A DNA stretch of 37,198 nucleotides from a virus (Duplodnaviria > Caudoviricetes): IMG/VR virus record IMGVR_UViG_3300025103_000066, positions 1 to 37,198 of that record. The stretch is one strand, 5' to 3'. Numbering within the stretch: position 1 is the stretch's first letter; each line of letters starts with the position of its first letter. Positions 1 through 37,198 of the stretch are shown in pieces. The position numbers and the translations under genes are program-made. The notes under the pieces were generated by a model. It was not told the origin of the DNA. It saw nothing but the letters and a program-made list of their open reading frames with translations, and did no database searches.

Positions 1-20
1 GCGGTAGACCAGAAATTCAT

Positions 21-146
21 CATGCAAGATATATTCACGCTCGGAGCTTGCAACCTCGCAAATTGCACAACAAAAATTCAAATTACTATACAAAGAATAT
101 AAGGATTGGCTTAATCCTATAGAAAATCAATATGCAGATATTTTAA
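21..146 (+). repeat. 126-bp terminal direct repeat, copy 1 (probably assembly overlap)
   Basis: catgcaagat...gatattttaa is identical to 37073-37198. Confidence 0.97.
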
Positions 147-158
147 GCAGGGGGTAAT

Positions 159-848
159 ATGTATAAAAGAAAAGAAATAATAGGTGATTGTGTTTTGTAC
201 CTTGGTGATTGTACTGAGATAGTTGACGGCTTGTCTTTTGACTCGATAGTATCAGACCCTCCTTTTGGAATGAATTTTCAATCAAACTATAGAAAAGCTG
301 ACACAACGCACAAAGTTATAGCTAATGATGCAGATGTAAAACTACTACAATGGGTAACTAACCTACAGGCAGAGCATAGCAAGTATATATTTTGCAGATG
401 GGATAACCTAGAGGATGTTAAAAAGCCTAAATCTGTTGTTACGTGGATAAAAGACAATCACTCTATGGGTGATTTGAAGCACGAACATGGAAGGCAGACG
501 GAGTTATGCTTATTCTACGCTGGTGATGACCATTATTTCCCCAGTAAGCGTCCTAATGACGTTTTGAAGTGCGCTATAAGCGGAAACAATCTACACCCTA
601 CTGAAAAGCCAGTACCTTTGATGCAAGAGATAATTAAATGGACAACGGGAGTTGTATTAGACCCTTTCATGGGAAGCGGAACAACCCTAGTAGCCTGCGC
701 AAAGATGGGGCGTAAAGGCATAGGTATTGAGCTAGACAAAAATTATTTTGATATAGCTATAAAGCGTGTTGAAGAGGCTTATAAAAGCCCTGACATGTTT
801 GTTGAGGCTGAAAAAAAAGAAGTAACACAAAGCAAAATGGAGTTGTAA
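159..848 (+). CDS. Orphan N4-C/N6-A DNA methyltransferase (beta class)
   Basis: DPPF catalytic motif, HPTEKP, DPFMGSGTT SAM-binding motif, GIELD. Confidence 0.92.
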   Translation: MYKRKEIIGDCVLYLGDCTEIVDGLSFDSIVSDPPFGMNFQSNYRKADTTHKVIANDADVKLLQWVTNLQAEHSKYIFCRWDNLEDVKKPKSVVTWIKDNHSMGDLKHEHGRQTELCLFYAGDDHYFPSKRPNDVLKCAISGNNLHPTEKPVPLMQEIIKWTTGVVLDPFMGSGTTLVACAKMGRKGIGIELDKNYFDIAIKRVEEAYKSPDMFVEAEKKEVTQSKMEL

Positions 849-850
849 CG

Positions 851-1171
851 ATGGCAGATGTAATAAAAAAATGGCGTGAAGCAACTGAAGAAGTAGCTAG
901 GGCATTTGTTGAAAAATACTACCCTAAATCATCTTACGATGATGATGATGATTGTCACTGGGTTGCTGATGAAGTTGGAAGCATATTTTCTATTGCTGAT
1001 ATGTTCTTTGATGTTGACAGAATGATTCAGGCTATAGAATTAAATGCAACATTTGACCAATTATATGATTATGCTGATGGCGAACTGGAACACGCAGAAA
1101 AGCAAATTGCCATGCCTATAAACTTCAAGAACTATGTTAAGTACGGTAAAAAAGAAAATATTATAATCTAA
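851..1171 (+). CDS. Hypothetical protein
   Basis: 106-aa ORF packed directly after the MTase. Confidence 0.7.
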   Translation: MADVIKKWREATEEVARAFVEKYYPKSSYDDDDDCHWVADEVGSIFSIADMFFDVDRMIQAIELNATFDQLYDYADGELEHAEKQIAMPINFKNYVKYGKKENIII

Positions 1172-1194
1172 TACTAAAAGTTATAAAATAAAGC

Positions 1195-1223
1195 TTGCTT
1201 TTATAATCTAAAGTGTTAATATA
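1195..1223 (+). promoter_or_regulatory. Putative sigma70 promoter for the erf operon
   Basis: TTGCTT (1195-1200), 16-bp spacer, TG-T-TAATAT extended -10 (1214-1222). Confidence 0.5.
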
Positions 1224-1256
1224 ACATCTTATAACAACAAAGGATGAGTTTGTAAA

Positions 1257-2000
1257 ATGGACAAAGAAAATACCAGCAGTGCAATTGCTGTTACACCAGA
1301 AAAAAACATGATTGAAATAATTGCAAAAGCTGCATCTAATCCAGATGTTGATATTGATAAAATGGAACGCTTACTTGACTTTCAAATTAAGATGATGGAT
1401 AGGCAAGCAAAGATTGACTATGACAACGCACTTACACGCATTCAAGCGAAAATGCCACGCATTAAGAAAAAAGGGCAGATTAAAAACAAGCATGATAAAG
1501 TTGTATCAGAATATATGATTTATGAAGATATAGATAGGCAAATACGCCCTTTGCTACGTGAAGAAGGCTTTTCATTAACGCATAGCAGAACCGAGCAAAG
1601 CGGCAAAATGATTATAGCAACCACTTTGAGGCATAAAACAGGGCATCAAGAAACGGTTTCGATCCCTTTGCCTTACGATAGCACAAATGCACAAAAGAAT
1701 GCCGTTCAAGCGGCTGTATCAACGGCAAGCTATGGAAGGCGTGTTAATGTGTGTGGCTTACTTGATATTATCGGAGAAGGTGAAGATGATGATGGGCAAG
1801 CTAGTTCATATACAAAAATACATCCTGACACAGCAGAAGCTATAAAAGCCTCCCTTGCTGAAACTGATTCAGATGTTGAAAAGTTTCTTGATTATATGGG
1901 GGCGGATTGCATTAATAACATCTTATCAAAGGATTTAGAAAAAGCTAATCTTGCTCTAGGAAGGAAAATTAAAAATACTAAACCACTTTTTAACACTTAA
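1257..2000 (+). CDS. erf: ERF-family single-strand annealing protein
   Basis: NPDVDIDKMERLL N-terminus; LRHKTGHQE...S and QAAVSTASYGRR...EDDDG motifs typical of ERF. Confidence 0.85.
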   Translation: MDKENTSSAIAVTPEKNMIEIIAKAASNPDVDIDKMERLLDFQIKMMDRQAKIDYDNALTRIQAKMPRIKKKGQIKNKHDKVVSEYMIYEDIDRQIRPLLREEGFSLTHSRTEQSGKMIIATTLRHKTGHQETVSIPLPYDSTNAQKNAVQAAVSTASYGRRVNVCGLLDIIGEGEDDDGQASSYTKIHPDTAEAIKASLAETDSDVEKFLDYMGADCINNILSKDLEKANLALGRKIKNTKPLFNT

Positions 2001-2013
2001 TAACAGGCAAACT

Positions 2014-2412
2014 ATGAACAAAAAAAACTACAATGATGTTACTGGTGAAGTTAATGAAACTGATCAGGAAATTTCAAAGCCTACAAAAAGCTTTGCTACA
2101 TTTTTAACAACCCTTGAAGATGGTAGATTTAATGATGCAATTTCTGAAGAATTGCGTGCATTATCTGAAAGGCTTTATTTGCACAGTATAAACTATGGGG
2201 GCAAGCCTAAAGGTAAAATCACTATTGATATAGAGCTTCTGCAAAATGACGGAATCTTTGACATAAAGAGTAATTACAAGGTTAAGAATCCAGATAAGCC
2301 AAGGCAAAGATCTATTGCATGGACTGATGAAAATCACAATCTATTGCCAAGCAACCCTAAACAGGAAAGCTTGTTTAAAGATGTTAATTCAAGGACTATC
2401 AAAACTATATAA
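2014..2412 (+). CDS. Conserved phage protein, usual upstream partner of DUF2303 (YfdP-like)
   Basis: KGKITIDIEL and terminal WTDENHNL...NPKQ..LF pattern; synteny with DUF2303. Confidence 0.6.
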   Translation: MNKKNYNDVTGEVNETDQEISKPTKSFATFLTTLEDGRFNDAISEELRALSERLYLHSINYGGKPKGKITIDIELLQNDGIFDIKSNYKVKNPDKPRQRSIAWTDENHNLLPSNPKQESLFKDVNSRTIKTI

Positions 2413-2469
2413 TTAACCAAAAACTAACAATTGAACTAATTAATTAAAACTAAAAATAATAGGTAAATT

Positions 2470-3378
2470 ATGAATGAAGAAAACGGCATTGCCGATATTA
2501 TAAGTGAAGTTAAACAATTTCACGGTGTTGAAGTAAAGAAGATCACCTTAGACGGAAAACAAATTGATGTTGCTGTGCTTCCAACCGGTAAGACGTTAAA
2601 AAGCGTTAAGCCTCTTTTTGATGAATACCGTGATAAACCAGAAAGAAGAACTGGTACAGCAGCCCTTTATGACTTAAGTAGTTTTATTGCTTATGTTAAC
2701 CGCTTTAAAGATGAAGATAGTGCAATATTTGCAAACAATGATATTAACAATCCTAGTCTTACAGGGATTATTGATTATCACAAAGCCGGTTATGATGGTG
2801 ATCCTAGATATTGTATGCACAAAGCTGTATATAACTTTCCACTTTCTAAAGAATGGCAAGCATGGTTGAATTATGATGGGCAATCTTTTACACAATCAGA
2901 TTTTGCTGCTTTCCTTGAAGATCGTATTGGTGATGTAGTACATCCTTCCGATGGTGATGAATCTGCAAATGAGGAGCTTGAAAAGCTTTCAGCTTTGTTA
3001 GGTGGTAATTTTGCAAGCCCTAACAAGTTATTTTCATTAAGTAAAGAATTGCATGTTAATGAAGAAGTAAGGGTTAAAAACTCTGTTAATCTTAGCAGCG
3101 GTGAATCAAAGATTATTTATGAAACTGAACACCGTGATGAATCAGGTATGCCTATTGAGGTTCCTAATATGTTCTTGATTGTAGTGCCTGTTTTTGAAAC
3201 AGGTGATCTTTACAGGGTTGCAGTACGTTTACGCTATAAAGTAAGGGATGGAAAGATTACTTGGTTCTATAATCTATATAGGATTGAGAATACCTTTGAT
3301 AATGCCTTTGATGGTGCTTGTAAAACGGCAAAAGAAGAAACTGGACTTCCTTTATATGTAGGATCTTCAGAAAGATAA
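2470..3378 (+). CDS. DUF2303 (YfdQ-like) family protein
   Basis: SFIAYVNRF, IIDYH, SKEWQAW, QSDFAAFLED, IPVF-like and RLRY motifs. Confidence 0.85.
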   Translation: MNEENGIADIISEVKQFHGVEVKKITLDGKQIDVAVLPTGKTLKSVKPLFDEYRDKPERRTGTAALYDLSSFIAYVNRFKDEDSAIFANNDINNPSLTGIIDYHKAGYDGDPRYCMHKAVYNFPLSKEWQAWLNYDGQSFTQSDFAAFLEDRIGDVVHPSDGDESANEELEKLSALLGGNFASPNKLFSLSKELHVNEEVRVKNSVNLSSGESKIIYETEHRDESGMPIEVPNMFLIVVPVFETGDLYRVAVRLRYKVRDGKITWFYNLYRIENTFDNAFDGACKTAKEETGLPLYVGSSER

Positions 3379-3386
3379 TATAAAAC

Positions 3387-3413
3387 CTCCTAAGCATGAG
3401 AATAAAAGGCTTA
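3387..3413 (+). ncRNA. Candidate H-type pseudoknot motif, copy 1
   Basis: CTC-ctaagcat-GAG stem-loop; loop TAAGC is complementary to GCTTA at 3409-3413; second copy at 4121-4151. Confidence 0.5.
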
Positions 3414-3441
3414 TTTAAAAATAACTAGGAGAGTGTAGCAA

Positions 3442-3771
3442 GTGGTAAGTAGATCAACACAAAAAGATAAAGATTTTGGCGTTCAAGTAAAAGAAGTAAG
3501 AACAGAACACAAAAAAAGTAGAAGGGAAGTTGCAGAAAGATTAGGGCTTTCACAGCAGCAGCTGGAAAAGTATGAAAACGGTGATAACCGTATTGCAGCT
3601 GGTAAGCTTGTTGAAATTGCTGAAGCACTTGATGTTGACTTTATAGAACTGGTGCCTAAAAACCTTCTGGAAGTTGATAATATAGATAACCTAGCAATCT
3701 ATTTGTGGAAAAAGTTAAGTATTACAAATAAGAAGGCTGTTATAAATGTAATGCGTGAAATGAAAAATTAA
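3442..3771 (+). CDS. XRE-family HTH transcriptional regulator
   Basis: VAERLGLSQQQLEKYENGDNRIAAGKL HTH; GTG start after AGGAGA. Confidence 0.9.
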   Translation: MVSRSTQKDKDFGVQVKEVRTEHKKSRREVAERLGLSQQQLEKYENGDNRIAAGKLVEIAEALDVDFIELVPKNLLEVDNIDNLAIYLWKKLSITNKKAVINVMREMKN

Positions 3772-3772
3772 T

Positions 3773-3964
3773 ATGAGTGAAGAACTTAAATACCGATTTA
3801 TTGAAAGGTTTGGAATTTGTTCAACAGAAGGTAAACTTTCTGATGTAGAATCTTTATCAATGGCTTCAAAAGAAATTATGCCACTGATGAAAGAGGCTGG
3901 TTACAGTGCCTTGCAGATGAAAAAGCTACTTAATGAATGTAAAAAGGAAATAAAAGGTGGTTAG
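3773..3964 (+). CDS. Hypothetical protein
   Basis: 63-aa ORF coupled to the XRE gene. Confidence 0.65.
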   Translation: MSEELKYRFIERFGICSTEGKLSDVESLSMASKEIMPLMKEAGYSALQMKKLLNECKKEIKGG

Positions 3965-3965
3965 C

Positions 3966-4091
3966 ATGTTGAATGTTTTTATTTTTATCGTGGGTGTTTT
4001 TGCAGGGCTTTACATTTCAAGAGTAGAAAACAAGCTGAAAAAACGAAAACAAAAAAGGGCTTATAAAGATATAAAAAAAACAGGCTTGTAG
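3966..4091 (+). CDS. Small membrane peptide, 41 aa (not in ORF track)
   Basis: MLNVFIFIVGVFAGLYISRVENKLKKRKQKRAYKDIKKTGL; one hydrophobic helix and a basic tail; AAGGTGG SD-like site upstream. Confidence 0.55.
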   Translation: MLNVFIFIVGVFAGLYISRVENKLKKRKQKRAYKDIKKTGL

Positions 4092-4120
4092 GTTCTAAAG
4101 AATCCCTTTATGGGTTGAAA

Positions 4121-4151
4121 CGTCCTAAGCATGACGGATAAAAAAGGCTTA
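4121..4151 (+). ncRNA. Candidate H-type pseudoknot motif, copy 2
   Basis: CGTC-ctaagcat-GACG stem-loop; TAAGC pairs with GCTTA at 4147-4151; compensatory stem change relative to copy 1. Confidence 0.5.
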
Positions 4152-4190
4152 TAAACCATAATTTAATTTAAAAACTAGGAGAATTTAAAA

Positions 4191-4346
4191 ATGGGATTAA
4201 TAGAAGCAATAGTAGTAGTTGGTTTAACTTTTGGAACTATAACAGCAGGGCAATGTGCAGCTGAAGGTGTAGATCCAGATAAGTGTTTTACCAAGGAAAA
4301 TATCACTGTGGAACATGTTTATCCAAACAGCCACGGCAACAAATAA
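4191..4346 (+). CDS. Small membrane/exported peptide, 51 aa, pilin-like N-terminus (not in ORF track)
   Basis: MGLIEAIVVVGLTFGTITAGQCAAEGVDPDKCFTKENITVEHVYPNSHGNK; strong AGGAGA RBS. Confidence 0.65.
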   Translation: MGLIEAIVVVGLTFGTITAGQCAAEGVDPDKCFTKENITVEHVYPNSHGNK

Positions 4347-4361
4347 GGCATTAGCCTTTAG

Positions 4362-4405
4362 GGTGTGGTTTTAGGGGGCTTGTTATCCATACCTAAAACC
4401 ACACC
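4362..4405 (+). other. Perfect 14-bp inverted repeat (terminator or processing hairpin)
   Basis: ggtgtggttttagg (4362-4375) / cctaaaaccacacc (4392-4405), 16-nt loop, no U-tract. Confidence 0.7.
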
Positions 4406-4413
4406 TGACTAGC

Positions 4414-4599
4414 TTGATAACGCTGCAATATGAGGAAAAAAGCGTGACTGAATTAGAAAAAATAAAACAGGCTGTAGAATTAGCAGAAGAAACTTTTTCT
4501 TTTTATGCAGAATACCATGAAAAAAAAGGTGATGAATCTTCACTTATAAAAGCCAAAAACAACAGAACATATGCCGCCTTACAAGAAGGCTCTAGTTAG
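4414..4599 (+). CDS. Hypothetical protein (likely GTG start at 4444; 3' end possibly frameshifted)
   Basis: GAGG upstream of GTG 4444; an alternative frame continues YKKALVRINRLIISEAEAIGK. Confidence 0.5.
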   Translation: MITLQYEEKSVTELEKIKQAVELAEETFSFYAEYHEKKGDESSLIKAKNNRTYAALQEGSS

Positions 4600-4634
4600 A
4601 ATTAATAGATTAATCATATCGGAGGCTGAAGCCA

Positions 4635-4991
4635 TTGGAAAATGATGAATTAATTGATGGTGAAAACCTGAAAACTATAAATACAAACATGATTATTGAA
4701 GTTGGTGATAAAATCAAGTTTAGAACTGATAAGCAACGTTTTACAGTAATTGCAAGGAATGAAAGATTTATTATCTGCACCAAACCCTTTAACCTGAAGA
4801 GAACAGTTCTTTATACTGTGGTTGATCTTGAAAATGATATTCGTGGAACTGAAAACTTAGTTTTTGGTGCTGGTGCTGAAACGCAAGAGCAATGCAATGA
4901 AATGTTAAAACGGTTAGCATCTGGTGAAACAGAAATTTCACACAGAAATTATATAAGGCTTGATGTAGAATCGGTGCAAACAAATGTATAA
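4635..4991 (+). CDS. Conserved phage hypothetical protein (probable start Met 4689)
   Basis: VGDKIKF...RFIICTKPFNLKRTVLYTVVD...EISHRN; overlaps the next gene. Confidence 0.7.
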   Translation: MENDELIDGENLKTINTNMIIEVGDKIKFRTDKQRFTVIARNERFIICTKPFNLKRTVLYTVVDLENDIRGTENLVFGAGAETQEQCNEMLKRLASGETEISHRNYIRLDVESVQTNV

Positions 4992-5430
4992 AAAAGATTT
5001 ATATAGAATAGAAGATAATATAATTCCTTTTGTTTTAGAAGGCTTGCTAATGAGCCAAATTAAGCAAGAACCGAAGTTTGAAGAACCCTATAAAAAAGCA
5101 CTAAGTATATTGAGGGAATCATATATACAAGATCTTAACACACCAAAGCTTTTGAGAAGGGCAGAAAGAATTGAAAGAAAACTACTAAAGTTTTGGAGTG
5201 ATAACAATTGTATTATACGCAAGTCAATTATGGTTCTGTCCCACCTTATAGCCGCCCTTGATAAAGAAAATGCACTTTCATTAAAACCTGAAATAGAAAT
5301 TCTTTTTCAGGAAATAAACACGATTATCACTAATGCCTATGATGATAATAACATACTAAAGCAAGATCAAAGTGCCGCAAAACAAACGCCAAAAATTTTG
5401 GCTATCTTACAAGATGAAGGGCTTTTTTAA
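4984..5430 (+). CDS. Hypothetical protein, last gene of the early block
   Basis: 148-aa helical ORF; stop abuts the convergent HNH gene stop. Confidence 0.7.
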   Translation: MYKKDLYRIEDNIIPFVLEGLLMSQIKQEPKFEEPYKKALSILRESYIQDLNTPKLLRRAERIERKLLKFWSDNNCIIRKSIMVLSHLIAALDKENALSLKPEIEILFQEINTIITNAYDDNNILKQDQSAAKQTPKILAILQDEGLF

Positions 5431-6000
5431 TTACTCTTTCCAAGAGATATTTTTAACAATTCTATGAATTAAAGACTTAGCAACGCCATATTTTTTTGAT
5501 AATGCAACCGTGTTGTAAGGTGAGTTCCTACCCGACTTATAAACTGACCTTATATACCTAACATCATCCCAGCATAATTTAGCAAGTTTATGATCTTCAC
5601 CTTTTATATCACACTTTTTGTTTCTGCCCTTTTTCGCCATATCAATAGAGTTTTGCTTTGGCGTGCCTAGAAATAGATGATTCGGATTGCAACATATAGG
5701 GTTATCGCAAGAGTGACAAATAAACATCCCTTTAGGTATCTCTTCTTTGAAGTGAATCTGCCATGCAAGACGATGTGACCCAATATATTTACCCTCATAC
5801 CTAGCAAGCCCATAGCCAGTTGAAGCTTTTGCACCTAACCACTGCCAGCATGAATGTACTGCACCTGTATTCACATTATCCCAAAAGGTTTCAGGGTTTT
5901 GTTTGAAGTTGTATTTATGCATAATATGTATTATGTACACGACAAATACAGAGGTTGCAATATAAATTATGTACTTGTGCCGTGTTTTATTTGCCCCCAC
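5431..6000 (-). CDS. HNH homing-type endonuclease (probable start 5922)
   Basis: CWQWLGA...GYG...SHRLAW...ICHSCDNPICCNPNHLFLGTPKQNSID; C-terminal AKL...HTH. Confidence 0.92.
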   Translation of the reverse strand: MGANKTRHKYIIYIATSVFVVYIIHIMHKYNFKQNPETFWDNVNTGAVHSCWQWLGAKASTGYGLARYEGKYIGSHRLAWQIHFKEEIPKGMFICHSCDNPICCNPNHLFLGTPKQNSIDMAKKGRNKKCDIKGEDHKLAKLCWDDVRYIRSVYKSGRNSPYNTVALSKKYGVAKSLIHRIVKNISWKE

Positions 6001-6398
6001 TTATGAACAGCAAAGGACATATAACTTGCACGCACTCTTTCAAAAATATTACCATCTAAACCATGCTTTTTAAGCATCTCATAAAACAAATCATCAAACT
6101 TCGCACGATATTCAATAGGTAAATCTTTATTATTTACAGCTTCACAACCCCAATCATGCACAGCAGCCGGAATCAAGACTTCTTGTGTATCAATTGCCCC
6201 TGTAGCCCCATCATAAACAAACCCACGCATTAATATTAATGTGCCGCTTGAACATAATAAGCCAAACTTTGTTTTAACATCCTTTCCTAAAGGGGGTATA
6301 ATACCTGTTTCTGCGATAAGAGGCTTAATTAACCTATAATGCCTTAATCCCACTTTATCATAATGTTCATCTTCATTGAATTCATGCATGTTGATCAC
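5967..6398 (-). CDS. DUF1353-like protein
   Basis: GFVYDGATG...AAVHDW...DDLFYEML motifs. Confidence 0.7.
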   Translation of the reverse strand: MINMHEFNEDEHYDKVGLRHYRLIKPLIAETGIIPPLGKDVKTKFGLLCSSGTLILMRGFVYDGATGAIDTQEVLIPAAVHDWGCEAVNNKDLPIEYRAKFDDLFYEMLKKHGLDGNIFERVRASYMSFAVHKWGQIKHGTST

Positions 6399-6822
6399 CT
6401 ATAATTAAGAGTTTACACCGTTTATAACCAATAGTTTCTTTGATAAAGTTCATTGCCGATTTACTATCTAAAACAGCATTTCCCTTGCCAATGTTTGGAT
6501 CTTCATATCCTGAAGATCCAGCTAAAAGCCCTGTTGCTATGCAGCCCTTTAATTGTTCAGCCCTGTTTGCAACGTGAAAATAAATACCGTAGCGATTAGG
6601 AACGTCCAATATCTGCCAAACATCAGGATAAGAACCAAAGTTTTCTTTATGCTTTGGCTCCATAACATAAGAGCCAGAAGGAATGCAGCTAATCATTTGC
6701 TGATTATTCAACCAAGGCTTTTCAATAGTATAAAGCAAGGGTGTTTCATGCCCCAAAAAAGACATTGCACCCATCATGCAATATTTATTCCCAAAGAACC
6801 TAAATAGATTTATTTGTTCCAT
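6382..6822 (-). CDS. DUF5675-family protein, putative endolysin
   Basis: TIEKPW..N...SCIPSGSY...VPNRYGIYFHVAN....GCI; located in the lysis position. Confidence 0.75.
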   Translation of the reverse strand: MEQINLFRFFGNKYCMMGAMSFLGHETPLLYTIEKPWLNNQQMISCIPSGSYVMEPKHKENFGSYPDVWQILDVPNRYGIYFHVANRAEQLKGCIATGLLAGSSGYEDPNIGKGNAVLDSKSAMNFIKETIGYKRCKLLIIGDQHA

Positions 6823-7349
6823 TAGTTTCTATTGCTATTTGGATATTTGTGTTCCACTTTCCAGCCTCTTTTTGCAGGGCAATTGCCGCCTTTGCTTATT
6901 TTATCAGCTTTTTTAATTATTTTATCTTGGCATTGTATAGCCCACCACATAGGGCTGAAACGGTGGAACTTATCCGCTAATAATTGGCGTTTGCAAAACT
7001 TGCTTTCCATTGGAATGGTAAGAACGCCACTTGCAAATTGTCCATTGCCACCTATGCCTACTGTGCGAACACAATTATTATTGTTATTTATAACCGTTGG
7101 TAGATGTGCAGAATTAACAGGAATCTTTGTTTCAGTTATATGTGAATTTGTTATAGTTGTGCTTGTATCTGAATTGTAAACTGGAATAAGTGCATTAAAA
7201 TTCGCATTATTATTTTTATTGTTATTCAGGTTTGAATTGACACTATTGGCACTACTGCCAGCATATGCAAAATTGCAAAAAGTTAGAACCACAATTGCAA
7301 TAAAATAAATTAAATTCCTCACTTCTTCAACTCCTCTATAGCTTGCCAA
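6822..7349 (-). CDS. Exported Cys-containing protein of the lysis region
   Basis: N-terminal signal-like hydrophobic segment ending AYA, Asn-rich linker, four further Cys residues. Confidence 0.6.
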   Translation of the reverse strand: MASYRGVEEVRNLIYFIAIVVLTFCNFAYAGSSANSVNSNLNNNKNNNANFNALIPVYNSDTSTTITNSHITETKIPVNSAHLPTVINNNNNCVRTVGIGGNGQFASGVLTIPMESKFCKRQLLADKFHRFSPMWWAIQCQDKIIKKADKISKGGNCPAKRGWKVEHKYPNSNRN

Positions 7350-7645
7350 ACTTTTTTAAATTCTTCTCTAAACTCCCTTACAATTTCAGATCCCCTTTCA
7401 CGACCTGAAGTAATCTTGCTATCTATCTTAAATATTTGAGTATTCACAGCATGGAATTTATTGTTATAAACAATATTAATTTCATTAAGATCACCTCTTA
7501 ATAACTTAAGTTCATTTGTGTTATTATCTATTGAACTTACAACAGAAAACCCAGCAAAACCAACTATGCCGGTAATTATTACACCAAAGAAAACTGATAT
7601 AATTTTTTCTTCTAACCAATGTTTTTTTGTTTCATTATCAGCCAT
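7319..7645 (-). CDS. Single-TM coiled-coil protein (holin/spanin-like candidate)
   Basis: IISVFFGVIITGIVGFAGFSVV TM segment followed by a helical region; upstream of the putative endolysin. Confidence 0.5.
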   Translation of the reverse strand: MADNETKKHWLEEKIISVFFGVIITGIVGFAGFSVVSSIDNNTNELKLLRGDLNEINIVYNNKFHAVNTQIFKIDSKITSGRERGSEIVREFREEFKKVWQAIEELKK

Positions 7646-8280
7646 TATAACCCCATAACTTTTCTTATTTCGTTTATAACAAAATCATCTTCATTTATAT
7701 CTGCAAGTGAATGCCCCGCATTTAATAGCTGTGATTTAGAATTTTCATGCCCTGCATCAATAAACCTTTTCAAGTTATCTATTGCATTATATTCAGAACC
7801 ATCCACAACAACAATTTCATCATTTACACCGTGATAATGTCTTATAGTAATATTACCCTGAACAGGTACAATATTATTATGTAAGTAGTTTGAAACTAAA
7901 ACAGCAGCTTTAAAATATTGTGGATATTTAGCCGCCAAATAAGCAGAAATAATTGCACCGTTACTATGTCCACCAATGCCAATTTCAGAAACCCCTAAAG
8001 CCTGAAGATGCTGAATGATATTACCAAAAAACCCAGCTTCAATAAGGCTCAATACACCGCCTGAACCGTTCCAAAGCCTTTTAGTAGGATCATTTGAAAT
8101 CATGGTTCCATTAGGGAAAACCATATATAGGTCATTAGGATCTGGATTGCCTAACTGCCCTGCAACGGCTGAACTATTGCCACCATAACCATGACAAAAG
8201 ATAAAGGCTTTCGTAGGTGATCCAGTGGGCTGGTTTATATCAAAAGTGCGACCTTGTGAATTTTCAGTGCTATAAGGCAT
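7645..8280 (-). CDS. Alpha/beta-hydrolase (esterase; PHB-depolymerase/carboxylesterase-like)
   Basis: CHGYGG oxyanion loop, GHSNG nucleophile elbow, HGVND acid, AGHS histidine. Confidence 0.88.
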   Translation of the reverse strand: MPYSTENSQGRTFDINQPTGSPTKAFIFCHGYGGNSSAVAGQLGNPDPNDLYMVFPNGTMISNDPTKRLWNGSGGVLSLIEAGFFGNIIQHLQALGVSEIGIGGHSNGAIISAYLAAKYPQYFKAAVLVSNYLHNNIVPVQGNITIRHYHGVNDEIVVVDGSEYNAIDNLKRFIDAGHENSKSQLLNAGHSLADINEDDFVINEIRKVMGL

Positions 8281-8289
8281 AATTTTTTC

Positions 8290-9228
8290 CTAAGATAAGA
8301 AGGTTGCTAAATCTATAACTTCATAAAAACAAGTTACCTTTACAGGGCTATTACCTGATGTTACTGCACCAGCTAAAGATATAACCAGTGGTGCATTATC
8401 CACTAAAGTCATTTTTTGCGAAAATACATAAGATCCGCTTCTATAGCCAATGATTGTATCAGCTGTTTGATCTAAAAGCTCTATTGTTTCAGGAAGTGCT
8501 ATTATTTCGCCTGTAATATCTGTAATTCTTATTTGAAAATTATCAGCAGCGGCAATCCCAGCATAAGCGGTACTGTTATAATCTAAACCGAGTATAACTC
8601 TATTTAACAAAATTGCTTTTCCAGATCCTTGAGCTGGTACAACCTCTATTTCAGTTGTGTGCAACGCAAGAATATTTGCAGGACTTAAAGTAACACTATT
8701 TCTTTTGATAATCATGCTTTGATCAGCAAGCATTGCCCTTGCATCAGATCCAACTGTAAACAATCCAGCTGTTCCCGATCCTGTAAAATAAGGCACCTGA
8801 TCAGCTGCTGAAGTTAACCCAGCTATTGCAGATAATTCTGCATCCTGTGCTTGTACGTCCGTTCCTATTTCAAGGTTAAAATCAGCTTTAAATTCTGCTT
8901 CTGTGCGACCTTCTAACCCGTTTGCAGTGAATCTTGCATATTCTGCTGTATTAGGCGAACCATCCACTTCAAGAAGGTTATCATCTGCAATGCCGACTGT
9001 TTGTTGTGCTAATACGTCTGTTCCTATTGCCAGCCCCAGATTTGTTCTTGCTGTAGCTGCACTGGCAATATAACTTAAATTATAGGTTCCTATAAAAGTT
9101 GAAACTTGCGACCACAAATAACCCTTTGTAATATCAGAATCACCTGAATCATCAACAAAGCCTTTATCATTGGCTTTTATGGCTGTTATGGGTTTTGCTG
9201 CGTATTTATCAGCTGCTGTATTAGTCAT
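8290..9228 (-). CDS. Virion fibre protein
   Basis: ATARTNLGL and DAELSAIAGLTSAADQVPYFTGSGTA fibre modules; beta-rich C-terminal domain. Confidence 0.7.
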   Translation of the reverse strand: MTNTAADKYAAKPITAIKANDKGFVDDSGDSDITKGYLWSQVSTFIGTYNLSYIASAATARTNLGLAIGTDVLAQQTVGIADDNLLEVDGSPNTAEYARFTANGLEGRTEAEFKADFNLEIGTDVQAQDAELSAIAGLTSAADQVPYFTGSGTAGLFTVGSDARAMLADQSMIIKRNSVTLSPANILALHTTEIEVVPAQGSGKAILLNRVILGLDYNSTAYAGIAAADNFQIRITDITGEIIALPETIELLDQTADTIIGYRSGSYVFSQKMTLVDNAPLVISLAGAVTSGNSPVKVTCFYEVIDLATFLS

Positions 9229-9237
9229 AATTAATAC

Positions 9238-10041
9238 CTATATATAATTTGCTTTATGCCGCACATTTAATTGATTAGCAACTATTGCAATTTGTGCATC
9301 AGTTAAAGCCGCATTAAATCCAGCAAAGCTTTTAGCCCTCGACCCATTAGCCAAAGGGAAAGCACCAGTATTATAAGCACCTATTGAAGCCTTAGCACCG
9401 CTTGCATCTGTGGTTGTGGTTCCGAATGTGTGCGAAAAATCAACACCTGCTGATGAATTTAACCAGAATGTGGTGGTGTTGGTGCTGTGCTTATGCGAAA
9501 CTGCTACAAAATTCCAAGCACTAGCATTTAATGTAGCTGTAGAAAGTGAACCTACATTTGCAGAACCATCACCTTGATTCATGTAAACTTTGTCAGTAGA
9601 AGAAAGTGAATATATATCAACACCTTGGTTAATGCCGTTAGCATTTTTAGTTGTTATAAAAGCCTGTGTTGCACTTATGTAATAAACCGTGAAAACAAAT
9701 GTAAAATCACTACCGCCTGTAGTTTTATGAATGGATTTTAAAAAGTCACTAATTGCATTCACACCCTTGAAGTGTCCTACACCATCAAACAGAAAATAAG
9801 CATCGTGACTGCCTTGCGTTCCTGTAAACACTGGCAAAGAGGCACCAACTGCTTCAAAATCATATTCATCTTGTGTATCACTATCTGCTGGGCTTCCTTC
9901 CATATTAAGAAGATTGCCACCAGCATATGATGCAATCCTTGTAGCATCTAAATCAAAAACGCAACTAGGAACAATACTACCTATAGGCTTTGTTATAGGC
10001 GGTATTATAGATCCTAATGAATTTGAAATTCCTATTATCAT
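9238..10041 (-). CDS. LamG/concanavalin-like protein, putative head-spike fibre
   Basis: MIIGISNSLG N-terminus; FDLDA, WNFVAVS, FNAALTDAQI LamG-type motifs; directly follows the spike base gene. Confidence 0.7.
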   Translation of the reverse strand: MIIGISNSLGSIIPPITKPIGSIVPSCVFDLDATRIASYAGGNLLNMEGSPADSDTQDEYDFEAVGASLPVFTGTQGSHDAYFLFDGVGHFKGVNAISDFLKSIHKTTGGSDFTFVFTVYYISATQAFITTKNANGINQGVDIYSLSSTDKVYMNQGDGSANVGSLSTATLNASAWNFVAVSHKHSTNTTTFWLNSSAGVDFSHTFGTTTTDASGAKASIGAYNTGAFPLANGSRAKSFAGFNAALTDAQIAIVANQLNVRHKANYI

Positions 10042-10289
10042 TAATAAACACCATATAAAACTGTTGCAGTGGTACCAGTTGAATTTATTCTTTTAGGGCT
10101 TAATGGCAATACAACACCAGTAGCAAGAACGCCATCTGCTAAGGTTGTTGTTGTATCATCTTCATTAACCATAACGACACTTCCAGCCCCTACTATTATT
10201 CCCCTTGGTACAGGACTAAAATTAGTGGAATCATGTGCAGTTAATGCTTTAATATTTCCAGCTGGTGATGTGCTTTTTTCTCTTGACAT
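10041..10289 (-). CDS. Head-spike base protein, RcGTA Rcc01079-like
   Basis: SPA...ALTAHDST....PRGIIVG...G.VLPLSPKRINSTGTTAT..G family pattern. Confidence 0.8.
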   Translation of the reverse strand: MSREKSTSPAGNIKALTAHDSTNFSPVPRGIIVGAGSVVMVNEDDTTTTLADGVLATGVVLPLSPKRINSTGTTATVLYGVY

Positions 10290-10347
10290 TTCAAACCCTT
10301 TTTTAAGTTATAATTTATATTAACAACAATACGCTAAATAGTAAAAT

Positions 10348-12333
10348 TTATTTTATTGCAAGATATTTTATAGTTCCGGCACTCATGCTACCAGTCAAAC
10401 CTGTAACTGTGAATCTGACTCTATTTATGCTACCAGTAGTGCCGAACCCATGAGCTTTAACCGTTGGTGCTACACCAGTCCAATTGTTATCACCAGAACC
10501 TGTTGCACCAGTATCATAAGTAAAATAATGCAAGTATTGATGATCAGAACTTGCTTTAAGTCCTATCTCTATTTGCCCTGTACATCTAAAAGCACCAGCA
10601 CCCCCACCTTCTGAACCAAGTGAAAATTCAGCACTCCAAGTAGAACCACTATCATCTGAAACTGCAAAAGTCATTGCAGAGCTTCCAGTTCCCGAGGCTG
10701 CACGCACATCTTGTAACATACAGATAACTTTTGTGTATCCAGTAGGAATTGTTGCAGTTAAGGTTGCGGTACCACTTCCAGAAAATGAACCGCTGGTGCC
10801 TGTTGATCTAAAATCAGATTGATTAAGCGTTGCTATATCCCCAAGCCCTAAAGTAGATCTTGCAGCTGAGGCACTGGCATCATCAATTAAACTTCTGCCA
10901 AAAGAAGTAAGGCTTGTTAATGCGGTTGCTATTCCACTTGTATAATAAAATATCTTATCAGCTGAAGGAACTAAAGCATCCATTGCCCTTAAGTTGCTAA
11001 TGCCCTGTTCATTCATATTAAGAACATTTTCATCATAATAATTAAACAGGGTTGTAGATTCAAAATCACTTGAACCATCATTTTCAATATAACCTACCGC
11101 ACGCCAACTATTATATGGATGGTACCAGCCTTTCAGAATGCCCCTTAAATCATAAGGCTTTTTATCACTTAAAACAGCTTCACCTTCTTCAGTTATATAT
11201 GCAAAATAGGTTGTTGATGCACCTTCTGTAACACCGCTTTCAAGATCTGTTGCAATATCCCATTCAAATTCAGTATGCCTTGTGTTTACGATTGTTCCAT
11301 AAACATTAATATCAAAATCAAATTCATTAGCAGAAAGAACAGTTGTGCTTATATACTTTGCATTAACAGGATTTGAAGCAACGTATGCTTTTGTAAGATC
11401 AAAGGATCTTGAAGCAACACAGTTAGTTGCATTAATGACAGCTATTCCTACGGGTATTCTATTTACTTCAGCAAAGCTTGCACCACCGTAACGCTTCCAT
11501 TTTCCAGCAACTAAATCAAACCAATAATCACCAGTTGCTGGTGAAGAAGGTTCAGCAATATCATATACAGGTGAAGTATATGTTACATCTACAGTAAGTG
11601 CATCATCTTCAACAAAAACCCAGCCAGCAGACATTATTGTTAAAGTATCGTTATTTGATAACGCTACACGCTCCAACGGTGAACCAGAACTATCAAGAAA
11701 ATAACCCCTATAAATATTAGTTAATTCAGTAGCTGATTCAATATAGGCAAGCATATATTCAGTTGAGGTTTTGAAAACAGCATATTGCCCTACACGGCTT
11801 GTAATTTCAGAACCAGCTGTATCTATTAAAAGTGTGGTACCATCTTCACCCTGCCACTTGCTAGATTCTTGCCCTGTTAAGCTGGTATCATTTACTAAAC
11901 ATGTATTATTTGTTGATGGTGCTACAGTAAGCCCTGTTTCAGCAAGATCTGTTGATATTGTGGTGCTTGTTCCATCAATATTTAATACAAGGCTTGTTGT
12001 TGCCCCCTCAACCGTTACAGTTGCCGCTGCACCTGAAGCCCTTAAAAAATCAGGTCTAATACTGGTGCTTATTGTCTTTCCCGACAAAATAGCATTTGCT
12101 TCACCTGTAAGATTGCCTAAATCAACTGTTGCACCACCTATAACAAGGCTCGTTGCATATAATGCCCCCCAAGGTGTAACAGCAGATCCTATATCTTGCC
12201 CTGAAGCCACCGCACCAGAGGAAGGATCACGCCCGACAACTGCACCTAATAAAACGCTTCTAAAGTCATTATACCAACTTTCATCTTGTGTATCACCTGA
12301 ATTTTTAGCACTTGAAATATCTGTTGTACCCAT
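10348..12333 (-). CDS. Tail fibre / receptor-binding protein
   Basis: 661 aa, Thr/Ser/Gly-rich; EPSSPATGDYWFD and LTSFGRSLIDDASASAARSTLGLG fibre motifs; follows the baseplate genes. Confidence 0.8.
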   Translation of the reverse strand: MGTTDISSAKNSGDTQDESWYNDFRSVLLGAVVGRDPSSGAVASGQDIGSAVTPWGALYATSLVIGGATVDLGNLTGEANAILSGKTISTSIRPDFLRASGAAATVTVEGATTSLVLNIDGTSTTISTDLAETGLTVAPSTNNTCLVNDTSLTGQESSKWQGEDGTTLLIDTAGSEITSRVGQYAVFKTSTEYMLAYIESATELTNIYRGYFLDSSGSPLERVALSNNDTLTIMSAGWVFVEDDALTVDVTYTSPVYDIAEPSSPATGDYWFDLVAGKWKRYGGASFAEVNRIPVGIAVINATNCVASRSFDLTKAYVASNPVNAKYISTTVLSANEFDFDINVYGTIVNTRHTEFEWDIATDLESGVTEGASTTYFAYITEEGEAVLSDKKPYDLRGILKGWYHPYNSWRAVGYIENDGSSDFESTTLFNYYDENVLNMNEQGISNLRAMDALVPSADKIFYYTSGIATALTSLTSFGRSLIDDASASAARSTLGLGDIATLNQSDFRSTGTSGSFSGSGTATLTATIPTGYTKVICMLQDVRAASGTGSSAMTFAVSDDSGSTWSAEFSLGSEGGGAGAFRCTGQIEIGLKASSDHQYLHYFTYDTGATGSGDNNWTGVAPTVKAHGFGTTGSINRVRFTVTGLTGSMSAGTIKYLAIK

Positions 12334-12343
12334 GTTGCCCTCT

Positions 12344-13633
12344 TTATGATTCTCTTAATCTTAATGCGGTTAAAAATGTTTTTGTATCGTATTCAATGCC
12401 TATTACTTTCCAGATCCTATTAGGAGCGATCTTTATGCCACCTATAACATAAGGGCTTTTTTCACTACCGGCAACGCTGGAACCGGCAAGCGGTATTTTA
12501 CTTCCATTAAAAGGTTTATGCCGCTTTCTGTAGTCTATTGTAACAGGATCTAAAATATTAACACCTGTGGATATGTCAGTTTTAACATATACTTTTAATT
12601 CTGCCTTTGGAACCTTGAACTGTTCAAGGTAATAATCAGCAATAGCTGTAGCTGTAGCTGTGCTGGTAATAAAATCAAATGTGTATGATTTTAAGCCTAT
12701 TCCATATCTATCAACAAAGGTTTCATCTGTTGAAGTTTGTTCATTAACAGTTATAGTATTAAAGGTTCTTTGTAACCCATTGTTATAATTATTTATTTTG
12801 GCTATATTGTCCCTTTGGTATGGATCACCAGCACCATATAATTCTAAGTTAGAACCCCCTACTGATTCCAAGGATTGTAATGTTGCACCAGCTTCATCTG
12901 TAAGCACTGCACCAGCTTCATCTGTAAGGCTTGCATATACAGCGGCACCTGATGAACCAACAGTACGATCTGAAACAACCATATCACCAGCATCATCAAT
13001 ATAAAAAACACTACCAGAAGCATTTAATAAAAGCTCCAAAACCGTTCTTGAATCCTTTTGTGAAAAGGGTGTTGAATCATCAATTATGCCATCATAGCCA
13101 ACGCTGACTTTTCCAGCATCGTATCCTAGAATAGCCGTGATAGCCGGTCTATTTAATACAGATTTAATAGCCGCTGAAAATGTTACACCATCATTAATTA
13201 AACCACCTATAACTTTAACTTTCCTAAATATTGAATCTTGCGATAATATACGGAATTTCACGGTGTCTTTTTCAAAGTCTTGAAGGGTTGCTTCATCGTT
13301 AATTAAGCCATTATAAATAACACTTTCAGTACCAGCTTCATTTGTGTACTTCACTTGGATCTTTGCCCTATCCCTTGTGAAATAGAACATGCTACTTGAT
13401 TCAGTTTCATCATTAAACCTACCATCATAATTAGCAACAGTAAGGCTTAAATCTGCATATGTATAAATCCCTATATCATAACTACCAGAATCAACTGATT
13501 GCTTAATTTTATTGAACTTTCTAGCAATTACATAATCAGTAATATCCACCTGATCACCATAGGTTTCATTTGTTTTTAGTGGTGTTACTAGAATTGTGTA
13601 AAAAGCAACATTCATCTTAAACTTCCTCTGCAA
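12344..13633 (-). CDS. Baseplate hub / Tal-like tail protein
   Basis: Second gene after the TMP; LSLTVANYDGRF and LDPVTIDY...WKVIGIEYD hub-type pattern. Confidence 0.7.
   Translation of the reverse strand: MQRKFKMNVAFYTILVTPLKTNETYGDQVDITDYVIARKFNKIKQSVDSGSYDIGIYTYADLSLTVANYDGRFNDETESSSMFYFTRDRAKIQVKYTNEAGTESVIYNGLINDEATLQDFEKDTVKFRILSQDSIFRKVKVIGGLINDGVTFSAAIKSVLNRPAITAILGYDAGKVSVGYDGIIDDSTPFSQKDSRTVLELLLNASGSVFYIDDAGDMVVSDRTVGSSGAAVYASLTDEAGAVLTDEAGATLQSLESVGGSNLELYGAGDPYQRDNIAKINNYNNGLQRTFNTITVNEQTSTDETFVDRYGIGLKSYTFDFITSTATATAIADYYLEQFKVPKAELKVYVKTDISTGVNILDPVTIDYRKRHKPFNGSKIPLAGSSVAGSEKSPYVIGGIKIAPNRIWKVIGIEYDTKTFLTALRLRES
12884..12928. repeat. Tandem 21-bp identical repeat (24-bp period) encoding LTDEAGA twice
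   Basis: tgcaccagcttcatctgtaag at 12884-12904 and 12908-12928. Confidence 0.9.
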
Positions 13634-14432
13634 GTTTTATGCTTGTAACAGGAGAACCTATATATACATTACCACGCCAAATAGTTCTTGTTTTGTCATA
13701 AGTTTGAACCTGATATAAATCTTTCAGCCTCCAATTCTTAAAGTCAACAGAAAAATTAGCTGCCCCATACTTACCACCACAAAGCCAAATTAAAAACGGC
13801 TCTTGGCTTTCATACATTGAATCTATTATATCAATATCAGCCTGATTAGTGTATTCCACCCTTAGCTGTGCATTAAATGTTTCAAAGTTTTTTTGTGTAA
13901 TATATTTACCTGTTACAACCTGGGAACGCTTTTCATTAGCATCAGAAAAAGGAATGACATTAGGAAAGCCCTCAAAAGTTCCTATTTCATCAGTTGTAAC
14001 AAATATTGTTATATATTTTTGGGCATCAACAATCTGTGTTTTAGTAGATGTAATATTGATCTGTGTTGTAGTTACCTGATCAAATTCATAATATGATGTG
14101 TTTTCTGAAAATGCAGTTTCAACAATGCCTGATTTACTGCCATCAACACCAACTACATTAGTGAAAGCTGTAGGGCTTGCACCATAGGTAATAGAAAAAT
14201 CTTTTAAGTTATGATCTACAATAAAAATTCTGCTGATTGTAGTGCTATCAAAGGTAATAGTAATAGTTTCAGCTGTGGTATCATCAGAACCGACACTATC
14301 CCATCTTAAATTTCTATTCATAGAAAGGATGTTATCAACAGAACCATCAGCTGAAGATGCAGTTGCATTGCCACTATCTTTAAACAAACTTGAACTTTTT
14401 TCAAAAACTTTTATGCCGCCTGATATTGTCAT
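13617..14432 (-). CDS. Distal tail (Dit-like) protein with an N-terminal jelly-roll domain
   Basis: Immediately follows the TMP; discoidin-like beta-rich N-terminal half. Confidence 0.6.
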   Translation of the reverse strand: MTISGGIKVFEKSSSLFKDSGNATASSADGSVDNILSMNRNLRWDSVGSDDTTAETITITFDSTTISRIFIVDHNLKDFSITYGASPTAFTNVVGVDGSKSGIVETAFSENTSYYEFDQVTTTQINITSTKTQIVDAQKYITIFVTTDEIGTFEGFPNVIPFSDANEKRSQVVTGKYITQKNFETFNAQLRVEYTNQADIDIIDSMYESQEPFLIWLCGGKYGAANFSVDFKNWRLKDLYQVQTYDKTRTIWRGNVYIGSPVTSIKLAEEV

Positions 14433-14434
14433 TA

Positions 14435-16993
14435 CTAGCCCCTATCTGTTCCAAGTGTTGAGTTTTCAAGCTGCCTTGCCGTTATAATTTCAGCAGCATC
14501 ATCTGTAAAACTTATTTCTATTCTTGTTGGGTTTGCATTAGATTCATCAAAATCACCGCCTTCTGTAGTCAATCCCCTTTGCCTTGCAGTTGCTGCAACT
14601 ACTTCTTCAAAATTTTTGCGTGGAACTACAAGTTCCCCATCTGCAAGCATTGCAGGGTGTCTATCGCCTGAACGTGATGCACCGGCACTACCTACCATGC
14701 CGCCCTGTTCTAAGCCTATAGCACTTGCAGTAATAGCTGCAATTTGAACAGCACCGGCTGCTGCCGTTGCTGCTACTATCGGAGCATTAAAAGGCGGCCC
14801 AGGTGGATTAGCTGCTGCAAGCTGAACGGCTTTCGCCGTATTAACCGTTGCACTTGCCAAAGCCCCAGCCTTTTCAATTAAGAATAAAGCCTTCTGTGCT
14901 GCTGATCCCTCTTTTACAAGCCCTTTACCTAAAGAGATTGCAGAACTTAAGGTGTCTTGTGCAAACTGTTTCTTGAATTTTAACCTTTCAGCTTCATCTT
15001 CTCTTTCAGCTTTAGCAACATCTTCAAGGTGTTTGAAGGTTTGTTTTTGTTCTTCAGTAAAGCCTTTTGTTAGGATTTTCTTTTTGTCTGCAATCTGCTT
15101 TTTAAGATTTACTATTTCAGTCTTATTAAACTTTTTCTGCTGGGCTTCCAGCAATGCAAGTTCAAGAGCTTTCAAGGCATCAACTGCTTCCTGTGCTGCA
15201 ATATTTTGTTCTTGAAGCCTGTTTTTATACTCCTGTTCCTGTAATAGCTTTGCTTCATTTTCAAGATTTTTTCTTTCCATTTCAGCAGCTGCTGCTGCTG
15301 TTCTTGCCTCTAATGCAGCAATAGATTCTTCTTCAATCTTTTCACGCATTTTTTCAGCATCAATTTCATCATAAATTTCTGCAAAACTTCTGCCTACATC
15401 GTTATTATTTTCAATCAATTCCTGATTGGCATCCTTCAGGGTTTGAATGTTATCTTTCATAGATTGAATGCGTGCATTGAATAGATCACTAGGCACCGCC
15501 TCCAAAGTGGCAACGCCTAATTCCTTCATTGAAATCAATAGGTTGTTAGTGGCTATCTTTGCATTATTAAAGCCTACTATTATTTGACCTACTAAAACTG
15601 TAAACCCAGCCTGAATACCTGTTGCAGTAGCATTCAAGGCTTCCATGTTGGTTATAATGGCTGCTGTAGCTGCTGTGATTGCAACAAAACCTACTACTAC
15701 AGGTGCCGCTGCAATGCCTAATGCAGTTAACCCAGCTGTAATAGCAATAACTGCTATACCAGCTGTTGAAATGGCGGCAATTAAGCCAGTCATAACCGTA
15801 ACAATACCTAGCACTGTTGCAGCTGTCTTTTTCGTTCCTTCATCAAGATCTAAGAAGCCTTGCAGAAATTCCCTAATAGTTATAACCGCATTCTTAACCG
15901 TTGGTGAAAAGAAGCCCCCTATTTGCTCTGAAATAGTGCCTATTGTGTTCTTTAGCTTCTTAGCTTCGCTATTTAATGATTTAGATTGAACTTCAAATTC
16001 TTTTTGTAGTGCGGTTGCATTTTCGGTTTCCTTTGCCGCTGTAGCTAATGCCCTGCCCAGCAATTCACTATTACCAGCCAAAACAGGAAGGACTTTTAAT
16101 ATTTCATCACCTTTTAAACCAAACCTTTCAAGGGCTGCTGCACCATCACCACCTGATTTAATAACGGTTCCTAAGCCTTCTGTAAATTTCTGGAATACAC
16201 CAACAGCATCTTCTTTAAATGTTTTTTCTAATTGATCACCTGTTAAGCCGGTTATTCTTTGCAGATCTTCAAAGGCTTCACCGCCTCCCCTTATGGAAGC
16301 ATCTATTGCACGAAATGCACGACCTACAGCAGATCCACCACCTTCAGCTTGAATGCCTACTGACTTTAAAGCAGTACCTAAAGCAGCCGCTTCAGCAGCA
16401 GAAACATCAAAAACAGTAGTTGTCTTAGCAACTTCTGTTGTCATGCGTGCAATCTCGCTTTCTGTTGCAGCAAAGTTATTACCAAGGGCAACAACTACTG
16501 AAGCAAAGTTATCTATTGTATCAATGCCTTCATTTGTTACATTTAAGATTCTTGTTAGGGCGGTTGCGGCTTCTTCACCAGATAGATCTGAAGCAGTACC
16601 AAGTTTAGCAATCGTTTCAGTAAACTTAATAAGGTTTGCCTTGCCTTTTACTCCTAACTGTCCAGCGGTTTGTGATATTGCAAGTAGTTCTTTTGTTGCA
16701 AATGGTAGCCTTGTAGAAAGCTTTTGAATATCCTTACCAAAGTTTGTTAGCTCTTTGCCGGTTAGATCTGCTGTTTTACCAACTCCAAGCAAACCATCTT
16801 CATAAACAGCAAATGATTTAACAGTTAATCCTATAGTGGTTGCTAGTCCAGCAAAGGCAATTGTTGAACCTTTGGCAATGTTTTTTAGGTCTTTTTCAAG
16901 ATTCTTTGTTTGCCCCTTTACCCTTTCAAATTCATCCCTTAAGGCTTTTGAATTTCCTTCAATCTTGATTATAACTGATCTGTTATCTGTCAT
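14435..16993 (-). CDS. Tail tape measure protein (TP901-like core)
   Basis: 852 aa, Ala-rich; AGQLGV, LGNNFAATESEI motifs; hydrophobic central segment; follows the chaperones. Confidence 0.95.
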   Translation of the reverse strand: MTDNRSVIIKIEGNSKALRDEFERVKGQTKNLEKDLKNIAKGSTIAFAGLATTIGLTVKSFAVYEDGLLGVGKTADLTGKELTNFGKDIQKLSTRLPFATKELLAISQTAGQLGVKGKANLIKFTETIAKLGTASDLSGEEAATALTRILNVTNEGIDTIDNFASVVVALGNNFAATESEIARMTTEVAKTTTVFDVSAAEAAALGTALKSVGIQAEGGGSAVGRAFRAIDASIRGGGEAFEDLQRITGLTGDQLEKTFKEDAVGVFQKFTEGLGTVIKSGGDGAAALERFGLKGDEILKVLPVLAGNSELLGRALATAAKETENATALQKEFEVQSKSLNSEAKKLKNTIGTISEQIGGFFSPTVKNAVITIREFLQGFLDLDEGTKKTAATVLGIVTVMTGLIAAISTAGIAVIAITAGLTALGIAAAPVVVGFVAITAATAAIITNMEALNATATGIQAGFTVLVGQIIVGFNNAKIATNNLLISMKELGVATLEAVPSDLFNARIQSMKDNIQTLKDANQELIENNNDVGRSFAEIYDEIDAEKMREKIEEESIAALEARTAAAAAEMERKNLENEAKLLQEQEYKNRLQEQNIAAQEAVDALKALELALLEAQQKKFNKTEIVNLKKQIADKKKILTKGFTEEQKQTFKHLEDVAKAEREDEAERLKFKKQFAQDTLSSAISLGKGLVKEGSAAQKALFLIEKAGALASATVNTAKAVQLAAANPPGPPFNAPIVAATAAAGAVQIAAITASAIGLEQGGMVGSAGASRSGDRHPAMLADGELVVPRKNFEEVVAATARQRGLTTEGGDFDESNANPTRIEISFTDDAAEIITARQLENSTLGTDRG

Positions 16994-17271
16994 TTTTTGC
17001 CCCGATTAGCCAAGTTTGCAAGGTATTTTTTTGTTATTTCTTGCTGCTCTTTTGAAGCAGTAGCAGCCTTAGTTTCTGTTCTTGGCTTAATTATCTTATC
17101 TTTTACATTAACACCGTGTAAACTGGCAGCATACCAGTAATCATTAGTTTCACGAATAGAAATAATTTCAAGCAATCTATTTGCTAATTTAGGAGTAACT
17201 GTTTTTAAAAACAAATCGTAGGTATAAGGATAATTTGAACCTATCTTATCATAGACTTCTTCAATATCCAT
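16990..17271 (-). CDS. Tail assembly chaperone, frameshift extension (gpT-like)
   Basis: In the -1 frame relative to the upstream ORF and open back to the A10 run. Confidence 0.8.
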   Translation of the reverse strand: MDIEEVYDKIGSNYPYTYDLFLKTVTPKLANRLLEIISIRETNDYWYAASLHGVNVKDKIIKPRTETKAATASKEQQEITKKYLANLANRGKK

Positions 17272-17687
17272 AATAACGGATTCACCAGAATTTTTTTTTT
17301 CGTTTCTGGTTCACTTAAACTATCTTGAACTTGTGCAACAATGCCGGTAAGGATCTTATTGTAATTATTCATTCCATCAGAAATATTACTTTTACACATC
17401 AAGCAATATAACTTATGGGCTTCTGTGGTTTCTTCTTCTTCACCATTAACTTCTAAAGGTATATTTTTTATTGTTTGCCTACTTTTTTCATCAAGCAAGC
17501 AATATGTAACAATAGCTAAATCTAATGGTGTTGGTTCATTCATCACAGAAGCAAGATCTTTACCTTCAGGCAATGCGGTTTTTATATCAACCATCTTGCC
17601 AAATGTCATAGGTACGATAGTTAAATTAACCACCGCACCATTAACAATTATAGATAACTTTTTATCCTTAACCACGCAATTTTTCAT
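17241..17687 (-). CDS. Tail assembly chaperone (gpG-like)
   Basis: Lies between the tail tube and TMP genes; slippery run near its 3' end. Confidence 0.8.
   Translation of the reverse strand: MKNCVVKDKKLSIIVNGAVVNLTIVPMTFGKMVDIKTALPEGKDLASVMNEPTPLDLAIVTYCLLDEKSRQTIKNIPLEVNGEEEETTEAHKLYCLMCKSNISDGMNNYNKILTGIVAQVQDSLSEPETKKKILVNPLLWILKKSMIR
17291..17300 (-). promoter_or_regulatory. -1 programmed ribosomal frameshift site (A10)
   Basis: ACG AAA AAA AAA ATT; a -1 slip reads on as ...NSGESVIMDIEE into the next ORF. Confidence 0.8.
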
Positions 17688-18571
17688 TAGTTTGTAGCCT
17701 GAACCCTTTCCATTTTATAAATACCATCCCTTGTAGTATCTCTATACAGTTGGGCGGTAACACTATATTCAGAAAAAGCATTTTCAGTGAAGTTAATAGG
17801 TAAACCAGCAGCTGCAACTTTATAACAATCCAATGCAGTCATAAATTTATCACCGGCACGCTGTCCAGTAATAATTAAACCGAAATCATTAAATACTTCT
17901 GTTGAACTTCCAACAACTACTTCTTGACTTTCAGTGTTGATCGGTCTTGAGCTAAATACAGCAGTATCACCTGAAGTCATTGCAATAGTTCCAGCCCCAC
18001 CAGTTAATTCAACCCCAAAATCAGGAATTTCAACAGCAGTAGATGTTGTAATTGTCAAAGGTGAAGCTGTGATTTTAAGAAGATCATCTTCAAATGTCTT
18101 ATCCGTACCATTAGCAAAATCAAGGTTTGTTGAAGCGTAAACATCAACAGTTGTAGCACTTACAGCTTTTACTACAAAACCGGCAAATTTAACATCAGTT
18201 TCATCACCAGACTTTACACCTACTGAAGCAATACCAGTTGAGGCAACTACAGATGTTCCATTTGCATTCGCAATAGCAACTACACTACCACCAGATTCAG
18301 CAGAATTTTCTGTAATAGCTTTACCAACCAAGGCTTCAAATATCCAATTTGGATACTCCTTAAGCGTCAAACTTATTTCAGCTGTTATTAATCCTCTTTC
18401 TACTTTCCAAGGATATTTAGAAGAACCACCATTTAAAGGAATAAGTTCACCTTCAGAAGAAAGTTCACAAGATCCTACAACTTGTGTGGTTCCTAAAAAT
18501 TCCCTAGTAGTTATGTTATATGGCGTTACAGAATGAATACCAAATATTGTTTTTGGTTGTGAAAGTGGCAT
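17687..18571 (-). CDS. Major tail tube protein
   Basis: 294-aa beta-rich protein upstream of chaperones and TMP; AAGGAG RBS; no sheath gene present. Confidence 0.8.
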   Translation of the reverse strand: MPLSQPKTIFGIHSVTPYNITTREFLGTTQVVGSCELSSEGELIPLNGGSSKYPWKVERGLITAEISLTLKEYPNWIFEALVGKAITENSAESGGSVVAIANANGTSVVASTGIASVGVKSGDETDVKFAGFVVKAVSATTVDVYASTNLDFANGTDKTFEDDLLKITASPLTITTSTAVEIPDFGVELTGGAGTIAMTSGDTAVFSSRPINTESQEVVVGSSTEVFNDFGLIITGQRAGDKFMTALDCYKVAAAGLPINFTENAFSEYSVTAQLYRDTTRDGIYKMERVQATN

Positions 18572-18583
18572 GTTCTTTACTCC

Positions 18584-18751
18584 TTAAATTATGTTTTCTG
18601 TTTTTAAATTGGCATAAAATTTCTTAGGTACCTTCAGTTCAATAATATCATCACCTTCTTTAATGTCGTAGCGTTCACTATTTTGAACTATTAAAAAATC
18701 TTTCTTAGCAACAATATTATCTTTTTTTACTTCATCCTTCTTATCTGTCAT
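18584..18751 (-). CDS. Small 55-aa protein (not in ORF track)
   Basis: MTDKKDEVKKDNIVAKKDFLIVQNSERYDIKEGDDIIELKVPKKFYANLKTENII; fills the gap with an AGGTG RBS. Confidence 0.7.
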   Translation of the reverse strand: MTDKKDEVKKDNIVAKKDFLIVQNSERYDIKEGDDIIELKVPKKFYANLKTENII

Positions 18752-18756
18752 ATCAC

Positions 18757-19227
18757 CTATCCTATTATTGTTGAAACAATTTTTATACCGCCAACTTTAA
18801 AATCAGCACCTTCATTAAGGGGTGCGTTTGCTGGTACTAATTCTGATACTTTAAGCCCTGAATGTTTTCCACTTTTAAACTTCTCTTGTATAACCTCTCT
18901 TAAGCACCTTGAATATCGTAACACCTTTTCCAAGGTATTTCCACTATTTGTATTATTAAACACAACTTCAAAGTTTAAGGTAACTTCTAAAGCTGTTGCA
19001 CCTCCATTTGAATTAGTGGCAAGATCTGTAATGCCATAATAAATAAAAGGATCTGCATTTAAAATTTGCTCACCTGAACTATTAAAATAACTCGTATTAG
19101 GAACGCTTTCAAGGGTAATAGAATCAGCCTTTTCACTGTTTATTGCAGTTATTTTTGCTGGCAAATTAGCCTGAACAATTGACAAAACATCAGCTAAAAA
19201 ACTTTCAATATCATACTTACCTGACAT
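18757..19227 (-). CDS. Tail terminator / completion protein
   Basis: Size and position between the morphogenesis and tail tube genes. Confidence 0.6.
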   Translation of the reverse strand: MSGKYDIESFLADVLSIVQANLPAKITAINSEKADSITLESVPNTSYFNSSGEQILNADPFIYYGITDLATNSNGGATALEVTLNFEVVFNNTNSGNTLEKVLRYSRCLREVIQEKFKSGKHSGLKVSELVPANAPLNEGADFKVGGIKIVSTIIG

Positions 19228-19717
19228 TTCCCAAAACCTCTAATTTTGATGCAACATAATCTGAAATCATACGCTGGAATCTTAAAGATTGTGCATCATC
19301 TATAAATAAATATTTCCTTGCTGGCATCTTCTTAGTTCCTTCTTGAATATACTTACTATATGGAACCCTTGTACCCTGAAGAAGTGATTGCTTGCCTATA
19401 AATCTAATTGTGTCACTATTGCCCCTTCCTGTAACTGAATCCCTTAAATCACCAGTAGAAACTAAAATTGGAAGGTTGCCTTTTGTTGCTCTTTTGCGTG
19501 TGGCATACGCTTCACTTAATTCAGGATATTTACCAGATCCTTTAAGTATGAAGTTTTGCTTTGTAGTTTTGAAAATATCCCTTGATATTTCCCCCATTAC
19601 AAAACGCAAATCACCAACTTCCTTAATTGCTTCATCAAGGTTCTTTTTAAATTGAATATCATTTTCAATCTTATATGAAGTAAATCCTACCACTGATCCA
19701 CCCCCTTTTGAAAGCAA
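19217..19717 (-). CDS. Phage virion morphogenesis protein (Mu gpG / tail completion S-like)
   Basis: LSEAYATRK...ILVSTGDLRDS...GTRVPYSKYIQEGTKKMPARKYL. Confidence 0.85.
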   Translation of the reverse strand: MLSKGGGSVVGFTSYKIENDIQFKKNLDEAIKEVGDLRFVMGEISRDIFKTTKQNFILKGSGKYPELSEAYATRKRATKGNLPILVSTGDLRDSVTGRGNSDTIRFIGKQSLLQGTRVPYSKYIQEGTKKMPARKYLFIDDAQSLRFQRMISDYVASKLEVLGNVR

Positions 19718-20145
19718 GGTGTTAAATCTTCATTGCCTGTTTCTGTGTGAAAAGATCCAAGCCCCCCAGAAGTATCAATTTCAGTTTCATCAGGCAGATC
19801 AAGTTTATTATCACGTATTGCTGTTAGCATTTTCATGCTTTCACGGTATGCAGAACCCTCAGTAATATCTTGTGGAATGTTACTATCAGGAACTGGAACC
19901 GATTTTTTCAGATTCAATATCTTAGTGATGCGATAAACAACAATATCAATTGCTATTTTCTTCACAACCAACAAAGCAGCTGCTGCTGTTAAAGGTGTTG
20001 CATATCGTTTGCCAACATACATATCAATAACAGCATCCGCTTGATTTAGAAAATCCGCTACAGCATCAGTTGTAACTTGACTGGTTGCCGAAAAGGTAAC
20101 GCCTTTTAGTTCTTCAACAATATCTGCTTCCAGTGCATAAGTCAT
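19687..20145 (-). CDS. Head-tail adaptor (Mu gp36 / DUF1320-like)
   Basis: MTYA...ADAVIDMYVGKRYATPL...IAIDIVVYRI...YRESMKML. Confidence 0.8.
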   Translation of the reverse strand: MTYALEADIVEELKGVTFSATSQVTTDAVADFLNQADAVIDMYVGKRYATPLTAAAALLVVKKIAIDIVVYRITKILNLKKSVPVPDSNIPQDITEGSAYRESMKMLTAIRDNKLDLPDETEIDTSGGLGSFHTETGNEDLTPCFQKGVDQW

Positions 20146-20148
20146 ATT

Positions 20149-20631
20149 CTAAACTTCCTTGATATAACCAAGTTTTTTAAATTCAGCAATCTTAGTTTCA
20201 GGGCAAACTGAATGCTTAGGATAAAACAAACCGTTTCTTTTTAAGTTGCCTTTAAGAACCCAGCATTTAACTCTCATTGAAAAAGCTTTTTGAGCGGCTT
20301 CATATTCAGCTTTCGCTTTTTCCACAGCCTCTTTCTTTTCATCACGCTCTTCTACAGGATTAGGTGTTTCTTCAGGCTCAGCATCAGATTCTTCTGCCTC
20401 TTCTGCTCCCTCAGGCTCATCTTCACCTTCCGCCCCTTCAGTTGCATCTGGTGTTTCTTTAGGCGCATTTTCTAGAGCAGCAGCTGCTGCTTCTTTCTCT
20501 AGTTCAGCAAGCTCTTCAGCTTCCATTCTGGCAAGCTCTTCAGCTTCTTCTTTTTCCAGTGCGGCTTTTTCTTCTGCCTCTTGCTTTAGTCTTTTTTCTT
20601 CAGCTTTTTCTTGTGCAGTTTTTTTAGTCAT
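20149..20631 (-). CDS. Acidic low-complexity protein following the capsid gene
   Basis: Glu/Ala-rich N-terminus with a small globular C-terminal domain (..KLGYI). Confidence 0.7.
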   Translation of the reverse strand: MTKKTAQEKAEEKRLKQEAEEKAALEKEEAEELARMEAEELAELEKEAAAAALENAPKETPDATEGAEGEDEPEGAEEAEESDAEPEETPNPVEERDEKKEAVEKAKAEYEAAQKAFSMRVKCWVLKGNLKRNGLFYPKHSVCPETKIAEFKKLGYIKEV

Positions 20632-20662
20632 ATCAATTACCTAGTTTTTAATTGTGAGATAA

Positions 20663-20693
20663 AGGGGTAGGCAATTTAACTTTGCCTACCCCT
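20663..20693 (-). terminator. Putative intrinsic terminator/attenuator after the major capsid gene
   Basis: 12-bp stem aggggtaggcaa / ttgcctacccct, 7-nt loop, short U-tract on the - strand. Confidence 0.7.
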
Positions 20694-20698
20694 AGTAA

Positions 20699-21631
20699 TT
20701 ATGCAATAGAATCTTTAATAAGATACCCTGCATCCGCATTAGCAATCAAATAGTCATAATGATCATCAACCAAAATTTCCTTTGCATTAGCTGGGTTTGT
20801 TACAGCGTTTTTGTAAACCCTTCTAGTATCAGAAAATTGCTGGAATCTATAACCAAGTGAAACTTGACGTTTTGCAGCAGTAGTAGGTGAAACAGCAAAT
20901 ACAATATGCTTGCCCCATACTGGCAAGATTGCTGAAGTTTGACCTTGATTTGCGCTTTCATAAATGGCTTCTGCAATAAGAACCCTTTTAACATCGAAAA
21001 CAGCAGCTAGATCATCAAGCGTTAATTTACCGCTACGATTATACTTATAGCCAACTTCCAAAATTTTTGGGTGGTAACGCAAAGTATCATATACAGCCCA
21101 CGGTAAAATAACAGTATCAGGTGCCATACCTACCTTGTTATAAACTGAAGCACGTGCAGTTTTAAAATCACCTAATGGATCTGAGTTAGTGTAATCAGTA
21201 TATTGATCAGTTCCAGAAAGAGTAACATTGTTAGTAAGAACCGCTGTATCTGTCAAAGAATCAGCAATACCTTTTTCTTTAGCCAACCATAGTAAAGTTG
21301 TTAGCTCATCAGTAGTATCTGCTTCTGCATCAAATGGCTTTTCAACATTTGCATATTCTTCTTCAGTTACCATATCTGACAAGCCGTGCTTATCAATGCT
21401 GTAGGTTTGGGTTGATTGTTGCCTTGTATCAACAGTTGGATATTTATTTTTACCACCTGTTAGAGTAGTAAGAATACGCATATGACCAGTTCCATAAGAA
21501 CCAAGTTTGCCTGTTGATTGAACAACTTTAACCATTGGAAAAATTTGTTCCGAAACATAACCTTGCGGCTCTATTTTGTTTGAAACATCAGTTAGGAGCT
21601 TATTGACTATTGCCGTTTGTTGTGATCCCAT
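20699..21631 (-). CDS. Major capsid protein (HK97 fold)
   Basis: 310 aa after protease and cement genes; LTDVS, IFPMVKV, SDPLGD, LRYHPKI, VWGK, AGYLIKD pattern. Confidence 0.9.
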   Translation of the reverse strand: MGSQQTAIVNKLLTDVSNKIEPQGYVSEQIFPMVKVVQSTGKLGSYGTGHMRILTTLTGGKNKYPTVDTRQQSTQTYSIDKHGLSDMVTEEEYANVEKPFDAEADTTDELTTLLWLAKEKGIADSLTDTAVLTNNVTLSGTDQYTDYTNSDPLGDFKTARASVYNKVGMAPDTVILPWAVYDTLRYHPKILEVGYKYNRSGKLTLDDLAAVFDVKRVLIAEAIYESANQGQTSAILPVWGKHIVFAVSPTTAAKRQVSLGYRFQQFSDTRRVYKNAVTNPANAKEILVDDHYDYLIANADAGYLIKDSIA

Positions 21632-21665
21632 TTTTAAATCCTCATTTTATTATTTTAAAAAAATT

Positions 21666-22343
21666 CTAGCTTAATGCTACAGAGCCAACGTTTTCTAGAA
21701 TCGTGCCATTACCAGCAGAATCCACATAAACCGCTAAAGCCTCATCAGGCGCATTCAATGTAGCAACATTGTTTGTACCGTCAAAAGTTCCAGATGTTAA
21801 TGTTAGCGTGTGTGCAGCAGTTCCAGATGCGCTTGTATCTTTAACAATAAACAGCCCAGGGTGGTTAGCAAAATCAGCAATTGTTGCCGCAACAACAACA
21901 GTTGCATGATTTAGTTCTACCGACTGCTTACCAGAAGAAACAGCACCAGAAGCTGTTAGCTCTTGAACTGCACTGGCTGAGGTTGTTCCTTGGAGAACCA
22001 ACACATTAAATTGATCATTATCAACTGCACTTTCTAAAGCAAGCGCACAATAAGTATCACCGACAAAAGCCGTTACTACATCACCAGCAGAATCTGTTTT
22101 TAGAAAATCACCAGCTGTAATAGTGCCACCAGCAATAGCAGTTGCGCCACCACCCATAGAAGCGATTTCAACAGATTTACCAGCTGTAGGTAGATTTTGA
22201 ACAAATCCAATGGTAGCTGCATTGGCACCTGCCACATCTACCGCACCATCAGAAGATAGAACGACAGCTTTATATTGAGAAGACGACAGATCAGAACCTG
22301 CCGCAAGGTTTATAATTTTAGAAGGGGTTGCTATACTAGGCAT
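21666..22343 (-). CDS. Capsid cement/decoration protein (DUF2190-like plus an extra C-terminal domain)
   Basis: AGSDLSSSQYKAV...AGGTITAGD...ALESA N-terminal domain; position before the capsid gene. Confidence 0.75.
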   Translation of the reverse strand: MPSIATPSKIINLAAGSDLSSSQYKAVVLSSDGAVDVAGANAATIGFVQNLPTAGKSVEIASMGGGATAIAGGTITAGDFLKTDSAGDVVTAFVGDTYCALALESAVDNDQFNVLVLQGTTSASAVQELTASGAVSSGKQSVELNHATVVVAATIADFANHPGLFIVKDTSASGTAAHTLTLTSGTFDGTNNVATLNAPDEALAVYVDSAGNGTILENVGSVALS

Positions 22344-22387
22344 ATCCTTAATTCCTTATTTTATGTTTATAAAAATTCCAACTATTT

Positions 22388-23422
22388 TTAGCTGGCTTTT
22401 AGTAATGAAGGGTTAGCTGATGTAACTCTTTTAGCTGCTTCAGTGAAGGTTATACCCTCTTCTTTAACTAGCTTATCAGCTTCTTCAGTGAATTTAGCAG
22501 AAGCAATATTTGCCTCATCATCCTCTGAGCTTGCGCCACTTCCTGCTTCTTTTAGGTTAATACCTGCAACTGCATTTTTAGCAAATTCTGCAATATCGCT
22601 ATCCATAAAAGCCGCACGTTGGGCTTCTACTACGTTGCCATTTGAAAGCATTGTGTTAAATTGAGCTTCTTTGTCTTTCTTAGCGTTTTCAGCAGTAAGA
22701 TCTTTTACCGTTCCACTCAACTTTGTTACCGTATCGCTAAGCTTTTTAATATCAGCATCCTTAGCTTTAACAGCTTCATCAGCTAATTTTTTAGCCTCAG
22801 AAAGCTTTTTAGCCTCAGCACCAGCTTCAGCAGTTTTTGTAGTGAAACCTAGCTTTTCGCCAAGTTGCAATTTTTCATCCTCAGATAATTCACCTACGGA
22901 CTCAAGTATTTCTTTAAAATCAACCATGTTAGTTTCCTTATTTTTGTTGTTAATGGGGTTGTTAATAATAGCCTCAGAAAATATAGGCTGCATATCTTTA
23001 ACATGCGGTCTATTTGTTATACCAGCACCATATAAAGTAGCACCGTATTCTTTCTTAGTTTCTGAATCGACATAATCAAGATCAAATTCAGCAGAAATAT
23101 ATCTTATTTCTTTTCCTAGTATTTTTTCCTTAGCCTTATCAGTCCATTCAACACGAACCCAAAGCTCAGAATCATTTTCTTTTAATTCAACTTCTTTAAC
23201 CCAGCCAGCCGCCTCAGCATGTGAATCGTGGAAATAGTCAATTGCTATATCCACTCTCCGAGCATTGCGATCAAAGTTCAACTTAAATTCTCTAAGAACT
23301 TCCTCAGTAATATCAAATTTGCCATAATAGGCATGATTAAACTCACCCTTTCGGATGAGCTGAACCCACTCAATATCTTTTTCGGGCATGTCTTGAAGTG
23401 CGAAATGGTATTTCTTAGACAT
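22388..23422 (-). CDS. Mu gpI-like prohead protease with C-terminal scaffold
   Basis: IDYFH..AAGWV...VEWT.KA...RYISAEF...GAGITNRP; coiled-coil C-terminus. Confidence 0.92.
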   Translation of the reverse strand: MSKKYHFALQDMPEKDIEWVQLIRKGEFNHAYYGKFDITEEVLREFKLNFDRNARRVDIAIDYFHDSHAEAAGWVKEVELKENDSELWVRVEWTDKAKEKILGKEIRYISAEFDLDYVDSETKKEYGATLYGAGITNRPHVKDMQPIFSEAIINNPINNKNKETNMVDFKEILESVGELSEDEKLQLGEKLGFTTKTAEAGAEAKKLSEAKKLADEAVKAKDADIKKLSDTVTKLSGTVKDLTAENAKKDKEAQFNTMLSNGNVVEAQRAAFMDSDIAEFAKNAVAGINLKEAGSGASSEDDEANIASAKFTEEADKLVKEEGITFTEAAKRVTSANPSLLKAS

Positions 23423-23455
23423 AGTGCCTCCAATTTACTTACACGCTATATATAG

Positions 23456-23508
23456 TATATTAACATATATTAATTGTAAAATAAAAATATTTACAACTAT
23501 TAATTGTA
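23456..23508 (-). promoter_or_regulatory. Putative late promoter region for the head genes
   Basis: TGTTAATATA on the - strand (23456-23465); tattaattgta repeated at 23468 and 23498; ttgtaaa/tttacaa inverted repeat. Confidence 0.45.
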
Positions 23509-23555
23509 GAATATTCTATTTCACATAATTAGTATGTAGATTGTAACACATAAGC

Positions 23556-25775
23556 CTAGAAGGTCTTGCTTTTCAGTATCTTAGCAACTTGATCTGGTGT
23601 ACCAGTAGGAGTTAAGCCTATTGGATTCACTGGAAGGTTGTTTTTTTGTCCCTTCAGTTGCGCCCTTACTGTTGATTCGCATTTGTGGTGGTATGGCGGC
23701 AAATCCGCTCTATCATATTCCTCTTTTGAAAACACCCTGCCAGCAAGTTCTTTGCAAATTGGTGCATCAGGATCTGGATTAACAATAACAAAACTTTCTA
23801 TCTCTTCAAATACTTCAGGCGTTTGAAATACTGCATTCCTTGCGCTGTTTACAGCACCAGATGTTGCATTTGTTGCCACCGTTGAAAGCACACCTGTTGC
23901 AGTATAAGATTTTGCCGCATCGTTCATATCAGCAATCAAAGCATTAACGCTATCTGTAGTATCAAGCTTTTGCGAGGCAATAAAGAACATCCTCTTTTTC
24001 AACTCAGCATCTTGATCTAGAACTATCTGATCTATGTTAGCACGTAGCTTATCCCTTAATGCAAATGGTAAAGTTTTTAGCAAATCATTGAACTCATCAA
24101 ATTTGATGTTGTCCATTTTCAGCTCTTTTGTAACATTCCTTGTTGCCTCTTCTGAAAGCCTAGCCATTTCCAAGCGTAATTTCTGCTTGTAATCACGCCG
24201 TGCAGGTATATCAGTTTCAGTTAGGATTTTGCGCCTCTTGGCAACATTTGTTTCTGCTTTGAACTGTTTAGCTATTTTGTTTAAATAGAGCTGTGTGCGT
24301 TCCTCAAGTTGTGTTTGCATAAGGGTGTGAACGTTATCAGCTCTATTGTTTATGAATACTGAAGCATTGTTACTTTCCGAAAATTTAACGCCCTCAGCTA
24401 GTCTTTTTTTTTCTGCATCCTTATCTTTTGGCTCATTAGGTGCAACACTTTCTTTCTTGCTTTGTGCCGCCCTTCCTTTTCCTTCTGCATCAAGCCTTTC
24501 TTTTTGATCTTGCGGTATTACTGGTAAATCATAGTCACGGCTCATAGCATCTTCTAATTGATCAGTATCACGAATAATGCCAGCATTTTTAAGCATAACG
24601 ATAACCTCAGCACGCTCTTTGCCGTTCTTGTTATTAACATCAGTTGCTTTAATTTGTGGGTATGCAACACGCTTGCCATACTTAGCATCAACCAATTTCT
24701 TAACTATGTATTTTTCTACAGCATCACCAATAGTTTCAGAGTAGTTTTCTATGCCATTCAAGAATAATGTTGATTGATCCTTTCCTAAATTGACACCAGA
24801 TTGCCCTTTCATTCCAAGTTCTAGGAACCCAGCAAGGAAAGATTTAGACATTCTACGATCTTCTGAATCAATTGCATTCTCAACAGCATCAGCATCAAAA
24901 TCAATCTTAGTAACATCAACCTCAAACCCATCAGGCATTACCATATAAGTTGATTGGTGTGAGGTGAAACGCTTTAACATCTTCTTAATGAAATCCATTT
25001 GCTCAGCATCATCTTGTGCAGCAGGTGGAACCTTTGCCACTAAAACACCTGTTGCAGTGCGCTCTATACCCATTGCCAATATTTTCAGGTAGAAATCTTT
25101 TCTCATGTAGTTGCCATATACAGGGCGCAACATGCTTGTACCTTCGTAGTTATCCCCTTCTTTCTTGAAGGTAATAGGCATAAGGTTTGCACCGTCAATT
25201 TTAACATCAACACCTAGATCACCTTGCGCCAATTGTCGTACATTCTTGATAGAACCGTTCTTGTTTAAATTCCATTCGTAAATTGTCTTTTGTGACCGAT
25301 AACCTATATCTCGTACACCTACATAATTGCCCCATTTTGGATGATCCATAACAACTTTATATACAGGCTCAAACAATGAAAAACCAAACTCAATAGATGT
25401 TAAAGCCTCCGTGATGAACTCCCTAAAACTTTTGCTCTTAGATCCATCTGGATAACCCATATCTTCAAATAAACAGAACTGAACAAACTTAGCAATTTCT
25501 TGCTCTTCATCTGTATCATCTACAGCTTCCACACCCCAATTTGCAGCAATGATAGGATTCTTTACAGCTGATAAAAGCATTTGCACCTGATAATCTGAAC
25601 GCCTCATTTTGTCGAAAACGTCCATTCCTTCAGGCATAGTTGCGAACTTTGATAAATATTCCTCAGCATAGGAGCCTGAAAATATTTCAATACCAGTAGT
25701 ACCTTCATTAACAAAATGCTCAGGTGATTCCGAACTTTTACCGAAAATGTTTTTTAAGAAATCCTGTATAGCCAT
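23556..25775 (-). CDS. Portal protein (DUF935 / Mu gp29-like) fused to a Mu gpF/SPP1 gp7-like head morphogenesis domain
   Basis: FGFSLFE, NYEGTSMLRPVY, IER...G portal motifs; C-terminal D.PICKELAGRVF...PPYHHKCES. Confidence 0.88.
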   Translation of the reverse strand: MAIQDFLKNIFGKSSESPEHFVNEGTTGIEIFSGSYAEEYLSKFATMPEGMDVFDKMRRSDYQVQMLLSAVKNPIIAANWGVEAVDDTDEEQEIAKFVQFCLFEDMGYPDGSKSKSFREFITEALTSIEFGFSLFEPVYKVVMDHPKWGNYVGVRDIGYRSQKTIYEWNLNKNGSIKNVRQLAQGDLGVDVKIDGANLMPITFKKEGDNYEGTSMLRPVYGNYMRKDFYLKILAMGIERTATGVLVAKVPPAAQDDAEQMDFIKKMLKRFTSHQSTYMVMPDGFEVDVTKIDFDADAVENAIDSEDRRMSKSFLAGFLELGMKGQSGVNLGKDQSTLFLNGIENYSETIGDAVEKYIVKKLVDAKYGKRVAYPQIKATDVNNKNGKERAEVIVMLKNAGIIRDTDQLEDAMSRDYDLPVIPQDQKERLDAEGKGRAAQSKKESVAPNEPKDKDAEKKRLAEGVKFSESNNASVFINNRADNVHTLMQTQLEERTQLYLNKIAKQFKAETNVAKRRKILTETDIPARRDYKQKLRLEMARLSEEATRNVTKELKMDNIKFDEFNDLLKTLPFALRDKLRANIDQIVLDQDAELKKRMFFIASQKLDTTDSVNALIADMNDAAKSYTATGVLSTVATNATSGAVNSARNAVFQTPEVFEEIESFVIVNPDPDAPICKELAGRVFSKEEYDRADLPPYHHKCESTVRAQLKGQKNNLPVNPIGLTPTGTPDQVAKILKSKTF

Positions 25776-25800
25776 ATTTTACCTACCATTAAAAATATAT

Positions 25801-27231
25801 TTATTCGTCAAAAAATAATTTGTTTAGTTTACCAACGCCACCACCAACCCAATTTAAGAATTGTGAAGTAGAATCAACCTGATCATCATGGGGCGCATTA
25901 GGGAATAAAACCATCTCATCAATGTAATCTTGAACCCACGTTGCGCCCTTCTTTAAAAATACTTTACCATCTTCTACAAGTGGACTACATGTAGAAGCTC
26001 TTATTATCTTATCACCTTCTGGTTCAATTGCTACAATATTAAATGTTGTACTATTTTTCATATCCTGTATGAGCGATTGACCACTTGATTTATCTTCTAC
26101 TAAATTACTTAGCAATTTATGCCCCTTATAAACTTCATCCTTGCCTTTCCAATATTCCGCAAGATTCCTAAACTCCCTTTTCAATCTAGGGTATAACATT
26201 TTATCTCTTACCACCTGAAGCAAGTCATAACCTGCATCATGTTCACCCCAAACAGTTGCAACAGATGGATCATTTAATTGATTTGCTTTACCTGCTGTAT
26301 CCCATGAAATAACTATACGCTTATACTTTCTGTAATGGGTATACCAGCCGAAATCATCTTCATTAAATATTGAACCACCTGCATCTACAGGGTTTTGTTG
26401 ATACAATGATTCAAAGTTTTTCGTACCTTGCAACCTTTTTCTTGCAAGAATAAACTCTAATGATTTTAATTCTGGAAATAAAACCTCACCTTTTTTTCTA
26501 TGTTTTTCATCTTCTGTTGCTATTGCGGCATATTTTAGAACCCTAATATTATCAGGCTTGCTTTTAATAAGCCTACCAGTAGGATCATCAACAGACCATC
26601 TTGTATTAATTATCAGCAGCCCAGCATTCTCAGAAAAGCGTGTAAAAAAATCATCTGCAAACCACTCCCATGTTTTATCTTTTATCGTGTCGCTTTCTGC
26701 TGCCTCCCTTCCTTTCATGGGATCATCAATAATGCCAAAATCCAAACTCTCACCAGTAATTGAGCCTAGAACTGTTGTATTTCTAAAAGAACCCTCTTCA
26801 CCTAGAAACTCTATCAATTCCATGTTAACGGTATAATCTTTATCTTTCCGAGTAGGGAGTTTAAATCTAGGGAAAATTTCTTTATATTCCTCAGATCTCA
26901 TTATTCTTTTTAAGCGTAGGTTTGCACGAACACCCAGCCTTTTTGAGAATGATGCAAATATTTGTTTTAGGTGCGGATGCTTGCCTATTACCCATGCTAT
27001 GAAGTCAATTATCTGAACTGATTTACCATGCTGAGGCGGTGCCTCCATAACAAGTATAGGCTTCTTACCAGCAATCATATCATTTAAGAATTGCTGCAAC
27101 TCAGCTGCAACTTCTAGCTGCCACCAGCCCACTTTCAGATTTTTATTTATACGAGTTCTAAAAGTCCAGAAACATCTTCTTGCCTTAGCATTCTGAATCC
27201 GTTTCTGTTCCTGCCCTAGATTCAACTTCAT
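25801..27231 (-). CDS. terL: Terminase large subunit
   Basis: PPQHGKS Walker A, IIDDP Walker B, TRW..DD, LYQQNP, SWDTA, VEDKSSG, FPNAPHDDQVD nuclease motifs. Confidence 0.97.
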   Translation of the reverse strand: MKLNLGQEQKRIQNAKARRCFWTFRTRINKNLKVGWWQLEVAAELQQFLNDMIAGKKPILVMEAPPQHGKSVQIIDFIAWVIGKHPHLKQIFASFSKRLGVRANLRLKRIMRSEEYKEIFPRFKLPTRKDKDYTVNMELIEFLGEEGSFRNTTVLGSITGESLDFGIIDDPMKGREAAESDTIKDKTWEWFADDFFTRFSENAGLLIINTRWSVDDPTGRLIKSKPDNIRVLKYAAIATEDEKHRKKGEVLFPELKSLEFILARKRLQGTKNFESLYQQNPVDAGGSIFNEDDFGWYTHYRKYKRIVISWDTAGKANQLNDPSVATVWGEHDAGYDLLQVVRDKMLYPRLKREFRNLAEYWKGKDEVYKGHKLLSNLVEDKSSGQSLIQDMKNSTTFNIVAIEPEGDKIIRASTCSPLVEDGKVFLKKGATWVQDYIDEMVLFPNAPHDDQVDSTSQFLNWVGGGVGKLNKLFFDE

Positions 27232-27754
27232 CAGCTAACTTATTTACAATTTTTTCATATGATTCAAATTCTTCATCACTTAATATATCAAGGTTTACTT
27301 CCTGTTTTTCAACAGCCTCTGTTTTGATCTTTCCGCTTTGCTCAATAGCTTCTTTTAATCCTAGATCCCTAGCTATAATGTTTGCATTCAGCATGTTAGC
27401 AGCCGCCCCTGTGAACTTCTGTGTGCGTATTACTTCATCAGCCCACTTAATGACTTCAGGAAAATCTTTCTTACTTTCACTTTCGCTTGTACGCCATTCA
27501 CACCATGTTTCATGCGTTATGTCTAAAAAGATACACAAACCGCCTATTGTCATTGCACGCATCTTTTCAACATCACCAGTAATAACACCTTCCTTAGTGG
27601 AAAATATACGCTGCTCAAGCAAAGGATTATCTTCAACCCATTCAAAGTATTCAATGCAAGCTTCCCTTAACTTATCAGCATCTTTAAATATTAGATCCCT
27701 TCCGTGTTTACTACGTAGCTTCCAAAATTGGTTTCCAATTCTCTTATCTGTCAT
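27185..27754 (-). CDS. terS: Terminase small subunit (P22 gp3-like)
   Basis: GNQFWKLRSKHGR...YFEWVEDNPL...RAMTIGGLCIFL...QKFTGAAA..LNANIIARDLGL. Confidence 0.93.
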   Translation of the reverse strand: MTDKRIGNQFWKLRSKHGRDLIFKDADKLREACIEYFEWVEDNPLLEQRIFSTKEGVITGDVEKMRAMTIGGLCIFLDITHETWCEWRTSESESKKDFPEVIKWADEVIRTQKFTGAAANMLNANIIARDLGLKEAIEQSGKIKTEAVEKQEVNLDILSDEEFESYEKIVNKLADEVESRAGTETDSEC

Positions 27755-27755
27755 T

Positions 27756-28067
27756 TTATTGAATCCCCTTTGTTAATTTTTTTATTTGAAACTTTAATGC
27801 AGCTATTTCATTTTCTTGATCTGATATTGTTTTTTTTAAATTATCTGCATATCTTTTATATTGTGCATCTTCAGCTTCTTTAATGCTGATCCTATTCATA
27901 TCAAACAGGTATTGTTGAAAGTTTCCATATGTAAGATTTGTTATTATAGTTCTTAACCTTCCCCAGTCTTTTATTTCCCCTTTTTTCCACCTATCAGCAA
28001 TTAAACGCATTTCATTAACAAATTCTCTTGCCAGTTCATTACTCCATCGCTCGCTTTCTTTATCCAT
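27756..28067 (-). CDS. Hypothetical protein
   Basis: 103-aa ORF in tight operon packing. Confidence 0.65.
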   Translation of the reverse strand: MDKESERWSNELAREFVNEMRLIADRWKKGEIKDWGRLRTIITNLTYGNFQQYLFDMNRISIKEAEDAQYKRYADNLKKTISDQENEIAALKFQIKKLTKGIQ

Positions 28068-28324
28068 TAGTGCAACCTCTTATTCTTGTTGTTATCAACT
28101 GTGCTATTTTGAAGATCTTGTTCTTCAATAAGTAGTTCTTTTTGCATTCCTAAAGAAAATTGTTGTATCGCCCTCACAAATTCCTTTGCTTCTTCAGGGC
28201 TTCTTTTTTGAGTGTTAAAAGCATGTAGCAAGTGGATAACACTTGCATATTGACCGGCTCTTGTTGCATAAGATGTAGCCAAATACTTTACATACTCTAA
28301 ATATTTTTTTTCTTCATCAGTCAT
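28067..28324 (-). CDS. Hypothetical protein
   Basis: 85-aa ORF with overlapping stop/start. Confidence 0.65.
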   Translation of the reverse strand: MTDEEKKYLEYVKYLATSYATRAGQYASVIHLLHAFNTQKRSPEEAKEFVRAIQQFSLGMQKELLIEEQDLQNSTVDNNKNKRLH

Positions 28325-28499
28325 TTTCTTTACCTTCTACGCAAACAACACGCCCCATATGTGATACAACATCACCTTCACAAGTTACTGCTGTGTAAAC
28401 TGTATGCGTTAAAACCAACACACAACCAACAAGGAAGCCAATAATAAACAAACCTTGAAAGATCTGCCCACCGGTAAACATTCTTTTTTTATTTTTCAT
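28317..28499 (-). CDS. Small membrane protein with a Cys pair
   Basis: TM segment followed by TCEGD...VVC; TGTTATAAT extended -10 upstream (28521-28529, - strand). Confidence 0.6.
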   Translation of the reverse strand: MKNKKRMFTGGQIFQGLFIIGFLVGCVLVLTHTVYTAVTCEGDVVSHMGRVVCVEGKEND

Positions 28500-28663
28500 T
28501 TTCTCTTCTTTTTTATCTTTATTATAACATATTTTAAGTCAAAATTAAAAATTACCAGTTATACTCTTGGTTCATACTATCAATATTATCTTCAAGCTTC
28601 CTATCCCAAGGCGGCACCACTTCAGGAAAATCACAAGGTTTATAACCTTCTTCATGTAATGAT

Positions 28664-28987
28664 TTATGGCACCATATGCTTCACTAAGGCATCTTGAAGC
28701 CCTACATGATGCTTAACATGGTTATAAGATACAAATTGCATCCTATAGCCTTCAGGGTAATGTTCTTTAAAGTCCTTATGCCTTCCAGAATCAGGATCTG
28801 TAATGCCTAGATCCCCATACATCCAACCTTCACTTGAACAAATATGTTGCCCTAGGAACTTTCCATCTTCAGCAATCAACTTACCAACTAAATTACTAAG
28901 TTGACCGCCTTCACAATATCCATAGATAACTGGCAATTGATCTTCAGGTTTATTTAACGGGTTATGTTTTACATAGTGTTTTTCCAT
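28664..28987 (-). CDS. Conserved phage hypothetical protein
   Basis: IAEDGKFLGQHICSSEGWMYGDLG...HYPEGY. Confidence 0.7.
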   Translation of the reverse strand: MEKHYVKHNPLNKPEDQLPVIYGYCEGGQLSNLVGKLIAEDGKFLGQHICSSEGWMYGDLGITDPDSGRHKDFKEHYPEGYRMQFVSYNHVKHHVGLQDALVKHMVP

Positions 28988-29001
28988 AATTCATGATCCC
29001 T

Positions 29002-29610
29002 TTAATTAATCCAATATTGTTGATGTTCTAGTTTTTCTTGTTTTACAGCAGATTCTAGTTCTAACCGTTCATCAGGTTCACCAGATACAGCCACTTTCAA
29101 AAAATCTTCGCAATACTGGTTTTCTTCATTTGTCGTAAAAACATTTTCACGCTTTTTGCGTTTTATTTCCAAAAAAGTTACTTTACACCACTTCTTTTTT
29201 TCTTTTGGCGGTTCAATAATATAAACTATATCAGCTGGCTTTGGCATAACTGAATTAGTTTTTAAATAAATCTTAAAAGCTGATTCAATCTGCTGCATTG
29301 TGAAATCTGATAAAACCATTGCAAATAGTTTGCTTGCGTTTTCTAATTGTTCCGGCTCTTTTCCAAATGTATCAAGCGTATCATAGCAAATTAAAAGTAA
29401 CGCTGATAATTTACTATGCCAGTCCGAGGGCTTTTTTTGCTCGCTGGTGGTTGCTTTCATGTTTTGGGGCGGATTGCTCGTAGATGGTATAATCATCATC
29501 CCAGCCTCGGTTGTTAAGCCATGTGCTTGCATGTTTGATAAATCGTTGCTCTTGTCCAATTGCTTTACAGTAGTTTTGGTATTTTCTAACACCGTTGATA
29601 ATGGTTTCAT
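29002..29610 (-). CDS. Putative helicase loader/inhibitor (lambda P or G39P-like); probable start 29460
   Basis: Directly follows the initiator; LSDFTMQQIESAF..YL....MPKPADI pattern. Confidence 0.6.
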   Translation of the reverse strand: MKPLSTVLENTKTTVKQLDKSNDLSNMQAHGLTTEAGMMIIPSTSNPPQNMKATTSEQKKPSDWHSKLSALLLICYDTLDTFGKEPEQLENASKLFAMVLSDFTMQQIESAFKIYLKTNSVMPKPADIVYIIEPPKEKKKWCKVTFLEIKRKKRENVFTTNEENQYCEDFLKVAVSGEPDERLELESAVKQEKLEHQQYWIN

Positions 29611-30136
29611 AGTTCACCCCTAGTTTTAAAGTTTTCTTAAATGATTTTATAGCCTGTTGTTTATTTCCTATTTTTCCGTAGAAATTCCAAAATTCATCAA
29701 AATCACTTATTTTATTATCATTGTTTTCATTGTTATTATTGTTTTCATTATTAGTAGTTGTTATCTGTTTGTTATCTGTTTGTTGCTCGCTTGTTACTTG
29801 TTTGTTATCTTGCTTGTTAATACCTTGATATAAATCATAGTTAACTACTGTAATTAAACGGCTTTTGTTTGATGCTTTGCTTGTTAACTCATTAGTAGAT
29901 TCTAACTTGTTAATTGCAGTGCGTATTTTCATCACACTTAAACCAGTATCTTTTGAAAGGCTATCAAGGGATGTGATGAATTGTCCCCTCCCTATATCAA
30001 TTCCACGCCACTTTTTATGTATGTGGTTTGCTTTTAATAAGCAATATGTGAATAAATGACAGGTGTTAATATCAGTGTACCATTCCCAATCTAGGAACTT
30101 TCTGTGCAAACTAATCCAGCCTTGACAATCAGTCAT
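29414..30136 (-). CDS. Phage replication initiator (replisome organiser, lambda O-like role)
   Basis: GWISLHRKFLDWEWY, RGQFITS...TGLS wHTH; FDEFWNFY, KHASTWLN C-terminal domain; internal iterons. Confidence 0.9.
   Translation of the reverse strand: MTDCQGWISLHRKFLDWEWYTDINTCHLFTYCLLKANHIHKKWRGIDIGRGQFITSLDSLSKDTGLSVMKIRTAINKLESTNELTSKASNKSRLITVVNYDLYQGINKQDNKQVTSEQQTDNKQITTTNNENNNNNENNDNKISDFDEFWNFYGKIGNKQQAIKSFKKTLKLGVNYETIINGVRKYQNYCKAIGQEQRFIKHASTWLNNRGWDDDYTIYEQSAPKHESNHQRAKKALGLA
29701..29820. repeat. Putative replication origin: six ~11-bp iterons plus an AT-rich tract
   Basis: TTGTT-starting units at 29758, 29769, 29780, 29791, 29802 and 29814 (consensus TTGTTATCTGT) next to AT-rich 29701-29757. 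Confidence 0.75.
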
Positions 30137-30140
30137 AATG

Positions 30141-30359
30141 CTAAACCCCCCAGCTTTTTAAAACCCTTTCAATATTGTTCATCATTTTAATCCGAGGTGA
30201 ATTTATATGAAAATTCAGGATTTGCGATAAATGCCCCTCCGAAGTGCCTACTTCGTTTGCAAGGTCTATTTGCCGTTTTCCTGCACGTCTAATGCGAACT
30301 GGTATTTGCTCAATTGCAGATTTTAGAACTAGATTTGATTCTATATTATTTTTACTCAT
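30141..30359 (-). CDS. Cro-like HTH regulator
   Basis: 72 aa; QIDLANEVGTSEGHLSQIL...PR HTH; first gene of the - strand block. Confidence 0.8.
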   Translation of the reverse strand: MSKNNIESNLVLKSAIEQIPVRIRRAGKRQIDLANEVGTSEGHLSQILNFHINSPRIKMMNNIERVLKSWGV

Positions 30360-30392
30360 TGTTTTACGTCCTGTTGAGTTTTGATATAGTCG

Positions 30393-30421
30393 ATATTAAA
30401 CAAAAGAAATTTAAAAAGCAA
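30393..30421 (-). promoter_or_regulatory. Sigma70 promoter for the cro/replication operon
   Basis: TTGCTT (30421-30416), 17-bp spacer, TAATAT (30398-30393). Confidence 0.65.
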
Positions 30422-30499
30422 TAAATAAATTGTTCAGGGTGTGCAACTAGGAGAAACACACCCCTACTAACCATATGAAGGACGAGTTCATAAATACGC
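30422..30499 (-). ncRNA. Candidate two-hairpin sRNA with anti-RBS loops
   Basis: Hairpins at 30437-30463 and 30474-30492; - strand loops UUUCUCCUAGUUG and CUCGUCC; own promoter upstream and U-rich 3' end. Confidence 0.55.
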
Positions 30500-30505
30500 T
30501 TAAAG

Positions 30506-30534
30506 ATATTATATTAATAAATCACTTTTTACAA
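30506..30534 (-). promoter_or_regulatory. Putative sigma70 promoter for the candidate sRNA
   Basis: TTGTAA (30534-30529), 17-bp spacer, TAATAT (30511-30506). Confidence 0.55.
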
Positions 30535-30540
30535 CCTTTG

Positions 30541-30606
30541 AAAATAAATCGAAATAAATTTTGATTTAAGTGTTGACTATAGTTTTAATTTCAACTATAA
30601 ATAGGT
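30541..30606 (+). promoter_or_regulatory. Early promoter P1 with overlapping palindromic operator
   Basis: TTGACT (30573-30578), 17-bp spacer, TATAAA (30596-30601); GTTGA-N14-TCAAC; near-duplicate at 34327-34392. Confidence 0.8.
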
Positions 30607-30641
30607 CAGACGTTAAACATAAAAAACTAGGAAAATTTATT

Positions 30642-30836
30642 ATGAATAATATAGAAATTATAAAAGAAATTGGATTTGCATTAAACCAAGAGGCTTTGGA
30701 GTTGCTAGAAAACAACGACACATTAGCCGTTGCATCTTGGAATGATGATATACAGGAAGCTAAAGAACAGGAATCTAGTTTAGAGATATCTAGCCATTGC
30801 TCTAAAACTGGCAATCCAATTTTAGTAAAACTTTAA
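30642..30836 (+). CDS. Hypothetical protein (start moved to ATG 30642)
   Basis: AACTAGGA RBS at 30625-30632; the longer track ORF would overlap the promoter. Confidence 0.7.
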   Translation: MNNIEIIKEIGFALNQEALELLENNDTLAVASWNDDIQEAKEQESSLEISSHCSKTGNPILVKL

Positions 30837-30854
30837 AACTAGGAGAGTTTAAAA

Positions 30855-31022
30855 ATGTCAAATCCAATAAAAATATTACTAACCGATTCCGACACTTCCG
30901 AGGTTGTTGAAATCTTAGAGGAAAAAGCAAGGGCTTACGTTAGGGAAAAAAATAACGTTAAAGCTTGCGAAATTATGGGAATCGCAAAACATATTGAATC
31001 ACAACAAAACAATCAAAATTAG
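30855..31022 (+). CDS. Small 55-aa protein (not in ORF track)
   Basis: MSNPIKILLTDSDTSEVVEILEEKARAY...; AACTAGGAGA RBS. Confidence 0.7.
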   Translation: MSNPIKILLTDSDTSEVVEILEEKARAYVREKNNVKACEIMGIAKHIESQQNNQN

Positions 31023-31031
31023 GGAAGTATT

Positions 31032-31394
31032 ATGTCACGACACACAAAAGAAACTAAAAAAATTGATTTAATTGTAGGGCAAAAAATAAACGAAAAACGT
31101 TTAGCAATGGGATTATCAAGGCAGCAACTAGCGGATAAAATAGGCGTAACGCACCAGCAAGTGCAGAAATACGAAAAAGGCACTGATAGGGTTAGCTTTG
31201 GGCGTATGGTTTTAATTGCTAGGGCTTTGAATGAGCCGTTAAAATATTTTACTGAAGTTGATAATGAAAACAAATTAGCTACTAATCATCAGCGTATGCA
31301 AATTGAAGTTTCTAGGAATTTTGCAAAAATCGAAAACCCAGCAAATCAAAACGCTGTAAATATTTTAATCAAAACTTTGGCAAAGGAGGGCTAG
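31032..31394 (+). CDS. XRE-family HTH regulator, alphaproteobacterial PraR/RtrA-like, Rickettsia-type
   Basis: IDLIVGQKI...GLSRQQLADKIGVTHQQVQKYEKGTDRVS...HQRMQIEVSRNFAKI. Confidence 0.92.
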   Translation: MSRHTKETKKIDLIVGQKINEKRLAMGLSRQQLADKIGVTHQQVQKYEKGTDRVSFGRMVLIARALNEPLKYFTEVDNENKLATNHQRMQIEVSRNFAKIENPANQNAVNILIKTLAKEG

Positions 31395-31397
31395 ATA

Positions 31398-31556
31398 ATG
31401 GCAGAATCAATAATTAAATCATCAATAATAATGCTTATAATGATGGCTTTTATGGCTGTAACATTTTTAAGGTTTCAGAATTGTGAAGGCGATTATTGCA
31501 CTAGCGTTTCACACGCAAAAATGAAATGGGATAAGCTCAATGAAACATTTTTTTAA
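31398..31556 (+). CDS. Small membrane peptide, 52 aa, with a Cys pair (not in ORF track)
   Basis: MAESIIKSSIIMLIMMAFMAVTFLRFQNCEGDYC...; AAGGAGG RBS. Confidence 0.6.
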   Translation: MAESIIKSSIIMLIMMAFMAVTFLRFQNCEGDYCTSVSHAKMKWDKLNETFF

Positions 31557-31668
31557 AACATATATATTATTCATAATTGCATCAATTCCTAGCTGCCGGC
31601 TTTTATATTGCGTGTATGTGAATAGATTTACAATAATAACATTTTTAGATTTTTAGAAGGAATAAGCC

Positions 31669-31806
31669 ATGCCTAAAGACACCCTAAAAGAATACATCAC
31701 CACAAACAAACCCGCAATACAGAAGCCAGAGGATTTAACACCCGAAGAAGCTAAAGAGGTGCTGTTGGCTTATGTGGAATATCAGGGAGGTGAGGATGCC
31801 GAGTAA
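31669..31806 (+). CDS. Small 45-aa protein (not in ORF track)
   Basis: MPKDTLKEYITTNKPAIQKPEDLTPEEAKEVLLAYVEYQGGEDAE; AAGGA RBS. Confidence 0.55.
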   Translation: MPKDTLKEYITTNKPAIQKPEDLTPEEAKEVLLAYVEYQGGEDAE

Positions 31807-32152
31807 ACAGGAAATAGAAGCTTCAATAACAGCGTTTAAGAAAAGTTTAGACGATAGAGGTGTCAACGTGAGTGGGAGATTAGTAAGTCAATTGCTTGCT
31901 TTCGATGTGCATATACCTAAAGCCCTTGAGGCTGCGGAGAAGGTGCGGTGGCAACCTATATCCGAATTAGATTTGAACAAGTTGGTTGTAGCTAAGGAAG
32001 ACGGGAAAGAATTTATAGGTAGGTTAGCACCCCCATTTGAAGATGGTGAGGTCAATTGGTTTACTGAAGTAGATTATGCGGGCGAATCTATCATAGCACG
32101 ACACCCAACAGAGTTTAGGGAAATCTTACCCACCCCACCAGAAGGAGAGTAG
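31772..32152 (+). CDS. Protein with a C-terminal DUF551-like domain (probable start 31796)
   Basis: WQPISE...PTEFREILPTPP; GGAGGTGAGG before ATG 31796. Confidence 0.65.
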   Translation: MWNIREVRMPSKQEIEASITAFKKSLDDRGVNVSGRLVSQLLAFDVHIPKALEAAEKVRWQPISELDLNKLVVAKEDGKEFIGRLAPPFEDGEVNWFTEVDYAGESIIARHPTEFREILPTPPEGE

Positions 32153-32153
32153 A

Positions 32154-32348
32154 ATGTCAAATAAGGTGACGCAAGAACAGGCGGTAAATGCTGCTGTCGA
32201 TTTTATAAGCACCCACCTAGAGGCAGCCGACGAAGGGGAGTGTGTCGACTACTACACCCAAGTAATCAGTAAACTACGTGCAATCGAACAAAAGATGAAG
32301 AAGCGGCGGTTTAAGCAGATGCAATCAAGGAGGAATAACAGAAAATGA
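32154..32348 (+). CDS. Hypothetical protein
   Basis: 64 aa; AAGGAG RBS. Confidence 0.65.
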   Translation: MSNKVTQEQAVNAAVDFISTHLEAADEGECVDYYTQVISKLRAIEQKMKKRRFKQMQSRRNNRK

Positions 32349-32554
32349 CAGATGAATTAAAGCAAGACCATATTCCCGACACCAGCAATATGGTTGAAGC
32401 CCTCAAGGCAGAGAATGAGCGATTACAGGAGGCTTTGGAAGATATCGCCCTACAAAAAGTTTACAAGGGAGCTGACGGTTTACCGTATAGCGAAGTTGAT
32501 AGAGCTAGGAATTACAGCGTAGAAATAGCAAAACAAGCGCTGGAGGGTAAGTAG
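32345..32554 (+). CDS. Hypothetical coiled-coil protein
   Basis: LKAENERLQEALEDIA...IAKQALEG; ATGA overlap with the previous gene. Confidence 0.65.
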   Translation: MTDELKQDHIPDTSNMVEALKAENERLQEALEDIALQKVYKGADGLPYSEVDRARNYSVEIAKQALEGK

Positions 32555-32677
32555 ATGATAGATAAACTATACCACTACTGGCGCAAATGGTATTTAAATA
32601 ACAAACAGAATAAAACATACGCTGAAACAGTAGAATGGTGTATGCGTAATAATATATCAAGGAGGTTGAAAGGGTGA
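32555..32677 (+). CDS. Small 40-aa protein (not in ORF track)
   Basis: MIDKLYHYWRKWYLNNKQNKTYAETVEWCMRNNISRRLKG; fills the gap exactly, with a GTGA overlap. Confidence 0.5.
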   Translation: MIDKLYHYWRKWYLNNKQNKTYAETVEWCMRNNISRRLKG

Positions 32678-32952
32678 AAGATAAACTAGCAGAGATTAAA
32701 GAGGCTTTAGGAACAGCGAACCGCACCTACCTAGGTAGTGAGTACGTCGCTTGCATTAAACCTGCAAAACTAGGGGAAGCCCTGCAATCCCTCAAAGAGC
32801 TTGAGGATATGTTGGAGAGTGAGGAGTTCATGGAATATATGCAAGTCGCCATTGCGGAAGAGTATATGTTAATCCCGAAAAATACACCATGGGAGGTTTA
32901 TAGCGAAAGATTAACTCAAGTAGTTCTCAAGACAATAAAAGGTGAATTATGA
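32674..32952 (+). CDS. Hypothetical protein
   Basis: 92 aa; GTG start after AAGGAGG. Confidence 0.65.
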   Translation: MKDKLAEIKEALGTANRTYLGSEYVACIKPAKLGEALQSLKELEDMLESEEFMEYMQVAIAEEYMLIPKNTPWEVYSERLTQVVLKTIKGEL

Positions 32953-33152
32953 CAGATAAAGTTTTAATGTGGAATACAGAAGAAGAATGCTACTTTTCCA
33001 GTGAAGTTATAGGAACTAAAAAACTTAGTGAGGCTTCACTAGTCGAAAAGGATTTTGCTACTGAATTTTACAAGAACAGCCCAAATATCAACTTAATTGA
33101 CCTAGAAGAAGCATTTACAAGTTTACAACTACAGGTTAGAATAAATAAATAA
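32949..33152 (+). CDS. Hypothetical protein
   Basis: 67 aa; ATGA overlap. Confidence 0.6.
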   Translation: MTDKVLMWNTEEECYFSSEVIGTKKLSEASLVEKDFATEFYKNSPNINLIDLEEAFTSLQLQVRINK

Positions 33153-33180
33153 ACAATCACATAATAAAGGACGTGAAAAA

Positions 33181-34323
33181 ATGTGTAATTTTACTCAAGA
33201 CGAAAAGCCCACCACCAAAAAACCAAAAGCTGATATGCCATATGCAGAAGGTATTTATTTTGATATGCCTGAAGATGAATATCATAAGATTCCTTATTTC
33301 AGCCGATCAGGGGCAGATGAAATATTATTTAGTGCTGAACAGTTTTGGGAAAACTCACCTATGAACCCTGACCGCAAAGAAAAAGAAACAAATGATGCAA
33401 TGGATTTAGGAAGTGCAATACACTGCATGTTGCTTGAACCTGAACGATTTAAGAGCCTATATGCTAAATATCCTACAGTGAGTGATTATAAGGGGAAAAA
33501 TATATTAAAAACCTCTGAAGACTTGAAAACCTTTCTGGATCTTGTTGGTCAAAAGAAAACCGGCAAAAAGCAAGATTTAATCAATAGGGCAGTGGAATAT
33601 TTAGATCCTAGAATTGATGTTATTTGGGATAATGAAATAAAAACATTTCTTGAAGAAGTGGCTGAAAGTGGCAAGCGTATCTTATCAGACGATCATACAG
33701 AAATATTAACTGGTATTGAAGATGCTATAAAGCGTAGAAAGAAAATGCCGGAGATATTAGAAAACACACGTTCAGAAGTTGTTATAATATGGAAAGATGA
33801 AGAAACTGGTATTATGTGCAAATGTATGATTGATGCAGTACGACCTGAAGCAATAGGTGAAGTAAAATCTTTTTCAGTAAAAAATTACAATATACCACTA
33901 GAAGAAACTATGCTTAATGATATTAGGTACCGTAAATATAACCATCAGTTTTATGTTTATAGTGAAGCATTAAAAACCATTATAAAGAAAATCAATACCG
34001 GCAAGGCTGAAGTTTTTGGTGACGTTGATGAAAGTTGGTTAAAAGAATTTCTTAAAACACCAAATAAACAGTTTTTTATAATGTTCTTCAGAACACAGGC
34101 ACCTTATCAATGTAAATCTTATGAACTAGAAAGATCTGTTATGCCTGATGCAACAGCAAATACATATTATGAAATGGGGCAAATGATGTGGAAAGCTGCA
34201 ATCAAAAAGCTACAAGATCATTATACAAGGTTTGGAACGTCACGTTGGGTTGATGAAGATGAAGTTGTGACACTTACAGATGAACATATTCCGTCAATTG
34301 TGTATCAATCAACAGGCTTTTAA
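33181..34323 (+). CDS. PD-(D/E)XK exonuclease (RecE/exonuclease VIII, DUF3799-like)
   Basis: GIYFDMPEDEYH...SRSG...AMDLGSAIHCMLLEPERF...SEV..W.DEETG..CKCMID...EVKS...Y..Q..Y. Confidence 0.88.
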   Translation: MCNFTQDEKPTTKKPKADMPYAEGIYFDMPEDEYHKIPYFSRSGADEILFSAEQFWENSPMNPDRKEKETNDAMDLGSAIHCMLLEPERFKSLYAKYPTVSDYKGKNILKTSEDLKTFLDLVGQKKTGKKQDLINRAVEYLDPRIDVIWDNEIKTFLEEVAESGKRILSDDHTEILTGIEDAIKRRKKMPEILENTRSEVVIIWKDEETGIMCKCMIDAVRPEAIGEVKSFSVKNYNIPLEETMLNDIRYRKYNHQFYVYSEALKTIIKKINTGKAEVFGDVDESWLKEFLKTPNKQFFIMFFRTQAPYQCKSYELERSVMPDATANTYYEMGQMMWKAAIKKLQDHYTRFGTSRWVDEDEVVTLTDEHIPSIVYQSTGF

Positions 34324-34326
34324 CAC

Positions 34327-34392
34327 AAAATAAATCTAAAATTCTTTTGATTTTATGGTTGACTATGTTTTTATTTTCAACTATAAATAGGT
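34327..34392 (+). promoter_or_regulatory. Early promoter P2, duplicate of P1
   Basis: TTGACT (34359-34364), 17-bp spacer, TATAAA (34382-34387); GTTGA-N14-TCAAC. Confidence 0.8.
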
Positions 34393-34418
34393 AAAGCAAT
34401 AATGAAGGACGGTTTTAT

Positions 34419-34688
34419 ATGTGGTGTGCAATTCTTAATGATGGTTGTTTTGAAGCTGAAACTTTAGAGCAACTAACTATTCAAATAGGTGAATATTATG
34501 CTGAAAATGATAGGCTGCTTCCAGATATTGAAAGCATAGAAAATGACAACCAAAGCCTTTCAACATTAGGATTGCAAAAATTCTATGAAGCTTGTGAAAG
34601 TGAATATGAAGCTGAAATTGAAGAAATAGCAGCTGAAAAAGAATATCAAAGGCAAGTTAGATCTGATTATTATTCAAATATTTTATAG
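34419..34688 (+). CDS. Highly acidic hypothetical protein
   Basis: 89 aa, Glu/Asp-rich; first gene after P2. Confidence 0.7.
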   Translation: MWCAILNDGCFEAETLEQLTIQIGEYYAENDRLLPDIESIENDNQSLSTLGLQKFYEACESEYEAEIEEIAAEKEYQRQVRSDYYSNIL

Positions 34689-34697
34689 GTAAATTTT

Positions 34698-35120
34698 ATG
34701 AGCGTTCATTTTTCAAGTGAAACAGATTTGTGGAGTACACCACAAGAAACTTTTGATAACTTAAATAAGGTTTTTAATTTTAAACTAGATCCTTGTGCAA
34801 CCGTTGAAAATGCGAAGTGTGAAAATTTCTTCACGAAAGAAGATGATGGACTTTCTAAAGATTGGGCAGCTTATGGAAATGTTTTTATGAATCCGCCATA
34901 TGGACGTGAAATAGGCAAATGGGTTCACAAGGCTTATACATCAGGTGCGTGTGTTGTGTGCCTACTGCCAGCTAGGACTGACACAAAGTGGTGGAATGAC
35001 AATTGCAATAATGCTGATGTAATAAAGTTCATTAAAGGGCGTTTAAGGTTTGGAGATTCCAAGAATTCCGCACCTTTCCCATCAGCAATAGTAATATTTA
35101 ATTTATTTAACTCAAACTAG
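34698..35120 (+). CDS. Phage N6-adenine DNA methyltransferase (phage Dam-like family)
   Basis: WSTPQ, LDPCA, DDGL, MNPPY, LLPARTDT, GRLRF, APFPS motifs. Confidence 0.92.
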   Translation: MSVHFSSETDLWSTPQETFDNLNKVFNFKLDPCATVENAKCENFFTKEDDGLSKDWAAYGNVFMNPPYGREIGKWVHKAYTSGACVVCLLPARTDTKWWNDNCNNADVIKFIKGRLRFGDSKNSAPFPSAIVIFNLFNSN

Positions 35121-35131
35121 GAAAAACAAAA

Positions 35132-36220
35132 ATGACTAAAGAAAACCAAGAAGTAATTTTATACAAAGAAGAAGAAGCAACAGCTTTAAAACTTTATAGG
35201 AATGATGGGCTAGATCCTTTTATTGAAAATATCAGAAAGGTTGCAAAAGAATTTGAAGCTGATGTAACAACTGAAAAAGGAAGGAAGGCTTATAAGTCTT
35301 TAGCCTATAAAATCAGCCAAGCAAAAACAAAGGTTGAAGAAATCCGAAAATCTGAAAATGAAGAACATCAAGCAGCTATTACAGCTAATAATAAGAAAGG
35401 CAAAAAAGCCGTTGCAGATTTACAAGCTATTCAAGACGAAGTTAAGAAGCCTGTTACTGAATGGGAAAACCGCATCGCAGAACATCAGGCTTCAATAGCA
35501 AACATTGAAAAACTTGCTGCTGTGGCTGCTTATGAATGGGAATCAATGCCTGTTGATCAAATGCAAAAATTAGTTACTGATATAAGCAACGAAAAAAGGG
35601 AATGGCATGAATTTTCTTTTAAGGCTGAAAATGTAAAAAAACAAACTATAGAATCAATTGAAGCCACGATTGCTAAACGCAAAAAGCATGATGATGATAA
35701 GGCTGAACTTTTAAGGCTGCAAAAAGCTGAAGAAGAACGCAAACAAAAAGAACGTGATGAAGCCATTGCAAGGGAAGCTGAAGAACGTGCAAAAAAAGAA
35801 GCTGAAGAACGTGAATTAAAATTAAAACAAGAAAAAGAGCGTATAGAGAATGAAAAACTTGAAGCTGAAGCGAAGGCAAAAAGGGCTGAAACTGCTAGAA
35901 TTGCAGCAGAAGCACAAGCAAAAGAAGATGCAAAAGTTGCTGAAGCAAATAGAATTGCAGCAGAAAAACAGGCTGAAATTAACAAGCAAGAGGCGATTAA
36001 AGAAGCAGCAAGGGCTGAACGCTTACGAGTCGAGAAAGAAGCAAAGGCAAAAGCTGACGAATTAGCAAAACGCAAGGCAGATGAAGAACATAAGAAAAAA
36101 ATAATCTTAGAAGCTGAAAATGCCCTTGTGCATATAGAAGGCTTTTCACAAAGATTATCTTCATCAGTGATAAGAGCAATCATTGAAGGTAAAATTCCAC
36201 ACGTAACTTTTAATTATTAG
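35132..36220 (+). CDS. Conserved phage long coiled-coil protein (often mislabelled TolA-like)
   Basis: DVTTEKGRKAYKSLAYKISQAK N-terminus, E/K/A/R-rich helix, terminal GKIPHVTFNY. Confidence 0.8.
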   Translation: MTKENQEVILYKEEEATALKLYRNDGLDPFIENIRKVAKEFEADVTTEKGRKAYKSLAYKISQAKTKVEEIRKSENEEHQAAITANNKKGKKAVADLQAIQDEVKKPVTEWENRIAEHQASIANIEKLAAVAAYEWESMPVDQMQKLVTDISNEKREWHEFSFKAENVKKQTIESIEATIAKRKKHDDDKAELLRLQKAEEERKQKERDEAIAREAEERAKKEAEERELKLKQEKERIENEKLEAEAKAKRAETARIAAEAQAKEDAKVAEANRIAAEKQAEINKQEAIKEAARAERLRVEKEAKAKADELAKRKADEEHKKKIILEAENALVHIEGFSQRLSSSVIRAIIEGKIPHVTFNY

Positions 36221-36228
36221 GTTAAGCG

Positions 36229-36696
36229 ATGAATATTGATAAATTTAAAACCTTTTTAAAAATAAGTGGTGCTGAACTTCAGAAAACCATTATGGGGGAA
36301 AGTAATATGCTTATTCACTGTTGCAAGTGCAATCAAAAAGTTGAGGCAAGATTAACTTGTGGTACGGAAATATATCCACATAGATATGATTTAAGGGAAT
36401 TGCCATTTTGGAAGTGCGATACATGCAAGAACTTTGTAGGCTGTCACCACAAAACAAATAACAGAACCCAGCCTTTAGGGTGTATCCCTTGCAAAGAAAT
36501 TAAAAACGCAAGGCAACACATACATAAAATATTAGATCCTCTTTGGCAGTCAAAACGCCACAAAAGGAAAGATATTTATGCCTTACTTAGTGAAAAATTG
36601 GGCTGGAAGTATCACACGGCAAAAATTAGAACCATTGAAGAGGCAAGGGCTATTTATAGTTTAATAAGGAATGAATATTATGCCAAAAAGAGTTGA
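36229..36696 (+). CDS. DUF3268-like zinc-finger protein (probable start 36307)
   Basis: CCKC...IYPHR.DL...FWKCDTCKNFVGCH...PLG...H..LDPLW. Confidence 0.8.
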   Translation: MNIDKFKTFLKISGAELQKTIMGESNMLIHCCKCNQKVEARLTCGTEIYPHRYDLRELPFWKCDTCKNFVGCHHKTNNRTQPLGCIPCKEIKNARQHIHKILDPLWQSKRHKRKDIYALLSEKLGWKYHTAKIRTIEEARAIYSLIRNEYYAKKS

Positions 36697-36910
36697 GATT
36701 ATATGCTTGTGTGGCTGCAAGAGAAAAAAACTAGTTAGGGAAGCTGATGTAAAAAGGGGCTGGGGCAAGTTTTTCTCAAAAAGCTGCAAGGCAGTTCACC
36801 AAGAAAAAAGAACTAACCAGTGTGCTGAATATTATAAACGAAAGAACTACAGAAGGAATATTGAAGATACTTTTCATCCGCATGATACTTATAGCTTAGG
36901 GCAAGAATAG
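36671..36910 (+). CDS. Small zinc-finger-like protein
   Basis: CLCGC...VREADVKRGWGKFFSKSCKA. Confidence 0.7.
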   Translation: MNIMPKRVEIICLCGCKRKKLVREADVKRGWGKFFSKSCKAVHQEKRTNQCAEYYKRKNYRRNIEDTFHPHDTYSLGQE

Positions 36911-36911
36911 A

Positions 36912-37198
36912 ATGGCAAAGAAAAAACCAGAGGCGAAAAAATCAGAACAACAGCCGCTATACTTTGTAAAAATGTAAAGTTTCAGGAATTTTGCTATACT
37001 AAAAAAGGTACTTATGAAGTTGATATGAATAACCCACTACAGAAGAATTAGCAAAGTTTGTTGTATGTGATACATGCAAGATATATTCACGCTCGGAGCT
37101 TGCAACCTCGCAAATTGCACAACAAAAATTCAAATTACTATACAAAGAATATAAGGATTGGCTTAATCCTATAGAAAATCAATATGCAGATATTTTAA
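36912..37198 (+). pseudogene. Gene split over three frames, continuing across the circular junction to a stop at 155-157
   Basis: MAKKKPEAK / IRTTAAILCKNVKFQEFC... / TTEELAKFVVCDTCKIYSRSELATSQIAQQKFKLLYKEYKDWL...SRG; needs two -1 shifts. Confidence 0.6.
37073..37198 (+). repeat. 126-bp terminal direct repeat, copy 2
   Basis: Identical to 21-146. Confidence 0.97.

Follow-up and report, generated by a model that had tools for sequence, protein, structure and literature searches.

Genome organisation and host

The window, that is, the whole stretch of DNA analysed (37,198 nt), comprises an entire 37.2-kb virus record with a 126-nt terminal repeat. Early genes occupy the plus strand and are driven by two similar promoters, P1 and P2; the minus strand encodes a 72-aa cro-like protein, the replication genes and the virion genes. 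The landmarks of the control region are as follows.

30141..30359, minus strand: cro-like helix-turn-helix (HTH) gene, 72 aa, downstream of the predicted RNA described below
30573..30601, plus strand: early promoter P1, TTGACT-17-TATAAA, 83% identical to P2 over 66 nt
34359..34387, plus strand: early promoter P2, similar to P1

The cro label reflects a weak HTH_3 match only (E 0.0075, below the cut-off). The P1 and P2 regions (30541-30606 and 34327-34392) have in common AAAATAAATC upstream, with AATAAATCGAAATAAAT kept in a related lineage (L004) too, and an inverted repeat overlapping the -10 (TATAGTT...AACTATA in P1); these may serve as operators bound by the cro-like protein or the XRE protein. 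Tandem GTTTGTT/GTTATC repeats at 29700-29830, within the replication initiator gene (29414-30136), are candidate iterons or an origin.

Tyrosine integrase (PF00589), S24 peptidase (PF00717) and resolvase (PF00239) were absent from five of five near-complete records, the controls being positive, and no antirepressor was found among the 44 window proteins scanned in PHROGs (top five families each). No bacterial genome was found to encode a close relative of the exonuclease. The named relatives of the XRE protein (3442-3771) are proteins of Alphaproteobacteria and Rickettsiales metagenome-assembled genomes and GapR is encoded by related phages, which together make a Rickettsiales-like host likely for the window phage.

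A blastn search of cultured phages with the region returned only the replication gene of seven Vibrio phage records, and tblastn with TerL and the exonuclease gave only distant relatives (below 48% and about 31% identity). The window is represented in marine metagenome runs, with at least half of its words present in 12 of 20 rows among the matches listed; these come from eight studies, not counting two possible sources, all dating from 2017 and perhaps from one campaign. Among the matches listed none was an RNA run, and the four DNA runs examined, each holding a small share of the window, gave no coverage of the element described below.

A two-hairpin element upstream of the cro-like gene

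Between P1 and the cro-like gene lies a structured element predicted to be read from the minus strand, for which the following features were assigned.

30393..30421, minus strand: separate predicted promoter of the cro-like gene, TTGCTT-17-TAATAT
30422..30501, minus strand: predicted small RNA of about 65-80 nt, with 5' domain B, hairpin A and an A/U-rich tail; ends predicted
30437..30464, minus strand: hairpin A, a GC-rich stem of 9 bp with the seed CCUAGU in its loop, complement of the ACUAGG tag (A-tag)
30475..30485, minus strand: seed B, an invariant 11-mer with CGUCCUU, complement of the AAGGACG tag (B-tag)
30506..30534, minus strand: predicted promoter of the RNA, TTGTAA, with the -10 TATAAT at 30513-30508

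Both hairpins of the first-pass annotation, A at 30437-30463 and B at 30474-30492, were confirmed at these coordinates. Its promoter (TTGTAA-17-TAATAT, 30534-30506) is present, but homologues place the -10 at TATAAT. Similarly, the letters of its 'loop B' match are correct but part of them sits in a stem in this genome; on folding, domain B forms a longer irregular stem with the seed exposed. The U-rich end that had been proposed corresponds to an A-rich and then U-rich tail after hairpin A, which recurs in all four lineages compared below, although no canonical intrinsic terminator was found after the element.

No small ORF was detected over the element, all six window frames being broken or lacking a start with a ribosome binding site (RBS). 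Rfam gave no matches over the window at gathering thresholds, and the five sub-threshold matches obtained over 30300-30700 at E ≤ 10 were all unrelated. As the fold of the window sequence is itself unremarkable (z about -1.8) and Rfam holds nothing like it, the case rests on comparison.

Conservation among clade I lineages

Homologues were gathered with the cro-like protein and with a two-seed pattern, near-identical copies being left out of class statistics. The pattern yielded seven viral stretches, of which three lay in coding sequence and four were real: one identical to the window, the contig of L004, and the near-identical pair G001/G002. Metagenomes yielded 65 stretches, three of them real (L163, equivalent to G002; L180; and L202, equivalent to the window); the other 62 were dropped as lacking a hairpin, judged by eye. 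A stem-only pattern search was uninformative, returning about 2300 chance stretches. Four lineages, termed clade I, resulted: the window (L003, L202), L004 (G011), L134 (G001, with the near-identical G002) and L180. A covariance model, R1, matched the window at 30421-30504 with 91 bits, having been built from this element; over 151 genomes of the likely host order it gave one weak match (27.5 bits, domain A missing), which was taken as chance.

The element occurs in all four diverged lineages at one place, upstream of the cro-like gene, whose product is 67% identical to that of the window in L004 and 40% in L134. Invariant columns are concentrated in seed B (11/11) and loop A (10/13), compared with 1/26 in the upstream flank, 1/10 in the linker and 3/20 in the tail. 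The CUCCU core of loop A is altered in L004 and L180, CCUAGU being invariant. Every cell of stem A is paired, with two pairs showing compensatory change and five G·U cells. All seven one-sided changes in this stem, at six pair positions, read as G·U pairs in a minus-strand RNA and as A·C in a plus-strand one; a pair-shuffle control for the stem was not significant with four sequences (62/500). The minus strand folds better in each lineage (z -1.8, -4.5, -2.4 and -5.2, against -0.9, -2.1, -1.5 and -1.6 for the plus strand), and both seeds are predicted to be largely unpaired (P 0.75-1.00; CGUCCU 0.78-1.00 in 4/4 lineages).

In a consensus scan, exactly 22 nt separated the best minus-strand -10 from seed B in all four clade I lineages, and this was the spacing in six of seven lineages overall when the more distant clade II described below is included (2/3); opposite-strand -10 candidates scatter over 17-81 nt. 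The promoter of the cro-like gene, TTGC..-17-TA...T, is likewise present in 4/4 lineages as read by eye in the alignment. Within its spacer (window 30400-30410), TTTCTTT(T/C)G is kept in all four and is a possible operator. The element is real and conserved, and it is probably transcribed as an antisense RNA.

Tagged ribosome binding sites

Complements of the two seeds lie in the RBSs of the following genes of the window.

30625..30632, plus strand: A-tag, RBS of the first early gene (ATG 30642)
30837..30846, plus strand: A-tag, gene 30855-31022
35115..35128, plus strand: A-tag, phrog_1376 gene 35132-36220; kept in G001
3423..3432, plus strand: A-tag, XRE gene 3442-3771
4173..4183, plus strand: A-tag, 51-aa gene 4191-4346; kept in G001
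29619..29625, minus strand: A-tag, replication-associated gene 29002-29610; duplex -15.3 kcal/mol
20640..20646, minus strand: A-tag, late gene 20149-20631 beside the capsid gene; orthologues in G001 and L207 likewise tagged
33167..33173, plus strand: B-tag, exonuclease VIII gene 33181-34323; G001 and L180 orthologues likewise tagged
34402..34411, plus strand: B-tag, first gene after P2 (34419-34688); -19.2 kcal/mol; kept in G001 and L180
1240..1250, plus strand: B-tag variant with one G·U, ERF gene 1257-2000; -16.8 kcal/mol
30367-30372, minus strand: B-tag, RBS of the cro-like gene; GGACG in the RBS of 4/4 orthologues

The eight RBS matches first proposed all hold, including the 13 of 14 positions at 35115 and the C/U wobble at erf, but that list had missed the cro-like gene, the replication gene 29002-29610 and the late gene 20149-20631. 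The label 'pilin-like' given to the 51-aa gene product was not borne out by any Pfam, PHROG or NCBIfam match at the cut-offs used. Many seed-tag pairings extend over only 6-8 nt, and duplexes are weak at cro (-9.1 kcal/mol), the exonuclease (-10.6 kcal/mol) and the late gene (-9.2 kcal/mol); the cro site of G001 has only five contiguous pairs with the seed. The B-tag persists where the gene at the annealing-protein position differs, this being ERF in the window and AAA_24 in G001. Upstream of the A-tag in the P1 leader (window 30608-30614) lies AGACGT (GGACGT in L004, AGACGT in L180), a possible second, B-type site on one mRNA. Two DNA methyltransferase genes of the early operon (N6_N4_Mtase and Dam; window 159-848 and 34698-35120) carry neither tag.

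Gene starts and early or late classes were assigned with a simple gene caller of our own and hand-set boundaries. With the four lineages pooled, AGGACG was found in 13 of 67 early and cro leaders and in none of 95 middle and late leaders, ranking first of 397 hexamers. CTAGGA ranked second (10 against 0) and ACTAGG was found in 11/67 and 4/95 leaders respectively, although pooled Fisher values overstate independence because the lineages share ancestry. AGGA was followed by CG in 13 early and cro leaders against none elsewhere, and by TG in one of each. A start-proximity hexamer test, which uses no RBS information, ranked ACTAGG first and AGGACG eighth of 3815 hexamers in the window; AGGACG ranked second of 3985 in G001, fourth in G002 and third in L180, and ACTAGG did not reach significance in L180 and L135, both short stretches (1/7 and 1/6). 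Among six exonuclease-related phages without this RNA, from which the distant phage L240 was left out, the two tags were start-proximal in 1/25 and 1/36 occurrences.

Loop matches exceeded shuffled controls at 7 and 8 nt. Exact 7-mers of the window loop segments matched 9 of 63 gene leaders, a number reached by 34/3000 shuffles (9/3000 for early and cro leaders only), and 8-mers matched six leaders (9/3000; early and cro leaders 0/3000). The corresponding 7-nt values were 26/3000 in G001 and 12/3000 in L180; at 6 nt the overall excess was not significant (856, 268 and 201 of 3000 in the window, G001 and L180). A looser whole-element test gave a modest result, its 11 matches being reached by 146/6662 genome windows and 60/2000 shuffles (about 2-3%). 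Target differences around the tag cores showed no wobble bias. In L004 and L180 a change in loop A weakens its pairing with the AGGAG targets of these lineages, and untagged G-rich Shine-Dalgarno (SD) sequences of middle or late genes head the energy ranking in both.

Clade II and other relatives

Clade II consists of G008, G009 and L239, with exonucleases 44-47% identical, and orthology was established for the cro, post-exonuclease, phrog_1376 and XRE genes. G008 and G009 each have a single copy of AAAACGGAAA at the corresponding place, in the gap between cro and the early promoter, and AAAAACGG precedes cro, the exonuclease and further early genes. The L239 element has AAACAGAAA instead and its tags are AAAAACAG(G), loop and tag being altered at the matching base. 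The predicted minus-strand promoter is TTGATT, with the -10 at 22, 22 and 23-26 nt. When loops and leaders were crossed, clade I loops matched 6-8 early and cro genes within their own clade against 0-2 in clade II, and G008/G009 loops matched 4-7 of their own genes and 0-1 of clade I. Loop and tag change together: the loop motif differs in clade II and orthologous genes carry the matching tag.

Shuffle tests were less decisive for clade II. At 7 nt the observed numbers were reached by 352/3000 (G008), 553/3000 (G009) and 1792/3000 (L239) shuffles, and the one significant result was that at 8 nt with early genes (26/3000 and 44/3000); L239 gave none. The clade II element is an A-rich motif with a weak fold; its homology is unproven because R1 fails to detect it, and its likeness to the clade I element may be one of analogy. 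The late genes of G008, G009, G006 and G007 mostly have A/U-rich leaders without an SD, among which AAAAACGG stands out.

L240 (G167) carries a B-tag, AAAAAGGACG, before its exonuclease, with no R1 match and no element seen. Neither tag enrichment nor an element was seen in G005, G006, G007 and G010. A structured GC-rich stretch at 34900-34960 of G005 (L225), upstream of the orthologous cro-like gene, shows a UUCUAGU loop and UUUUUCUCC; a matching RBS tag was not found.

A candidate antisense regulator of early translation

We hold it to be quite likely that a minus-strand RNA of about 70 nt base-pairs in trans with the phage-private AAGGACG and ACUAGG tags and blocks translation of about ten genes, most of them early, including the cro-like gene. 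The first-pass proposal of a minus-strand, two-loop antisense RNA directed at early RBSs is backed, at the level of sequence comparison, by the G·U covariation, the promoter at fixed distance, the invariant seeds, the tag enrichment and the concerted change in clade II. The two exposed seeds would occlude the tagged SD sites, and pairing over the SD normally blocks 30S loading, an established mechanism of small RNAs. A sigma70-type promoter would fire at infection, alongside P1 and P2; as the RNA built up it would, after a delay, turn off genes of early recombination and regulation, cro among them, and it could also silence superinfecting kin. The canonical SD, AAGGAGG, differs from AAGGACG at one base, by which the RNA would be able to distinguish phage mRNAs bearing the tag from ordinary mRNAs.

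The RNA had been put forward as a repressor in a phage lacking CI. CI is indeed absent, but so are integrase and resolvase; since none of the five near-complete genomes has any of the three, shut-off within the lytic cycle or kin exclusion would seem more likely than prophage maintenance.

An alternative that we regard as unlikely is that the tags are sites for host CsrA/RsmA, or for a phage RegA/RegB-like protein, and the element a plus-strand decoy with the same motifs. Of 151 genomes in the Rickettsiales-like order of G012, 87 have a CsrA match (PF02599) above the cut-off, more than would be expected for Alphaproteobacteria, which overturned an assumption that the host group lacks this protein. 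Three ANGGA motifs are present on the plus strand of the G008 element, AAGGACG fits the A(N)GGAX motif as given in the accessible part of PMC4005645, and T4 RegB is described in part of PMC3014915 as inactivating early mRNAs at GGAG SDs. Nevertheless, all stem wobbles and the promoter spacing favour, if indirectly, the strand opposite the GGA sense, which weakens the sponge alternative raised in the first-pass annotation. The clade I element has two plus-strand GGA, one ANGGA and no ANGGAX hexaloop, unlike the CsrB/RsmXYZ sponges, for which 6-8 GGA motifs are given for RsmX/RsmZ in the accessible part of PMC4005645. Several A-tags (ACUAGGUA) lack GGA, as does the L239 element at the matching position, and the Csr motif leaves X free, yet the tags have C in 13 cases and U in one.

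Somewhat less likely again is action in cis, the element being the 5' leader of the cro operon: seed B of a read-through transcript would fold back on the cro RBS, and the remaining tags would be of secondary importance or have no connection with it. Cro is tagged in all four clade I lineages and in G008/G009, no canonical terminator intervenes, and folding of the read-through transcripts predicts pairing of seed B with the cro tag in the window (P(unpaired) 0.01) and L180 (0.00), and in part in L004 (0.26). The fold is not favoured in L134 (0.45), cro has a conserved promoter of its own, and such a leader leaves loop A and the tagged early genes on the other strand (21/63) unexplained. As seed B lies on the cro RBS in the read-through folds of two lineages, cis action on cro may contribute to the mechanism, side by side with action in trans.

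It is improbable that the tags simply represent SD variants that are strong or typical of the lineage, with the hairpins serving to terminate transcription or insulate the promoters from each other and the loop resembling an SD by chance. The SD core does lie within both tags, the whole-element test reaches only the level given above, and L240 has a B-tag with no element detected; against this, the loops and not the stems alone are invariant, AGGACG is absent from the 95 middle and late leaders, the tags are absent from related phages without the RNA, the promoter spacing is fixed, and loop and tag change together. Just as improbable is an antisense RNA with another main task, namely host mRNA shut-down via the CUCCU of loop A or aiding translation of tagged mRNAs, which fits the anti-SD core in loop A of the window and G001 and a sign of regulation as yet only predicted, but not the variation of that core in L004 and L180 beside an invariant CCUAGU, nor seeds that pair over the SD itself.

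Comparison with known systems

The phage RNA repressors known to us act on one target region. C4 exposes two loops that pair with short sites, and C4-type RNAs are processed from a longer leader by RNase P. The favoured trans-acting RNA resembles the CI RNA of P4 and the C4 RNAs of P1 and P7 in being a small structured RNA that lies in the control region ahead of a gene it could target, in the same orientation as that gene, and in its short loop-exposed seeds, here predicted to be complementary to phage target sites. From the accessible parts of the sources, P1 C4 is an antisense RNA with an Rfam family, RF01695 (PMC2864571), and P4 CI RNA binds seqA (PMC10111431). Unlike C4, the present element has no Rfam covariance-model match and, unlike both, it is accompanied by no temperate immunity module, the three Pfam families named above being absent from 5/5 records. 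P4 CI acts on termination at a single site close by, within a temperate element, whereas about ten RBSs on both strands are tagged here, in phages without integrase or CI.

The tags themselves recall the start-associated sequence (SAS) known from Cluster K mycobacteriophages, an RBS tag that is private and asymmetric, occurs at many non-structural genes and is conserved beyond SD pairing; according to the accessible part of PMC3203893, four genomes have one extra copy, reverse-oriented and away from gene starts. The likeness is one of description: both are asymmetric tags a few nt before the starts of non-structural genes, conserved beyond the SD and rare in other phages. The present tags are two and 6-10 nt long rather than 13 bp, unrelated in sequence, and belong to phages of another host phylum. 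An RNA or protein ligand was suggested for SAS (PMC3203893), its function was later still given as 'not known' (PMC11373665), and no cognate RNA is described in the accessible parts of either source.

Shut-off of early mRNAs through motifs in the translation initiation region is a feature of the T4 RegB endoribonuclease and RegA repressor, on the accessible part of PMC3014915; these are proteins, whereas the candidate effector here is an RNA with complementary loops. Pairing phage RNAs that set developmental expression include sar of P22, OOP and aQ of lambda, VpdS of VP882 and PreS, which in the accessible part of a review (PMC12197685) are either cis-antisense to one gene or Hfq-bound and host-directed; that part mentions no phage small RNA targeting an RBS tag shared across the phage's own genes. 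Nor was a report of a phage small RNA aimed at a shared RBS tag found in the literature searched, mostly by listings. The readable supplements of the catalogue of Fremin et al. 2023 (PMC10690425) gave no match, and the catalogue may list the RNA as an anonymous candidate.

If true, phage timing would here have a new architecture, in which one RNA reads a private RBS code shared by the cro-like gene and the two early operons. The proposal makes testable a question open since 2011, the role of start-associated tags such as SAS, and the tag and seed pairs would be natural, orthogonal parts for translational control. A broader proposal, plausible though we stop short of favouring it, is that lytic phages build regulons free of protein repressors from private tags in early and cro-like RBSs and one RNA with complementary seeds, the two co-drifting (AAGGACG, AAAACGG, AAAACAG), with timing and the exclusion of kin becoming specific to each lineage. 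Such a design would be of general use among phages and would account for the start-associated sequences found in others.

A separate, unrelated element (…GGGAATATTCCACAAATCCTGAAGGACGTAAAG…) recurred in the pattern scan in L148, L177, L178, L186, L189 and L197. It looks like a conserved RNA motif and may resemble a c-di-GMP riboswitch.
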